Positions 1 through 64,000 of a DNA stretch of 64,000 bases are shown piece after piece. Both the position numbers and the translations under genes were made by a program. The stretch is from NCBI GenBank assembly GCA_002746885.1, contig PDRS01000008.1, forward strand, positions 3,376-67,375. Direction: 5' to 3'. How positions within the stretch are numbered: the stretch's first letter is position 1; each line of letters begins with the position of its first letter. The notes beneath the pieces were generated by a model. That model saw nothing but the letters and a program-made list of their open reading frames with translations. It ran no database searches and was not told the origin of the DNA. The DNA is from Candidatus Saccharimonadota bacterium. Its GTDB lineage: Bacteria > Patescibacteriota > Saccharimonadia > Saccharimonadales > UBA4665.

Positions 1-138
1 TCTCCCCTGTTCAACACTCGACGCCATCTGAAATAACTCCTTACAACATAACTATTTCGCACAGTGTACCACACCATATTCATACAAGCCAAAAGCACGT
101 TGCGACAGGGGTAGTTATGGGTTATACTGGGGGACATT

Positions 139-1134
139 GTGGAAATAGCAGTCGTGGTTTTTCAGGTTTTGATACTGGTGGGAGTAGCGGCAACGTGTTC
201 GGGACTCAACGTTGCTTTTATGTCGCTCAATCTCGCCGATTTGCGCCGCAAGGCAAAGCTGGGCAACACATACGCCAAATGGCTGCTGCCGCTGCGCAAA
301 AACGCACACCTGACGCTCGCCGCCATTTTGCTCACCAATGTCGCGGCCGCTTCGCTCACGCCGCTAGTGCTCGACTCGCGCCTGAACGGAATTTGGGCAG
401 TTGTCATCAGCACCCTGTCGCTCACCATTTTTGCCGAAATCATGCCGCAGGCGTTGTTTGCGCAAAACGCCATACTCTGGACGGGCCGGCTCGTCTGGCT
501 GCTGCGCACTATGATCGCCATCACCTACCCCATAGCTAAACCGTTACAGCTTCTGCTTGACCGTATGTTCAAGCACACTTCGCACAACCTCCACACCCGC
601 CACGAACTCGGACTTCTTGTGTCGGAACACCTTGGTGCCAAAAACAGCGAGCTCGACGAGGACGAAGTGGAAATTATTCGCGGAGCGCTGCAACTGAGCG
701 AAAAGCACGTCGGCAGCATTATCACGCCCATAGAAAAAGTCTACGCACTAGAGCCGCAAACCATCATAGACGGCACCCGCATAGACGACATCAAAAGGAA
801 CGGTCACAGCCGCATACCGGTGTTCAACGCCGCAAAAACAATTTGTTTTGGCGTGCTCCTCATAAAAGAGCTCGTCGATGTCGACTTCGACGAAAACCCG
901 CCGCGGGTCGACGACCTAAACCTTTATCCAACACAAACCGTCGGCGCTGGCACGGCACTCGACACCATGTTTCGCAAGTTTATTTCGGCGCAAACGCATC
1001 TTATTCCAGTGGAAAAAGATGACGTCATCATCGGCATCGTCACCATAGAAGACTTGGTCGAGGAAATTGTCGGCCACGAAATAGAGGACGAGTCCGACCG
1101 TGCAAAAGCCCTTGCGCGACGTCTTCGCAAATAA
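139..1134 (+). CDS. CNNM/CorC-type protein (DUF21 membrane domain + CBS pair)
   Basis: 331-aa ORF with a GTG start. The hydrophobic N-terminal half is typical of DUF21. It is followed by CBS-pair-like segments (ITPIEKVYAL..., LIPVEKDDVIIGIVTIEDLVEEIVG). Confidence 0.8.
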   Translation: MEIAVVVFQVLILVGVAATCSGLNVAFMSLNLADLRRKAKLGNTYAKWLLPLRKNAHLTLAAILLTNVAAASLTPLVLDSRLNGIWAVVISTLSLTIFAEIMPQALFAQNAILWTGRLVWLLRTMIAITYPIAKPLQLLLDRMFKHTSHNLHTRHELGLLVSEHLGAKNSELDEDEVEIIRGALQLSEKHVGSIITPIEKVYALEPQTIIDGTRIDDIKRNGHSRIPVFNAAKTICFGVLLIKELVDVDFDENPPRVDDLNLYPTQTVGAGTALDTMFRKFISAQTHLIPVEKDDVIIGIVTIEDLVEEIVGHEIEDESDRAKALARRLRK

Positions 1135-1394
1135 ACATAGCAGACCATTTTTTTCTGTACGTGCTGTGACATATCGCACAATTTGTTGTAAATAAAATAA
1201 CGCACTTTCTGCCTCTGGAAATCGCATCATACCAGCTCCATTCCGCTTGACTCCAAAAAGCTTATGGAATAGCCTAGTCGCTACGTGCCGAAAATCTTTA
1301 CGGTGGAGTTTCGTCGCACCAGCAGTTCTCCCTGGCTTTTGTAATATAAGTTCGCCGGGATAAGTACTTGGACTGCGAACAAGGAGGGAATATT

Positions 1395-2174
1395 ATGCGT
1401 AAAACCGTTGTAACAACGGTCGCATTTGCGACCGTATTCTGTGGTGCTGCCTTCGGAGGCCTGCCCCACGCGTCAGCACAAACACTGGGCTTTGTTTCGC
1501 ACGGCGACAAAGACGTCATTACAGAAGTACTTGCTCGAAAAGACAAAGACAAGCGCCCAGCAAACAATACAAACGCCAAGGAAAACAGCACAGCAGCCAC
1601 TCAGGAAAAACGCCCTGCGGCAGAAACAAAACCAGCTGAAGCGCCCACGGCGCCAGCTCCAGTAATGGTCACTGTTCAAAAAGGAGATAGTCTCGCAGCT
1701 ATCGCCAAAACGCACGCCACTACTTGGGTGCGGTTGTACAACGCCAATGCGAACATTGCTCACCCAGACATTATCAATCCTGGGCAGCAGCTTCGTATCC
1801 CCGCCGCCGCGGAAGTGTTGCCGCAGCGTCCACTACCGCAGCCAGTTGTCGCTGCTCCGGCGCCAGTTCAAAAGTCAAACTACCGCGCGCCGCGCGCAAC
1901 AACCTACCGTAGGGCCGCGCCTGCTCCTGCGCATTACCCCGTAAGCAGCAATGCCGCAAAAGCTTACATATACTCACGCGAGAGCGGCAACAACCCCAAC
2001 GCCACAAACCCGAACGGTTGCTACGGTCTCGGCCAAGACTGCAACGGCGTGCTGCGCACTCAGTGCGGCGCTAACTACGCCTGCCAAGACGCCTACTTCG
2101 ACGCTTATGCGCAGCGCCGCTACGGCGGCTGGGAGGGCGCTTACGCCTTCTGGCAAGCCAACCACTGGTGGTAA
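1395..2174 (+). CDS. secreted LysM-domain protein with C-terminal Apf-like (YGLGQ...HWW) cell-wall domain
   Basis: AAGGAGG lies 7 nt upstream of the ATG at 1395. Signal peptide is MRKTVVTTVAFATVFCGAAFGGLPHASA. LysM motif is VTVQKGDSLAAIAKTH...NPGQQLRIP. The C-terminus is NGCYGLGQ...RRYGGWEGAYAFWQANHWW. Confidence 0.8.
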   Translation: MRKTVVTTVAFATVFCGAAFGGLPHASAQTLGFVSHGDKDVITEVLARKDKDKRPANNTNAKENSTAATQEKRPAAETKPAEAPTAPAPVMVTVQKGDSLAAIAKTHATTWVRLYNANANIAHPDIINPGQQLRIPAAAEVLPQRPLPQPVVAAPAPVQKSNYRAPRATTYRRAAPAPAHYPVSSNAAKAYIYSRESGNNPNATNPNGCYGLGQDCNGVLRTQCGANYACQDAYFDAYAQRRYGGWEGAYAFWQANHWW

Positions 2175-2197
2175 CATTGCGAAACAAACCCATGCAA

Positions 2198-2225
2198 CCC
2201 CGCTGTATACCACGGCGGGGTTTTT
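2198..2225 (+). terminator. Rho-independent terminator after the LysM gene
   Basis: CCCCGC-10 nt loop-GCGGGG followed by TTTTT. Confidence 0.7.
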
Positions 2226-2336
2226 GGTTGGTTTTTGCCGTTTTGCTGCTTTTCTTGGCAACACGGGGGAGTATACTTCTGGAAGCAATCCGAGCATACA
2301 GTTCACTTTTCAGAACAAAGGCCGCGCCTGCTTGCG

Positions 2337-3566
2337 ATGACTTTGCTTGATACTTTACAGCGAATACTTGATACTAAAACCATGAATATGCGGCCGCTGG
2401 CGGAGAGAATGAGACCGAGGAAGCTCGACGATGTCGTGGGGCAGGCGCATTTGGTGGGCGCACGGAAGATTATTCGGCAAATTATAGAGAACAAAGAACC
2501 AACCAGTCTTATTCTGTGGGGGCCGCCCGGCACAGGTAAAACGACATTGGCGAGAATTATTGCCGCAGAAACTGGTGCAGAGTTTGTCGAGCTGAGCGCC
2601 GTGACAAGCGGCAAGGCAGACGTAACGCGCGTCATTGAACGTGCGGCCGGTAACCAACGGCTCGGCATGACAACGATTTTATTTGTCGACGAAATTCACC
2701 GTTTCAACAAAGCACAGCAGGACGCGTTCCTGCCACATGTGGAGGCTGGTACCATCGTGCTCGTGGGAGCTACGACCGAAAACCCGAGCTTTGAAGTTAT
2801 AAACCCACTGCTCTCTCGCGCTCGCGTGTTAGTGCTAGAGCCTTTAGCCAGAGATGACCTCATTGCTATTGTGCGGCGGAGCGCAAAAGCACTAAAACTA
2901 AGTGCAAAGCAGCTACCCAAAAAATCAGTCGAACTCCTCGCCGATCTTTCTGGCGGCGACGCCCGAGTGGCGCTCGGAAACCTTGAGCTTGCTCAGCGGC
3001 TTGCACTTGGCAAAACAATCACGCCAGAGCTTGTCGAAAACGCCGCACAGACCAAGCTACCGGGCTATGACAAAACGGGCGAAGCGCATCACAACATCAT
3101 AAGTGCTTTTATAAAAAGTATGCGCGGGGGCGATCCGACGGCGGCATTGTATTGGATGGCGCGTATGCTGCAGGCTGGCGAAGACCCAAAGTTCATTGCG
3201 CGGCGAATGGTTGTGTTTGCTAGCGAGGATATTGGTCTCGCGGCGCCCGCCGCGCTGAACGTGGCCATTTCGACCTTTATGGCAGTTGAGCGAATCGGTC
3301 TGCCTGAAGCCGAAATAAACCTCAGCCACTGCGCCGCTGTACTCGCCAAATCACCCAAATCGCGCCAAAGCTACGACGCATGGGGCAAGGCAAAAGCGCT
3401 TGCCGCCGAATATCCTGATTTACCCGTTCCGCTAGGATTACGCAATACCCCAACAAAGCTCATGAAAGACCTTGGCTACGGCAAAGGCGCCAAGTGGGAA
3501 GCCGGTTACCGCCACCCCGAAGGCTTTTTACCTCCCGAATTGAGCGACACAAACGTGTTTGCGTAG
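2337..3566 (+). CDS. rarA: replication-associated recombination protein A (AAA+ ATPase, MgsA/RarA)
   Basis: Contains PLAERMRPRKLDDVVGQ, Walker A GPPGTGKTT and Walker B LFVDEIHRF, plus a C-terminal MgsA-type region (AHHNIISAFIKSMRGGDPTAALYW). The start could instead be the ATG at 2382. Confidence 0.85.
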   Translation: MTLLDTLQRILDTKTMNMRPLAERMRPRKLDDVVGQAHLVGARKIIRQIIENKEPTSLILWGPPGTGKTTLARIIAAETGAEFVELSAVTSGKADVTRVIERAAGNQRLGMTTILFVDEIHRFNKAQQDAFLPHVEAGTIVLVGATTENPSFEVINPLLSRARVLVLEPLARDDLIAIVRRSAKALKLSAKQLPKKSVELLADLSGGDARVALGNLELAQRLALGKTITPELVENAAQTKLPGYDKTGEAHHNIISAFIKSMRGGDPTAALYWMARMLQAGEDPKFIARRMVVFASEDIGLAAPAALNVAISTFMAVERIGLPEAEINLSHCAAVLAKSPKSRQSYDAWGKAKALAAEYPDLPVPLGLRNTPTKLMKDLGYGKGAKWEAGYRHPEGFLPPELSDTNVFA

Positions 3567-3626
3567 CCGCGGCGGCGTGGTATTGCAACGTCTTGTGTGC
3601 GCGGTCACATAGATGTATCTTGCCTG

Positions 3627-4187
3627 CTACTGGAAGTGCTCCAGGCTCTGGCGCAATAGGTCAGTCGGAAGACCGAGGACAGTGTCGTGGTTTCCTTCGA
3701 TACGGTCGATAAGGTTTGCTGCGTTTTGGATAGCGTAAGCGCCGGCTTTATCGGCATAGTCGCCCGTAGCCAAATAGGCTTCGACAGCTGCTTTGTTATA
3801 CGGCTTGAAGTACACCCACGCATTGTCGTAGGTAACATACTCGTATGCTTCCGCTTTGCAAATGACAGCGAGCGACGAGGTGACTTTGTTTGGCGCACTC
3901 GTAATGAGCCGCCACATGCGTCGAGCATCTTCGATGTCGGCGGGTTTGCCGAGCTGCTCGGCGCCCACCGTGACAATAGTGTCGCTGCCGATAACAATTG
4001 CGTTCGGATACTGCGCTGCCACCGCCTGCGCTTTGCCGAGCCCCAGCTCCATTGCAATCTCTTCTGTCGAACGCGACGAATCAAGATATTCTGCAAAATC
4101 GCTCGGCACGACGGTGACATCCAATCCCATTTGTTCCAACAGTTTCTGCCGCCGCGGCGAGCCACTCGCCAAAACAATCTGTCTCAT
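3627..4187 (-). CDS. maf: Maf-like nucleoside triphosphate pyrophosphatase
   Basis: MRQIVLASGSPRRQKLLEQMGL...DKAGAYAIQ is the Maf family signature. The start was chosen at the ATG at 4187, which has TATACT 6 nt upstream. Confidence 0.85.
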   Translation of the reverse strand: MRQIVLASGSPRRQKLLEQMGLDVTVVPSDFAEYLDSSRSTEEIAMELGLGKAQAVAAQYPNAIVIGSDTIVTVGAEQLGKPADIEDARRMWRLITSAPNKVTSSLAVICKAEAYEYVTYDNAWVYFKPYNKAAVEAYLATGDYADKAGAYAIQNAANLIDRIEGNHDTVLGLPTDLLRQSLEHFQ

Positions 4188-4612
4188 TTTTTCAGTATAC
4201 CTTGCGCTCGCGCTGGACGTACAGCGTAACAAGCTTGCCCGCTTCGGCGCCAAACAACGTCTAGTAATCAAGCTTCCTGCGAATAGACCTGCTCTAGCTG
4301 CAACCGTGCATCAGACCCCATTCGCTGCCATAAATACAGCCGATGTTCATCGAAAACACGGCCAAGACGTGAGCTTGCAGCCGCTGATCGATGAGGCTAA
4401 CAACACCGAGCCAAAGACGGATTTTTAAAACTAGTAGCGGGCAGTTGCATCCCCAGTTTGGTCTATAATCTAACTGGCTACGTCGGCGAAGTGTCGATAT
4501 TTAGCTTTGATTGCATGAGTTGCCGTTAAGCTACCTGAGTTCGTTTACGTAAGTAAGCACCGACAGATTTTTGAAAAACGACGGCGCTCCTGGGCATGCT
4601 ATACTGAAGCGC

Positions 4613-5563
4613 ATGAAACCTTTGCTGCTGACGGTCGGCAATGTTTATCTTGACAATAATATTTATGGCGTTGAGTCAGACGAGGATAAGTTTAAACTCG
4701 AAGCTGGCAAGGAATACGCTGCAGCTGAAGCCAAGCGCGTGCCAGGGGGCTCAGCTGTGAATGTAGCCATGCAAGCTCGCCGACTAGGGGTTGACGTTGC
4801 ATTTGTTGGCAAAGTTGGCGAAGACGAAGCTGGAAAAGCAGTCAAAGCCTTGCTAGAAAAGGTAAACATAATGAGCCAGCTTGTGGGCGAGGATGCTACG
4901 CTAGACACTTCTATAGCAGTTAACCTCATCGGTCAAGACGGACAGTCTATCAGTATATACTACGGTAACGCCTCTAAGCAGCTATCGGCCGAAGACATCG
5001 ACATTAATAATGGCTTATTAGCCCGTGGTCAGGCCATATATTTTGGCGGCACCGCCAAACAGACTAAATTGTTAGCGAAAGGCGAGAGTCTGTTTCGGGA
5101 AATTCATAAGAAAAACGTAAAGATTTTCTATGACCCAAATCGTTTTCCCTTGCAAACCGAGGACAGTAGCCGCCAGACAATCCTTGGTCAACTAAAGTAT
5201 GTTGAAGGCTACTTTCCAAATGAGCAGGAATTGCTACAGTTGAGCGGAGAAACTTCTGTCGACAAAGCGTTAGACATGGTCCTGAGTAGAGGTGTGCGTT
5301 TTGTGGCACTAAAGCTAGGTGAACAAGGCTGTAGAGTCAAAACTCAGCAAGAAGATTTTGCGATTGACGGCCTAAAGGTCAAGCCACTAAGCACTGTCGG
5401 AGCAGGCGATTGTTTTAACGCGACTTTCATCGCCAACTATTTGATGAACAAACCTCTGGAAACCTGCGCTAGACTCGCCAATGCAGCTGCCGCTATAAAA
5501 GTCCAGCAAGATGTCTGGCCGAGCGCAACAATGATTGCTGACATGAGCAAAAACTCTGCGTAG
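4613..5563 (+). CDS. PfkB-family carbohydrate kinase
   Basis: Ribokinase-like fold motifs: the N-terminal GNVYLD block, GGSAVNVA, and the C-terminal STVGAGDCFNATF (PfkB signature 2). Confidence 0.8.
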   Translation: MKPLLLTVGNVYLDNNIYGVESDEDKFKLEAGKEYAAAEAKRVPGGSAVNVAMQARRLGVDVAFVGKVGEDEAGKAVKALLEKVNIMSQLVGEDATLDTSIAVNLIGQDGQSISIYYGNASKQLSAEDIDINNGLLARGQAIYFGGTAKQTKLLAKGESLFREIHKKNVKIFYDPNRFPLQTEDSSRQTILGQLKYVEGYFPNEQELLQLSGETSVDKALDMVLSRGVRFVALKLGEQGCRVKTQQEDFAIDGLKVKPLSTVGAGDCFNATFIANYLMNKPLETCARLANAAAAIKVQQDVWPSATMIADMSKNSA

Positions 5564-5616
5564 CTGTAGCGTAAGTGCCAGCAACTCATCGGCAGATTGA
5601 GGATATACAAACTTCT

Positions 5617-5643
5617 AAAAACAGCCGATGTTGGCTGTTTTTA
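5617..5643. terminator. bidirectional hairpin terminator
   Basis: AAAAACAGCCGATGTTGGCTGTTTTT: A-run, 6-bp stem, then T-run. It is usable by pfkB (+) and by the tRNA-Gln locus (-). Confidence 0.7.
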
Positions 5644-5646
5644 GAT

Positions 5647-5670
5647 TGGCTGGGGATGAGGGATTCGACC
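5647..5670 (-). pseudogene. tRNA-Gln 3' fragment (T-loop to CCA)
   Basis: The minus strand reads GGTCGAATCCCTCATCCCCAGCCA. Its last 22 nt are identical to the 3' end of the intact tRNA-Gln at 5840-5913. No 5' half is adjacent. Confidence 0.7.
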
Positions 5671-5757
5671 TACCTTCGGCAGGCCCGAAACTTCGCGATT
5701 GCCGAACCAGTCGGCATCGGAAGGTTTCCTTGCGACCCGCCACTGGCGGGTCTCACC
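5667..5757 (-). repeat. 91-nt hairpin-rich element, copy E2
   Basis: Minus-strand sequence is GGTGAGA-CCCGCCAGTGGCGGG-TCGCAAGGAAACCTTC-CGAT-GCCGACTGGTTCGGC-AATCGC-GAAGTT-TCGGGCCTGCCGAAGG-TAGGTC. It has the same length and block order as E1. Confidence 0.75.
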
Positions 5758-5766
5758 CCGCTCACT

Positions 5767-5790
5767 CCGTGATCGGGTGTTCGAGTTCTG
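5767..5790 (+). other. inverted fragment of tRNA-Gln (approx. positions 40-60)
   Basis: The plus strand reads CCGTGATCGGGTGTTCGAGTTCTG. The sense strand of the intact tRNA is CCGTGATCGGGGGTTCGAATCCCT. The fragment is therefore in the opposite orientation to the tRNA gene. Confidence 0.55.
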
Positions 5791-5803
5791 TACTAAAACA
5801 TAG

Positions 5804-5831
5804 CAAAAGACCCAGAGCTTACCTCTGGGTC
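5804..5831 (-). terminator. Rho-independent terminator after tRNA-Gln
   Basis: Minus strand reads GACCCAGAG-GTAAG-CTCTGGGTC followed by TTTTG. Confidence 0.75.
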
Positions 5832-5839
5832 GTTTGTTA

Positions 5840-5913
5840 TGGCTGGGGATGAGGGATTCGAACCCCCGATCACGGGACCAGAACCCGTTGCCTTACCGCT
5901 TGGCCAATCCCCA
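5840..5913 (-). tRNA. tRNA-Gln (anticodon CUG)
   Basis: Minus-strand sequence: TGGGGATTGGCCAAGCGGTAAGGCAACGGGTTCTGGTCCCGTGATCGGGGGTTCGAATCCCTCATCCCCAGCCA. It forms a cloverleaf with a U1-A72 pair, anticodon loop TTCTGGT and an encoded CCA. Confidence 0.9.
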
Positions 5914-5972
5914 ACATGAAACTCATTCGTTTCTCTTGCGCGTATTGTAAAGGTTCTGGTCGCCTGGGACCA

Positions 5973-6063
5973 GACTCACCTTCGGCGAGCCCGGAACTTC
6001 TGCCTTGAAAGCATAGCTTTCAGGTGAAGATTCCCTTGCGATAAGCCGCTGGCTTATCTCACC
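5973..6063 (-). repeat. 91-nt hairpin-rich element, copy E1
   Basis: Minus-strand sequence is GGTGAGA-TAAGCCAGCGGCTTA-TCGCAAGGGAATCTTC-ACC-TGAAAGCTATGCTTTCA-AGGCA-GAAGTT-CCGGGCTCGCCGAAGG-TGAGTC. See E2 for the matching block order. Confidence 0.75.
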
Positions 6064-6090
6064 GTTGCCTTACCGCTTGGCCAATCCCCA
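6061..6090 (-). pseudogene. tRNA-Gln 5' fragment (positions 1-30)
   Basis: The minus strand reads TGGGGATTGGCCAAGCGGTAAGGCAACGGT. Its first 29 nt are identical to the intact tRNA-Gln, and it then continues directly into E1. Confidence 0.7.
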
Positions 6091-6102
6091 AGAACACCCC
6101 AA

Positions 6103-6132
6103 ATTATACCGTACCAACGATAATTCTGCCAA
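6103..6132 (-). promoter_or_regulatory. sigma70-type promoter facing the tRNA-Gln 5' fragment
   Basis: On the minus strand: TTGGCA (6132-6127), an 18-nt spacer, then TATAAT (6108-6103). The tRNA-like 5' end begins 12 nt further downstream. Confidence 0.65.
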
Positions 6133-6140
6133 AGACTTAC

Positions 6141-6167
6141 AAAAAAACCAGCAGCAGCTGGTTTTTT
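6141..6167. terminator. bidirectional hairpin terminator
   Basis: AAAAAAACCAGCAGCAGCTGGTTTTTT. Confidence 0.6.
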
Positions 6168-6643
6168 CCTGAGGCTAAAAGCTTTTAGCCTACCTCTCAA
6201 AACTTCACACAGTTTCGTCTCTCAGACAGCGTTTTGAGCTGTCTCGCAATGCGCACCTCAAAACACTAATAGTTATTATAACACAGGTTTTTTCTCAGCA
6301 AACAATCTGGACGATTTTGCCGTTGTGATTTATTCTACAGCAGTTTCTACCTCTGTAATTTTCGAAAACAAACATATTGTATAGTATGTTTTTGCGTCGG
6401 GTTGCTGCCTCGCAGCAGACATTCCCAGCACATGCATGAGCCCCAAAAGCACAGCACGATACCAGCCCTCCAAGCCTGAATCTCAGCCAAAAATCATCAT
6501 AGTGCGCTGTGTGCGACGGCGCAGCAAAAAACTGCTTCGGTGGCATAGAAGCAGCTCTAGTATGTCTTCTAGCGTCTATGCGCCCAGAGCGCGAAAACGC
6601 GTTGCGGCGGCACATCTGACGCATTGCCCAAGGGGCACTTTCA

Positions 6644-7123
6644 TTATTCTGGTGGTGCCTCGTGGAAAGGAATATCGGCGAGCGTAGCACCAGCCGGCGG
6701 AACTACTCCCGACTTCTCTACCGGCATTGGTTGTCCGCCCGAACGGAAAATATCTGTCACTATTTTGTCTACGGTGTCTTCGGTCATCATTGACTTGACC
6801 GAATAGCCAGATATTCCTAGGTCGCGCAAGTTTTTGGGCGCTTCTGTTTCATTGAGATTAGATATGACGTATACGGGTATGTTCTTACCCCAATCGCTCG
6901 CACGCATCGTTGCTAGCACCTGCCCACCAGATATATCTGGGATCATCAAGTCAAGAAGCACGAGGTCGGGCATTTCCTTCTGAATAAAATACAGCCCCGT
7001 GATGCCGTTGTAGGCAACGAAACAAGTGTAGCCGAGTAATTCGAGTCTCGTTTTGTAAATTTCGGCGAGGCTTGCATTGTCCTCGACGATGATGATTTTT
7101 TGCGAGCTATTCTGCGGGTCCAT
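6644..7123 (-). CDS. single-domain response regulator (receiver domain with short C-terminal tail)
   Basis: MDPQNSSQKIIIVEDNASLAEIY...PDLVLLDLMIPDISG...IPVYVISN is a CheY-like REC domain. The start was set at the ATG at 7123. The longer ORF to 7384 has no domain support. Confidence 0.8.
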   Translation of the reverse strand: MDPQNSSQKIIIVEDNASLAEIYKTRLELLGYTCFVAYNGITGLYFIQKEMPDLVLLDLMIPDISGGQVLATMRASDWGKNIPVYVISNLNETEAPKNLRDLGISGYSVKSMMTEDTVDKIVTDIFRSGGQPMPVEKSGVVPPAGATLADIPFHEAPPE

Positions 7124-7300
7124 ATGCCCGATTGTAGTACAGACACAGCCAATTTGCCACCACGAAATGCCGAAGTACTGCTGCTCAATCAGGCTCGCGA
7201 AGGATTCGCTCGGCGCCGCGCATACGTATACGAATGCACAAAAAGTGGCAGTTTTTGCCCGAAAACGATATAGTAAAGCCAGCACAAAAAGGAGGTTTGC

Positions 7301-8356
7301 ATGACGGAGGTTGTCAAAACGTGGGGCCTGATTGGCCGCGGAAATATTGGCCGCGAGCTTACGCGGCAGATTGGCCAAGCACACGTTGCCAAGCGGCTCG
7401 GCCTAGAGCCAAAGCCAAGTATGATTGTCGAAATAGACGGCATAACGGATGCCGCAGGAAATCTCGACACAACAACTTCGTTTGCCGATGCAGACATCCC
7501 TGATGTTATGTTTTTAGCCATTCCCTCTGGTGGCGACGGCACAGTCGCCTACACCTACGTTTCGACTATTCTGGCCAAAGGCAAAATAGCTGTCACCGCC
7601 GAAAAAAGCGCGCTTTCACATTTCTTTACCGAGCTAAAAGAAGCCTCTGAAGACTTCGCTCGTTTCGGCATAACTGCCAGCGTCGGCGGCGGCACGCGTA
7701 TGCTTCGGCTCGCCGAGCAGTACAACATAGATCAGGAAAACATCTCTGAAATGCACGCCGTACTCAACGGCACCCTCACCGCCATCATGAGCGAAGCTGC
7801 GCCAGTGAGCGGCGAGGGGATTTCTCTTGAAGCAGCCGTTGCTAACGCCGTCAAAGCGGGCTTCGCCGAACCGGGGGCTACATCGCCGCAAATGGTCGTA
7901 AAAAACGAAGCCGAAGGAGACATTTCGAAAAAAATGTCCATCATGTACAACTACCTCCAGCTCGGAAAAACTGTCGTTACATCGGACGATCTTGCGTTTA
8001 GTCTGTCGGATGAGGAAATCAATGCGGCCGTTTCGGCGCAAGAGCCACACCGCTTTATTGCTTCGTTTTATCCGGTCGCACATGCCCCAGAAACGATTGA
8101 GCGAATCGGCGGGTTCGAAAAAATCATCGACAATTGGAAGCTAGTCGCTGGGTTTCGACCGCTTTCTGCAAACCCGCTGTTTGCTAGTTTTGCACCGCTG
8201 AGCGCTGCTGGCAATGGTCTCGTCATTGGACTTGGACCAAATAACAGCGACGGCATTTACGCCGTAACAGGCCCAGGCGCGGGAGTGGAACCGACGGTCA
8301 ACGCTATGATAGATGACTACATGCGGCTCAGCCATAGAGGTCACTGCCCATGCTAG
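7301..8356 (+). CDS. hom: homoserine dehydrogenase-like NAD-binding enzyme
   Basis: AAAGGAGG SD upstream. N-terminal Rossmann motif GLIGRGNIGRE. LNGTLTAIM and AEPGATSPQ...EGDISKKMSIM resemble the HSDH catalytic domain. It is translationally coupled to lysC-asd. No ACT domain is present. Confidence 0.6.
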   Translation: MTEVVKTWGLIGRGNIGRELTRQIGQAHVAKRLGLEPKPSMIVEIDGITDAAGNLDTTTSFADADIPDVMFLAIPSGGDGTVAYTYVSTILAKGKIAVTAEKSALSHFFTELKEASEDFARFGITASVGGGTRMLRLAEQYNIDQENISEMHAVLNGTLTAIMSEAAPVSGEGISLEAAVANAVKAGFAEPGATSPQMVVKNEAEGDISKKMSIMYNYLQLGKTVVTSDDLAFSLSDEEINAAVSAQEPHRFIASFYPVAHAPETIERIGGFEKIIDNWKLVAGFRPLSANPLFASFAPLSAAGNGLVIGLGPNNSDGIYAVTGPGAGVEPTVNAMIDDYMRLSHRGHCPC

Positions 8357-9771
8357 TTATGAAGTTTGGCGGCACTTCGGTGGGCAACGCCGAGCGCATC
8401 GGCACGGTTGCAAAGCTTGTCAAAAGCAACCAAGCTTCGCGACCCGTCGTCGTTACCTCCGCCATGACGCAAATCACCAACCAGCTCGAAGAAATGGCCC
8501 GCCTTGCAACCGCTCAAAACCGCAAGCGTGCCATTGCCGCAAAACTTTCGGCGCTCAAAACCGTACACGAAGAAGCTATTGCGGGCCTGAAACTCGAACC
8601 AACCGCCGAAGCCGACCTGCGCGAAATCATACAGCAAAAGATTGCAATTCTCGACAACATACTCAAAAGCGTGACCTCGCTTGGCGAACTAACTCCGCGC
8701 GGCCGCGACCTCATTTTGTCTTTTGGCGAGCGGCTGTCTGTTCACCTCGTAGCAGCTGCTCTTAACCGCGAAGGCGTTCCAGCAGTTGCCGTCAATGCCA
8801 CCGACTACCTCATAACGGACGATAATTTCACTGACGCCCAGCCGCTGTTTACGCTCTCTAAGAAAAAAGCCCAAAAACTGCTTGTACCCCTCATAGAAAA
8901 CGGCACTGTGCCAGTGGTAACCGGTTTCATCGGTGCTACGCGCGACGGCGTCACAACCACTTTGGGCCGCGGCGGTTCTGATTTTTCGGCGACCATTCTC
9001 GGCTACTGCCTAGACGCAAAAGAGGTGTGGATATGGACCGATGTCGACGGTGTCATGACGAGCGATCCGCGTATTGTACCGCACGCTCGTTCCATAGCAT
9101 GCATGTCGTATGAAGAAGCCTCGGAGCTTTCATACTTTGGCGCAAAAGTCATTCATCCACGCACCATGACACCGACAGCTGAGCTCGGCATACCTATCGT
9201 CATCAAAAACACCATGAACCCAGATCATCCTGGCACGCGTATTACGCCAAAAGGCGATAGTACTGCTACCGGTGCCAGAGCGCTGACACTTATGAAAAAC
9301 CTTGCCATGATCACCATACAAGGCAAGGGTATGCGCGGCGTGTATGGTGTCGCAGCGCGTGTTTTCGACACTTTGGCAGTGGCGCACGTGAGCGTGCTGT
9401 TTATTTCTCAGGCATCGTCAGAAAACAACATCACCATCGTCGTCGAAAAAACCGACGGCCAAGTCGCTGCGCGGGCGCTGCGGCAAGCTTTTGCCGCCGC
9501 CATACGCAACAAACGGGTCGATCTCGTGGAATATCACAGCGGCGTATCTCTCATAGCCGTCGTGGGCGCCGGCATGCGTCATCACGTCGGTATTGCCGGA
9601 AAAATCTTTACTGCCCTTGGCGATAGACAGATTAACGTTGCTGCTATTGCCCAAGGCTCTTCCGAACTCAATATTACCCTCGTTGTCGAAAGCGACGCTG
9701 ACACAAAAGCCCTGCAGTGCATACACAATGCACTCTTCACAGCAAAAAACACGAAAGGAAACCGACTATGA
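8350..9771 (+). CDS. lysC: aspartate kinase
   Basis: MKFGGTSVGNAERI, VVVTSAM, GFIGATRDGVTTTLGRGGSDFSA and WTDVDGVMTSDPRIV are present, with two C-terminal ACT-like repeats. Confidence 0.9.
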   Translation: MLVMKFGGTSVGNAERIGTVAKLVKSNQASRPVVVTSAMTQITNQLEEMARLATAQNRKRAIAAKLSALKTVHEEAIAGLKLEPTAEADLREIIQQKIAILDNILKSVTSLGELTPRGRDLILSFGERLSVHLVAAALNREGVPAVAVNATDYLITDDNFTDAQPLFTLSKKKAQKLLVPLIENGTVPVVTGFIGATRDGVTTTLGRGGSDFSATILGYCLDAKEVWIWTDVDGVMTSDPRIVPHARSIACMSYEEASELSYFGAKVIHPRTMTPTAELGIPIVIKNTMNPDHPGTRITPKGDSTATGARALTLMKNLAMITIQGKGMRGVYGVAARVFDTLAVAHVSVLFISQASSENNITIVVEKTDGQVAARALRQAFAAAIRNKRVDLVEYHSGVSLIAVVGAGMRHHVGIAGKIFTALGDRQINVAAIAQGSSELNITLVVESDADTKALQCIHNALFTAKNTKGNRL

Positions 9772-10862
9772 ACACCTACAAAGCTGCTGTGCTTGGCGCA
9801 ACCGGCATGGTTGGTCAACGCTTCATTAGCTTACTAGACGAACACCCGTGGTTTCAGGTGGTGGCTGTGGCAGCATCGCCGCGCTCTGCGGGCAAATCAT
9901 ACCGCGAAGCAGTAGGCGAACGCTGGACCATGGCCAAACCCATACCATCTCGTGTTGCCGATTTGACCGTTCTGGCCGTCGAAGCAAACCTCGAAGCGAT
10001 TGCAGCTGAGGTTGATGTAGTGTTTTGCGCACTAGATATGGAGAAAGAAGCTATCCGGCGTATAGAAAAAGCCTATGCTGCCGCAGGTGTCGCAGTTATT
10101 TCTAACAACTCAGCGCACCGCTGGACGGAAGATGTTCCGATGATTATGCCAGAGGTCAACCCCGAACACGCCGCCCTCATACACACTCAGCGCAAAAACC
10201 GCGGCTGGACACATGGGTTCATTGCCGTCAAGCCAAACTGCTCTATTCAGTCATATGTATCGGTTCTGACGGCGCTCAAGGCGTATCGGCCGATTGATGT
10301 TGACGTTACAAGCCTGCAGGCCATTTCTGGCGCAGGCAAAACCTTTGCAACCTGGCCAGAAATGGTCGACAACGTCATACCGTACATAGGAGGCGAGGAA
10401 GAAAAAAGCGAAAAAGAACCCATGAAAATTTGGGGTACACTTGCAGACGATTCGGTGCAGCTGGCCGCTTCGCCGACCATAAACGCAACCTGCATTCGCG
10501 TACCTGTCAGCGACGGCCACATGGCGTCTGTGCGAGTGCAGTTTGCGCAGCCAGCGCGACAAGAAGAGCTGGTCGCTGCTATGCAGAATTTTTCTAATCC
10601 GCTCGCCGAACTTGCGCTGCCGTCTGCCCCGAAGCAACTCATCCAATACATCGATGACGAATCACGCCCCCAAACCAAACTTGACCGCGACTACGGAAAC
10701 GGGATGGGCGTATCTGTCGGGCGCTTGCGGGCGCTTAGCGAAAAACAGTGGCAGTTCATCGCCCTCGCCCACAACACCGTCAGAGGTGCTGCTGGCGGTG
10801 CCGTCCTCATGGCCGAACTATTAGCCGCCAAAGGCTACATACACTCCCGCGCAGGCAAGTAG
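9768..10862 (+). CDS. asd: aspartate-semialdehyde dehydrogenase
   Basis: MNTYKAAVLGATGMVGQRF is the N-terminal NAD(P) motif. The active-site region is KPNCSIQ. The C-terminal region is AHNTVRGAAGGAVL. Its start overlaps the lysC stop as ATGA. Confidence 0.9.
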   Translation: MNTYKAAVLGATGMVGQRFISLLDEHPWFQVVAVAASPRSAGKSYREAVGERWTMAKPIPSRVADLTVLAVEANLEAIAAEVDVVFCALDMEKEAIRRIEKAYAAAGVAVISNNSAHRWTEDVPMIMPEVNPEHAALIHTQRKNRGWTHGFIAVKPNCSIQSYVSVLTALKAYRPIDVDVTSLQAISGAGKTFATWPEMVDNVIPYIGGEEEKSEKEPMKIWGTLADDSVQLAASPTINATCIRVPVSDGHMASVRVQFAQPARQEELVAAMQNFSNPLAELALPSAPKQLIQYIDDESRPQTKLDRDYGNGMGVSVGRLRALSEKQWQFIALAHNTVRGAAGGAVLMAELLAAKGYIHSRAGK

Positions 10863-11100
10863 GTCAGCTACCGAAGTCGAAGCCGAAACGAAACCAAAAA
10901 CCCCGCGCCGCTCAACACACCTCATGCACAAATACGCAAACTGTCTACTTATTTATGCTATCGCATAGAAAAGTAGACGCTATAATTCGCTATGCGAGGC
11001 GGCTGCTCCACGTAATCATCAGCGCTCATTCACGTTACGGCTGTATAAGATGTATGCGTTCATTTGCTCACCCAGCCGTTTGCCAACTATACTGTATACG

Positions 11101-11463
11101 ATGAAATATAGCGGCACCGTCATTCATGGCGACAGCTACGGCCACGCGCTCGGTTTTCCTACAGCAAACCTCGACCCGAAACTGCTTGCGCACGTGGAAA
11201 AAGCGGGCGTATACACCTGCGTGGTTCACCTGGGGTCACAAAACTATGGAGGCGTCCTGTATCTCGGCCCGCGTATCACGCTCGGCGAAACCAAGCGTGT
11301 CCTCGAAATCCATCTACTCGATTTTAATCAGGACATTTATGGTCAAGTTCTCACGTTTGAAATCGGCTCTTTCATTCGCCCTCCTATGGATTTTTCGAGC
11401 GTCGATGAGCTCAAAAACCAGCTCCGAGCCGACATTACAGCCGCCCGCGGCCCCTCACAATAA
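11101..11463 (+). CDS. riboflavin kinase (stand-alone RibF C-terminal-type domain)
   Basis: [21 protein letters not shown]...GVY...[15 protein letters not shown]...[18 protein letters not shown]. Confidence 0.75.
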
Positions 11464-11615
11464 ATTCGTTTTCGTCACGGCATCACCGCGCAACGGACCT
11501 AGCGGCCGCTTGGTTCTGTTTTCGTTTTGGTCCGAAATCTTTTGCGGTGGAGAGGTTTGCCGCCGCACGGACACGAAAGCCCGCATTTATCTTTTCGAGG
11601 TGCTATAGTATAGAC

Positions 11616-13241
11616 ATGAGCACAATAGACCCCACGCAAACCGATGCATGGCAACGACTGACCGAGCACAACGAATTATTTCACGAGAGTCTCCGCGAGC
11701 TGTTTGCAGCCGACGCAGCGCGCGGCAAACGCTTTGCAAAACAGGCTGGCGATGTGTACCTTGACTACTCGAAAAACCATGTGACCGATGACACTATGGC
11801 ACTTCTGTTCGGCCTCGCCCACGAGTGCAAGGTCGAGGCCTTGCGCGACGCCATGTTTGCCGGCGAAAAAATAAACACCACCGAAAAACGAGCCGTGCTC
11901 CACACCGCTTTGCGCAAACAGTCAGCGCATGCGGTGTTTGTCGACGGCAAAGACGTTATACCTGAAGTGCAAGCAGTGCTCGCACATATGCGCGAGTTTG
12001 CTAACGCCGTCCGCAGTGGCGCCTGGAAGGGCTACACTGGCAAACGCATTCGACACATTGTAAACATCGGCATTGGCGGTTCAGACCTTGGTCCCGTTAT
12101 GGCCACCGAGGCACTCCGGTTCTATAGCGATCGCGAACTCCAGACGCATTTTGTTTCCAATATAGACGGCACGCACATTGAGGAAACGCTTCAGGCGCTC
12201 GACCCCGCCGAAACCCTTTTCATTATCGCCAGCAAAACTTTCACTACAGACGAAACTATGACAAACGCCGCCAGTGCACGAGGTTGGCTACTGGAAACAC
12301 TGGGCGAACCCGAAGCGGTCAAAAACCATTTTGTCGCGCTGAGTACCAACACCGAAGCAGTCCAAGCCTTTGGCATAGACCCTGCCAATATGTTTCAGTT
12401 TTGGGATTGGGTGGGTGGGCGGTACAGCCTGACAAGCGCAATTGGTCTGAGCGTCATGCTGGCCATCGGTCCAGAGAACTTCGACGAACTTCTGCGCGGT
12501 TTTTTCGTAATGGATGAACACTTTCGTACCGCACCGCTGACAGAAAACATGCCAGTCATTCTCGCGCTCATTGGTATCTGGAACACAAACTTCCTCGGCG
12601 CAGAAACGGAGGCAATTTTGCCCTACGACCAGTATCTCCATCGTTTTCCCGCCTACTTCCAACAGGGCAATATGGAAAGCAACGGCAAAAGCGTACGAAG
12701 AGATGGTACGCCAGTTCGCTATACCACTGGGCCAGTTGTGTGGGGAGAGCCAGGCACAAACGGCCAGCATGCGTTTTATCAACTACTGCACCAGGGAACG
12801 CGGTTTGTGCCGTGCGATTTCATCGGTTTCGCGCAGACACTCAATGACCCTGACGGCAAAGGAACACACCACCGTAAGCTCACCGCAAACATGTTCGCGC
12901 AGGCGCAAGCACTCGCTTTTGGCAAAACCGTCGACGAGGTTCGCGCAGATGGCGTGCCAGAAACGCTCGTTGCTCACAAAACATTCCCAGGTAACCGACC
13001 AAGTAACACCTTGTTGCTTCCGAAGCTAACTCCTCATACATTCGGGCAGCTCGTTGCGCTATACGAACACAAGATATTCGTCCAAGGCGCCATATGGGGC
13101 ATAAACAGTTTCGACCAGTGGGGCGTCGAGCTCGGCAAAGTGCTCGCAAAAGATATCGCCGAGCAGCTCGCAAAAGGCGATGTTTCCGCCCAAGATTCCT
13201 CTACGGAAGCGCTCATTCGCCAGTGGCGCGCAAAACAATAA
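11616..13241 (+). CDS. pgi: glucose-6-phosphate isomerase
   Basis: Full-length PGI with [33 protein letters not shown] and [15 protein letters not shown]. Confidence 0.92.
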
Positions 13242-13728
13242 CTTCTTTTTCTGTCACGACGCAATCAAGAGGGATGTCGTGTGCTTCGTGCGGGAGATGC
13301 GGAAGCTCCGCCCAAGCATAAGCAAGACCAATTTTTTGCGCTTGAGGTTGCGCCGCAAGCCAGCGATCATACCAGCCGCCGCCCATGCCAAGACGAAACC
13401 CCTCCCTATCAAAGCCCACTACCGGAACGAAAATAACATCAAACTCTTCCTCCGGAAACACTGCATTCGACGCCGCCTGACCTATGGTCACCGTCACGTG
13501 GGGCTGTTTTGCCGCCAGCCAGTCTATGATAGGGCGTGTCTCGACTTCACCGAGGTGCGGCAACGAGTCATAGATATGCACCGAACGTACGACTGACCAG
13601 TCAGCAGCACTCTGTACGCGAGCCGCAAGTTGCGCACTTGCTGCTTTTACTTCGCGCGGACGCAACGAGCTCCGGCGAGCCAGAAGCTCGCGGCGCAACG
13701 CATCTTTCTTTCCACCGGCTTTCGTCAT
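13213..13728 (-). CDS. 5-formyltetrahydrofolate cyclo-ligase
   Basis: Contains [12 protein letters not shown] and [24 protein letters not shown], the MTHFS family C-terminal motif. Confidence 0.8.
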
Positions 13729-13797
13729 ATACGTCTATTATCCCATAGTCGGCTTTGCTGACCTATACTCGCCAGTATATACTTATACATAAGCGTT

Positions 13798-15873
13798 ATG
13801 AAGTTTTTCCAGTTCACGACTCATCAAGGGTGGTCCCGCACACAGCTGCGCGCAGACTTTATTGCGGCGCTTGTCGTTACCGCCATAGCTATACCTGAAT
13901 CGCTCGGTTTTGCCGCTATCGTTGGGCTGCCGGTACAAACTGGTTTATACTGTGCGCTCCTTGCGCCGGTTGTGTTTGCACTCATGACGTCTTCGAAGCA
14001 CCTTGTCGTGGGGGCAGATTCTGCTACGGCGGCGCTCGTCGCCTCGGGCGCAAGCGCCGCGGCCGTTTTTGGCAGCGCCCAATACCCGGGCGCCGTCGCC
14101 ACACTCACCCTGCTCACTGGTATCATTCTCGTTGTCATGGCGCTGCTACGGTTTGGGTTTTTGGCCGACCTTATCTCTAAGCCCGTCTTTATCGGCCTAC
14201 TAGCGGGCGTGGGCGTACAGCTCATGGTTGGCCGATTGCCAGAAATGCTTGGGCTTGATCTGTCCGGCACGACGCTAGAAAAGCTCGGCGGTCTCGCAAG
14301 CAACATCGGCGATGTCAGCATTCTAACACTGTGGTTTTCTCTGAGCATTTTCGCCATTATCCTCATCGCGAACAAGCGAAAGCTGCCGGGTAGCCTCATA
14401 GCTATCGTTGCGGCCATGCTCGTTACGTTTGTGCTACATCTCGAAGAACAAGGCATAGCTGTCATTCAAGCCATACCGAGCGGATTACCTCTGCCGTTTA
14501 TACCCGATATCTCGGTCGCTACGGTGATGAAGCTTCTGCCAGCAGCTATAGCCATCGCTATCGTCATTCTAGCGCAAAGCTCTACCGTGACGCGCAACAC
14601 CGCTGCCCGTTTCGACGAACCAATCGACGACAATAGAGATCTCGGCGCGCTGGGCTTGGCAAACATTGCATCTAGCGTCACGCACGGTTTCGCAATAAAT
14701 GGCAGTCCGCCCCGCACCATTGCCGCCGAACTGTCGGGCGGCCGTACGCAAATGGTGAACATATTTATGGCGGGGATAATTGCGGTTATTTTGCTCTTTT
14801 TCGCCCACACGCTTGCGTATTTGCCAGTGGCGGCTCTCGCGACGGTCATTTTTTCGGTTGGCCTACATTTGTTTGACGCCGGTCGGCTTCGGCACATCTG
14901 GAAGGCGCGGCGCGAAGAGTTTTTTATTGCAGTTGTTGCACTCCTCGGGGTTGCGCTGTTTGGCGTGCAATACGGTGTCGCCATCGCCGTCGTTGTTTCT
15001 ATTCTCGATCGCTTGCGCCGACAACATCATCCCGTGGACGACATTCTCCTCCGCGATCAAAAACTCGATGACTGGGCAAAAGACCGTCTAAACCCACACC
15101 ACAAAAACCGCTCATCGCCACCAGGTGTTCTCGTGTATCGGTTTGGCGGTTCAGTCTTTTTTGAAAACGCAGACTATTTTGCACAGCGGCTGCGGGCGGC
15201 CATTGCCGAAGCAAAAAACCCTGTTTCGTATGTTATCGTCGACGCTGGAGCCATAAACGATCTTGACTACACTGCCGCCGAAACGCTGAAGCATATCTGC
15301 ATGAAGTGCCACGCCGACGGCATGCGGTTTGCGCTCGCACACGTTCCGCCGGAGCTTGAAGATCTGCTCGCTCGGCACAGTCTGGTTGATATTATCGGCA
15401 AACACAACATTTTTCCGAGCCTTGAAGAAGCCGTCTTCGACGCGCCAACAAGCCGCCGTTCAAGCATCGATATGGTACAGCGCCTCCGCCCGCCAGAACA
15501 TCAGTACATCGTCATTGGCGGCAGCGTCATGGAAATGCTCAAGCTACGTAAAACTGGTAACCTCGATCTCGTCGTCAGTCGTTCGCTGTACAAACACTAC
15601 CGAAGTAAAAAGTGGAAAGAATACATCCAGGACGATGGCAAACGCATTTTGTCGCACAACGGCAACATAATCATGCAAACATATGTCGGCAAAAGTCTGA
15701 AAGACCTACTGCCGCGTGCGCAATACATCGAGGGCGTACCTTTTATGCACATCAACGACCTTATAGCTTGCAAAAAAACTATCGGACGCAAAAAAGATCT
15801 GGAAGACGTACGGCGACTCGAAAAATACCTTCGCGAACATCCGCACGCACGCGCCGAGCCAAAGCGAGTATAA
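13798..15873 (+). CDS. SulP-family anion permease with STAS domain and extra C-terminal domain
   Basis: SulP N-terminal motif is AIPESLGFAAIVGLPVQTGLY, followed by multiple TM segments. The STAS region is VLVYRFGGSVFFENADYF...VIVDAGAINDLDYTAAETL. An extra ~125 aa follows at the C-terminus. Confidence 0.85.
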   Translation: MKFFQFTTHQGWSRTQLRADFIAALVVTAIAIPESLGFAAIVGLPVQTGLYCALLAPVVFALMTSSKHLVVGADSATAALVASGASAAAVFGSAQYPGAVATLTLLTGIILVVMALLRFGFLADLISKPVFIGLLAGVGVQLMVGRLPEMLGLDLSGTTLEKLGGLASNIGDVSILTLWFSLSIFAIILIANKRKLPGSLIAIVAAMLVTFVLHLEEQGIAVIQAIPSGLPLPFIPDISVATVMKLLPAAIAIAIVILAQSSTVTRNTAARFDEPIDDNRDLGALGLANIASSVTHGFAINGSPPRTIAAELSGGRTQMVNIFMAGIIAVILLFFAHTLAYLPVAALATVIFSVGLHLFDAGRLRHIWKARREEFFIAVVALLGVALFGVQYGVAIAVVVSILDRLRRQHHPVDDILLRDQKLDDWAKDRLNPHHKNRSSPPGVLVYRFGGSVFFENADYFAQRLRAAIAEAKNPVSYVIVDAGAINDLDYTAAETLKHICMKCHADGMRFALAHVPPELEDLLARHSLVDIIGKHNIFPSLEEAVFDAPTSRRSSIDMVQRLRPPEHQYIVIGGSVMEMLKLRKTGNLDLVVSRSLYKHYRSKKWKEYIQDDGKRILSHNGNIIMQTYVGKSLKDLLPRAQYIEGVPFMHINDLIACKKTIGRKKDLEDVRRLEKYLREHPHARAEPKRV

Positions 15874-15880
15874 TGAAGTT

Positions 15881-17050
15881 ATGATCCAAGTTCTTTCAGC
15901 CCTCACTGCCAGCACCTACAAACACGCGCTCAAACCCCTGCTCTTTCGTCTACACCCAGACACCGCTCACCAACACGTACTACGCATGAGTCGTGTTCGG
16001 CAAAAGCTTCGCTTTAGCGATCCGCTCGTCAGGAAAGCGTGGGCGCACCAAGACAAAGCTGTTTTAGGACAAACCATAGACGGTGTTTTTTTCCCGAACC
16101 CAGTTGGGCTTTCTGCGGGGTTTGATAAAAATATTGAACTCGCACCAACCATGAAAACCATAGGGTTTGGATTTATGACCGGCGGTTCTGTGACACTTCA
16201 TGCCTGCGCAGGCAACCCAAAACCTTGGTACTACCGGCTACCGCAACGCAAGGCGCTGGTTGTTCATGCGGGCTTAGCCAATGAAGGTGTCGAACGCATC
16301 TGCGCGCGAATTCGCAGCTATAAAGACAAAACATTTACCCAGTTTCCGCTGGTTGTTTCTGCGGCCAAAACAAACAACGCGCGCAACTGCGATGACACAG
16401 AAGCAATCGCCGACTACGTCGGCAGTCTTGATCTACTCAAAGATATGCCACAGGTGCGCGTTCTGGAACTGAACATATCTTGCCCAAACACCTATGGCGG
16501 CGAGCCCTTTACCGACCCAAAGCGACTCGACAAGCTACTGAGCGCCATCGACGCTCGCAACATTACGAAACCCATTTGGGTTAAAATGCCGATAAATCAC
16601 TCATGGAAGGCATTTGATGCGCTCCTTGCCGTCATCGTAAAACACAAAGTGCGCGGCGTGACTATAGGCAACCTCAACAAAGACCGCAGCGGCATTTCGA
16701 CCAAGGAACTACCGCCCGATGTTAAAGGTAACCTGAGCGGTCTGCCGACACAGCAACTCAGTGACAACCTCATCGCAAAAACATACAAAGCCTACGGAAA
16801 CCGCCTGACGATCATCGGTGTCGGAGGTATATTTACCGCCGAAGACGCGTACCGCAAAATCCAGCTTGGCGCTAGCCTTGTGGAACTCGTGAGCGGCATG
16901 ATTTTTGAAGGACCTCAAGTTATTGGGCAGATTAACCGCGACCTTGTTCGACGCGCGCAAAAAGACGGCTACACGAACATTTCTGAAGCAGTCGGAGCTT
17001 CGCACACCCGTCGTTCGCGCACCAAACCACCCAAAGAAAAAGCCGCATAG
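15881..17050 (+). CDS. pyrD: dihydroorotate dehydrogenase (class 2, quinone-type)
   Basis: Contains NPVGLSAGFDKN, ELNISCPNT, GNLNKD, GLSG and IIGVGGI motifs. Confidence 0.85.
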   Translation: MIQVLSALTASTYKHALKPLLFRLHPDTAHQHVLRMSRVRQKLRFSDPLVRKAWAHQDKAVLGQTIDGVFFPNPVGLSAGFDKNIELAPTMKTIGFGFMTGGSVTLHACAGNPKPWYYRLPQRKALVVHAGLANEGVERICARIRSYKDKTFTQFPLVVSAAKTNNARNCDDTEAIADYVGSLDLLKDMPQVRVLELNISCPNTYGGEPFTDPKRLDKLLSAIDARNITKPIWVKMPINHSWKAFDALLAVIVKHKVRGVTIGNLNKDRSGISTKELPPDVKGNLSGLPTQQLSDNLIAKTYKAYGNRLTIIGVGGIFTAEDAYRKIQLGASLVELVSGMIFEGPQVIGQINRDLVRRAQKDGYTNISEAVGASHTRRSRTKPPKEKAA

Positions 17051-17106
17051 AAAAAGCCTCGTCGTGCGAGGCTTTGTCATCACCCGATGTTTGCACGGCG
17101 TACGTG

Positions 17107-17268
17107 CTACACATAACGCCGGCGCCTAAGCACGAGAGCAAAACCAGCAATAGGGTGCGCTCTCCGGCGGCGCTGCCACTTCGCCTCAAAACGTCGAACG
17201 ACAGCTTGAAGCTCGGCATCCGTCCGCGGACGTAGGTTGGCTGGCTGCTGAGTAGTGGTTGTGTTCAT
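17107..17268 (-). CDS. hypothetical small Arg-rich protein (53 aa)
   Basis: GGGAGGAAAACGT lies upstream of the ATG (a strong SD). I translated it by hand as MNTTTTQQPANLRPRTDAELQAVVRRFEAKWQRRRRAHPIAGFALVLRRRRYV. It falls below the ORF-track cutoff and has no recognised family. Confidence 0.3.
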   Translation of the reverse strand: MNTTTTQQPANLRPRTDAELQAVVRRFEAKWQRRRRAHPIAGFALVLRRRRYV

Positions 17269-17503
17269 ACGTTTTCCTCCCGCATGCTACTCATATACTA
17301 CCGTGAACACAGCCTGCGAACAGTAACGAATATTACACATCCGCTGTGATAAATCATACACAATGCACTGCATAAAACCTGAACCTCATAAAAAACATCA
17401 GCGCCTTAAACGGCAGCAAGTGGCCGCACAATCTTCGGTAGCGGAAGACTAAATACCGCGCCTATCTAGGGGTGATAGCGAGTGAACCAAAGTGCTGTTT
17501 AAA

Positions 17504-17719
17504 TCACGCTGAGCCGCCCTTGCGGCCCGCTTCGCGCGCGCGTTCGGGGTCGTTTTTGAAATTGCCCGGACTCACGCTACCGCCAACCTTGCCGGCTGCC
17601 GAAGCACGCGCGAGATTGTACTTAAAGTTTCCCGAGCTTGCCTTACCGCCTTTGCGTCCGGCTGCCGCATGGCCGGCTGGGTTGCCGTGCCACCCCTTAC
17701 CTTGCTTGCTTTGTACCAT
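17504..17719 (-). CDS. KGG-repeat stress-induced protein (YciG/GsiB-like)
   Basis: GAGGAG SD upstream. Sequence is MVQSKQGKGWHGNPAGHAAAGRKGGKASSGNFK...DPERAREAGRKGGSA, with repeated (R)KGG motifs. Confidence 0.7.
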   Translation of the reverse strand: MVQSKQGKGWHGNPAGHAAAGRKGGKASSGNFKYNLARASAAGKVGGSVSPGNFKNDPERAREAGRKGGSA

Positions 17720-17784
17720 AGTTACTCCTCGTTCTACGCACATACCATGATATGCGTAGCGCCAACCGTATGCTATGAGCTTTC

Positions 17785-18129
17785 TCACACAATCGGCCAA
17801 ATGACCTTGCCGAGAATATTGTTTTTTTCGACAAGCCCAAAATGGCGGCTGTCGGTGCTGCGCGAAGGATTATCGCCGCGCACATCATACTTGTCCCCGT
17901 GCACAATATGAACGCGCTTGATTTTTTCCTTCCCTTTATGCAGCAAAACTACTACGTCTTCTGGGTGATATAGCCGCTTTCGAGCAACCAAAACGACTCG
18001 TCCTGGGTCGAGTACCGGCGACATGCTTTCACCAACGACTCGGCGCACGCCAAAAAACAGTTTTTTCGGTGCAGCTCGTTGCGGTGCGCCTTTACTGCTT
18101 TGTTTTCCAGAAGATGTCAGCGATGCCAT
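17785..18129 (-). CDS. sodX: S26 signal-peptidase-like Ni-SOD maturation protease
   Basis: GESMSPVL holds the catalytic Ser and RGDNPSRSTDSRHFG is the S26 box. The gene lies immediately downstream of, and overlaps, sodN. Confidence 0.7.
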   Translation of the reverse strand: MASLTSSGKQSSKGAPQRAAPKKLFFGVRRVVGESMSPVLDPGRVVLVARKRLYHPEDVVVLLHKGKEKIKRVHIVHGDKYDVRGDNPSRSTDSRHFGLVEKNNILGKVIWPIV

Positions 18130-18472
18130 CTATCATCTCCAATAAGGTTTGCACTTCTGCGGGGTCGCGATGATGTTTGCACGCGCTCGCTTGTTTTATG
18201 GCATACCAAAACTTTTCGTGCAAGTCCGGATAATCCTTGAGGTGCGCTGGCTTAAAGTAATCGGCCCAGAGCACCATAAGATGCTGCTTGACCAACTCGG
18301 CGCGCTGCTCTATGAGGATGACAGCGCGCAGCTTATTGTGCTCGTCGAGCGTTTCGTACTTTTCCATCATGGCTTTGACGCTTGCCGCCTCAATCCGCGC
18401 CTGTGCCGGATCGTACACCCCGCACGGCAAATCACAATGCGCATAGGCTGGTTTGATGTGAAATCGTTTCAT
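18092..18472 (-). CDS. sodN: nickel superoxide dismutase precursor
   Basis: A propeptide, MKRFHIKPAYA, is followed by HCDLPCGVYDP, the Ni-hook (His-Cys-x-x-Pro-Cys-Gly-x-Tyr). The 4-helix-bundle length is about 115 aa. Confidence 0.9.
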   Translation of the reverse strand: MKRFHIKPAYAHCDLPCGVYDPAQARIEAASVKAMMEKYETLDEHNKLRAVILIEQRAELVKQHLMVLWADYFKPAHLKDYPDLHEKFWYAIKQASACKHHRDPAEVQTLLEMIDGIADIFWKTKQ

Positions 18473-18710
18473 TGTATCCCCCTCTTATGTGTTGCTCCTT
18501 AGTATAACCTTGCTACGATATAATCGCCACCGCTCATACAAAACTCTGCTTGTAGAAGCAAATTAAAGAGCAGGCTATCAGTCGACAGCGTGTCGACAAC
18601 CTTTCGCTAGCAAGTAGCTCAGCAGTTATGAAAAAGCAAAATACACAGAACGAACACGAAAAATCCATTCATGAACAGATACCTGACAAATTACGCTGAG
18701 CCTTACCGGT

Positions 18711-19367
18711 TCACAGACATTGTTTTGCGCGCCAGTTGTCTATGGCGGCGTGGTTGCCGCTGAGGAGTATTTCGGGAACTTTGCGGCCGCGGAAGTCTTC
18801 GGGGCGAGTGTATTGAGGATACTCTACAGTGGCGTCATCGTCCTGAAATGACTCAACTTCGGCGCTCGTTTCGCCTCCAAGCACGCCAGGAAGCAGACGC
18901 ACCACGCTATCTATGATAGTCATGGCGGGCAGTTCGCCGCCGGTGAGTACATAGTTACCCACGCAAAACTGCTCGTCTATCCATTCCGTCACGCGCTCGT
19001 CGTAGCCTTCGTAACGCGGACAAACAATAATGAGGTCCGCAACATCGGCCGCTAGACGTTTCGCGTCTGACTGTTTGTATACTTTTCCTCGAGGCGTTGG
19101 CAAAAGAACCGTCGCCCGCTGCGTAGTGCTTTTTTTGTTTTGCTGAGCATGTTCTATTGCTGCAACCAGCGGTTCTGGCTTCAGGAGCATACCGTCGCCG
19201 CCTCCGTATGGCGTATCGTCGACCTGCTGGCGCGGTCCTAGCCCAAACTGCCGCAAGTCTATAAACTCATATTTGACTATACCGCGGTCGGCCGCCTTCC
19301 AGAGCATACTGCTACCCAGCACTCCGGTGAACATTTCCGGAAAAAGCGTAATGATTTGAATCTTCAT
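18711..19367 (-). CDS. trmD: tRNA (guanine37-N1)-methyltransferase
   Basis: MKIQIITLFPEMF...DDTPYGGGDGMLLKPEP...CPRYEGYDERV...VLTGGELPAM. Confidence 0.9.
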   Translation of the reverse strand: MKIQIITLFPEMFTGVLGSSMLWKAADRGIVKYEFIDLRQFGLGPRQQVDDTPYGGGDGMLLKPEPLVAAIEHAQQNKKSTTQRATVLLPTPRGKVYKQSDAKRLAADVADLIIVCPRYEGYDERVTEWIDEQFCVGNYVLTGGELPAMTIIDSVVRLLPGVLGGETSAEVESFQDDDATVEYPQYTRPEDFRGRKVPEILLSGNHAAIDNWRAKQCL

Positions 19368-19519
19368 TACCAAGTAGTATAACCCCTGCAACGTATAATC
19401 TCTACTGTCGGCGCCGCGGTTGGCGGCACGCCTCGCGCTGCTCGCAGGAAGAATAAGTTAGCGCGCAAGCAATCTCCGCCGCCAGACAGAGACTGACCGC
19501 CCCAAGTACGTCTTACCGA

Positions 19520-19554
19520 AACCAAAACCACCCCTGTTTCCAGAGGTGGTTTTG
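19520..19554. terminator. hairpin terminator inside the KH-trmD gap
   Basis: Minus strand reads CCACCTCTG-GAAA-CAGGGGTGG followed by TTTTGGTTT. The plus strand also ends in TTTTG. Confidence 0.55.
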
Positions 19555-19821
19555 TCACATAAAGCCCCCATTCTGCTGCTGCACGAATGGCTCGCAAGAG
19601 CTGTAAGCGATGTTTGTTTTCAGTGTGTCTTTTAAAGACTCATTCTACCCTAGCACAAAACCTCTCAAAACACAAGTAGTTTGGGCAGCTCGGCAGCCAG
19701 TCGGTCGCAACCGCGAGATGGCGGCCGTCTGCCGCTGAAACATGCCCCAAAACCCCAGCGAAGCAATGTTCGCTTTTTCTTGGGCACATAAGCAACGTGC
19801 TGCACCTGAGTAGACCGCACG

Positions 19822-20319
19822 CTAAATATCGAGATCGTCGAGATCGGCCAGTTCCGCGCGAGTGCGGGCAACCGTGTCGCTTTCGCGCCGTTCTTCTGCG
19901 GGCTTTTGCTCTGGTGCACCGCCTGCGTCTTCTTCCTGAGTTTCGTCGGCTGCGTCGCTGACTGCGCTGGCGAGCGCCGAGTCATCCGCGTCATCTGTTG
20001 ACACAGCATCATCAACCGGCGCCGTCGCAGCTGGCTGCTGTTCTTTTGCCTGGTTGTTTTCATCAAGCTTATCGACATCGACAATTTTGAGGTTGTAGCG
20101 CGCTTCTTGTTTGGTACCAAGCGCCCGCAGCAACGTGCGAATACTCTGTGCTGTCGCACCGCGCTTACCAATAACACGGCCGAGATCTTCTGGATGTACG
20201 GTTAGTTCGAGCAGAACACCCTTTTCATCGACGCGGCGATCTATTTTGACTTCTTCTGGATAATTTACCAGCGATTTTACGACGTACTCTACAAATTGTT
20301 CGTCTATATTTACTGACAT
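19822..20319 (-). CDS. KH-domain RNA-binding protein (UPF0109/YlqC-like) with acidic C-terminal tail
   Basis: AGGAGG SD upstream. Core motif is GRVIGKRGATAQSIRTLL. It sits between rpsP and trmD, as in many bacteria. Confidence 0.8.
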   Translation of the reverse strand: MSVNIDEQFVEYVVKSLVNYPEEVKIDRRVDEKGVLLELTVHPEDLGRVIGKRGATAQSIRTLLRALGTKQEARYNLKIVDVDKLDENNQAKEQQPAATAPVDDAVSTDDADDSALASAVSDAADETQEEDAGGAPEQKPAEERRESDTVARTRAELADLDDLDI

Positions 20320-20458
20320 ACTGCCTCCTGTGGCTTAACTGACTCGTTCAGTATAGCGCAGAACGTTGCGCGAAAAAAGATTGCGGTGTTTGTTTGCGTA
20401 AAGCCAGCAGCACCCTTGAGTAGGTGCGGCGACAAACAAAGCACGCGAGCGGCTTGTC

Positions 20459-20899
20459 TTACTCAGACTCAGCAGCTTTTTCCGTATCTGCGGTTTCTGC
20501 CGCTTCTGCTGGCGCCTCTGGGGCGTTCTCTACTGGCGCTTCTTCGGTCTCGGCTGGCGCTTCTGGCGTTTCTTCCTTTGGTTCTTCGGGGCGGTTGCGA
20601 CGAAGCTTTTCTGGATTTCGGATTTTGCCTGATTGCTTGGCAGGAAGATGCACCCACTTCGGCAGTTTCACGCCTTCTTTTTTGAGGAGCAGCGCCGCGC
20701 GATCACTCGGCTGGGCGCCGTGATCTAGATAGTGCTGAGCGCGCTCTTTGTCGAGCACGACTTCTTTATTGTGTGGATTGTATGTGCCCACCTGCGCGAC
20801 AATCTTGCCGCTCGTTGGGGTCCGTCGACTGTCCTGAACGACAACGCGGAATTGTGCGTGGCCTTTGCGGCCTGTACGCTGCAAACGTATCACTAACAT
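20459..20899 (-). CDS. rpsP: 30S ribosomal protein S16 with low-complexity C-terminal extension
   Basis: MLVIRLQRTGRKGHAQFRVVVQDSR...VGTYNP.... Confidence 0.9.
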   Translation of the reverse strand: MLVIRLQRTGRKGHAQFRVVVQDSRRTPTSGKIVAQVGTYNPHNKEVVLDKERAQHYLDHGAQPSDRAALLLKKEGVKLPKWVHLPAKQSGKIRNPEKLRRNRPEEPKEETPEAPAETEEAPVENAPEAPAEAAETADTEKAAESE

Positions 20900-21012
20900 C
20901 GTTTACTTATGTCCTTCCCATTAGTTTTTATACTGTTCTTATTTTACACTTCTCCACCCCTGTCGTCAACTCGGCTTACGGGTCGGTAGGGTCTGGCTGG
21001 CGCGGCGGAGCG

Positions 21013-21594
21013 TCATTTTTTATCTTTTTTTCTGACCCATCCAGCAACACGTCGGCGAACACTGGGTCCAGATACTACCCCTGCAGCAAATGCCGCAGCC
21101 ATCCTGCCTATAGCAGCCGGATCTTTCCGCGAAGCGTTTAGCTCATCGATTTCTTGCTGCAATGCCGCTGCGTCTGGAAGTTCTACGGGAAGAGAATATA
21201 GAGAGCGTGGCTTTTCAGGATCAACCACGCCTGGACGCAAACTACGCACGGATTTCGCAATGCCGACGCCATTTGTCGACTCAAGCCCAAGCTCAGCGCA
21301 TTCTTCCAGAACAATTTCGGGCACTGAACCTATCGGCACGGTTTCTTTTGATAAACCCACTCCAACAACAGCATCACGACATCCTTCCAGGGCACTAACC
21401 TTGGCAATTACTTCTTCATCGCTAGCTTCTGCTATAGAATGACCCAAGAAGTAGCCGCCAAAAGCTGCAGCAACGGTCAATACCCCCACTGCGACTCTCC
21501 TGCCCAACCCCTGAAATGACTCTGGATTACTTCCGGGCTTACTCATCTGATAAGTCATTTCGCCCGCTGCTTGCTTGTAGTCCGAAAATCCCAT
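21013..21594 (-). CDS. hypothetical membrane-anchored protein
   Basis: 193-195-aa ORF with one N-proximal TM segment (RRVAVGVLTVAAAFGGYFLG) and a hydrophobic C-terminal segment. No recognisable family. Confidence 0.45.
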   Translation of the reverse strand: MGFSDYKQAAGEMTYQMSKPGSNPESFQGLGRRVAVGVLTVAAAFGGYFLGHSIAEASDEEVIAKVSALEGCRDAVVGVGLSKETVPIGSVPEIVLEECAELGLESTNGVGIAKSVRSLRPGVVDPEKPRSLYSLPVELPDAAALQQEIDELNASRKDPAAIGRMAAAFAAGVVSGPSVRRRVAGWVRKKDKK

Positions 21595-21642
21595 ACACAT
21601 CCTTTCTATTGGATATGATTATTATCTATAATTCTCATTTTG

Positions 21643-22335
21643 TCAAATATATTTTTGCAGAGCAGATGTAGCGGCGGCGACCTGGGCGGCTTGTTTACTA
21701 GGACCGGTGCCACGCCCGGCTAGTTTTTCGTGCACATACACGCCTACTGTAAACTCTTTTTCGTGATCTGGACCTTCTTCGCTAAGAACGCGGTAACTTG
21801 GCGTAGCGCCAACCTGCCCTTGCACCAACTCTTGCAAACGAGATTTAGGATCCATCCATGAACCAGTTTTCAAAATATCGTCAAATGTACTGAGGATGTT
21901 TTCGGTAATGAAGGTGCGGCACGCCTCATAACCGCGTTCTACATACAGCGCGCCGACAATCGCCTCAAACGAATTAGCCAATATTTGCGCCCTCGCTCGA
22001 TCGGTACCGCGTTTTTCGCCGCGACTCAAACGCAGCAGCTTTTCGGCGCCGAGCCGCGTTGCGGCTGCACCGATACTTTCGGTGCGCACCAGACTGCTGC
22101 GCCAGTTGGTGAGAATACCCTCCGGTTCCGAGTAGTTGTTGTACAAAAACTCAGTGACGACGAGCTCCAGCACTGCATCACCCAAAAACTCAAGGCGTTC
22201 GTTGTGCTCGCTCGCCGATTTTTTATGTTCGTTCAGGTACGAACGATGCGTAAACGCCGTGACGAGCAACTCCAGCCGCTCGAAAGCGCCGCCTAGGTAC
22301 TGTTTTGCAAACTCCTGGTATGGTGTCGTGTCCAT
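21643..22335 (-). CDS. rnc: ribonuclease III
   Basis: FTHRSYLNEH...NERLEFLGDAVLELVV is the RNase III signature. A C-terminal dsRBD is present (GPDHEKEFTVGV...GRGTGPSKQAAQVAAA). Confidence 0.92.
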   Translation of the reverse strand: MDTTPYQEFAKQYLGGAFERLELLVTAFTHRSYLNEHKKSASEHNERLEFLGDAVLELVVTEFLYNNYSEPEGILTNWRSSLVRTESIGAAATRLGAEKLLRLSRGEKRGTDRARAQILANSFEAIVGALYVERGYEACRTFITENILSTFDDILKTGSWMDPKSRLQELVQGQVGATPSYRVLSEEGPDHEKEFTVGVYVHEKLAGRGTGPSKQAAQVAAATSALQKYI

Positions 22336-22404
22336 AATGAATGGTTCGACGTTGGACGTTAGACGTTAGTAAAACACAAACGTCCAACGGCAAACGCCTA
22401 ACGT

Positions 22405-22938
22405 CTACTTGCTCCTTTCTCTTACTTTTTTCATGCCGGCCAGCATGAGTTTACCGATGTCTTCGTAAGCTATGGCATCAACCGCTTCTGTGGCAGGAAG
22501 CCACTGAATGTCGCTCAACCAGTCTTCTGGATGTAAGCGGCTGGTATTGCCGAGCCCCTCTACGAGGTAAATATGCATGGTCATCAGTACAAGCGTGTGG
22601 CCGCGGCGATAGCGGAAATTCACTTTGCCTAGCCACTGCATAACCCGCATGTCTTGCAGGCCGGTTTCCTCGCGAATTTCGCGTTCGGCCGTGGCTTTAG
22701 GTTCTTCGCCTTCCTCGACATGTCCTTTGGGAATAGTCCAGCGATTTTTTGCATCTTTGATGAGCAGAATTTCCGTGCCGTGCGTTTTTGGGTTGCGGCG
22801 AAATACGATGCCGCCCGAGGTTGTTTCGCGCACGACTTCTTCTATAACCGGCCGTCTTGAAACGAAGTTACGAAAACCAGCTATCGGCTTTTTGATACCG
22901 CCCATGGCAGCGAGCCTTTTGCGTTTTGCTTCGCCCAT
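22405..22938 (-). CDS. NUDIX hydrolase
   Basis: Nudix box GHVEEGEEPKATAEREIREETGL. Confidence 0.85.
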   Translation of the reverse strand: MGEAKRKRLAAMGGIKKPIAGFRNFVSRRPVIEEVVRETTSGGIVFRRNPKTHGTEILLIKDAKNRWTIPKGHVEEGEEPKATAEREIREETGLQDMRVMQWLGKVNFRYRRGHTLVLMTMHIYLVEGLGNTSRLHPEDWLSDIQWLPATEAVDAIAYEDIGKLMLAGMKKVRERSK

Positions 22939-22940
22939 TG

Positions 22941-23531
22941 CTAGACCGCCTTTTTCTTAGATTGCTGCTTTTCGGTCTTTGGTTGTCGAGTTTTTGCTTT
23001 GCCGGTTTTGGGCGTCGCTGAGCGCTTGGCGCTGGACTTTGGCTTTTCACTGCTGCCGTCGGCTTTTTCGGGCGATACATGCTTTTTGTCTTTCGCCGGC
23101 TGTTTGTCCTCTTTGTTTTTAAGTGCCGTACCGAGTACGCCGTTTATGAATTTACTGCTATTGTCGCCGCCAAACGCTTTGGCTAGTTCGACTGCTTCGT
23201 TGATAACGACTTTTGGCGGAACATCTGGCTCGTAGTGCAGCTCGTACAGCCCCATGCGCAGAACAACACGGTCCATACGAGCAATTTGCTCAAGCGGCCA
23301 TTCTGGCGCGAGCGGACGGAGTTCATCATCGAGTGCCTTTTCGTGCTTGGCAACACCTTTAACCAGTTCTTCTATGAAATAGACATCGTCGACCGTCGAT
23401 TCGTAGCGCGCTACGTTGCGTTTGAGTACGAGACCAAGATCAAAAGTGTCATCGCCCGCCTCGCGCCGAAAATCGAGTTCATAAAGCGTTTGCAGCGCAA
23501 CAATACGACCAAGATGGCGGTTAGATGCCAT
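22941..23531 (-). CDS. nusB: transcription antitermination factor NusB with Lys-rich C-terminal tail
   Basis: [17 protein letters not shown]...[26 protein letters not shown]. Confidence 0.85.
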
Positions 23532-23649
23532 GGCGAGCTCCGTTCATGCGGTGAGTAGATGGTAGATAGTAGATGGTTTGTCGTGTCATCTCAATATTTC
23601 CCTGCGAGCCAGCACAGCAGATTCGTGCCGACGATTATGCGAGCCGAGC

Positions 23650-23814
23650 TTATTTACTCTTGCTCGCGCCAGCGAGGCCTTTTCCTGTTTCGCGGCGTGT
23701 TGTGCGAGCTTTAACCGGTGATTTTTTGTTCACCGCCCGAGCCAACTTGAGCACAAGGTGGCTTCTGCGGGCACCTGAGGCGCGTGGACTGGTTCGTTTC
23801 TTTGGCTTTCCCAT
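23650..23814 (-). CDS. rpmF: 50S ribosomal protein L32
   Basis: AAAGGAG SD upstream. I translated it by hand as MGKPKKRTSPRASGARRSHLVLKLARAVNKKSPVKARTTRRETGKGLAGASKSK. The K(K/R)RTS...RRSH N-terminus is typical of L32. It falls below the ORF-track cutoff. Confidence 0.8.
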   Translation of the reverse strand: MGKPKKRTSPRASGARRSHLVLKLARAVNKKSPVKARTTRRETGKGLAGASKSK

Positions 23815-23937
23815 AGATGTGCTAACTCCTTTTTGGAAGTTTTTTCGTTGCTATTTACGGGTATTATACAGCAATACAGCACCTATCTCAAGTCATAATT
23901 CTTGACATACAGGCATAATAAGTGCTATAATATGCGC

Positions 23938-24426
23938 ATGTGCGGAACAACACATCCATCATATCCAGTGAACAAAGATCCCAACACAGCAGCGCTTGGT
24001 CAATTACATGATCGAATTAAAACGGGCGATGAGTTTGGAGCCGCAGCAGCACTACTAGCACATGGAGATGCAGGCGGCACCGTGGGCGAGTTAAAAGATT
24101 GGGGGGATGCAAACAACATTCCGCCTGAAACAGTCAGCCACATAGGTCGAATTGCTTTCCAGCCGCCTCGAGTTACCGAGGGAGATTTAGCGGCCTACGA
24201 AACTGCGGAATTAGCCCGTAGAAAGAAACCTTCGACGAACGCTAACCCGTCAACAAAACCAGTTGCCGAAGCGCCGCCAGCGCTTGAGGGCGTCGTGGTT
24301 GAGCACCAGGGTCAACCAGTTGAAACACCTTTGACTGGCGGCGGTCATGGACCTGACGACCCCACTGGATTCGCAGACGTAAAATGGGTGAACGAGTCAG
24401 AACCAGTTACTTCACCACGAAGTTGA
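23938..24426 (+). CDS. hypothetical protein
   Basis: A canonical promoter (TTGACA, 18 nt, TGC-TATAAT) at 23902-23931 lies 6 nt before the ATG at 23938. The 162-aa product has no recognised family. Confidence 0.45.
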   Translation: MCGTTHPSYPVNKDPNTAALGQLHDRIKTGDEFGAAAALLAHGDAGGTVGELKDWGDANNIPPETVSHIGRIAFQPPRVTEGDLAAYETAELARRKKPSTNANPSTKPVAEAPPALEGVVVEHQGQPVETPLTGGGHGPDDPTGFADVKWVNESEPVTSPRS

Positions 24427-26884
24427 TGAGTTTGGCGGGAACGTAAATGCTTTTTATGATTTCCTTGCCATCTAAGTAGCCAGCGACTTTTTCGTTTTGC
24501 TTGGCTGCTTCAACCGAAGCGGCTTCGTCAGCGCCTGCGGCAATCGTTATGGTGGCGCGTAGCTTCCCGTTTATCTGCACGGCTATGGTGAGTGTGTCTT
24601 GCGCAAGGTACTCGTCTTTCCATTCTGGCCACGTGTCGTGCTGCACCGAGCTATGATGCCCGAGCTGCAACCATAGTTCGTCGGCAATGTGCGGCACAAA
24701 CGGCGCAACGCAGACCACCACGTACTCAAGTGCTGTCTGCCACGCTTCGTTGCGAGCCAGCGCATTTGCTTTAAGCTTATACAAATCATTGACGGCGGTC
24801 ATAGCCGCGGCAATCGCTGTGTTGTAGCGGTTTTCTTCTATATCGATCGTCATTTTCTTCGCCATGGCGTGCGTGGCGCGGCGGAGTTCGGCGATAGTTT
24901 TTTCGTCTGCTGCGGACGTTTCGGCCGCTAAATATTCTTGCACGAGCGTCCATATGCGCGACAAAAAACGGTGTGTACCCGGCACACCCTGCGGATCCCA
25001 GCGAACCCACTGGTCGAGCGGGGCGGCAAACATGAGGTACGTTCGTAACGCATCGGCTCCGTAGCCCTGTTCTATGATTTCGAGCGGATCGACGCCATTG
25101 CCCTTGCTTTTACTGAACATTTCGCCGTTCTGGGCGGTGACTTTGCCGTTGAAAAGAAATTGCTTGAATGGTTCCGGTTCATTTACAAGACCGAGCCGCG
25201 CGAAAAAATGTCCAATGAAGCGCGCGTACAGCAAATGCGCCGTGGCGTGGTCGGCGCCGTTATAAAAATCTATGGGTTCCCACTTTTTGACAACGTCGCT
25301 TTCGAATATTGCTTGCTGGTTGTGCGGGTCGAAATAACGGTACATGTACCAGCTACTACAGATGTAGGTGTCGAGCGTGTCTGTTTCTCGTTCGGCCGGA
25401 CCGCCGCAGGCTGGGCAGGTTGTTTTGAGCCAATCCGTTGCTCGCGCCAGCGCGCTACGACCGTCGCCGCTCGGTTTGAAGTCTTCTAGCTCTGGCAAAA
25501 CGATGGGCAGCTGGTCTTCGGGCACCAGCACAGCACCGTCTTTCGGACAGTTTACAACTGGTATCGGCGCGCCCCAATAGCGCTGACGGCTCACGCTCCA
25601 GTCGCGCATGCGGTAGTTGACACTCAGTCTGCCAGCTCCGAGCGTTTCTATCTTTTGCTGAATTTTCTTTCGACCCTCCACAAAATCAAGACCGTCAAAC
25701 TCTGCTGAGTTGGCTAGTTTGTATTTAGTGCGGTTCTGCTTGAGCTCGGTTTGATAGTTGACGAATTCCTGCTGTTCGGTAGTGTACACAATAGGCAAAT
25801 TGTATTTTTGCGCAAATTCATAATCGCGCTCGTCTTCGCCTGGCACCGCCATGACGGCGCCCGTTCCGTAGCCAGCCAGCACATAGTCGGCTATCCAGAC
25901 GGGCACTTTCTGACCGTTGACGGGGTTCACGGCAAACAGACCTTTCACTTCTACGCCTGTTTTTACTTTTTCAGATTCACGGTCAAGCTCTGACTTGCGT
26001 ACGCTTTCTGCTATGTATTCTTTGAGTTCTGCGGCATTTTCGGCCTTTTCGAGATACGTTTCGATAAGCTCGTGTTCGGGCGCAAACACCAAAAAGGTCA
26101 CACCGTAGATAGTGTCGTGCGCAGTGGTAAAAACTTCGATTGTTTCATCATCGGCACCAAGTCCGCTCAGCTTGAACTCGACTTGCATGCCTTCGCTGCG
26201 GCCAATCCAGTTGCGCTGGGCGAGTTTTACGGTGTCGGTCCAGTCTAGGTCATCTATAGACTCCAGCAGCTCATCGGCGTAATCGGTGATTTTGAAAAAC
26301 CACTGTTTGACTTCTTTTTTCTCGACTTCTGGGTCGTCTGCACCGTCGTGCCGCCAGCACTTCCCGTCTAGCACTTGTTCGTTCGCAAGCACTGTCTGAC
26401 ATTTGTTACACCACCATTGCATGCGGGCGTCCTGGTACGCCAAACCTTGCTCATACATTTTCCAAAAAATCCACTGCGTCCATTTGTAGTATTCCGGCAA
26501 ATGCGTGGCAATTTCTTTTTCCCAGTCGTTGCTCCAGCCCATGGCCTTATACTGCGTGTGATATCCCGGGATGATGGTAGCCATCGATTCTTGCGGCGAA
26601 ACGCCAGCTTTTATAGCGTAGTTTTCGGCCGGAAGACCGAACGCATCCCACCCTACCGGATGATAGCTTTCGTAACCTTGCTGGCGTTTGAACCGTGCTT
26701 TTACATCAGAAATGGTGTAGTTCATAGCGTGGCCAATGTGTATGCCCGCTCCACTGGGGTAGTTGAACATGCTCATGGCAATGTACTTCGGCTTGCTACT
26801 CTGCAGGTCAGCCGTATACACGCCTGTTTCGTCCCACAGTTTCTGCCACTTGGGTTCAATCTCTTTTGGGTTGTATCGTTTCAT
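24407..26884 (-). CDS. leuS: leucyl-tRNA synthetase
   Basis: Full-length LeuS with HIGH-type IHIGHAMNY and KMSKS-type EMFSKSKGN motifs. The start was set at the second ATG (MKRYNPKEIE). Confidence 0.95.
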   Translation of the reverse strand: MKRYNPKEIEPKWQKLWDETGVYTADLQSSKPKYIAMSMFNYPSGAGIHIGHAMNYTISDVKARFKRQQGYESYHPVGWDAFGLPAENYAIKAGVSPQESMATIIPGYHTQYKAMGWSNDWEKEIATHLPEYYKWTQWIFWKMYEQGLAYQDARMQWWCNKCQTVLANEQVLDGKCWRHDGADDPEVEKKEVKQWFFKITDYADELLESIDDLDWTDTVKLAQRNWIGRSEGMQVEFKLSGLGADDETIEVFTTAHDTIYGVTFLVFAPEHELIETYLEKAENAAELKEYIAESVRKSELDRESEKVKTGVEVKGLFAVNPVNGQKVPVWIADYVLAGYGTGAVMAVPGEDERDYEFAQKYNLPIVYTTEQQEFVNYQTELKQNRTKYKLANSAEFDGLDFVEGRKKIQQKIETLGAGRLSVNYRMRDWSVSRQRYWGAPIPVVNCPKDGAVLVPEDQLPIVLPELEDFKPSGDGRSALARATDWLKTTCPACGGPAERETDTLDTYICSSWYMYRYFDPHNQQAIFESDVVKKWEPIDFYNGADHATAHLLYARFIGHFFARLGLVNEPEPFKQFLFNGKVTAQNGEMFSKSKGNGVDPLEIIEQGYGADALRTYLMFAAPLDQWVRWDPQGVPGTHRFLSRIWTLVQEYLAAETSAADEKTIAELRRATHAMAKKMTIDIEENRYNTAIAAAMTAVNDLYKLKANALARNEAWQTALEYVVVCVAPFVPHIADELWLQLGHHSSVQHDTWPEWKDEYLAQDTLTIAVQINGKLRATITIAAGADEAASVEAAKQNEKVAGYLDGKEIIKSIYVPAKLINFVVK

Positions 26885-27003
26885 AGGCATTCAGTATAAC
26901 AGATGGACAAAAGCAACCACAGCCGCCACGCACCAAACCTACGCCCCGCCGCCACACACCACACCACCGCGTTTGCTGCTCGACTGTAGTGTATACTGGC
27001 ACC

Positions 27004-27900
27004 ATGAACACAGTTTGCGTCATATGCGGCGGAACATCTGACGAGCGCGACGTATCTTTGCGGTCGGGCGCAGCTGTCGCCGAAGCACTGAAAAGCGTTG
27101 GGCACGATGTTGATGTTTATGACGTTGACGTCAAAGACAATACGCTGCAGCGGTTTGATGTCGTTTTTCCGGTTTTGCATGGCAAGGGCGGCGAAGACGG
27201 AGTGATACAAAAACGGCTTGAGACAGCTGGGGTGTGTTTCGTCGGAACTGGCTCTACTGCTTCGGCGCTTTGTATGGACAAAACTCGCTACCGCGAAGCC
27301 ATGATAGCTGCAGGCATCAAGATGCCGGCTGGTGTAGTCGTCACAGCTGCATCGTTTGCGGCGAGCCCGCTTTCTCAGCGCCCTTACGTTCTGAAGCCAG
27401 TAAATGGCGGCTCGACCATAGATACACTCATCGTACACAGCCCGCCGCACAATGACACGGCCGCCCTCGCGGAAGTGTTCGCAAAACATACAAATTTACT
27501 TCTGGAAGAGCTTATCACGGGCACCGAAATAACGGTCGGCGTATTTGGCGGTGACGCATTGCCAGTTATTGAAATTATCCCGCCAGAGGGAGCCGATTTT
27601 GACTACGCAAACAAGTACAACGGTAAAACACAGGAACTGTGTCCGCCGCAGCATGTTTCAACAGAACAGCAACAAGCCGCTCAAGCGCTGGCACTTCAAG
27701 TCCATGCACTCGCAGGCTGCCGCGATATGTCTCGAACAGATTTCATTATCGACGAATCGGGAGTTATATATTTACTCGAAACAAACACTATTCCAGGTAT
27801 GACCGCACAAAGCTTATACCCAAAAATGGCCGCAGCGGCTGGCATAGACTTTCCGAGCCTTTGCGATCGCCTCGTACATATGGCTCTTAGTCGTCGGTAA
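27004..27900 (+). CDS. ddl: D-alanine--D-alanine ligase
   Basis: VCVICGGTSDERDVSLRSG, FPVLHGKGGEDG and LLETNTIPGMT are present (ATP-grasp fold). Confidence 0.9.
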   Translation: MNTVCVICGGTSDERDVSLRSGAAVAEALKSVGHDVDVYDVDVKDNTLQRFDVVFPVLHGKGGEDGVIQKRLETAGVCFVGTGSTASALCMDKTRYREAMIAAGIKMPAGVVVTAASFAASPLSQRPYVLKPVNGGSTIDTLIVHSPPHNDTAALAEVFAKHTNLLLEELITGTEITVGVFGGDALPVIEIIPPEGADFDYANKYNGKTQELCPPQHVSTEQQQAAQALALQVHALAGCRDMSRTDFIIDESGVIYLLETNTIPGMTAQSLYPKMAAAAGIDFPSLCDRLVHMALSRR

Positions 27901-29524
27901 ACTGTTTTTTCTTGATGGCGGTCCAGGTTTTGTTTTGGCGGACAAGTTTCGCGGTGTCGGCAGGGTGAGCAAGCAGCGGCTTTAATGACTCTTCGGCAAA
28001 AACGCCGTTTTGCGAGCCTTTTGCCAGAACAACTGCGCCCGTTTTTAGATGCTTGCGTACATATTCGCCGGCAGCGGCAGGACTTGCAAAACTATGCACG
28101 ACGCAGCCGTGCGCTTTGGCGGCAGGAGCAAGCCAACGTCGAGCATCGACACCTATGGTCGCAATCATATCGAGCTTTGCTGCGTCACAGTATGCACCAA
28201 CCTCAATGTGAGCTGCCTTGGCAGAGTCGCCCAGCTCGTTCATGCTCCCTAAAATAGCTATTCGCTGTTTGGTGCGCGCCGCGTAAAGAACATCGAGTGC
28301 TGCTTTGGTCGCGACCGGCGAAGCGTTGTAGGTGTCATCTATGAGTTTACTGTCCTTTACGCCTTCCAGAACTTGCATGCGACCGGCAACGGGCGCGAGT
28401 GTGCCGAGCGCTTCTTTAATAGCCACGCGGTCTACATTGATCATATCTGCCACTGCAGCGGCGGCCAGCGCAGCCGACGCACCCTGCTCTCCGAGATACT
28501 GTATGTGCGCAGTAATATTGCCAGACGGCAACTCGAGACGAAGGCGTTGACCCGCCAAGCCGGCACGCGAACGCGCAGCGTAGTAGTTGTCTGCGAGATT
28601 CGTGGTTAGGCTGTAGGTCGCATAGTGTTGACCTATCAAATATTTGCCAGGTACGGTGTCGGCGTTTACCAGCACCTGTTTACTGTAGGCAAACACTTTT
28701 GTTTCTTCAGCCGCAACGTTGTCGAGCGAGCCAAAAAACGCCATATGCTCTGGCGCTATGGCTGTGAGCACTGTAATGTCAGGATGCAGATACGCAAACT
28801 GCCGCATTTGCCCTGGGCCGTCAGTTCCCAGCTCCACGACAACAACATCGTAAGGATACGGCTGGCTGACCATGGCTGCGTTTTCGCCAAAAACCCTCAT
28901 CCAAGCAAATGGATTCCATATGCTCGGCTGGTTCTGACCGAAAAAGATAAGCGGCACCGTCACGCGGTCGTTGTAATTGCCCGCCTGGTACCGTACGCGG
29001 ACATTCTGACCCAGCAGCTCAGCAATAGCATATTTCGTCGAGGTTTTTCCGACCGAACCAGCCACCGCAATCACCTGAAAATGATGCCGCCGACGTAGTT
29101 TTCGAACTTGCGACTCAAGTATACGGCCAACTACTGCCTTACCAGTCCGTTTCGGGTTGAGTAGGTAGCTGGTTGCCCGCCACAAACCAAGCCAGGCGGC
29201 AAAGCCATAGCCAGTTACGAGCGGATACGCAAAAAGAAGCGCAAGACCAAACGACCAAGCGCCCGTCGTGCCGTGCGCAAGCCAATCGGTGATAAGCCAT
29301 ACGCCAGCCGTTATTTGCGCGAGCATCGCAAACAGCAGCGCACTAACAATAGCCACATCGCGCAAAGCGAGCTGGCTGTGTACGCGGTATGTTTTTGTCT
29401 GAGAGAACCAGGCGAGATACTCGCCAAGTGTGTTATCGTGCAGACGCAACGCTTTGACGAGTTCTTTCGACAGGCGCAGACTGTACAGATTTTTTGCTCG
29501 GCGGAGTGTGTTTGGTAGTTTCAT
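27887..29524 (-). CDS. murF: UDP-MurNAc-tripeptide--D-Ala-D-Ala ligase (MurF-type Mur ligase) with N-terminal membrane segment
   Basis: AVAGSVGKTSTK is the P-loop, DVVVVELGTDGPG follows, and the C-terminal domain has LGSMNELG. The gene is convergent with, and overlaps, ddl. Confidence 0.8.
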   Translation of the reverse strand: MKLPNTLRRAKNLYSLRLSKELVKALRLHDNTLGEYLAWFSQTKTYRVHSQLALRDVAIVSALLFAMLAQITAGVWLITDWLAHGTTGAWSFGLALLFAYPLVTGYGFAAWLGLWRATSYLLNPKRTGKAVVGRILESQVRKLRRRHHFQVIAVAGSVGKTSTKYAIAELLGQNVRVRYQAGNYNDRVTVPLIFFGQNQPSIWNPFAWMRVFGENAAMVSQPYPYDVVVVELGTDGPGQMRQFAYLHPDITVLTAIAPEHMAFFGSLDNVAAEETKVFAYSKQVLVNADTVPGKYLIGQHYATYSLTTNLADNYYAARSRAGLAGQRLRLELPSGNITAHIQYLGEQGASAALAAAAVADMINVDRVAIKEALGTLAPVAGRMQVLEGVKDSKLIDDTYNASPVATKAALDVLYAARTKQRIAILGSMNELGDSAKAAHIEVGAYCDAAKLDMIATIGVDARRWLAPAAKAHGCVVHSFASPAAAGEYVRKHLKTGAVVLAKGSQNGVFAEESLKPLLAHPADTAKLVRQNKTWTAIKKKQFTDD

Positions 29525-29874
29525 GCAAGCCTCCTGCCGGCATGCGTACTATTGCATGACCCTCGTTCGTAACATGCACACATACCACCGCTCAACCCAT
29601 TACCCATAACACCCCTCTCACACCGCTTATGTTGTTATACGACCAGTATACGCTGTTTTTAAGCACAAGGGAAAGCAAAACGGAGATGGCTTGGCGAGCT
29701 CGGCTCGGCAGCGGCATAGCTGCAAGTGTGCCAGTAGCGAGATGACGAATGTGCGGTAGAATGAGTGCGGTGGAATGAGTGGAAAAATGGCAGTCTATGC
29801 TATACACTGTTTCTGTTCCAATACAGCCGTTGCGGGTACTTTGAGCACTTCAGGCGCTTTGGGCGGCAGGTTGC

Positions 29875-29951
29875 GGGGCTATAGCTCAGTTGGCTAGAGC
29901 GCTTCGCTGGCAGCGAAGAGGTCAGGAGTTCGAGTCTCCTTAGCTCCACCA
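29875..29951 (+). tRNA. tRNA-Ala (anticodon GGC)
   Basis: GGGGCTATAGCTCAGTTGGCTAGAGCGCTTCGCTGGCAGCGAAGAGGTCAGGAGTTCGAGTCTCCTTAGCTCCACCA. The G3:U70 identity pair is present and CCA is encoded. Confidence 0.9.
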
Positions 29952-30009
29952 TTTTTTGACAAAATACAGGCGTGCTTTTTGGCGAGGCAACTTGTTATTC
30001 TGATTTGTA

Positions 30010-30735
30010 TTACGAGCCGCTTTTTGCCCGGTACTTATTCGCCAAATATGGCATGACGAGCAAACCGTTGATATCTAGAATGGCGTGAACAGCCATAGGC
30101 AGCAAGATGGTGCCGCTCGCCATGTAGACTTTGAAGAACACCCAGCCAACGACAGCCGTCAGCAGCACAGCCCTCCAGCCAGCGTAGATGTGCTCAAACC
30201 CGAATATAACAATACTTATCGTGACAGCAAGCACCGCGTCTCCCGTGATGAGGAACAATAGTCCCGGCAAAAGCGCACGGAAGAACAGTTCTTCTGTGAT
30301 GCCAGCCGTAACCGACATGCCAGCCGCTAACCAGCGCTCCTTTCGGTTCGTCGGCACGAGTAGTTCTTGTGGTGCTTCGGCGCGTTTTTTCACCCCGCGA
30401 CGAAATCTAAAGGTAACAATACCGATTGCCAATAGCACGCCGATGACTAAGCCAGTTATGACGCCTTGGACATGGTCGGCATCACCCTCGAACGTTTGAG
30501 AGTCGATAAACTCAGCGTGCATAACTGGCTCGACCAAATACTGCGGTGCATCTGCGGCCAGTAAAAAGACGACCGCTGGGACGGCAAAGATCAGCCACGA
30601 TTGCGCAATCCAGCGCCGATACAGCCGCACACGATCCTTGGTTTTGCGAGCCTGTGCATAGTCCTTGATACCGCTGAGCGCAGAATATGCCGCAATGGCT
30701 AATGTGATTACGAGTAAAATGATGTACATCAACAC
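30010..30735 (-). CDS. CPBP-family intramembrane glutamic protease (CAAX/Abi)
   Basis: Motifs EELFFRALLPG, FGFEH and HAILD in a polytopic membrane protein. AAGGAGG SD upstream. Confidence 0.8.
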   Translation of the reverse strand: MLMYIILLVITLAIAAYSALSGIKDYAQARKTKDRVRLYRRWIAQSWLIFAVPAVVFLLAADAPQYLVEPVMHAEFIDSQTFEGDADHVQGVITGLVIGVLLAIGIVTFRFRRGVKKRAEAPQELLVPTNRKERWLAAGMSVTAGITEELFFRALLPGLLFLITGDAVLAVTISIVIFGFEHIYAGWRAVLLTAVVGWVFFKVYMASGTILLPMAVHAILDINGLLVMPYLANKYRAKSGS

Positions 30736-31044
30736 AGATAACCTCCTTAGCGCCTAATTTTCATAGTCTATTATCTCCAAAGTTCTGGAATGCGCAAAGC
30801 CATACTGCACGTTTTAAATCTACGTCGCTTATGAAGTTTTAAATACCGCTCTGGGCGGTTGGCGTGGTCAGTGATGCGCAACTTCGCAACTACGCGTTGC
30901 GTTTGAAGCTGTGCGCATGGCTTGCGTGGTACAATGAAGAATTGAAAAGCTGTTCTCTCATTTCGCCGACGGCATAGGTGATTGACCGTGCTATAGGGCG
31001 ACGATGCAACGAGCGTAATAAAGTTGCTACAGATAGGAGAGTAG

Positions 31045-31470
31045 ATGAACATAGCAGACTTTGTAACGAGATTTACCTATCCAGCTGTCTATGACTATTC
31101 GCTATCTGCCAATGGTCGCGGTTTTGTTGTGCCGGGCCAGCCGCCGGCAGCTTCGCTAAGCCCAGATGAGCCTGTTCGCTATATTGCATTACTCAAATCT
31201 GAAGAAGGTCAGCCACGCGGCAATCACGTCCATCGCACCAAGGTCGAGACAATAATCGTTCTTTCTGGATCACTCAAATGTGAGTTTCGCCTGAGTGAAG
31301 ACGAAAACGTTCGGGACGAATTTGTACTAAGAGCAGGAGATGCGGTTCGTGTTTTACCTGGTTGTATACATACGTACACTGCTATTGGCGGCGGCGCTAA
31401 CGCAATCGAACTAAGCCCACAGGCGCTTGATTTGACCGATCAGATCAATATGGGCAAATCTCAGAGCTAA
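31045..31470 (+). CDS. cupin-fold protein (WxcM/FdtA-like sugar-nucleotide isomerase candidate)
   Basis: AGGAGAG SD upstream. Cupin motifs are GNHVHRTKVETIIVLSG and VRVLPGCIHTYTA. The specific function is inferred only. Confidence 0.55.
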   Translation: MNIADFVTRFTYPAVYDYSLSANGRGFVVPGQPPAASLSPDEPVRYIALLKSEEGQPRGNHVHRTKVETIIVLSGSLKCEFRLSEDENVRDEFVLRAGDAVRVLPGCIHTYTAIGGGANAIELSPQALDLTDQINMGKSQS

Positions 31471-31492
31471 CTGGATTTTATATAGTTGGCGA

Positions 31493-31756
31493 TCAGTTTG
31501 CCGATAGCATTTTATATTTAGGACGAGATATGCTGAACTTTTCTAGACTATCTTGAATGTCGGCAACAACTTGGCTACATGCTGGGTTAAGGGGTTGGTT
31601 TGTTTTGGTTAGTTTTTTGTTTAGACCTTGATGGATAATTCTGTCGTCATGCTGCGGCGTCCAGATGACGGTTTTAACAGCTCGCAGACAACCGCCCAGG
31701 GTGCGAGTGAAGGTTTGTTTGGTCGAGGTTTTAAATCTATAAAAGGTCTTTGACAT
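31493..31756 (-). CDS. hypothetical protein (87 aa)
   Basis: The only ORF in an AT-rich gap. No family is recognised and coding status is uncertain. Confidence 0.25.
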   Translation of the reverse strand: MSKTFYRFKTSTKQTFTRTLGGCLRAVKTVIWTPQHDDRIIHQGLNKKLTKTNQPLNPACSQVVADIQDSLEKFSISRPKYKMLSAN

Positions 31757-31924
31757 GAGAACAAATATTCTACATAGGCTAGCTGTAGTGCTATTGTAGC
31801 ATAGTGATAGATAAGTTGATCAGGACTGCCTTCTGGGCGCGATCAAAGTGATACAATATCATAGACAATTCTTCAGCGGACTACAGGCGCAAGAACTCTG
31901 AGATGTCCGTGAGGTAGAAGGAGG

Positions 31925-32902
31925 TTGTCGGTGCAGGACTCTGAAATTCGTTGGGGAATTCTGGGAGGCGGCAAAGTCGTCGAATCTAAGAGCGGCCCCT
32001 GTTTCAATATCCCCGGCAGGAGTCGGGTCGCGGCAGTATGTCGCCGAGACGCGGAGAACGCCTCGGCTACTGCGGAACGTCTTGGGGCCAACCTTGTGCT
32101 TAATCAGCTCGAGGACATGGTGGAGAGCGATGAAGTTCAAGCAGTATATATAGCCACTCCACCTGGTCTACACCACTCTCAAGCAATGGTCTGCCTGAAC
32201 GCTCGAAAACCGGTATACATCGAAAAGCCATTTACCACAAGCGCGGCGCAAGCAGAAGAGCTCGTGCGCAACTTCGCCGAGGTGGGCATTCCTCTTTTTG
32301 TTGCGCATTATCGGCGGGCCCTTCCTAAGTTCCGTGAAATCAAGTCTTTGATTGAGACTCAGATCGGTCAACCGCTCGAATTCTCGTTTCGTCTCAAACG
32401 ACGTCTTCAAAATGACGTAGCTCACCCATGGATGTACGATCGCGAGCTTTCTGGCGGCGGGAAGTTCTTCGACATAGCTCCGCATTGCGTTGATCTTCTT
32501 CTGTTTCTTTTTGGAGACGTCGATCAGATGTCAGCTGAAGCGAAACACTGGAAGGCGCCGCAAGGAAGCGAAGACTGTGTCACTTTGAATTTTCGTTTCA
32601 AATCGGGGGTGTTGGGTACGGCTAACTTCAATTTTCTCGCTTGGGACAAAGAGGATCGAATGAGCGTTCATGGCGAGAAAGGAATATTGGAGTTCAGTGT
32701 CCACGGAAATGAGCCATCGACACTCAGACTACCGGACGGAAAAGTGCGACAGTTCTTTCATACGGTCCCCGAACTTATTGAAGGACCTATGATCGAAGAA
32801 GTCGTGGCCTTCCTTCGCGGAGAAGAAGGGAAACCCTGCATGGGTCAAGACGCAGTTCCAGTAATTGAGCTTATAGAATCGGCGGCAAGGTCATTACATT
32901 AG
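31925..32902 (+). CDS. Gfo/Idh/MocA-family NAD(P)-dependent oxidoreductase
   Basis: IRWGILGGGKVVE is the N-terminal Rossmann motif, with YIATPPGLHH and YIEKPF also present. The GAAGGAGG SD favours the GTG at 31931 as the true start. Confidence 0.8.
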   Translation: MSVQDSEIRWGILGGGKVVESKSGPCFNIPGRSRVAAVCRRDAENASATAERLGANLVLNQLEDMVESDEVQAVYIATPPGLHHSQAMVCLNARKPVYIEKPFTTSAAQAEELVRNFAEVGIPLFVAHYRRALPKFREIKSLIETQIGQPLEFSFRLKRRLQNDVAHPWMYDRELSGGGKFFDIAPHCVDLLLFLFGDVDQMSAEAKHWKAPQGSEDCVTLNFRFKSGVLGTANFNFLAWDKEDRMSVHGEKGILEFSVHGNEPSTLRLPDGKVRQFFHTVPELIEGPMIEEVVAFLRGEEGKPCMGQDAVPVIELIESAARSLH

Positions 32903-33119
32903 CGGTCGTGTCTATCGTGAGCAGGATGGCTTGACAAATGTGGGCTCTGGACGACTATCGCTAGTCTGATGTATGAGGCGGTACCGATCTCGATTTCTCT
33001 GGGTAGATAGGTGCCTGGGAAAGCATACAGCGTACACTCAACGCTGGCGTGACTGGCGGGATCAATATGAACGCCATACTATTGCCAAAAAACATCTCCC
33101 AAGTTTTCACTCCAGAAAA

Positions 33120-33142
33120 GCGTGAAAGGACAGTCCTCGCAC
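33120..33142 (+). repeat. 23-bp repeat, left copy (GCGTGAAAGGACAGTCCTCGCAC)
   Basis: Its exact reverse complement recurs at 36580-36602. The core AGGAC-A-GTCCT is palindromic. Confidence 0.9.
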
Positions 33143-33362
33143 AAAATGTATGCGTGAGATTATCTGGCGGGCGCTGTACTTCACGCTCACGGGCTCTCGA
33201 ATACTGGCTCTTGGCGCTTCTCGGCTGCACCCCGCCCTCTTCTCTTCTGAGGGCATAGGCTTACCGTAGCTGCATGTGTAGAAGCAGGAAAACTGGACTT
33301 GTGCGCTAAGCATACGTTATTATTGCGTAGGAATACTATGTAGCTGAAAGGATTTAGCAATC

Positions 33363-33770
33363 ATGAAAAAGCCCGTAAAGATAATTTTGATCGTCGTCGC
33401 CGCTCTCTTTGGGTTAATGATCATTGGCGGACTTATCGCTATGATGACAACTGGCAAAGAGCAACGGCTGAGCAAAGATTTCGTAAATTACATCAAAAAT
33501 GAAGACTATAGCGCAGCTTATGATATGTTCCATGAGGGACTCCAAAAAGTTATGTCAAAAGACTCTCTGGCGTACCGATCTGAGAGCTTAGAGATGTCTA
33601 GCGATTGCAAACTCAAAATTACTGGCGTATCTAGTAAAGTATCTACCGAACAATCTCGAAAGAGCGTCAAAGGAAAAATCACCTGCCCCGATGACAAGTC
33701 ATACACATTTAAGGCAAGTTTTGTCGGCGAAGGTAAAATCATCAGCTTTTCGATAAAACCTCGTCTGTAA
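33363..33770 (+). CDS. hypothetical membrane-anchored protein
   Basis: GAAAGGA SD upstream. N-terminal TM anchor is MKKPVKIILIVVAALFGLMIIGGLIAMM, followed by a ~100-aa soluble domain. Confidence 0.6.
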   Translation: MKKPVKIILIVVAALFGLMIIGGLIAMMTTGKEQRLSKDFVNYIKNEDYSAAYDMFHEGLQKVMSKDSLAYRSESLEMSSDCKLKITGVSSKVSTEQSRKSVKGKITCPDDKSYTFKASFVGEGKIISFSIKPRL

Positions 33771-33922
33771 AAACGGGTTTTGATAAACAATTTTTAGCGA
33801 GCAATCTGGCAACCCGATCTGGCAAAAGATCGTTCTCGCGCAGTAAAGATGCTAAGCTGCGGGGATGTTGCTTGGTACAACCATATTGCAAGCTGCGCTT
33901 GTGGTTGCTATAGTGTGACACT

Positions 33923-34684
33923 ATGGCGCATGAGAATGAGAATGAGCATGAGCATGAGAGTACTTGCATCCTCATAGAACATTTCTCTATTGGCTTTGGG
34001 TCGACGCGGGTGATTGATGACTTATCATTCACCGTCAAAAAAGGCGAAACTTTTGGTCTACTCGGCAGTAACGGCTCAGGCAAAACGACGACACTACGTT
34101 CACTCCTCGGCATCTATCAGCCAGATGCTGGTACGCTGCATATCGATGGTCGACCATTTAATGTTTCGGGCGGCGTCAAGCTGGGTTATTTACCCGAAGA
34201 GCGCGGCCTCTACAAAAAAGAACGCGTCATCGACACCATGGTCTATTTTGGTCAGCTCAAAGGCCTCACGAAGGCCGACGCTCGCCAGCGCGCCATGGAT
34301 TATCTCGAACGGGTTGACCTCGCAGACAAAGCCAACATCAAGTTGCACAAACTATCCAGCGGCCAGCAGCAGAAAGTTCAGTTGGGCGTGACTATCATCG
34401 ACGATCCAGAACTACTCATCCTCGACGAACCAACCAAAGGCTTCGATCCAGTCAATCGCCGCCTGCTTATGAACATCATCGAAGAACACCAGCAAAAAGG
34501 CGCAACCGTCGTTTTCGTGACGCACCAAATGGAAGAAGTTGAGCAGCTATGCGACCGAATTATTTTACTCAAAAACGGCCACGCCGCCGCGTATGGCACG
34601 GTGGCCGACGTCAAAAAAGCCCATGGCGGCAAAAGCCTCGATGATATTTTTGTTGATATTTATGGAGCAAAGGACGAGTCGTAA
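33923..34684 (+). CDS. ABC transporter ATP-binding protein (ABC-2 type)
   Basis: Walker A is GSNGSGKTT, the signature is LSSGQQQKV and Walker B is LLILDEP. An unusual His/Glu-rich N-terminus is present (MAHENENEHEHES). Confidence 0.9.
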   Translation: MAHENENEHEHESTCILIEHFSIGFGSTRVIDDLSFTVKKGETFGLLGSNGSGKTTTLRSLLGIYQPDAGTLHIDGRPFNVSGGVKLGYLPEERGLYKKERVIDTMVYFGQLKGLTKADARQRAMDYLERVDLADKANIKLHKLSSGQQQKVQLGVTIIDDPELLILDEPTKGFDPVNRRLLMNIIEEHQQKGATVVFVTHQMEEVEQLCDRIILLKNGHAAAYGTVADVKKAHGGKSLDDIFVDIYGAKDES

Positions 34685-35889
34685 TGTACAATTTCAGAAC
34701 AGTTTTTTGGTTTGAAGTAGCCCGCACACTCAAGAAAAAATCGTTCTGGATAATAAGCTTGTTAGTGCCATTTGCCGCTGCTGCGGTGGTTGGCATTATC
34801 TTTTTTTCAAACAAAACAACCACAGCGGCGCTCGAGGAAATCACCAATGAAACACTGAGCATAGCCGTCAATGATCAGCCTGGCATTATAGACACTGGAT
34901 TGGTTAAAACCTTTGGTGGTCGCATGACAGACGATCACCAGCGTTCAATCAACGATGTCAAGGCCGGTACACTCGACGCCTACATTTATTACCCGAAAAA
35001 CATCGCCACCGAACAAGTAGAGGTCTACGCTAAAGACGCTGGCCTTTTCGATAACAGCAAATATTCGTCAATTGCAACGCGTCTTCTAGAGCAATCGGTT
35101 GCCAGCAAAGTGCCGGTCAATGAGGCCGCTGTATTGCAGGGTACGGTCCGTTTCGATGTGACAACATACCGAGATGGAGCTGCCTCAAACCCAAAGCTGG
35201 ACATAATCGCGCCTGGGTTATTCTTAGTACTGTTCTACTTTTTGATCGCGTTTTTTGGTAACCAAATGCTCACCAGTACAACCGAAGAAAAAGAAAACCG
35301 CGTCATCGAAATGATACTGACAACTGTGCGCGCCAAAACGCTGATCGTCGGCAAAATATTTTCACTGGTAGTGTTGGGGCTACTACAGACTATCATTATT
35401 GTGTTGCCGATTGCGGTCGGTTATTTTCTGGTGCGCGAACGGTTGTCGCTACCAAACTTTGATTTATCAGCGTTACCATTTGATCCGGCGCGGATCGCTA
35501 TCGGCGCCGCGATTTTGGCGACGAGTTTCGTGCTATTCACCGGTTTGCTTGTCGCTATCGGTGCAGCGGTACCGACCGCCAAAGAGGCCGGCGGATTCTT
35601 TGGAACTATCATGCTGTTGATATTCGGTCCGCTCTACGCCGCACCGTTGTTTGTCAGTTCGCCCGACACGACGTTTGTACAAGTGCTGAGTTATTTCCCC
35701 CTCACAGCACCGATCCCGCTCCTACTCAGAAACGCAGTCGGTAATCTCGAATATTGGCAGGCCGGTCTCGCCATCGCCATACTGATCGTGACAGCAATCA
35801 TTGTTTTCAATATTGCCGTGCGAATATTCCGCTATGGTGCACTCGAATACAGCCGCAAACTGTCGTTGCGCGAAATTTTTCAGGGCTAG
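34684..35889 (+). CDS. ABC-2 type transporter permease (NatB-like)
   Basis: It overlaps the ATPase stop (TAATG). It has an N-terminal TM segment, a large extracytoplasmic loop and then 5 C-terminal TM segments. Confidence 0.8.
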   Translation: MYNFRTVFWFEVARTLKKKSFWIISLLVPFAAAAVVGIIFFSNKTTTAALEEITNETLSIAVNDQPGIIDTGLVKTFGGRMTDDHQRSINDVKAGTLDAYIYYPKNIATEQVEVYAKDAGLFDNSKYSSIATRLLEQSVASKVPVNEAAVLQGTVRFDVTTYRDGAASNPKLDIIAPGLFLVLFYFLIAFFGNQMLTSTTEEKENRVIEMILTTVRAKTLIVGKIFSLVVLGLLQTIIIVLPIAVGYFLVRERLSLPNFDLSALPFDPARIAIGAAILATSFVLFTGLLVAIGAAVPTAKEAGGFFGTIMLLIFGPLYAAPLFVSSPDTTFVQVLSYFPLTAPIPLLLRNAVGNLEYWQAGLAIAILIVTAIIVFNIAVRIFRYGALEYSRKLSLREIFQG

Positions 35890-36238
35890 AGTCGTGTGAC
35901 ATGGGTATACATACGCTCATTATCAACGAGCGCGCACCCCGTGGAGTCAATCGAGTTTTGCGCCAGTTTCTCAGAAAGCATCTAATCTAGAATTCATTCG
36001 AAAGGCATTCAGATTTCCGGCACCGAGACTTGGGCAGCTTTCAGCGTCGAACTCACTTTGCAGTATTTGTGCTTTAACCGAGTAGCACGGATAAGTGCTT
36101 ACCTTTCTCGATACTGAGCAGAAGTAGCCTGACATTCAGGACGCAGCAAAAACGTTTGCCGAGTGCTCGCTGCTTCGTTCGCCAGTGGAATACTCTAATA
36201 ATTTTACCGAGACGCCGCATAAATGGCTAGTGCGCATG

Positions 36239-36529
36239 CTAATAAAACGCGAGGGGGTTGACGATGATAAGTCTGATTATCGCAAAAACTGCCAACCCGA
36301 CAAAAATGAAGTTAAGTACCGCGGGTTGGCGATCGCGTTTGTGCCACGCCTCAAACGCAATACAAAACGAACCGAGCAGCGCCATGCCGTGATAGGCAAA
36401 TGATTGCCCGGCAATAACGCCTGCCGACAGCAAGGTATAGTTACCTAACAGCAAAAGCACGCCGTACCAGCCAATGTAGTCTATCGCAAACCAATGCTCT
36501 GCTTGTTTTTGTTTTGTCGTTTTTTTCAT
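36239..36529 (-). CDS. small membrane protein (3 predicted TM)
   Basis: 96-aa ORF, MKKTTKQKQAEHWFAIDYIGWYGVLLLLGNYTL.... A TATAAT box lies 9 nt upstream of the ATG. Confidence 0.55.
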   Translation of the reverse strand: MKKTTKQKQAEHWFAIDYIGWYGVLLLLGNYTLLSAGVIAGQSFAYHGMALLGSFCIAFEAWHKRDRQPAVLNFIFVGLAVFAIIRLIIVNPLAFY

Positions 36530-36579
36530 GCGGTTTTCATTATATCATGATACTTAACGATTTTTCTCTTACTCCTCCC

Positions 36580-36602
36580 GTGCGAGGACTGTCCTTTCAC
36601 GC
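36580..36602 (-). repeat. 23-bp repeat, right copy (inverted)
   Basis: The plus strand reads GTGCGAGGACTGTCCTTTCACGC, the exact reverse complement of 33120-33142. Confidence 0.9.
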
Positions 36603-36711
36603 GGTTTTTGTTGTGTTAGATGGTTTGTGGAGCGAGGTTTGGAGGGCGGGCAGCGTGCTATACTTTCTTGAGAGCATGAGATGTATCTCATCGCAAGGCA
36701 TTGCTATTGCT

Positions 36712-37182
36712 ATGGATAGACAACCGCACTATATCGAAACTGTGCAGAGCATCGTACGAAGCGCCAAGGAGCTTCACCTTGCCATGACAAATCAGGGTGA
36801 GGTGTCTGTGAATTATGCTTGTATATTTGCGCAAAACAAGGAAGAATTTGACACCTTCGAAGCAGCACTGCAGTCATCAGGGAAAGTCATCCAGAAAACA
36901 AAATCAGGTCCCGTTTTTGCGGTGCCTCCTTTTCCGACCGCGGCTGGTCCGCTAAAAATCGTCAAGATTCGTCGACCCGACCCAAGCCGCCCCGAACGCG
37001 GCGATGCCGATTTCACCCTTCTGAACTACAGTGAATTTAAGGATGCGCACTTGGGACACCCTGGGTGGAAACTCATAGAACGCCCCGATATGGAGATGCT
37101 CGAGCTGGCGCACCCGCGCTATGATGTCCTCGTCTACTATTCGCATCCGACCCTAGCCGAAGTTCTCGGAGTCAAACCGTAA
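36712..37182 (+). CDS. hypothetical protein
   Basis: The ORF track gives 36514-37182. The start was trimmed to MDRQPHYIETV because the upstream part is hydrophobic and low-complexity and overlaps the neighbouring gene. No family is recognised. Confidence 0.45.
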   Translation: MDRQPHYIETVQSIVRSAKELHLAMTNQGEVSVNYACIFAQNKEEFDTFEAALQSSGKVIQKTKSGPVFAVPPFPTAAGPLKIVKIRRPDPSRPERGDADFTLLNYSEFKDAHLGHPGWKLIERPDMEMLELAHPRYDVLVYYSHPTLAEVLGVKP

Positions 37183-37454
37183 AAACGCTCGCGAAACTGA
37201 TTAGCACGCCTAACCCAGGCAAACCCCACGAGATTAGGCAGTGTTCATCGCGACCGAAGCAAGCATAGCACCAACCCAATGCCGTTCTTGCGATATGCTA
37301 TCAACACGGCAAACGAAAACACAATATTTTTGGTTTTAGTGGCAATTTACGCCAGCAGCATGTATGATACATTACATAACCATTAAGTATGGCGTGCGCG
37401 ACGCATGTCTCACCAGACAAGATGAAGGCCTTGATCTGGGAAGGAGGGGAGCAC

Positions 37455-38981
37455 ATGGATCCACAAAAAACATCAAACGGCACACCGGCAAGCCCAGAGC
37501 CGACAGCAAGCCCTGAGCCAAGCACCCAGCCAACGGGACAGACAAGCGATAGCTCCAGCCAGACGGTATTTCCTCCGACCCCCTCGACAAACACAGCCGC
37601 GGCGAGCAATATACAGCAGCCAGGAGTCGCAGCTCAAGCAAATGTCACAACCCCTCCCGTTGCCTCTAGCCCTAAACCAGGCAAAAGTAAGCTCATCTTA
37701 CTAGCAGCAGGCTTGGCGGCGCTCTTAATAGGCGGTAGCGCTGCAGCCTATTTTGGCTATTTCGTACCCAATAAGCCAGAAAATATCTGGGCGAGCGCTA
37801 TGGACCGTACTGGCAAAAGCATAGAATCAGTCATAGCCGATGCCAAAAAAGGTTCGGGCAAGGGATCGGAAGTTTCGGGTAAATTTCAGTTTGGCGGCGG
37901 GGGTATAAAAACCGACGGCAAATTCACTGTGCGTTCGGATAATAAAAACTCTGTCATGAAGGCTGATTTTGCGGCGCTTACGTCACGGGTAGATATTGAG
38001 GTACGCTCCATCGATTCTTCATCATCTGACTATCCTGATGTCTATATCAAGGCTAAAGGCATCAAGGGTGTAGCGCCACTTTTGACTCAGTCACCAACAG
38101 GCCAACGTACGATAACAGATCTCGACGATCAGTGGATAGAAATTGACCATACATTCATCAGCAAAGTAATGGAGGGATCTAGCGACACCACTGGTTCAGG
38201 AATATCGCTCAGCTCCGAGAAACTGCTCAAGACCTTTGAAGCCCTGAATAAGGTCAATCGCGAATACCTCTTTACTAATGACTCTGGCAAGGCCGTTTTC
38301 AAGGTCGTGAAAAATGTTGGTCGCGAAACGCGCGACGACCGTTCGGTATACCACTACAAAGTAGCCCTCGACAAGCAGCATACGAAAAAATATCTGAAAG
38401 CCCTAAACCGTGAGATAGAAAAGTCACCAGCAAAAGATTCGCTGGGCGACGCTTTCAGTGAAGCTTTCATCAAGCCAATCACGGAGCTTGCAGAAGAACT
38501 TGATCGCTATGACGAGTCGGCCGATCTGATGGATGTCTATGTAGACACATCGACCAAAATGCTTCATGCCATACGTATTACCGACAAGGATAATGACAAA
38601 TCATACATAGAGCTAGGTGTGCAAAAAACAAAAGATAAACAAATGCCGTTCGTAATGAAGGGCGTCAATAATACCGATAACGGTTCGAACAAATTCGACG
38701 TATCGCTCAGTTATGACAGCAAGAAACGAACTTGGAGTGGCGAGGTAAAAGCCGAGACTATCGCTGATGAAGACAAGTCTTCACTAGAATTAAATGTAGA
38801 TGTCAAACGACTTGACGATGACCTTAAGGTCGAGAAGCCAGATGAGTCCATGCCTATCGAGCAGATCATCCAGCAGCTGTATGGCTTGGGCGACAGTGGC
38901 TCCAATAGTCCATATAGCAGCCCAGGCAGTAGTTCTGGTGGCGGTAGTCGCTACCTGAACGGCGGTCTTCTCGGCATATAA
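37455..38981 (+). CDS. hypothetical membrane-anchored extracytoplasmic protein
   Basis: GGAAGGAGGGGAG SD upstream. It has a Pro/Ser/Thr-rich N-terminus, a single TM segment (LILLAAGLAALLIGGSAAAYFGYF), a ~390-aa Lys/Asp-rich domain and a Gly/Ser tail. Confidence 0.6.
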   Translation: MDPQKTSNGTPASPEPTASPEPSTQPTGQTSDSSSQTVFPPTPSTNTAAASNIQQPGVAAQANVTTPPVASSPKPGKSKLILLAAGLAALLIGGSAAAYFGYFVPNKPENIWASAMDRTGKSIESVIADAKKGSGKGSEVSGKFQFGGGGIKTDGKFTVRSDNKNSVMKADFAALTSRVDIEVRSIDSSSSDYPDVYIKAKGIKGVAPLLTQSPTGQRTITDLDDQWIEIDHTFISKVMEGSSDTTGSGISLSSEKLLKTFEALNKVNREYLFTNDSGKAVFKVVKNVGRETRDDRSVYHYKVALDKQHTKKYLKALNREIEKSPAKDSLGDAFSEAFIKPITELAEELDRYDESADLMDVYVDTSTKMLHAIRITDKDNDKSYIELGVQKTKDKQMPFVMKGVNNTDNGSNKFDVSLSYDSKKRTWSGEVKAETIADEDKSSLELNVDVKRLDDDLKVEKPDESMPIEQIIQQLYGLGDSGSNSPYSSPGSSSGGGSRYLNGGLLGI

Positions 38982-39208
38982 TAGAGTGGGCTGCTGCTGC
39001 GCAACATGCGTGTAGCAGTCTACACATTTGCTAGTTGCTAGCCAATTGCCCCTCACGTCATGCGACGCGTACTTAGATACGAAAACGACTAAGCAATACA
39101 TGCGGGTGTTTACGCGTCGCAAAAGTATTCGCGAGCAGCCCACAACAAGCTAGGTACTTTTGATACTTTCGAATCAACGAGCCGCCGAGATCGTGAAGTG
39201 TCTTCAGC

Positions 39209-39241
39209 AAGCTTGCTCACACAATAATTGTGAGCAAGCTT
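39209..39241. other. perfect 13-bp-arm hairpin
   Basis: AAGCTTGCTCACA-CAATAAT-TGTGAGCAAGCTT lies just 3' of the minus-strand ORF ending at 39263. It may be a terminator, although the U-tract is weak. Confidence 0.4.
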
Positions 39242-39262
39242 TTCAGCGGCAAGACGCCCTCC

Positions 39263-39448
39263 TTACGACTTTGCTGGAGTCGTACTTGAGACAGCGTCTT
39301 TGTGCTTGGTGCTTTCAAAACCGTGGAAGCGCTCGAAGTGGACGTGGTTTACAACATTTGCCATTTTGCGGCCATCATACTTATGTAGTAGACTGCGAGC
39401 GCGGCTCATTCCTTTACGTTGGTGTCGTGACCTTTCTCGTAGCGACAT
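39263..39448 (-). CDS. hypothetical small basic protein (61 aa)
   Basis: AAAGGAGAA SD lies 5 nt upstream of the ATG at 39448. Sequence is MSLRERSRHQRKGMSRARSLLHKYDGRKMANVVNHVHFERFHGFESTKHKD... Confidence 0.35.
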   Translation of the reverse strand: MSLRERSRHQRKGMSRARSLLHKYDGRKMANVVNHVHFERFHGFESTKHKDAVSSTTPAKS

Positions 39449-39499
39449 GGTTATTCTCCTTTCTGTCCTACTTGATTGCACTGTTCGCATACTGGCGCA

Positions 39500-39889
39500 T
39501 CAGGCCGCCATACGCAGCTTTCTGCCCGAAAGCACATCCAACACCCTGCGCGGTAACTCAGCAACAATGTCTTCCATAGCTTCGCGATCAAAAAACTCGC
39601 TCAACACTTGCCAGGCCGCTTTAATGTAGTGGTGCGCTTGCTGTTCGTTCACGTTATCTATATCCATAAACCGATCTATAATATCGTCATCCATAGAATC
39701 AGCCGTAGGCACCATGAGGGCGGCAACACGAAGTTCGCGCGGTAGCACAGCAGCAAAACCGCGTCGCGTATAGTCAGTGAGGTGAATGGCAATATTTTCT
39801 ACTACGAGCTCAAGTGCATCTTGCGACTCGTCAGCGGGAGCGTGAGAACGCTGTTTAATTTTCTGTATGAGTGAATGATATTTTTTCAT
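39500..39889 (-). CDS. hypothetical protein (possibly DUF2267-like)
   Basis: GAAGGAG SD upstream. 129-aa helical protein. The family assignment comes from overall pattern only. Confidence 0.45.
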   Translation of the reverse strand: MKKYHSLIQKIKQRSHAPADESQDALELVVENIAIHLTDYTRRGFAAVLPRELRVAALMVPTADSMDDDIIDRFMDIDNVNEQQAHHYIKAAWQVLSEFFDREAMEDIVAELPRRVLDVLSGRKLRMAA

Positions 39890-40091
39890 ACGGACATCTC
39901 CTTCCCGCCCACTACTATGCGCGCTTATGCTAAGAAAAAATATGAATTTTGTCACATCTTTTTCGTGAACTATCAGCAATAGCTTTACTCCTTTGCTGTT
40001 TTGCAGCGAAAGCACGTTGCGTAGTTCGTATGACGCGCGCCCAATACCCCCTGCAAGAACAAAACCCCAGCATGTGCTGAGGTTTTCTTCT

Positions 40092-40437
40092 TGGTGGAGC
40101 TGGCGGGTACCGCCCCCGCGTCCGCCGGACTTACCGGTGCGACTCTACAGGCTTAGTCTGTTTTGCTTGCTTAACGCTCGTATGAAACGTCCGCTAACTC
40201 TTCTGGCGTCGTTAGGGACATTTTGCAGCTTACTTAAGCTGCAAGAGCGTACGCGCTCTGGAGGCGGGGTGCAAATACAGCAGCCACGCCTTTACCAAAA
40301 GCTACGACGCTTTCTTTGATAGATTTTGCATCTATTCAGTGTTGCCTATAAGAAGTCCGCCTAATGGAGACTTCACGCTGACAAGCGACCTGCAATCATC
40401 ACCGAAATGTACCAACGTCGAGCTTAGATTCAGCCCC
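40092..40437 (-). ncRNA. ssrA: tmRNA (transfer-messenger RNA)
   Basis: The minus-strand 5' end is GGGGCTGAATCTAAGCTCGACG. The 3' end is GGACGCGGGGGCGGTACCCGCCAGCTCCACCA, with a G3:U pair in the acceptor stem. The internal tag frame ends ...QSAYALAA-TAA (40329-40234). A terminator hairpin follows at ~40050-40085. Confidence 0.9.
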
Positions 40438-40445
40438 ATGTGTTG

Positions 40446-41264
40446 TTATTTTAGCATAAATGTAAGCACTTTGTAAAGTGCGTGCCATTGCTCGAGCGAG
40501 AGCGACTGAGCGCGAGTGTTTACGGGTATATTGGCTTCGCCGAGCAGTTTACCAACGTGCTGCTTCGACACATGCAGTCCGGCGCTCAAGCTATTGAGTA
40601 GTGTCTTGCGCTTCTGACTAAAACCGGCGCGAACAATGCGAAAAAAGAGTTTCGTATCAACGTTCGGAAACAACGGCTGCTCGCGGCGGCGCAGCACAAG
40701 CACCTGGCTATCAACTTTGGGCGGCGGCGAAAAAAGATCCTTCGAAACAAATGCGCCAAGCGATGCTTCGCAATAAAACTGCGTACTAACACTCAGGAGC
40801 GACATGCTGCCCTGCCCTGCGCAAACTCGCTCGGCGACTTCCTTTTGCACGAGCAACGCAGCCTGGCTGAAAGGCTGGGTGCTTTCGCACAACACGCGTA
40901 TAAGATTGCTCGTGAGGTAGTACGGAATGTTCGCCACCACTTTATACCTCTCTGGAAGTTGTTGTAAGTTAAACCGTAAAATATCTCCTTCCACCACTGT
41001 TAAATTTTCCAAAATACCCATTTTGGGAGGACTGTCCTCCTGGCAGTGGTTTGGGAGGGCTTGGGCGAGAGCCGGATCATATTCTACCGCCGTTACATGT
41101 GCGCCGCGGGCAAGGAGGACGCGTGTAAGTGTTCCGAGACCAGGGCCGACTTCTAGTACTGCGTCGCCAGCGCGTACATCGGCTGCATTACATATAGCTT
41201 CGAGCGCCTGACGGTCGTACAACCAGTGTTGACCAAGTGATTTTTTTGGTTTCGTTTCTGCCAC
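40446..41264 (-). CDS. rsmA: 16S rRNA (adenine1518/1519-N6)-dimethyltransferase
   Basis: KKSLGQHWL, VLEVGPGLGTLT and NIPYYLTS are present. GTG start. Confidence 0.9.
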   Translation of the reverse strand: MAETKPKKSLGQHWLYDRQALEAICNAADVRAGDAVLEVGPGLGTLTRVLLARGAHVTAVEYDPALAQALPNHCQEDSPPKMGILENLTVVEGDILRFNLQQLPERYKVVANIPYYLTSNLIRVLCESTQPFSQAALLVQKEVAERVCAGQGSMSLLSVSTQFYCEASLGAFVSKDLFSPPPKVDSQVLVLRRREQPLFPNVDTKLFFRIVRAGFSQKRKTLLNSLSAGLHVSKQHVGKLLGEANIPVNTRAQSLSLEQWHALYKVLTFMLK

Positions 41265-41317
41265 TTCACCATTGTATCAGCTAAAGCTGGCATCGAGGTG
41301 TATACCGCACCTTTTTC

Positions 41318-42532
41318 TTACCACCAGCGATGATTTAACCAAAAGTTATACGCCCCCTGCCAGCTACCATATCTTCCCGTGGCATACCCCGCAAATAATT
41401 TAGTCTGACACACTGCGTCCGTCTGCCAGTTCGGACACGCCGAGCTTAGTCTCGCAAGATTTGTTTGACCAAGTCCGTAGTAACCATTGGCGCTCGCGGC
41501 TGCCGTGTTCCAGCGTGATTCGTGTGAAAATATGTAGTCCACATATGCATAGTCGTTTGGATGGATACCAGCCGCCGCCATAACGGCTTGCTTGTCCGCG
41601 GGGATGTTTACTGTATTGCCTTTTGCGACAATCCGCTCCACTGGCTGTACAGTGACTACCGACTGTAGCAGCCTGCGACTCACCTCTTCGCCCTGCTGCA
41701 CGTTTATCTCGTAGGTTTGGACGCGCTTACCTGGACTGCCCTCTTGTCGCACCGCTTGGCTTCCAAAAGAAAGCGATGGATCGATAATATGTTTCACCGG
41801 CACGGGTATGTCTTCTGTTACCGTTATGACATGGATACCGTTGCGTACTACTGCGACCTGCATATGTTCAGTGAGGGGCGTCGAAATTGCGGGCTTCACT
41901 GTATCGTCAGAACGAACGGTCACATTTTTTTCTTTCAGTAGTTCACCGACTGTTTGCGCCTGCGTTCGTATGTTCAGTAACTGGCCATAGAGCGTGAGTG
42001 CTATGGGTTTTGCGCGGTCGACCGTTACCTGGCGGCCTACATTTTTTTCTAAAACAAAGTTACTAACCGGTCCGACCTGAACGACATCTTCACCGTACAG
42101 CTGCACGCCCGCGCTTTCCGCCATACTTCTCGGCGTCGCGGCGGCAGTTTTGATATGTGTGCGCGTTGCGCCATCGGTAACCGCTACGGGCACTGACCGA
42201 TAAACGTTTACGAGCAAGTTGTCCTGTTTGATTTCTTCAGAGCTTTCTGGTTCTACTCGATCGCCTGGCGCAAGCTTGATGTGCAGTTTTTCCAGCAAAT
42301 CACCGACTGTTTTTGCGGTGGTTGGTATTGTCGCCGTTTTACCATCGTGCGAGATAATGACAATGGTACGACTACGCGCCACGTAGTTCGCCACAGCGCC
42401 GCTGCGATTTGCCAGCCAGTACACCATACCGCTCAGCAACAGCAGTACCGCGAACGTCGCCAATACAAAGCCGAGCGGATGAGCATGGATCCGTTTAGCA
42501 ACTCGAGCTACCGTAAAAAAGTGTCGTTTCAT
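41318..42532 (-). CDS. RpfB-architecture secreted protein (3x DUF348 + G5) with Apf-like C-terminal domain
   Basis: The N-terminal TM anchor is followed by repeated DUF348-like units (TVGDLLEKL..., TVGELLKEK...). The G5 domain is QAVRQEGSPGKRVQTYEI. The C-terminus is NGYYGLGQ...RYGSWQGAYNFWLNHRWW. The start could be 42571. Confidence 0.8.
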   Translation of the reverse strand: MKRHFFTVARVAKRIHAHPLGFVLATFAVLLLLSGMVYWLANRSGAVANYVARSRTIVIISHDGKTATIPTTAKTVGDLLEKLHIKLAPGDRVEPESSEEIKQDNLLVNVYRSVPVAVTDGATRTHIKTAAATPRSMAESAGVQLYGEDVVQVGPVSNFVLEKNVGRQVTVDRAKPIALTLYGQLLNIRTQAQTVGELLKEKNVTVRSDDTVKPAISTPLTEHMQVAVVRNGIHVITVTEDIPVPVKHIIDPSLSFGSQAVRQEGSPGKRVQTYEINVQQGEEVSRRLLQSVVTVQPVERIVAKGNTVNIPADKQAVMAAAGIHPNDYAYVDYIFSHESRWNTAAASANGYYGLGQTNLARLSSACPNWQTDAVCQTKLFAGYATGRYGSWQGAYNFWLNHRWW

Positions 42533-42586
42533 GCGCAAACTGTCTTGCCGATCACTTGCCAGCAAAACCATAGACAGTATATCAAA

Positions 42587-44770
42587 TTAGACTTTGTCGA
42601 GCCGCGCAAACGCGATGTTCAGTCGTTTCAGCCCCTTATTCTTGAAATATACTGCAACCATGTCGCCGCTCAGCTCCACAACCGTTCCCATGCCGAAGAC
42701 ATCATGGCGAACCTGATCGCCTTCGTGTAACTCGGGTACATACTGCGGCTCATCAACCACAAGGTCTTCTGTCTGAGTCATCTGCTGAAGCACCTCCGAA
42801 TCATCAAAAAGCTCGCGATCGGCCCGTCCAAAGCTTGGCATGACACTTGTTGCCTCTACGTAGGCTTCGTCTATTTCACTCAGAAAACGGCTGGGAATGT
42901 TGTGTTGTCGCCCACCATAGAGCGATCGTTCAAGCGCATGTAGCAGATACAACTCTTCGCGCGCCCGGGTCATACCCACATACATAAGCCGGCGCTCTTC
43001 TTCCATTTCACTCTGGTCGTATAGTGCGCGGCTGTGCGGCAAAATTGACTCTTCTAGCCCAACAACAAAAACGATCGGAAATTCCAGTCCTTTAGCACTA
43101 TGCAAGGTCATGAGCGTGACCGCATCGTCGTTTAGGTTGGCCGTATCGAGATCGGATATAAGCGCTACCTCTTCAAGAAAGGCTGCAAGCCCTAGTTCTT
43201 GATAATTTTGCGCCACGCCCGCTAGCTCGCGCACGTTTTCCTGACGACTTTCGCCCTGAGGCGTTTTGTCGTCGAGATAGTCAAGATAGTCAAGTTGCTT
43301 TATGAGTGTTTCGACGACAATATCCGGAGAAAGCTCATCGACCTGCCCGCGCAGATTCGCCAACACATCCGACAGTTCCTGTAGCCCCTGGCGTGCTTTG
43401 GGCGTGAGTGCGCCACACTCAGAAACGTGCTGGAGCGCTTTGCTCAGCGACAACCGCTTTGCTGCCATCCATGCCAGAAAATGCTGCAGGCTTTTGGCAC
43501 CAACACCCCTGCTCGGAACATTGGCAATACGCTCAAAACTAGCGCGGTCGTCAGGCTGATACAGTAAGCGCAGGTACGCGACAAGATCCTTGATTTCCTT
43601 ACGGTCGTAAAATCGTACGCCGCCCACCACGCGGTACGGCACACCGTACCGAATAAACATATCCTCCACGTTCCGGCTCTGGGCGTTCGTACGATAGAGA
43701 ACAGCGAAATCTTTGTACCGCCTTGCAGCATTATCGACGGAGTTTCGGACAATTTTGACAATGGTTTCAGCTTCGCTGCGTTCGGTCATAACCTGCTGAA
43801 CCTGCACTTTGCGACCGTCGCCAGCGCTCGTCCAAAGCTGCTTGTCGCTCCGCTGCGTATTTTTTGTCACCACGCCATGTGCGGCGCGCAAAATGTGCCC
43901 AGTGCTGCGGTAGTTTTGTTCGAGCTTTATAACCGTACAGTGTTTGTAGTCGCTTTCAAAACGCAATATATTTCGAAAGTCCGCCCCTCTCCAGCTGTAC
44001 ACACTTTGCCAGTCATCACCCACGACGGCAATGTTTTGCTCCCTGTTAGTTAGCAGCTTCACCAGTTTATACTGGGCAGCATTTGTGTCCTGGTATTCGT
44101 CTATCATGATGTGTGAAAAACGAGAACACCAGGTTTCGCGCACTTCGGCATGCGCTTCCAGAAGCTGCACAGCGCGCCAAATAAGGTCGTCGAAATCGAG
44201 TGCCTTGGCGTCGTGCAGAGCCGCTTGATACAACGGGTACACTTTAGCAACGACTTCGCTGGCGGGGCTTTTGGCGGTTTCGCGGTACTCATCTGGGTCG
44301 ATCATTTCGTTTTTCGCACTTGAGATGTAAGCGGCGACCGTGCGAGCGGGAAAAGATTTTTCGTCTATCTGCAGTTCTTTGCATATGCGTTTGACGGTTG
44401 CACGGCGATCGTCTTCGTCGAATATGACATAGCTTGACGGCACGCCAATGTATTCGCCGTCCATGCGCAGTATTTTTACGCATATGCTATGAAATGTACC
44501 CATCCACGGCATAAAGCCTCGGTTTTCGGCGTTTTGACCAAGCAGTTCTGCGACGCGGGTACGCATTTCTTTGGCCGCTTTATTCGTGAATGTCACGGCA
44601 AGAATGCTGTATGGCGTCGCCCGATGCGTCGCAATGAGATACGCTACGCGGTGCGTCAATGTTTTGGTTTTGCCCGAACCCGCGCCAGCCTGAATAAGTA
44701 GCGGTCCTTCAGTCGTTTCAACCGCCCGACGCTGCTCCTCATTTAAGCCCTCCAAAAGTGTTTCGTGCAC
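42587..44770 (-). CDS. pcrA: ATP-dependent DNA helicase PcrA/UvrD
   Basis: AGAGSGKTKTLTHR (motif I), IMIDEYQDTN, FTNKAA, YRS, and LMTLHSAKGLEFP with VGMTRAREEL. GTG start. Confidence 0.92.
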   Translation of the reverse strand: MHETLLEGLNEEQRRAVETTEGPLLIQAGAGSGKTKTLTHRVAYLIATHRATPYSILAVTFTNKAAKEMRTRVAELLGQNAENRGFMPWMGTFHSICVKILRMDGEYIGVPSSYVIFDEDDRRATVKRICKELQIDEKSFPARTVAAYISSAKNEMIDPDEYRETAKSPASEVVAKVYPLYQAALHDAKALDFDDLIWRAVQLLEAHAEVRETWCSRFSHIMIDEYQDTNAAQYKLVKLLTNREQNIAVVGDDWQSVYSWRGADFRNILRFESDYKHCTVIKLEQNYRSTGHILRAAHGVVTKNTQRSDKQLWTSAGDGRKVQVQQVMTERSEAETIVKIVRNSVDNAARRYKDFAVLYRTNAQSRNVEDMFIRYGVPYRVVGGVRFYDRKEIKDLVAYLRLLYQPDDRASFERIANVPSRGVGAKSLQHFLAWMAAKRLSLSKALQHVSECGALTPKARQGLQELSDVLANLRGQVDELSPDIVVETLIKQLDYLDYLDDKTPQGESRQENVRELAGVAQNYQELGLAAFLEEVALISDLDTANLNDDAVTLMTLHSAKGLEFPIVFVVGLEESILPHSRALYDQSEMEEERRLMYVGMTRAREELYLLHALERSLYGGRQHNIPSRFLSEIDEAYVEATSVMPSFGRADRELFDDSEVLQQMTQTEDLVVDEPQYVPELHEGDQVRHDVFGMGTVVELSGDMVAVYFKNKGLKRLNIAFARLDKV

Positions 44771-44906
44771 CCACCCATTTTACCAGACATCGCTCGGCTA
44801 CATACTGTCACGTGCCGCGCAAAACAAAACCCACCAAAACAATATCTTCTCTACTGCTTTATGTCCGGACGATTTGCAGCGACAACGTGCAGCTGGTACG
44901 TGTAGC

Positions 44907-45734
44907 TTACTGGAAAAAGTTGGTATGAGGAAGATTGGGTATCGTGAAGACACCCATATCGAGTAGCATGTTTAGCACAATAACGACGGCAAGCACCGCA
45001 ACAATGGCGAGAACGGCGGCAAGTCGACGACGGCGTTTGACCTGACCAATAGGCACAAAGTACGTACCAGCGCTAATGTGCCGCTCAATCATTACATTAT
45101 GCGCCGCTTCAGGGTCTTCCTCTGCGGCTTTTTCCTGCTCGGTGGCGGGCGCCTCATCTTCAGACTCCGCGTCTGCCTGCGCTTCGTTCGCGCCCGACTG
45201 GCCTGTTGATTCGGCGTCTTCGTCGTTTTTCTGGGCAATCGCCTCGTCCTTGTCATGCTTTACTGGGGTAATTTCTATACCGCCCGCTGGCCGCTTCGGT
45301 TCTTTTGCTGGCGTCGCTACAGCAACGGGCTTGAGCGGTTCCGCCTGCTTTGCTGTCTTGGCATTAGGTGTTTTTACCTCTGGTTTTTCTGGTGCCGTTT
45401 CAGGCATCGGTGCAGACGATGTCTTCTTGGCAGCTTTTTTCTCTTTCGGCTGAGGTTCGACACTCGTCGTTCCCGATGCCGCCTCGGCTGGCTCAAGCTG
45501 TTTTGCTTCGCGAGAAAGGCTCGACGTACCGTCAAGCGCTTCGCTTGGTTTTACGGGCGGCGCTCCTGAAGGCCGTTCACTGTCGGCGTTTTTGGCTTCG
45601 TCCGGACCCAGCATGGGGTCGCTGGTCAAGAGAGGTCGATTGGTCACAATAACCGGACGACTGGAAGACGCTGCCGGTGTATCGTCGGGATGCGTGACAT
45701 CCATGTCCTTTACGGGCGATTTACTTGCCGCCAC
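44907..45734 (-). CDS. hypothetical low-complexity protein with C-terminal membrane anchor
   Basis: 275-aa Pro/Ala/Glu/Lys-rich ORF ending in a TM segment (LAAVLAIVAVLAVVIVLNMLL). It overlaps the tpiA stop by 14 nt, so it is co-transcribed. Confidence 0.5.
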   Translation of the reverse strand: MAASKSPVKDMDVTHPDDTPAASSSRPVIVTNRPLLTSDPMLGPDEAKNADSERPSGAPPVKPSEALDGTSSLSREAKQLEPAEAASGTTSVEPQPKEKKAAKKTSSAPMPETAPEKPEVKTPNAKTAKQAEPLKPVAVATPAKEPKRPAGGIEITPVKHDKDEAIAQKNDEDAESTGQSGANEAQADAESEDEAPATEQEKAAEEDPEAAHNVMIERHISAGTYFVPIGQVKRRRRLAAVLAIVAVLAVVIVLNMLLDMGVFTIPNLPHTNFFQ

Positions 45735-46518
45735 GTTCTTTCCTTTCGGTTTGTACTTGATGAGCGTTTTTCACGATTTCAGAGAACTGATGATAGTTGA
45801 GGCTAGCTGCACCTACCAACACACCGTCGCATTCATTTAGCTCCAGGTAACTGCGTACATCGTGCTCGTTCACACTGCCGCCGTAAAGTATCCGCATGGC
45901 CTTGGCGGCTCGGTCGCCATACAGTTCGCTCACTTGGCTACGCATAAAGCCCATCATTTTTTCGGCGTCACTCGGTTTCGCCACTATGCCGTCGGCTGTA
46001 CTGATAGCCCACACTGGTTCATAGGTGAGAACAACGTTTTCTATATCTTTACTCGTCAGGTTCATGAGTGCGGTAGTGAGCTGGTCATGGACAACCTGTT
46101 TCGCTTCGCCAGCATCACGCTCTTGTTTCGTTTCGCCAATACAGATGATAGGGGCGACATCGTTTCGTATAGCCGCCTGTACTTTGTCGCGCACGACATC
46201 GAGCGTGTCGCCCGCGTTCAGTCGGCGCCACGAGTGGCCGATAATGGCATAGTGCGCGAGATCGCCCAACATAGCAAAGCTGACTTCTCCCGTGCACGGC
46301 CCTTCATCTTTGAAGTATGCGTCCTGAGCAGCCAAACGAAAGCGCCGGCGGTCTATTTCGATACTGAGCGGTTGCAATACGAGCGTACTTGGCGCAAGCA
46401 CTACCTCAATATCGCGGTGATGATGAATTCGCGCACTCAAACGGTGCACCAGTAAGCTCGCCTGATGCACACTGAGGTGCATTTTCCAGTTGCCGACGAT
46501 GAGAAGTTTTTTATCCAT
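45721..46518 (-). CDS. tpiA: triosephosphate isomerase
   Basis: LLIVGNWKMH, AIIGHSWRR, YEPVWAI and GGSV are present. Confidence 0.9.
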   Translation of the reverse strand: MDKKLLIVGNWKMHLSVHQASLLVHRLSARIHHHRDIEVVLAPSTLVLQPLSIEIDRRRFRLAAQDAYFKDEGPCTGEVSFAMLGDLAHYAIIGHSWRRLNAGDTLDVVRDKVQAAIRNDVAPIICIGETKQERDAGEAKQVVHDQLTTALMNLTSKDIENVVLTYEPVWAISTADGIVAKPSDAEKMMGFMRSQVSELYGDRAAKAMRILYGGSVNEHDVRSYLELNECDGVLVGAASLNYHQFSEIVKNAHQVQTERKERGGK

Positions 46519-46610
46519 ACGTTATACCACTTATGCTTTTCCTTTAGTGTACGACTTTCTGGTAGGAAAATCCAAATTCCAAATGCCGACAGCCACGCGA
46601 TAGGTGAAGA

Positions 46611-47906
46611 CTACGCATTTTTATCCTCCAGCGCTTCTACGCCAGGCAGCTTACGGCCGCTCATTAGCTCCAGACTGGCGCCGCCGCCAGTTGAAACGTG
46701 ATCGAAACTGTTAGTCAAGCCGCGCTGCTGCACAAATCCAACCGTGTCACCGCCGCCAACAATACTAAACGGCCGGTTGCCGAACTGACCCAGCAACGCT
46801 TCTGTCAAGAGTTCCGTCCCCTGGGCGGTTGGGCCAGTCGCCCCGAGTAAGCTTTTCGTTTCCGTCACACCCATAGTGCCATTCCAGATGACCGTTGCGG
46901 CTAACTGGAGCAACCCAGCAACAAAAGCACCGCTAAATGGCCCGATATCAAGTATGAGTTCGTGGTCGGCAACCTGGCTGCTTTCCTGCAATGGCCGTTT
47001 TGGATAAGCTTCTATTTCCGCAATTACATGTGCACTCCAGTCGACGATACGCGTCGGCGCCGCTGGGTCGATTTTACTCGCAACCACGCCATCTTGCGGC
47101 AAGTAAAAAACAAAATCTCGCTGTTTTTTAATTTCGCTCACTTTGTGCATGATTTCTTTGGCGAGCGGTAAATCATCTGGCTCGATTTTGCTTTTACCGA
47201 CCTTTAGTCCAGTGGCATGCAAAAACGTGTTCGCCATAGCACCGCCAACAACAACCGCGTCTGCCGTGTCGAGGAAACGCTGCAAAATTTCTATTTTGTC
47301 GGCTATTTTTGCTCCGCCTATCACTGCCACGAGCGGTCGTTTTGGGTTTTCCATTGCCTCAGTAATCGTATGGACTTCTTTTTCGAGTAAGAGACCAGCT
47401 GCACTTGGCAAGTGCTTTGGCAGTTCGTCAACCGACACAGCACCATGATGCACGACACCAAACGCGTCTTGGACGAAAATGTCTGCAAGCGATGCAAGCT
47501 CCTTAGCAAACTGTTCATCACGCCCTTCTTCGCCCGGGTAAAATCGAATATTTTCAAGCAACAACACCTGCCCAGGCTGGAGCTGTTGTGCGGCACTTTT
47601 GGCGCGTTCGCCGACCGCATCTGAGACAAATTTGACTTCGGTATGCAAATACTTACCCAGAGCTTCTGCCGCGGGAAAAAGGCTATACGCGGGGTCTGGT
47701 TTGCCACCAGGTCGACCAAGGTGCGAACAGAGTATTACCGCAGCGCCATGCTCCAAAAGATATTGCAGCGTCGGTACACTTTGCTGGATTCGATAGTCAT
47801 CGCGAATGTTTCCAGCGGCATCAAGCGGCACGTTATAATCAACGCGCACGAGCACTTTCTTGTCCTTGACGTCAACATCGCGAATTGTTTTTTTCGTAAA
47901 ACTCAT
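46611..47906 (-). CDS. pgk: phosphoglycerate kinase
   Basis: VLVRVDYNVPL, SHLGRP, GGAKIADKI, WNGTMG and STGGGASLE are present. Confidence 0.95.
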   Translation of the reverse strand: MSFTKKTIRDVDVKDKKVLVRVDYNVPLDAAGNIRDDYRIQQSVPTLQYLLEHGAAVILCSHLGRPGGKPDPAYSLFPAAEALGKYLHTEVKFVSDAVGERAKSAAQQLQPGQVLLLENIRFYPGEEGRDEQFAKELASLADIFVQDAFGVVHHGAVSVDELPKHLPSAAGLLLEKEVHTITEAMENPKRPLVAVIGGAKIADKIEILQRFLDTADAVVVGGAMANTFLHATGLKVGKSKIEPDDLPLAKEIMHKVSEIKKQRDFVFYLPQDGVVASKIDPAAPTRIVDWSAHVIAEIEAYPKRPLQESSQVADHELILDIGPFSGAFVAGLLQLAATVIWNGTMGVTETKSLLGATGPTAQGTELLTEALLGQFGNRPFSIVGGGDTVGFVQQRGLTNSFDHVSTGGGASLELMSGRKLPGVEALEDKNA

Positions 47907-48023
47907 GCCCCACCCATTTGCATGTAGATAATTATACCGCCATTATACCACCAATGCGACGCGGGTGCTGCATTTTTCCACTGGCAAGCACAAACGTACT
48001 CTTTTGCAGCAGCCGCGGCGAGC

Positions 48024-49463
48024 TTAGTCAATCTGACGAATTTTTATGGTATCCGTCGTGCCTACCACGCCAGGATATCGCCCGCTCACCATCACGACAA
48101 TGTCACCTTTGTGAAAGACTTGTTCGCGCACGAGCAGCTCGGTGACTTTCTGAGCCGCCTGGGTACTCACTGGTCGGACGTAACTTTTTACGTCATACAC
48201 GATGGCAAGTTGCTGAGCTGTTCGTTCGCTGTCGGTCACAGCGATAATAGGTACACTGGGTCGCTCAGATGCAATATTCATCACCGTTGCACCGGTTTTT
48301 GTTTCGGCAACAATGGCATTAGCCTGGATGCTTTCCGCCATACTGATAACTCCGCGGCTGATGGCAAGCTGGCGAGTCGGGTGCTTTTCTTCCTGGCCGC
48401 GAAAACTGACCCGCACAACCCCATGGCGCTGCGAATAGTTGATGATGCGCTTCATGATTTTGACCGCTTCGTGCGGGTACTTTCCCATAGCGGTTTCATC
48501 GCTCAGCATGACGCAATCGGCGCCGAGATATACAGCCGTCGCAACATCCGAAACTTCGGCGCGAGACGGTTCGGGCGATTCGGTCATACTACCGAGCATT
48601 TGTGTCGCCACAATGGTCGGTTTGCCGTGCTGTAACCCAAAATTAATAATCTGCCGCTGCGCAACGGGCACCACTTCTGGGTTGACTTCGACCGCCATAT
48701 CGCCGCGCGCAACCATTGCAGCATCGGTTGCTTTCATAATTTCTTTGAGGTTATCGATAGCGAGCTTCGTTTCAAGTTTGGCGATGATGTTTGCTTCCGA
48801 ACCAAGGTTTTTTAGAATTTTGCGCATGTTTTCTATGTCCTGAGCAGTCTGAATAAAGCTCATGGCCACATAGTCAATGTCCTGCGTGCTGCCAAAGGCA
48901 AGATCTGAGCGATCTTTTTTGGTAATGACATCACCGCCAAAGTCGGTGTCGGGTAAATTGATGCCCTTGCGCTTGAGCAAAATGCCATCATTTTCGGCCT
49001 CGCAATACACAATGCCCTGCCGCACTGCAGTTATTTTGGTACGGACTTTTCCGTCGAAGATATACAGCCGTTCGCCCCGTTTGACTTTTTTACTCAAGTC
49101 ATACTGGATCGGAATGATGCCCGTTTCGAGCCAGTTTGATTCATAGCCGAGCTTCAGTGTTTGGCCTTTCTGAACGGTGATTATGTCATCAAACTCGCCG
49201 AGACGGATTTTTGGCCCCTGTAAATCCTGAATAATCGCAACAGGCTTTTTCAGAGCGTGGCTCGCTTTGCGAATCCACTTTATTTGCTGCGCTTTTTGCT
49301 GGTGGTCGCCGTGGCTGAAATTGAGCCGGAGACCATTAGCTCCGTCCTCTATGAGACGGAGAATGGCCTCATAGCTGTCTGTCGCTGGACCAACGGTAGC
49401 AATAATTTTGGTACGTTTATAGTGCTTTAGCGGCACTGTGTGTTCGTGATGTAATTTTTTCAT
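48024..49463 (-). CDS. pyk: pyruvate kinase
   Basis: RTKIIATVGPA, NFSHG, MVARGDMAVE and ATQMLGSM are present. Confidence 0.92.
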   Translation of the reverse strand: MKKLHHEHTVPLKHYKRTKIIATVGPATDSYEAILRLIEDGANGLRLNFSHGDHQQKAQQIKWIRKASHALKKPVAIIQDLQGPKIRLGEFDDIITVQKGQTLKLGYESNWLETGIIPIQYDLSKKVKRGERLYIFDGKVRTKITAVRQGIVYCEAENDGILLKRKGINLPDTDFGGDVITKKDRSDLAFGSTQDIDYVAMSFIQTAQDIENMRKILKNLGSEANIIAKLETKLAIDNLKEIMKATDAAMVARGDMAVEVNPEVVPVAQRQIINFGLQHGKPTIVATQMLGSMTESPEPSRAEVSDVATAVYLGADCVMLSDETAMGKYPHEAVKIMKRIINYSQRHGVVRVSFRGQEEKHPTRQLAISRGVISMAESIQANAIVAETKTGATVMNIASERPSVPIIAVTDSERTAQQLAIVYDVKSYVRPVSTQAAQKVTELLVREQVFHKGDIVVMVSGRYPGVVGTTDTIKIRQID

Positions 49464-49647
49464 ATTGTTTATAGTTTACATGAATTTCTCGCTGTGACAA
49501 ATATCACAGCACCAAACAAGCGAATGACCGCACCAGCGAGCGCAATAAATGCCTGTTTGCGCTACTTGTCTTACTGAAGGCATTCGCGTTGCCCCGCTCA
49601 AGCAGTGTTTGGCCGCCATCCGCGCTATACATTCAAGTCTGCCAGTC

Positions 49648-52020
49648 CTACCGGCCGAGCTGTTGTTCGGTCTTGTGGAGGTCGACAGTAGTTTTGACGA
49701 TAGTGTCAGGTGCAAGCGATATACTGTCGATGCCGATCTCGACCAAGAAACGGGCAAACTCTGGATAATCAGACGGTGCCTGACCGCAGATACCTATCTT
49801 CACTCCCTTTGCTTTCGCCACTCGGACAACTTCGCGTATCATCACTTTGACCGCTTCGTTATTTTCGTCATAGTCATGCGCCACCGTATGGTTGTCCCTG
49901 TCGACACCGAGCGTGAGCTGGGTTAGGTCGTTTGAACCGATAGAAAAACCGTCAAAGCGTTCGGCAAACTGCTCGGCCAAAATGACATTGCTTGGGATTT
50001 CACACATAACGTACGCCTGAAATCCGTTTTCGCCGCGGCGTAAACCATTTTCCGCCATAATGGCGAGCACTTTATCTGCTTCATCAAGATTCCGACAGAA
50101 CGGCACCATTGCTTTGATGTTCACAAGACCAAAGTCATCGCGCACTTTTTTGAGTGCCTTACACTCGAGAACAAATGCTTCTTTGTACTCTGGGCTGTAG
50201 TACCGACTCGCTCCGCGCCAGCCGAGCATGGGGTTTTCTTCGTTCGGCTCAAACTGCGTACCACCAATAAGCCCAGCATATTCGTTTGTCTTAAAGTCGC
50301 TGAAACGAATGATGACGTCGTTTGGATGAAACGCTGCGCCAATAGTCGCTATACCCTCTGCGAGCTTGTCGACGAAGTACTGTGCTTTGTCCTCGTAGCC
50401 TTTCGTCAGTTCTTTTATTTGGGCGCGCACTGCCTTGTCTTTGACTTCCGGAAAACGTAGAAGCGCAAGTGGGTGGATTTTGATATGGCTGTCAATAATG
50501 AACTCCTCGCGAGCCAGCCCAACGCCGTCGTTTGGCAGTAGCGAGTAGGCAAAGGCATGTTCGGGCGAACCGATGTTCATCATCATTTTCGTTTTTGGAC
50601 GCTGCATGTCAGTGATGTCAGTTTTTTCGACGTCGTACTGCAATATACCTTCGTAGACAGTGCCTTCGTCGCCACCGCCGCCGCAGCTTACCGTAACATC
50701 TTGACCATCGTGTATGAGTGAGCTGGCTTTGCCCGTGCCTACGACGCAAGGTATGCCAAGCTCACGGCTCACAATTGCAGCGTGACAGGTGCGACCGCCT
50801 TTGTCGGTCACGATAGCACTCGCAATTTTCATGATAGGCACCCAATCTGGGTCGGTCATTTCGGTCACAAGCACATCACCCGCCTTGAAGTCGTCTATAT
50901 CCTTCACGCTCATGATTTTGCTTGCCTTACCACTGCCGATTTTATTGCCGACACTCGTGCCTTTTACGATGACACGGCCTTCTTCGCGCAACTTATATTC
51001 CTCGATATGGTTTACGTCGCGGCGAGATTGGACAGTTTCGGCACGCGCCTGAACAATATAAAGCTGGCGGTCGTCTTCGTCGAGCGCCCATTCGATGTCC
51101 ATGGGGTGGCCATAGTGCTGCTCTATTTTCATACCCCAGTCAGCAAGCGTTCTTACCTGATCATCTGTAATACTGTAGCGCTCCTGATCACGAACGGCGA
51201 CATCGATGTTTTTAGTGCGGCTGTTGCCAATGGGTATCATTTTCATTTTTTTACTGCCGAGCTTGCGCTTCAAAATAGCCATCGTCGGCTTGAACACCGT
51301 AAATTCGTCTGGGCTGACGTGTCCTTGCACGATGTTTTCACCTAGGCCGTATATACTGCTCACGATCACGGCGTTTTTGAACCCACTTTCTGTGTCTATC
51401 GTGAACATAACGCCGGCGCACTCACTTCGTACCGCTACCATTTGCTGTATGCCCACGCTCAGCGCAACTTTCATATGGTCAAAACCATTTGTCACACGAT
51501 ACACAATGGCTCGGTCGGTGAACAAACTGGCAATACATTCTTTGACCGAACGCAGCACATCTTCGTTGCCTGATATATTCAGGAACGTGGCCTGCTGACC
51601 GGCAAACGATGCATTTGGCAAGTCTTCAGCCGTTGCACTTGAGCGAATAGCGACAACGAGATCCGCCTTGCTGTGGCCGCATTTTTCGCTTAGCTCTTTG
51701 TAGGCGGCGAAAATTTCCTCCTGAAAGTCCTGCGGGATTTCAGCAGCGACTATCATGTCGCGAATGGTCTGGCCGCGCTTTGCTAGATCGTGTACGTTAT
51801 TGACATCAAGCCCCTGTAGCGTTTGATTGATACGATCACTAAGACCGGCTTCTTTCAGGAAGTAGCGGTAGGCATCGGCAGTCGTCGCTACACCGTTTGG
51901 TAAGTTTACGCCTTGCGGTTTGAGATGATGAAACATCTCGCCAAGACTGGCATTTTTCCCGCCCACCTGCGGAATATCATCTATGCCCAGTTCTTCAAAA
52001 AACTTAAGGTATTTGTACAT
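49648..52020 (-). CDS. ppsA: phosphoenolpyruvate synthase (pyruvate, water dikinase)
   Basis: The N-terminus contains VGGKNASLGEM. The phospho-His region is GGRTCHAAIVSRELGIPCVVG. The C-terminal PEP-utilising TIM barrel contains GFSIGSNDLTQL. GGTGGGAG SD upstream. Confidence 0.9.
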   Translation of the reverse strand: MYKYLKFFEELGIDDIPQVGGKNASLGEMFHHLKPQGVNLPNGVATTADAYRYFLKEAGLSDRINQTLQGLDVNNVHDLAKRGQTIRDMIVAAEIPQDFQEEIFAAYKELSEKCGHSKADLVVAIRSSATAEDLPNASFAGQQATFLNISGNEDVLRSVKECIASLFTDRAIVYRVTNGFDHMKVALSVGIQQMVAVRSECAGVMFTIDTESGFKNAVIVSSIYGLGENIVQGHVSPDEFTVFKPTMAILKRKLGSKKMKMIPIGNSRTKNIDVAVRDQERYSITDDQVRTLADWGMKIEQHYGHPMDIEWALDEDDRQLYIVQARAETVQSRRDVNHIEEYKLREEGRVIVKGTSVGNKIGSGKASKIMSVKDIDDFKAGDVLVTEMTDPDWVPIMKIASAIVTDKGGRTCHAAIVSRELGIPCVVGTGKASSLIHDGQDVTVSCGGGGDEGTVYEGILQYDVEKTDITDMQRPKTKMMMNIGSPEHAFAYSLLPNDGVGLAREEFIIDSHIKIHPLALLRFPEVKDKAVRAQIKELTKGYEDKAQYFVDKLAEGIATIGAAFHPNDVIIRFSDFKTNEYAGLIGGTQFEPNEENPMLGWRGASRYYSPEYKEAFVLECKALKKVRDDFGLVNIKAMVPFCRNLDEADKVLAIMAENGLRRGENGFQAYVMCEIPSNVILAEQFAERFDGFSIGSNDLTQLTLGVDRDNHTVAHDYDENNEAVKVMIREVVRVAKAKGVKIGICGQAPSDYPEFARFLVEIGIDSISLAPDTIVKTTVDLHKTEQQLGR

Positions 52021-52255
52021 GTAACTCCCACCTTTCACATACTTGCGGTTTTTTACTTTTTTATTCTTATGCTTACTACTATACCCACGTTCCTCTACTT
52101 TTCAAAATATTTGTCCAAATTCGAACTGCATCCGTAAGACGGGCTGCCAGGACCGCCACCAAAACTTCAGCTCTTTTCATGACCTAGAGCGGAAAGATTG
52201 ATGAAAATATGGGATAGTATTTGACATAAAATCTATAAATTGCTTTAATATATTT

Positions 52256-52894
52256 ATGGCTTCCGTTATTTCCGAGAAAGATGGTATTAAGGCCGGCTGG
52301 TCATATCTTGAACATGAGGGTGAGATATACGTCCCTACCGAATTTCGCCTTGATGATGGGAGAGTGCGGTTACGGTTTAATTATCTGGATAGGCAGCTTC
52401 CGATGGAACCCTTTGAGCTCCCGCGTATATCCTTTTACATCAAGCAAAAATCACGCCGTCGTGACCCTCGTAGTGTTTTTTGCGGAATTCAAGTTCCAAG
52501 AGAGCTCCGAGGCCAGAAGTTAGGTCAAGCGATGTTACATTGGCTCATCGAGGAAGGTAATGAACATGGCTACCCCCTACTGTCTACGGTGCGACTAAAC
52601 AAACCGCTTATCGCACAACTAATTGCCCAGACGGGATACGAGCCAGATATTCGTGATGGCGTAGGCAGGGTAGAGATTCTTCCTAGCACAGGGAAACAAC
52701 GGGCAGTGCCCACCATTCGTTGGCTCGAGAACACGCTTCCAAACAAAAGAATGGTAGACAAAACACCCCAGGGTACACCATTCTACAAAACTGAAGGACC
52801 ACTCCGCCCAGAAGAACCACTGCAACCGCTGAACCCAGACATGGCCGTGTATATACATACTAGGTATGCGTGGCCGGAAGAACAGCAATCCTGA
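52256..52894 (+). CDS. hypothetical protein, GNAT-like acetyltransferase candidate
   Basis: Promoter TTGACA-17-TTTAAT lies 6 nt before the ATG. VPRELRGQKLGQAMLHWLIEEG resembles GNAT motif A. The assignment is tentative. Confidence 0.45.
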   Translation: MASVISEKDGIKAGWSYLEHEGEIYVPTEFRLDDGRVRLRFNYLDRQLPMEPFELPRISFYIKQKSRRRDPRSVFCGIQVPRELRGQKLGQAMLHWLIEEGNEHGYPLLSTVRLNKPLIAQLIAQTGYEPDIRDGVGRVEILPSTGKQRAVPTIRWLENTLPNKRMVDKTPQGTPFYKTEGPLRPEEPLQPLNPDMAVYIHTRYAWPEEQQS

Positions 52895-52971
52895 AAAAAC
52901 ACTGGTTTTTTCTTTGGTAACTCCCGCCGAAACTTTATCCTCTCACCCAGAGAAAGTATTGGTCGTAGTGG

Positions 52972-54648
52972 CTAAGCGTTGGGTGGTTGAGTTTCGATAT
53001 AGGTTTCGTCTTTCGCGAGCATACGACCTTCGGGGTCAACATCGTAGGCGAGAATGTTGCCAAAAGGCATTTCAAGATTTTCGATATCCGCGTCCGAGAT
53101 ATCCTCTATATACTTCATGAGCGCACGCAAACTGTTACCATGCGCCACAACGAGCACATTTTTACCGGCCATAAGCTGCGGCACGATATCGTCTCGGTAG
53201 AACGGTACGGCCCGCTCATAGACCTTTTTGAGCGTCTCACCGCCGGGCACTTGATGATCCCAGCCGCGGCGAATAGCAGCAAACTCTTCATCACCTACGA
53301 GTTCTTTCATGTCCCACTTGTTTTTTCCGGTGTAGTCGCCGTAGTCGCGTTCGTTTATAGCACTCACCCGCTCAAACGGCACTTCGAACTGCTGCGAAGC
53401 ATTGAGCATGCCTTCCAGCGTTTCAAGCGTCCGCACTTGCTCCGAACAGTACGCTTTGTCAACCCGAATATCGAGGTCGTTTAGGGCAATACCAAGTAGC
53501 GACGATTCATGAAAGCCTTTTTCACTCAGGTGCACATCGGTCAAGCCGGTCCACGTGCCCGTAGCGTTCCACTCGCTTTCAGCGTGACGCACGAGAAGCA
53601 GACGTCCTGCCATTGGTTTAACGGGCTTGACGAGGTTCGGCACGTCGCCATACCAGAACCGAATGATATTCTGGCAGGTCGTACCGTTTATGCGTCCGTG
53701 AGCTTCTATGGTATTAAACGCATTGTGCGGTGTCAGGATGACGTTTGGCAACTTGTTCAGCGCCATGAGCGCCACGCTTTCTTTACCCGTACTCGCCGGC
53801 AGCTGATTGCTTCTGAGTAGTGCGACTTCTTCTTCCATGTTGAACAATTCTTCGCCTTCGAGCACGTCGAGCGCTGCGCCGCCGAGGCGGCCATGCATCA
53901 GCGCGTCAGCCAGCGCGCTTGTGTTGACAAGCTCTCCGCGTGCGGTGTTTATAAGCACAGCCGAGGGCTTCATAAGCGCCAAGCGCTCACTGTTTATAAG
54001 ATGTTCGTTTTCGGGAGTTAGCGGCGCGTGGAGCGTCACTATGTCGCTCACTTTGAGCAATTCTTCCAGTGAAAGGTATTCAAAGCCAAGCTCTCTCGCA
54101 AGCTCTTCCTTGCCATATGGGTCATAGCCAACGACACGCATTTCAAAACCTTTGGCAATTTTTATGACGTGCCGACCAATATGCCCCGTACCGATAACGC
54201 CGATAGTTTTTTCATGAAGGTCAGTGCCCATGAGTTCCGCAGCGTCAAGCTCGCGACTCAGGAAGCCAAGGCTACCCGATAGCTTGCGCATAAGCGCAAG
54301 CAGCAACATAAACGCATACTCTGCCACGGTTGATTCACCGTAGGTAGGAACGTTTACAACGCTTATATCGCGCGCATCGGCAGCGGCGAGCGAGATGTTA
54401 CTAAAACCCGTTGAACGACAGGCGATAAGCTTGAGCTTTGGCAATTTCTCAATCATAGCTGGCGTCACTGTACTGGTGACAAACACCGAAATAACTTCTG
54501 TTTCAGGATCAAGGTTGTCGAGACTTATACTTTCTTCTATGTATTCCCAGCGGTGGTCGGTGTTTCTGAGACCATCATCAAGCTGCCGTCTGTCCAGCTC
54601 TGATGCGTCGTAAAAATAGATGAGTGCCATATGACTACAGTATGCCAT
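52972..54648 (-). CDS. fusion: D-isomer-specific 2-hydroxyacid dehydrogenase + 2,3-BPG-dependent phosphoglycerate mutase
   Basis: The N-terminal ~345 aa carry GVIGTGHIGRH, NTARG and TPHNA. The C-terminal ~212 aa carry LLLVRHAESEWN, INERDYG and VVAHGNSLRAL. It is one uninterrupted ORF. The start may instead be 54630. Confidence 0.8.
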   Translation of the reverse strand: MAYCSHMALIYFYDASELDRRQLDDGLRNTDHRWEYIEESISLDNLDPETEVISVFVTSTVTPAMIEKLPKLKLIACRSTGFSNISLAAADARDISVVNVPTYGESTVAEYAFMLLLALMRKLSGSLGFLSRELDAAELMGTDLHEKTIGVIGTGHIGRHVIKIAKGFEMRVVGYDPYGKEELARELGFEYLSLEELLKVSDIVTLHAPLTPENEHLINSERLALMKPSAVLINTARGELVNTSALADALMHGRLGGAALDVLEGEELFNMEEEVALLRSNQLPASTGKESVALMALNKLPNVILTPHNAFNTIEAHGRINGTTCQNIIRFWYGDVPNLVKPVKPMAGRLLLVRHAESEWNATGTWTGLTDVHLSEKGFHESSLLGIALNDLDIRVDKAYCSEQVRTLETLEGMLNASQQFEVPFERVSAINERDYGDYTGKNKWDMKELVGDEEFAAIRRGWDHQVPGGETLKKVYERAVPFYRDDIVPQLMAGKNVLVVAHGNSLRALMKYIEDISDADIENLEMPFGNILAYDVDPEGRMLAKDETYIETQPPNA

Positions 54649-54819
54649 AAGCGGAATAAGCGTGGCAATGATAAAGTACTCTCCCTTTCGCGGCAGTACT
54701 TAATTCACTTTATTCTTGCGGCGTAGCTCAACACACACGCCGCATATGCGTGGGAATGAAAACGGTTCGTGTGTATGGCTTTGGTAGCGCAAACGCAAGC
54801 AGTATGAGAAGATGTGTAT

Positions 54820-56094
54820 ATGAACATTCAACACATTCACGCACGACAAATTTTAGACAGCCGTGGCAATCCTACCGTCGAAGCAGACGTTACTCTCGAT
54901 AGCGGTGCCGTGGGTCGAGCGGCCGTACCGAGTGGCGCCAGCACCGGTACGCACGAGGCCTGTGAGCTCCGTGATGGCGACCCGACACACTATGGCGGTC
55001 AGTCGGTCACAAAGGCGGTCACCGCGGTAAATAGCGAGATCACCGCGGCTCTCCAAGGTAAACCAGCTGACGATCAATTTGCACTCGACCGGCTCATGAT
55101 AGCGCTAGACGGCAGCGATAACAAAGGACGTTTAGGTGCGAATGCCATTCTGGCAGTATCCCTCGCTGCCGCCCGTGCCGCCGCCCGAGAGCGCAACCTG
55201 CCTTTATACAAACACCTCAACGATATTGCTGGTCAACCGCAGATGTCGTTACCTATGCCCATGATGAATATTGTCAACGGCGGCAAACATGCCTTGGGCG
55301 GAGCTGATTTTCAGGAAGGCATGATTGTCCCGCACGGCGCACGTACATTTGCCGACGTCGTCCGTATGGGCAGCGAGATCTTTCACGCCCTGCAAAAGCA
55401 TTTGGCCGAACAAAAGCTCTCGACTCAAGTTGGTGACGAGGGCGGTTTCGCCGTGCCTGTCAATCATAACGAAGAAGTCCTGCAGCTCCTCGAAGTTGGA
55501 GTACAAAAAGCGGGCTACTCGGCCGGCACTGACGTTTTCTTCGCACTCGATGTCGCTGCCGCCGAACTCTACAGAAACGGCCTATACCACCTTGCACGAG
55601 AACAGCAAAGCCTCACCGCAACAGAGCTCATCAAGCGCTACGCTCATATGACCGAGCGGTACGCCCTTGTCTCTATAGAAGACGGACTTGGCGAGGATGA
55701 CTGGGATAACTGGACGGCTCTCAGCAAAGAGCTGCCAAATGTCCAACTCGTGGGCGACGACTTGTTCGTGACAAATGTGACGCGGCTAAACAAAGGTATC
55801 GAGCAGCGTGCAGGCAATGCTATTCTCATCAAAGTCAATCAGATTGGTACGCTCACTGAAACAATCGAAGCCATCAATACCGCCAAAGCAGCTGGGTTTG
55901 GCACTATCATATCGCATCGGAGCGGCGAGACAGAGGACGCTTTCATCTCTCACCTCGCTGTAGGTACCGGCGCCGGACAAATAAAAACAGGCAGCCTGAG
56001 CCGCTCAGACCGTGTCGCGAAATACAACGAACTGCTGCGCATAGCCGAACTCGATCCCGCCATTCCCCTCGCCCGTCCATTTTCGAAATCATAA
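54820..56094 (+). CDS. eno: enolase
   Basis: [25 protein letters not shown] and [16 protein letters not shown] are present. Confidence 0.95.
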
Positions 56095-56210
56095 GTGTCA
56101 TGTTTGTGGCCGCGACGGTTTTCATTGTAACCCCTGTTATGCTACAATGTCAGCCGTAGCTGTAGGTAGCGTGTCGCACGCCAGTGACAGTGCGCTACTT
56201 CTGGCGACCT

Positions 56211-56285
56211 GGCCCCATCTTCTAACGGTTAGGAAATCGGGTTTTCATCCCGGCAATAGGGGTTCGATTCCCCTTGGGGTCACCA
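56211..56285 (+). tRNA. tRNA-Glu (anticodon UUC)
   Basis: GGCCCCATCTTCTAACGGTTAGGAAATCGGGTTTTCATCCCGGCAATAGGGGTTCGATTCCCCTTGGGGTCACCA. The acceptor stem is GGCCCCA/TGGGGTC and CCA is encoded. A TGCTACAAT box lies ~70 nt upstream. Confidence 0.85.
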
Positions 56286-56369
56286 GAAGAGATTTTGCGT
56301 ATTTTTACGCACGGCAGTGTTTTATCGTAAGGTAAATTACTTGCTACTAAGACAAGTCTGCCAGAAATG

Positions 56370-56405
56370 AAAAACCCGCTTGAGAACATATCTCAGGCGG
56401 GTTTT
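56370..56405. terminator. bidirectional terminator
   Basis: AAAAACCCGC-TTGAGAACATATCTCAG-GCGGGTTTT lies between tRNA-Glu (+) and the surface-protein gene (-). Confidence 0.65.
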
Positions 56406-56498
56406 CACATAAGTCTAGAGCGGTCAGTCATGGCTACCCAAATCTTATGCAACCACAGTAGCACACTTTCGGCGAAAATGCTAGACGCCCGCTGCTGT

Positions 56499-58397
56499 CT
56501 AGAACTGTCGGCGGCGCCTGAGACTCAATTTTCGACTGTGCGTCTCTGGTGCAAGCGGTGTGCCAGCGAGCGGCTCAGCGGTTTCGAACGGATTCGCGAG
56601 CGGCAATGGCGAGGTGCCAAAGTCGGCAGCAAGATATGCCTTTTTGTGACGGCGAAAGAGCATGTGACGATACCACAGGAAACCACCGACGAGTGCGGCC
56701 GAGGCAAGCGCAATGATATTGCCAGCACCGGTGTTCGGCAAGGTGGTCGCTGGCGCAACACAGCGCGGGTCATCCTTGGATATGCTCGCATCGTACTCGC
56801 ACGGATTACAGCGAATATCGCCGACTGGTATGCCCGGCTTACATTCGGGGACTGCCGGTTTCGACGGTTCAACCTTTGCATAGCAGTTAAACTCCGCTTT
56901 CTTTTCAACCCCAAAAACATCAAAGTAGAGGGTAGCATAAGCGCTATATTTACCTTCTTTGGGATAGATATAGTCAGTGGCAATAACACTACTGCCCGGC
57001 GTGGCGTTTACGCTGCGGCTTTTGCCGTCACCAAATACAAAGAGTGCGCGCTTCAAAACCGCACCATGAGCTGTTTTTGATTCCGCCGTAAACGCATAAC
57101 CCATTGTTTTTCCGGACAAAAGCGGGCCCGTCAGCTGTGTACACTCAAAAAACGGTTTCGGTAAGTTTATTTTGGCTGAGTCGCATGCGTCATTTTTGGT
57201 CGGATTATTCGGGTTAACCTCTGGAGCATTGACGCACGCTGTATTTGTAATCTTTTTGTCTGTGTATGATACAACTTTTGCGGTAATCTTGAGCCTAACC
57301 TTCGCGCCAGCGGCGAGGTTTGGTATAGTGTGCCGGTACTTCTTATCGTCAGTTATCTTGCCTTTGTCCGCCTTCGTAAAGAGCACTCCTTTCGGCGCGT
57401 CGTCCGTGACGACCACGTTTTTTAAGGGCAATGTAGAGGTGTTTTTGACGATCAACTGATACGTAAACGGTTTGTTCATGCTGACTTTTTTCGACTCAGC
57501 GCCATTGACCGTTTTTTGTATAGAAACGCCAGGCGATTCAACCTTCAGCGACGTACGACAAGTGCGAGAAACTGTGTAGCCGTAAACATTAAACCGGACA
57601 TTGGCAACAACCGTGTATGTGCCATCTTTTTTGTATGCGTGCCGTGCCGTCAGCGACGTACCGTTTACCGTACCGCCGCTACTTGTGCCATCGCCAAAGG
57701 TAAAATTTCCGCCGATCAATGTTGCATTTTGCACCCGCGTGTTAGCAGTAAAGTCGTATAGCCTGCGGCTACGATCGACAAGCGCTGGAGCGACATTGAC
57801 ACAATCGGCCACTACTGGCACACCGACAAACTTTACTGTGTTACCGCAATGGGTCATAACAGCTGCAATAGGTACGCCGCTACGATTGAATGTGACCAGC
57901 ACTTCTACATCGACCGGCTGCGTACCAGGTACCGGGCGGGCATATATGCCATCGCCGAGCGACAAGCGGCCAGCGTTGCTCCCATATCTTGTCGTCACCC
58001 ATGTTTTTTGGGAAGCATCGTTTATCTGGGCACCACCGACAACAATTCGGCCATCACGATAAAACGTACCGACCTTTGTATTGGTCGTGTTCATGCCAGC
58101 GATGATAGACGAATTATATCCTGTCCAATGCGCCGCCGTGCGTATGCCACCGCGCCCGCCAGAATCCTTATTCGTGTTGTATGCATGACGAAATGAGTCG
58201 ATCTTTGACTGCAAGCTTGAGCGATTGAGGCCGCAGCGCATTACGTTTGTCCAGTCGCAAGCGGGTGCAGCTTCGACCTTTGGCGTAGTTTGGGGCATAA
58301 AAAGTGTCGCTCCCATGAGCAGCATGCCAAGCCAAAGACCGCTCACCCACAGCGGCATTGTTTTGCGAAGAACTACCCGAGATTTTCTGCGGTACAT
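56499..58397 (-). CDS. LPXTG-type cell-surface protein (novel N-terminal domain + DUF11/PKD-like repeats)
   Basis: Signal/TM segment is LWVSGLWLGMLLMGATLF, followed by a Cys-containing N-terminal domain. Ig-like modules end in NTACVNAPEVNPNNPTKNDACD. The sorting signal is LPNTG + hydrophobic stretch + RRHKK. Confidence 0.75.
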   Translation of the reverse strand: MYRRKSRVVLRKTMPLWVSGLWLGMLLMGATLFMPQTTPKVEAAPACDWTNVMRCGLNRSSLQSKIDSFRHAYNTNKDSGGRGGIRTAAHWTGYNSSIIAGMNTTNTKVGTFYRDGRIVVGGAQINDASQKTWVTTRYGSNAGRLSLGDGIYARPVPGTQPVDVEVLVTFNRSGVPIAAVMTHCGNTVKFVGVPVVADCVNVAPALVDRSRRLYDFTANTRVQNATLIGGNFTFGDGTSSGGTVNGTSLTARHAYKKDGTYTVVANVRFNVYGYTVSRTCRTSLKVESPGVSIQKTVNGAESKKVSMNKPFTYQLIVKNTSTLPLKNVVVTDDAPKGVLFTKADKGKITDDKKYRHTIPNLAAGAKVRLKITAKVVSYTDKKITNTACVNAPEVNPNNPTKNDACDSAKINLPKPFFECTQLTGPLLSGKTMGYAFTAESKTAHGAVLKRALFVFGDGKSRSVNATPGSSVIATDYIYPKEGKYSAYATLYFDVFGVEKKAEFNCYAKVEPSKPAVPECKPGIPVGDIRCNPCEYDASISKDDPRCVAPATTLPNTGAGNIIALASAALVGGFLWYRHMLFRRHKKAYLAADFGTSPLPLANPFETAEPLAGTPLAPETHSRKLSLRRRRQF

Positions 58398-58514
58398 AGT
58401 TGTTACCTTCCTGTCGTTTTAGCTACTGTTTTTCTCTTTTGCATGACTTCGTAAAAACAACCTGAATACTATAAAATTCACCCTTATAAATCATAACCTT
58501 TTTACGACCTCAAA

Positions 58515-58554
58515 TGCAAATACCCCGATTGACACGAAATCAAACGGGGTATTT
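58515..58554 (-). terminator. hairpin terminator after the upstream surface-protein gene
   Basis: Minus strand reads AAATACCCCG-17 nt-CGGGGTATTT followed by GCATTTG. Confidence 0.55.
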
Positions 58555-59070
58555 ACGTAGAGGAGCGGCCAGTCTTATTGCCTTTTTACCTGCGTTAGCT
58601 AGAGCGCTAGTCGCGAGCGAGTTTGCGACCTAGGAACAATCGATAGCCGAGGGCGCTCAGCACACCGATGACACCTGACAGTCCGATGATACTACCAGCG
58701 CCAGTGTCTGGTAACACTTGCGGCTCTGTCTCTTCTGGGGTTGGTACAACAGGCTCCTCAGGAGCAACGAAGTTTACTGTCTTAACGCAGTTGTCGCCAC
58801 CTACTGTTTTCTTTTCACCATTCACATCGAAGACAAGTTTCGCCGTCACCGTGTAGCTACCGTCGGCAGCGTAGACATGATCGGCGCTCGTTTGAGCACT
58901 TGGATCAGAAGCGCTGCCATCACCCCAGTGGAAGGTTGCCGTTTCGAAGCTTGCTCCGTTTTTTGCGGTGTACATTACCTTCGCGGTGACAGTACGGTTT
59001 GCACCAGCCGTCAGATTGAGCGCATCGCAACTATAGACTGGAGTTGGTACGACCGGTTCATCGACGCCGA

Positions 59071-59169
59071 CAACCGCATCATCACAGTCATCCTGTTTTG
59101 TTGGATTGCCTGGATTGACTTCTTTAGCATTCACGCATGCCGTGTTTACGAGATTACCAGCCTTGTACT
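59071..59169 (-). repeat. 99-bp perfect direct repeat, copy A
   Basis: Identical to 59539-59637. The 468-bp offset equals one 156-codon module. Confidence 0.9.
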
Positions 59170-59538
59170 ACGGCTTGTCGATTTCGACCTTCAGCGATTC
59201 TTTGCCTTCGACTTTCTTGTCGATTTTGACACTTGGTGTTTTTGGCGCTTCAAATGTCACTTGCTTTACACAAGCCGCGTTAGGAGCTGGCGCTTTTACG
59301 CTACCATTAACATTGAAGAGCATTTCGGCGTTTACTGTGTACGTACCATAGGCAGCATACGTATGCGTACTGGTTTTACCGTCAATAACCGTCTGCTTAC
59401 TATCACCCCAAACAAGGGTAGTGTTTTTGTATGTTGCGCCGTTTTCTGCTGTGTAAGCCACTGTTGCGGTGACGGTGCGATTTGCACCTTTTTGCAGCGT
59501 CAGGCTATCGCAGCTGTACACCGGTGCAGGCACCTTAA

Positions 59539-59637
59539 CAACCGCATCATCACAGTCATCCTGTTTTGTTGGATTGCCTGGATTGACTTCTTTAGCATTC
59601 ACGCATGCCGTGTTTACGAGATTACCAGCCTTGTACT
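59539..59637 (-). repeat. 99-bp perfect direct repeat, copy B
   Basis: Identical to 59071-59169. Confidence 0.9.
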
Positions 59638-60602
59638 GATAGTTGTAGTTTTGGCCGACAGGAACAAGTTCACTCCCGCTGACTTTTTTATCGATACTAA
59701 CCGCCGGTCGAGGTGTGGTCAACGTCGTCTGGCACGTTGCGCTCGTGACACCAAAAGAGTTTTTTGCCTTCACGGTAACCTTCGCCGTGTATTTTGTGTT
59801 ATCTGCTGGATAGGTGTGGAGTGTTTTTGCGCTGCGCGCTGCCGTGTTGACTGTACTCTGCTGGCCATCACCGTAGCTAAAAACATAGCTTTCTATATTC
59901 ATGTTGGTCGGCGTGGCGGTGGCTGTCAGCTGGTATTCGCGCGGCTTGTGTGTTGGTACTGCCTTGAGGCTATCGCACGTTAGACTGCGCTTAACGGGAG
60001 TAATTTTGATAGCATTGCCACAACGCGTCATAACGCCCGCAATGGCTTGGCCTTTTTGGTCAAACAGTACGAGAATACTTTCAGGGTTGTGCTTGTTTTC
60101 GGCGGCCGAACGAACATATACGCCAGGCATAATTTGCGGGCGACCTTTGCCAGCGTAGCGAGTTGTTACCTGTGCCCCAGCACCAACGCGCTCGCCGTTT
60201 ACCTTGACTTCTCCGTTACGATATACGTACCCGATCTTCGTGTTGGTTGTGTTCATGCCAGCGACAAGGGAACTGTTGAAACCTGCCCAATTGAATATTC
60301 CCTGCAAGTCGTTATAACCACCGCCTGGGTCATGATTGGTTGTGTAAAAATGCTGAAACGATTGTATATACGACGCATGGCTTGAACCATTCAGACCGCA
60401 ACGAATAATATTAGTTCTGTCGCACACGCCTGCAATCACTGAAGGCCCCTGCACAAACATACCGCCGGCAACGCCTGCCAATGCGGCAAAACTTGCGAGA
60501 CCAAAGATGTATGCCTTACTTTTTCCTCGTACCCATGATGTAAAACTCATGTCTTTACTCCTACCTCTCTCGCTACTTTACATACAATTAATGTATGTCA
60601 TG

Positions 60603-60631
60603 ATAATACACTAAAGATTATTTTATGTCAA
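60603..60631 (-). promoter_or_regulatory. canonical sigma70 promoter of the surface-protein gene
   Basis: On the minus strand: TTGACA (60631-60626), a 17-nt spacer, then TATTAT (60608-60603). It lies ~50 nt upstream of the ATG at 60550, which has a GGTAGGAG SD. Confidence 0.7.
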
Positions 60632-60795
60632 TATCTTTTTATAATACGCTTGTGGTTTTGTGCTGATGCTATATACGCCCAGTTATACAATTGGTCGTAG
60701 TAATGCCGTTAAGACAGAGCTAGGTGCTAGCTCAATATCAGTTTTCGCTGAGGGAACATTGCGTTGCGCCGCAGTCAGCAAGACGCCGCCAGCGT

Positions 60796-62955
60796 CTACT
60801 TTTTCGGGAACCGGAAGCCAAACATACTGCCCTTACCTTCTACGCTCTCGAAAATTACTGCACCACCTTGAGCAACAACAACCTTTTTAGCCATATATAA
60901 CCCCAGCCCTGTGCCGTCTGGACGCATACGCCGAGCATTGTCTGCCCGGTAAAACTTCGTAAACAAATGCCGCTGAAGCTTACGTGGCACACCTATACCC
61001 GTGTCGCGCACAGAAAACTCCACTATTTTCTCTGTTTCGTTCAGCGCAACCGTGATAGTACCACCTTCTGGCGTGTAATGAATTGCATTGTCGATGAAGT
61101 TCATGACAACCTGGTGCATTTTACCTTCATCGAGCGGCAGTATATGAAACACCTTCGGCATATCCCATATGAATGTAATGTTTTTGGCCTTAGCAGATTC
61201 ACGCAGCTGCGCTACCTCTTGGTCGACTACGACGCGTAAATCAGTCGGTCCAGACTCTATAACAAATTTGCCAGTACTAAGGCGAGAGAGGTTGAGAAGA
61301 TCTGCAATAAGATTCACCATTCGCTGACTGCTTAGGTACGACAGCTTGATGAGCTGTTCTTGTTGCGGCTTGAGCGGCCCGGCGTCACCCTCGAGTATCA
61401 TGCTCAAATAGCCCTTCACGCTTGTTAGGGGCGTTCGCAGCTGATGACTCGCCATAGAAATAAATTCATCTTTGGTTTCATCGAGCTTTCGCAGCTTTTC
61501 ATTACTCGCTCGCAATTTTCGTGTTGCGGTGTCGACCCGAGACTGCAGCACGGCATTAAACCCTTCGATTTGTTCATAACGCAGGGCATTTTCGATTGCA
61601 ATTGCGAGCTCGCTCGCAATAATCTCGAGCAGCTGCATGTCGGCAACAGAATACAGCTGGCCGCTTCGCTTTTGTCCGAGCAAAAGATACCCCAGTGTAC
61701 CTTTTGTATCGCGCACAGAAGGCGATAGCTTAACGACAATCGCAACATGTTCTTTGCTGCTAACAGTGTCTACTGGAAGCTCTTCGTCGTGCCCCCACAG
61801 ATTCAAGTTGATGACTTTTTCCTGAACATTTACCAATTTTGCGGCAATGTCGCTCACGTCTGAATCGCTCACATTTGGTATTTCTCCTATGATACGGCGC
61901 GGATGCTGCTCGGTTTTATTGACGACATAGCAAGCTCCGCTAATCTGAATGTGTTTTGCGAGCACATTCAAACTACCTTTTAGCAGCGGCCTTAGCTGCT
62001 TTTTAGCAACGAGCGCTTCATTGAGGTCGTTGAGCAGCACTTGCGGACTATATGCATCTCGAAAAAAGATTCTGTTGCTCAGCTTGTCGAAAAACAACTT
62101 GAGCCGCGCAAAAGAGAAAGCAAGCAATAGCGCAGCGAGCACATAGATCGCCTGAACTCCCGCACTCAAGCCTTCACGTTTGGCGAAAATAGCTAGCAGC
62201 CCAAAAACGATCGAGACATAGATTCCGACAAATGTTGCTATCGTGAGCACATACGCAAACGAACGCGCAATGATAATCCGCACCCCAAACAACCGCTGAG
62301 CGACGATAGAATACGCGATGATACAGTTAAACAAAAACGTGTACACCGGGCTCAGTTCGATAAAGAACGTTGTTTTCAGAAGTGGCGTTATCGCAAAGTT
62401 CGTGAAAGGCACAACCACCCACACCAAAAACGATGCAACAAGCAAAGTTCTTAGTTGAGCGCGAACAATCGCGCGAGTAGCAGTTCGGTATTTGACGATA
62501 AGCGTATGAAAGCCACTGGTAATTGAGTACAGCGCGTGAACGACAAAGAGCGCCATTGCAGGACCAACGTTTGTTATAGCAGGACCATCAGATCTCTCCA
62601 CCGAAGTAAAAACAAAAGGAGAGAGTGTCAATAACGCAACAACGAGACTGAGTAGAAAATAGATGATTCGCTTTTTTTTCGCAAGCTGCCATTTACTGCA
62701 CGGAAACGTGTGAGCAAACAAATAAAACGCCGCGTTCTGTAGTACTACGCAAAACAGGATGATTCGGACAATAAAAATAATACTGTCCGACTCAATAAAC
62801 ACAATACTCAGATAGCTGCTCAGCGCCCAAGCCAACGAAGCGGCGCCAATCGCTCCAAAAAGCATGTTTGTGAGGTTTTTCCGTGACTGCCGCAGCACAA
62901 ATAGCAGGAGTAGAACCTGGGACAAACTGGTGATGATAATACTGCCCGCCAACAT
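60796..62955 (-). CDS. sensor histidine kinase with multi-TM N-terminal sensor domain
   Basis: About 8 N-terminal TM helices are followed by a central GAF/PAS-sized region. HisKA is ISMASHQLRTPLTSVKGY. HATPase_c is FIDNAIHYTPEGG...DTGIGVP...GTGLGLYMAKK. Confidence 0.85.
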   Translation of the reverse strand: MLAGSIIITSLSQVLLLLFVLRQSRKNLTNMLFGAIGAASLAWALSSYLSIVFIESDSIIFIVRIILFCVVLQNAAFYLFAHTFPCSKWQLAKKKRIIYFLLSLVVALLTLSPFVFTSVERSDGPAITNVGPAMALFVVHALYSITSGFHTLIVKYRTATRAIVRAQLRTLLVASFLVWVVVPFTNFAITPLLKTTFFIELSPVYTFLFNCIIAYSIVAQRLFGVRIIIARSFAYVLTIATFVGIYVSIVFGLLAIFAKREGLSAGVQAIYVLAALLLAFSFARLKLFFDKLSNRIFFRDAYSPQVLLNDLNEALVAKKQLRPLLKGSLNVLAKHIQISGACYVVNKTEQHPRRIIGEIPNVSDSDVSDIAAKLVNVQEKVINLNLWGHDEELPVDTVSSKEHVAIVVKLSPSVRDTKGTLGYLLLGQKRSGQLYSVADMQLLEIIASELAIAIENALRYEQIEGFNAVLQSRVDTATRKLRASNEKLRKLDETKDEFISMASHQLRTPLTSVKGYLSMILEGDAGPLKPQQEQLIKLSYLSSQRMVNLIADLLNLSRLSTGKFVIESGPTDLRVVVDQEVAQLRESAKAKNITFIWDMPKVFHILPLDEGKMHQVVMNFIDNAIHYTPEGGTITVALNETEKIVEFSVRDTGIGVPRKLQRHLFTKFYRADNARRMRPDGTGLGLYMAKKVVVAQGGAVIFESVEGKGSMFGFRFPKK

Positions 62956-63029
62956 GGATTGTACTTATGGTATCATGAGTCACGGTTCTGTACGTTTTTT
63001 TAAGACAACTTACTGTCGAAAGGGGAAAC

Positions 63030-64000
63030 ATGGCTCACAACTATAGCGCATGGGAAATAACAACGACTCTGCCGACAGAAGCCAGTGAAACCGATATTCT
63101 GCAGCATTTCGCACGGTTTGCCATACTAGCACCATCAGGACACAACACCCAGCCCTGGCTTTTTGCTGTGCAGGGTAAGCGCTTGTTGCTAAAAATTAAT
63201 CCCGAGCGAAGACTCGGCCACTCTGGCTCGCTCGCAGCTGAACCGTACGTTAGTCTTGGGTCGTGTTTGGAAACACTAATTCTCGCCGCGCGTGGTTTCG
63301 GGTATGATCTTATCGTTCACAAAACTGTTTCCGATTCAGACAATGTTGTTGCAAAGATTCAGCTCGGCAAGAAACACAGTCCGCAGCCAGAACTACTAAC
63401 CGCTATCAAGCATCGTGCTTCGAACCGCAACTTTTACGACACAACCCCGCTCGCAGAAGATATTATTGCAACGACTATTGGCGAGAAATTGCCCGGCATA
63501 CACGTTATCACCGCAAAAAAACGATCAGATATTACGTACCTGTCGCAGCTCACGGCAAAAGCGACCCGAAAGATTATGCGCGATTCGGCGTTTCGACGAG
63601 AGCTAAGCCAGTGGGTACGGCGAAACATTACGAGAAAATATGACGGCATGCCTGGATTCACACAGAAGATGCCGCTACCAGTTTCGCTGATTGCCCCTAT
63701 GGTCGTCAGAAACCTTGACGTCTCAAAAACGCAGGCAAAAAAGGATGCAAAAATAGCTTTGCACAGCGCAAATCTTCTCATAATATGCGTTACAAAGCGC
63801 ACGCCAGAACAATTTCTAAGCGCCGGTCAGCAGTATGCCCGTATATGCATCACTGCGCGTATGCTCGGTTATGCCACGAGTGGCGTTGGAGCAGCGGTTA
63901 TAGATCCGGAGTCCAAAGAGGATGTTGCCAAACACTTTCACCTAAAAAGCAGTCCGACCGCCATGCTGCGTATTGGGCTTACAGGCAAGAAAGTACGCCA
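63030..64000 (+). CDS. nitroreductase-family protein (partial, runs off the window)
   Basis: AAAGGGGA SD upstream. I translated it by hand as MAHNYSAWEITTTLP...FAILAPSGHNTQPWLF.... It is open to the window end (323 codons) and is absent from the ORF track because it has no stop. Confidence 0.75.
   Translation, partial: MAHNYSAWEITTTLPTEASETDILQHFARFAILAPSGHNTQPWLFAVQGKRLLLKINPERRLGHSGSLAAEPYVSLGSCLETLILAARGFGYDLIVHKTVSDSDNVVAKIQLGKKHSPQPELLTAIKHRASNRNFYDTTPLAEDIIATTIGEKLPGIHVITAKKRSDITYLSQLTAKATRKIMRDSAFRRELSQWVRRNITRKYDGMPGFTQKMPLPVSLIAPMVVRNLDVSKTQAKKDAKIALHSANLLIICVTKRTPEQFLSAGQQYARICITARMLGYATSGVGAAVIDPESKEDVAKHFHLKSSPTAMLRIGLTGKKVR

Follow-up and report, generated by a model that had tools for sequence, protein, structure and literature searches.

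The tRNA-Gln locus described here is one example of a widespread, conserved tRNA-associated system in Saccharibacteria (CPR bacteria). It lies in a 64,000-nucleotide stretch of a Candidatus Saccharibacteria chromosome whose sequence comes from a MAG (the whole stretch analyzed is called the window), and it carries two copies, E1 and E2, of a family of about 90-nt elements (E) that, as far as we have seen, occurs in Saccharibacteria and neighboring CPR bacteria alone. Judging from sequence comparison, we give about even odds (a probability of roughly 0.5) to the reading that E is an insertion element of tRNA loops, mobile, intron-like and dependent on its structure, which probably acts as RNA and survives only in duplicated tRNA fragments. 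CPR bacteria such as Saccharibacteria have tiny genomes with single-copy tRNA genes, so to find in them a conserved, structured and seemingly mobile element specific to tRNA loops, always together with a spare gene fragment, is unexpected.

Layout of the tRNA-Gln locus

All features of the locus lie on the minus strand, and the coordinates given for them in the initial annotation (promoter, tRNA fragments, E1, E2, hairpin, inverted copy and terminators) were confirmed throughout. In the direction of transcription they are as follows.

6103..6132, minus strand: sigma-70-type promoter TTGGCA-18-TATAAT, 11/12 consensus matches
6062..6090, minus strand: tRNA-Gln 5' fragment, nt 1-29, an exact prefix match to the intact gene
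5973..6063, minus strand: E1, 91 nt, three hairpins, placed after G29 in the anticodon loop of the 5' tRNA fragment
5952..5974, minus strand: copy of tRNA 32-38 (TCTGGTC), loop CCAGGC, inverted copy GACCAGA, then ACC
5914..5951, minus strand: freely evolving spacer with a TACAAT box, from the upstream (A) unit to the intact tRNA
5840..5913, minus strand: intact tRNA-Gln(CUG), a 74-nt gene (ARAGORN; Rfam tRNA, 60.1 bits)
5809..5831, minus strand: intrinsic terminator behind the intact tRNA
5767..5790, minus strand: inverted copy of tRNA ~39-60 with the T arm uninterrupted, the upstream arm of the downstream (B) unit
5758..5765, minus strand: direct remnant of tRNA 41-50 (GTGAGCGGGG; 41-48 = GTGAGCGG), one mismatch, leading into E2
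5667..5757, minus strand: E2, 91 nt, three hairpins, in the T loop of the 3' tRNA fragment between T54 and T55/C56
5647..5668, minus strand: tRNA-Gln 3' fragment, the final 22 nt from T loop through CCA, an exact match to tRNA 53-74
5614..5645, minus strand: second intrinsic terminator, behind the B unit

What had been described as a scrambled locus is really a regular upstream unit and a regular downstream unit: around tRNA-Gln(CUG) the window has an A unit, with E1 in the anticodon loop, and a B unit, with E2 in the T loop. The junctions are tight, the initial GG(T) of E1 overlapping the 5' fragment and the leading TC of the 3' fragment being common with the final pair of the third hairpin of E2. 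A promoter scan of 5550-6300 found no promoter-like site beside that at 6132-6103, and no full promoter was called in the 5914..5951 spacer; the 6103..6132 promoter probably drives the A unit and the intact tRNA as well. When E1 is taken out, the 5952..5974 arm pairs over the insertion point (GGU|UCUGGUC : GACCAGAACC), giving a 10-bp junction-spanning helix with a z score of -4.2. The arm of the B unit behaves likewise: the reverse complement of 5790-5767 matches tRNA 39-56 at 17 of 18 positions, and with E2 taken out it pairs with the sequences flanking E2 on both sides.

Fold and covariation of the E family

E1 and E2, both 91 nt long, are identical at 59 of 91 positions, and RNAalifold on the pair gave three hairpins. 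Twelve of the 34 base pairs differ on both sides between the two copies with pairing kept, as expected from the covarying helices that had been noticed by eye, and each copy folds with better energy than its shuffles (z = -4.3 and -3.9). The pattern of shared blocks occurs twice in the window and not once in 100 shuffles, and covariance model R1 scores E1 at 101 bits and E2 at 102 bits. One helix had to be redrawn: the third had been given as TTC(C)GG/CCGAA, and is instead formed by GGGCUCGCC/GGUGAGUC in E1 and GGGCCUGCC/GGUAGGUC in E2. The base of the long middle hairpin is GGAA/UUCC plus CUUC/GAAG.

Further homologs, a search for which had been proposed, were found at no fewer than 120 loci (at least 120) by an exact-pattern scan of one genome per species. 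Among the matches listed, nearly all are Saccharibacteria MAGs, and the complete chromosomes CP064992.1 and OZ246406.1 also carry the architecture. From the matches listed, 109 distinct copies were aligned over 97 columns (alignment A2). In this alignment 95.6% of cells are paired, compared with 26-46% when partners are slid, and 22 of 34 pairs changed on both sides (569 cells), a result equaled by 0 of 500 shuffles; selection on structure, originally suggested from two copies, is thus strongly supported by 109. The search pattern fixes 21 bases, and GGUGAGA, UCGCAAGG and CUUC look invariant in part because of the way the copies were collected, while pairing is also preserved in copies outside the pattern (GAAA/UUGC and UUUC/GAAA). 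Mutual information picks up the helices alone, with no pseudoknot or tertiary covariation in the alignment save two extra pairs that lengthen the middle hairpin. In the helices G.U outnumbers A.C by 176:33, which indicates that it is the tRNA-sense strand of E that folds.

The first hairpin begins at base 3 and the third closes at the last base, so that the ends of the element (5' GGUGAGA; 3' GGURRGUC or CGUGACC) are direct-like and without inversion. No target duplication was found at the flanks of E, where tRNA sequence resumes after a loss of 1-3 nt. The E copies within one genome all differ, which argues against a recent burst. Copy number per genome appears low. A genome-specific first hairpin was considered and rejected, identity there being found between same-locus copies alone and not genome-wide.

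These data bear on the simplest account of the locus, that a tandem tRNA duplication is simply decaying there, or that MAG assembly produced an artefact. The window sequence does derive from a MAG, an independent Logan contig breaks within the intact tRNA-Gln as is typical of repeats, and an N-gap lies within the tandem units of locus L076. Against this, the same architecture recurs in more than 120 independent assemblies, including the two complete chromosomes, E2 with the 3' fragment is present on an independently assembled Logan contig (L002), and covariation and ortholog conservation are incompatible with decay. We regard such an origin as hardly credible. A plain decaying duplication in relatives, which would have removed the case for a structured element, is likewise contradicted by the 120 or more loci, the covariation and the conservation of an orthologous locus (L083, below).

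Association with tRNA genes

Elements are inserted directly behind GG(T), mostly in the T loop between T54 and T55/C56, with a minority in the anticodon loop, in the D loop or within another E. Among the matches listed, 91 of 130 copies have an intact tRNA on the same strand within 120 nt (60 upstream and 31 downstream) and one has a tRNA on the opposite strand, so that 91 of 92 tRNA-adjacent copies share the tRNA strand. Fifteen tRNA isotypes are associated with E among these matches. The suggestion of a hairpin-forming repeat that targets tRNA genes is compatible with the findings and probably partly right, but its restriction to tRNA-Gln is not. Two orphan copies (L104 and L098) gave no tmRNA call and had no similarity to the window tmRNA.

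Alignment of the E flanks to tRNA yielded two recurrent layouts. The A unit runs from promoter through tRNA 5' part, E, a few tRNA bases and a short inverted copy to the intact tRNA; the B unit follows an intact tRNA and its terminator with the inverted tRNA 3' part, tRNA 41-54, E, tRNA 55-76 and a terminator, a direct-inverted-direct arrangement. The tRNA part of A units ends near position 62 and that of B units begins near position 41. Many B spacers begin with TGG immediately past the terminator, and 29 of 57 contain an inverted copy of tRNA ~46-63 scoring above the 99th percentile of shuffles. Pairing of the inverted segment with bases on both sides of E, clear in roughly one third to one half of units, would form a helix from one strand of which E projects with its three hairpins; the energy of the junction-spanning duplex has a mean z of -1.5, with 35 of 103 units below -2. 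An ungapped version of the junction-helix test came out barely above controls and was set aside as too lenient to discriminate.

The position of E invites comparison with introns and ribozymes. E might be a tRNA intron in degenerate or miniature form, or else a small ribozyme that cleaves or ligates itself, and be removed from or process the tRNA transcript. In favor of this are its place in tRNA loops, its compact fold of three hairpins joined by short conserved stretches, its predicted co-transcription with tRNA, and a flanking arm that aligns both "exon" sides like a guide sequence. However, no match to any Rfam family, group I introns and all small ribozymes included, was obtained even at E≤10, the tRNA lacks one base after excision of E, and the organism is a bacterium with tmRNA. 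No copy among the 130 matches listed lies in a complete tRNA, A units stopping near position 62 and B units starting near 41, and an archaeal-type bulge-helix-bulge intron was rejected for this reason. We consider the intron or ribozyme explanation improbable. The RNA reading of the initial annotation accordingly divides: an RNA transcribed from the tRNA promoter is compatible with the data and probably partly right, whereas a literal tRNA intron or known ribozyme is not supported, there being no Rfam match, no restored tRNA on removal of E and no copy in a complete tRNA among the 130.

At the gathering threshold, Rfam 15 (4227 models) returned tRNAs and tmRNA alone and nothing for E, and at E≤10 over 5500-6300 nothing fell on E1 or E2 but weak chance matches overlapping terminators, in agreement with the earlier failure to recognize a known RNA family by eye. 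A group I intron in a tRNA gene has a conserved P3-P8 core, is usually 200 nt or more, and restores the tRNA on excision. The resemblance of E to such introns, already judged unconvincing, was rejected: there is no Intron_gpI match, the element has 91 nt in three simple hairpins without pseudoknot signal, and the host copy is truncated. The literature searched for E yielded only general statements on introns in CPR tRNAs and rRNAs.

Apparent movement between loci and conservation in place

Several observations speak for movement. Nearest-neighbor E copies, 90-96% identical, sit at different tRNA isotypes in different genomes and in both A and B contexts; the position of E in tRNA-Gln varies from genome to genome; in L020 and L084 one E has another nested in its third hairpin; and single pseudo-tRNAs can hold several copies (anticodon and T loop in L117, D and T loop in L090).

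Once resident, E appears to be conserved. L083 is a syntenic ortholog of the window locus, with a flanking gene 78% identical. Between the two, promoter and spacer are not conserved (about half of the spacer columns differ, with indels), while the 5' fragment is identical at 28 of 29 positions, E1 at 85 of 91 (all six differences in loops or a bulge) and the 5952..5974 hairpin at 22 of 23 (the lone change in its loop). The intact tRNA shares the C-to-T change of the 5' fragment, a sign of concerted evolution of fragment and gene. L006 and L014 differ by one compensatory pair, and over 30 independent close pairs double changes keep pairing in 49 cases and break it in five. Two orthologous pairs show that the fold is maintained by selection after insertion. 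A purely selfish insert in a pseudogene would not be expected to experience such purifying selection once resident, and a host function accounts for that selection at least as well.

E units could accordingly be host-beneficial non-coding RNAs that are not mobile, that is, structured leader or trailer domains on tRNA fragments which regulate or insulate maturation of the neighboring tRNA, or yield stable tRNA-fragment RNAs, and which spread by duplication and gene conversion between tRNA loci. In-place purifying selection on E, tRNA fragment and hairpin while spacers decay, the concerted C-to-T change, the place of the A unit between the sole strong promoter and the tRNA, the diversity of copies within a genome (hence no recent burst) and sense-strand-specific folding are all consistent with this. 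It accounts poorly for a nested E that wrecks the third hairpin of the outer element, for multiple copies in some pseudo-tRNAs, for 93-96% identical E at unrelated tRNAs in A and B layouts alike, for the same tRNA having differing layouts across genomes, and for B units that sit past a terminator and have no promoter of their own. We judge it rather unlikely, though stronger than the other alternatives to mobility considered here.

Proposed explanation

In the mobile-element reading, E would copy itself between tRNA-like loops. As tRNA genes are essential, an insertion would persist only when it falls in a partial, redundant copy with an intact gene next to it, and this survivorship would produce the two recurrent layouts, A and B. 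E would most likely work as an RNA co-transcribed with tRNA, since E1 lies in the leader from the sole strong promoter. RNA is probably to be preferred over single-stranded DNA, the only two observations favoring it being the G.U/A.C asymmetry and the in-place conservation. Movement might proceed by a reverse-splicing-like insertion of RNA that is then copied into DNA or, as a second candidate, by the route of IS200/IS605, with entry into a sense strand that is single-stranded and folded.

A more specific and clearly less probable version, which we put forward tentatively, is that E is an RNA-level bacterial mobile element: a small folded RNA whose target is the site behind GG(U) in the single-stranded D, anticodon or T loop of a tRNA or pre-tRNA, where it would insert itself. 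It may do so by a reversible cleavage-ligation or reverse-splicing-like reaction in which the complementary arm aligns both sides, and the chimeric RNA may then be fixed in the genome via DNA copying. Of equal standing is a variant in which splinted tRNA-fragment/E RNAs may have a cellular role, e.g., in repair or control of T-loop-cut tRNAs. If the RNA-level version is true, E would represent a new class of self-inserting RNA or ribozyme, a bacterial counterpart of mobile archaeal tRNA introns; and if E acts as RNA at all, an insertion chemistry or a level of tRNA control not seen before might come to light in epibiotic bacteria. For a new family of RNA (or folded DNA) that Rfam does not include, the alignment provides over 100 sequences with covariation, and E accounts for recurrent broken assemblies and pseudo-tRNA calls in CPR MAGs.

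Comparison with known mobile and structured elements

Elements derived from IS200/IS605 (PATEs) and REP elements are mobilized by Y1 HUH transposases. E resembles them in having subterminal hairpins, neither inverted ends nor target duplication, insertion following GG(T) and a fixed strand, as well as in its nested copies and in a target plausibly exposed as folded single-stranded DNA. It differs in that all three hairpins covary, the long central one included, and G.U pairs are frequent and conserved, features that point to RNA; resident copies are moreover under purifying selection, diverse and seemingly few per genome. A classical MITE was rejected, as E has neither terminal inverted repeats nor a target-site duplication.

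Integron attC sites consist of one imperfect hairpin with R''/L''-L'/R' boxes, stand in cassette arrays and require the integron integrase, and the attP of CTX phage is used by XerCD at dif. Like both, E conserves structure over sequence and folds as a single strand, and folded-strand integration leaves a direct copy beside an inverted copy, resembling the flanks of E. Unlike them, E has three hairpins, targets tRNA loops and is not linked to a tyrosine recombinase; an integron attC as such was rejected on its three independent hairpins and its tRNA-gene context instead of cassette arrays. Tandem inversion duplications, known from work of the Roth laboratory, are direct-inverted-direct triplications that arise via snap-back at quasi-palindromes. 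The window shows the same order (intact tRNA; reverse complement of 39-56; 41-50, E2 and 53-74), and the junctions of the B unit lie at a terminator hairpin and a new small palindrome. Those duplications, however, are unstable laboratory intermediates of many kilobases, whereas the B unit is about 40 nt, always has E in the outer copy and is kept between species.

Archaeal Thermoproteales have mobile tRNA introns at non-canonical positions, which speaks to some extent for the intron explanation above, and also split tRNAs (Fujishima et al. 2010, as cited in PMC10714607). E may parallel these in bacteria. Like the archaeal introns, it is a short non-coding insert at several tRNA positions (D, anticodon and T regions), and as with mobile introns and split tRNAs there is apparent movement between tRNA species and tRNA fragments are flanked by pairable sequences. 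The archaeal introns described there lie in functional genes, are removed by a protein endonuclease at bulge-helix-bulge motifs and leave a restored tRNA. E, in contrast, is bacterial, occurs solely in truncated tRNA copies beside an intact gene, does not restore the tRNA on removal and has its own conserved three-hairpin fold.

Serine-recombinase islands

The locus had also been read as possible scars of an integrative element. In a fuller form, E units would be attachment-site ends (attP-derived junctions) of tRNA-targeting integrative elements, e.g., large serine recombinase islands, and the cargo-free units would be emptied or trans-mobilized mini-elements. Support for scars is anecdotal: four E units border serine-recombinase islands. 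In L053 a 4.2-kb large-serine-recombinase island exactly fills the interval from the intact tRNA-Gln to a B-type E unit. L012, L077 and L028 have related recombinases close to E, and L050 has a TraG-like gene there; members of the recombinase family almost invariably adjoin a tRNA gene at its 3' end; and another island, L315, has at its end an inverted arm, a structured module other than E and a 3' fragment of tRNA-Glu. However, among 80 metagenomic loci that encode related recombinases (573 kb searched), none contained E, on which ground an attachment module of these islands was rejected for E itself, as distinct from more distant modules such as that of L315. About 90 units are cargo-free with a short constant spacer, and serine recombinases use double-stranded sites, which would not select a strand-specific fold with G.U pairs. 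The left end of the island is conserved at the tRNA-Gln site and a tRNA-Leu site, which suggests insertion beside a pre-existing unit. Searches of the IMG/VR, phage and plasmid collections gave no match that would indicate a viral, phage or plasmid origin of E; 120 viral matches to a shorter 15-base pattern are probably due to chance. We give the attachment-site explanation little weight. An apparent 5' fragment in L245 was rejected as another tRNA-Leu gene, and displaced tRNA fragments were found at island ends in 2 of 14 long loci.

Architecture of the tRNA-Gln locus

The minus-strand layout described in the initial annotation, from promoter through second terminator, was recovered exactly:

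6132-6103, minus: strong promoter
6090-6062, minus: fragment of tRNA-Gln, nt 1-29
6063-5973, minus: E1, 91 nt
5974-5952, minus: hairpin of tRNA 32-38 and its own inverted copy
between the 5974-5952 hairpin and the intact tRNA-Gln, minus: spacer
5913-5840, minus: intact tRNA-Gln(CUG)
directly after the intact tRNA-Gln(CUG), minus: terminator
5790-5767, minus: inverted copy of tRNA 39-56
between the inverted copy and E2, minus: direct remnant of tRNA 41-50
5757-5667, minus: E2, 91 nt
5668-5647, minus: last 22 nt of tRNA-Gln
after the tRNA-Gln 3' fragment, minus: second terminator

Genes around the locus are ordinary chromosomal ones, and the product of the flanking sugar-kinase gene was 100% identical to a Candidatus Saccharibacteria MAG protein (GCA_002754915.1; next-closest relatives only ~62%). 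The only strong promoter near the locus lies upstream of E1, which is predicted to sit in the leader transcribed from it. No E units were found at the window's tRNA-Ala(GGC) (29875-29951), tRNA-Glu(UUC) (56211-56285) or tmRNA (40092-40437), indicating that E occupies only some tRNA genes of a genome. Just upstream of the E1 promoter, two hairpins and a terminator (6142-6250, minus strand) gave a sub-threshold match to Rfam rsmX (25 bits, E = 0.015, gathering score 56), probably only the neighboring gene's terminator. When the sample was assembled independently (L002, Logan contig SRR6011892_44507), the contig broke inside the intact tRNA-Gln, ~306 nt past the stop codon of the kinase; E units, with their tRNA fragments, are a probable cause of broken contigs in CPR assemblies.

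A family of covarying elements

E1 and E2 are of equal length, identical at 59/91 positions, and share one three-hairpin fold in which both sides have changed in 12 of the 34 base pairs. To find relatives, an exact pattern of 21 fixed bases from the blocks shared by E1 and E2 was searched against a collection with one genome per species, and at least 120 loci matched. Among the matches listed, nearly all were Saccharibacteria MAGs, complete chromosomes included, and several genomes had more than one match. A few records are labeled Parcubacteria, Doudnabacteria, Nevskiaceae or Burkholderiaceae; since L005 (DATLCF010000001.1, Nevskiaceae) and L043 (JAYVTZ010000005.1, Burkholderiaceae) have the G+C content of Saccharibacteria loci (49% and 44%, respectively), these two are probably mislabeled, or else E exists outside CPR. 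A search of 2.9 million viral contigs with the pattern gave no match, and no E was found by BLAST in phage or plasmid collections.

Across 109 distinct copies, 95.6% of cells were paired, against 26-46% with slid partners, and compensatory change was seen in 22/34 pairs (569 cells), a level reached by no shuffle. The helix covariation noted from two copies thus holds family-wide, and the original observation as a whole is borne out and greatly extended. Mutual information recovered the helices alone, with the middle one lengthened by two pairs and no pseudoknot signal. G.U outnumbered A.C in the helices (176 versus 33), so the folding strand is the tRNA-sense one, either in RNA or in single-stranded sense DNA. 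Block invariance in this alignment is in part an artifact of pattern-based collection; copies found only by covariance model depart from the pattern with compensation (GAGA/UCGC to GAAA/UUGC; CUUC/GAAG to UUUC/GAAA).

A second subfamily (L020:2073-2164; L084:28-119; L117:2090-2170, minus strand; L051:14-107) matches ordinary E in its third hairpin and in its 5' block plus first hairpin (GGTGAGA...TCGCAAGG), has a different middle hairpin (AAGG-CC...GG-CGGG), and is frequently nested in or adjoining ordinary copies.

Position within tRNA loops

In a set of 130 copies, 91 had an intact tRNA on their own strand no more than 120 nt away, one had a tRNA on the opposite strand, and 38 had none; of these 38, 16 lie at the end of a locus. 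The tRNAs span fifteen isotypes, and two layouts recur. Upstream (A) units run promoter, tRNA 1 to ~54, E, ~8 nt of T loop and a short inverted copy ending ACC, with the intact tRNA ~40 nt downstream. In downstream (B) units, the intact tRNA and a bidirectional terminator precede a reverse-complemented tRNA 3' part (often starting TGG), after which come a small loop, tRNA 41-54, E, tRNA 55/56-76 and a terminator. The tRNA 3' part is therefore triplicated in direct-inverted-direct order, and its inverted copy exceeded the 99th percentile of shuffles in 29/57 B units. E starts with the tRNA's own GGT (positions 52-54) and its last pair takes T55/C56 or substitutes for them. Taking E out yields a tRNA that is short by one base. 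Insertions also occur in anticodon loops (Gln, Pro, Leu, Ser) and the D loop (Glu, L090), as two or three E in a single pseudo-tRNA (L117, L090), or with one E nested in the third hairpin of a second (L020, L084). After computational deletion of E, the flanks of E1 and those of E2 each paired into a helix across the insertion point; family-wide, this helix was clear in about a third of units and weaker elsewhere.

Some loci vary these layouts. L076:4500-5110 carries a tandem array of three or more 190-nt A units, each consisting of a promoter, a tRNA-Arg 5' part whose D arm is altered, and E; an N-gap lies within the array, and the copy number was probably collapsed by assembly. At L104:4321-4500 and L098:166-256, E has flanks without an adjoining same-strand tRNA; in L104 an intact tRNA-Gly(CCC), encoded on the opposite strand, faces the E-bearing fragment tail-to-tail, giving two copies in inverted arrangement where three are usual.

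Evidence for mobility and for selection in place

Pairs of E that are 90-96% identical were found at differing isotypes and in A as well as B layouts, indicating that E moved independently of its flanks. Copies within one genome all differ, so no recent burst has occurred. In L083, where the window's A unit has a syntenic ortholog (adjoining gene 78% identical), promoter and spacer have diverged past alignment, whereas the tRNA fragment (28/29), E (85/91) and hairpin (22/23) are all three as conserved as the tRNA itself. Every one of the six E differences lies in a loop or bulge; the fragment also has a C-to-T change that the intact gene shares. In 30 independent close pairs, double changes kept pairing in 49 cases and broke it in 5. 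The main rival reading is a host function, as a leader or trailer RNA, which may coexist with mobility.

The simplest account is that E is a structure-dependent, intron-like insertion element specialized for GG(T) in tRNA loops, whose insertions would be tolerated solely in redundant tRNA fragments. Judging by the position of E1 in a leader behind the only strong promoter, E probably acts as RNA; as the three cloverleaf loops are targeted, we infer that the target is recognized in folded single-stranded form, RNA or sense DNA strand.

Comparison with known systems

The Rfam scan proposed in the initial annotation returned no family matching E. Defining tests failed for E as an Rfam family, group I intron, archaeal bulge-helix-bulge intron, classical MITE or attC site. 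At the sequence level, miniature elements of the IS200/IS605 type resemble E in lacking inverted ends and target duplication and in having a fixed 5' neighbor, one strand and subterminal hairpins, but the G.U-rich covariation and in-place conservation suit RNA better. Biologically, E comes closest to the tRNA introns of Thermoproteales, which transpose according to work cited in PMC10714607. Literature searches turned up no description of E; it is a real, widespread, structured, tRNA-loop-associated family that appears undescribed.

Scars of an integrative element had also been considered. Consistent with this, a large serine recombinase (1888-3597) is encoded in L053 on a 4.2-kb island between the intact tRNA-Gln and a B unit; relatives of the recombinase lie near E at L012:7212-8000, L028:5194-6633 and L077:3532-5304, and L050 has a TraG-like gene near E. 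A metagenome scan returned >560 relatives; those examined nearly always abut a tRNA 3' end, tail-to-tail, with varying isotype and the ORF often entering the antisense tRNA, which points to a large family of tRNA-targeting islands in CPR bacteria. However, E was present in 0/80 fetched metagenome loci of these relatives (L244-L323), so the islands were set aside as an explanation of E and treated as neighbors at the same tRNA loci.

The far end of one 9.7-kb recombinase island (L315, reverse strand ~9690-9836) comprises an inverted arm, a structured non-E module and a tRNA-Glu 3' fragment, and a B-like unit at L020:1800-1930 has an inverted arm and an unrelated structured insert before the tRNA 3' fragment. 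Further families of such modules may exist; both inserts begin GGAGG, and the one in L315 has an E-like CGGGGTCGAG...CTCGTGACC hairpin at its end.
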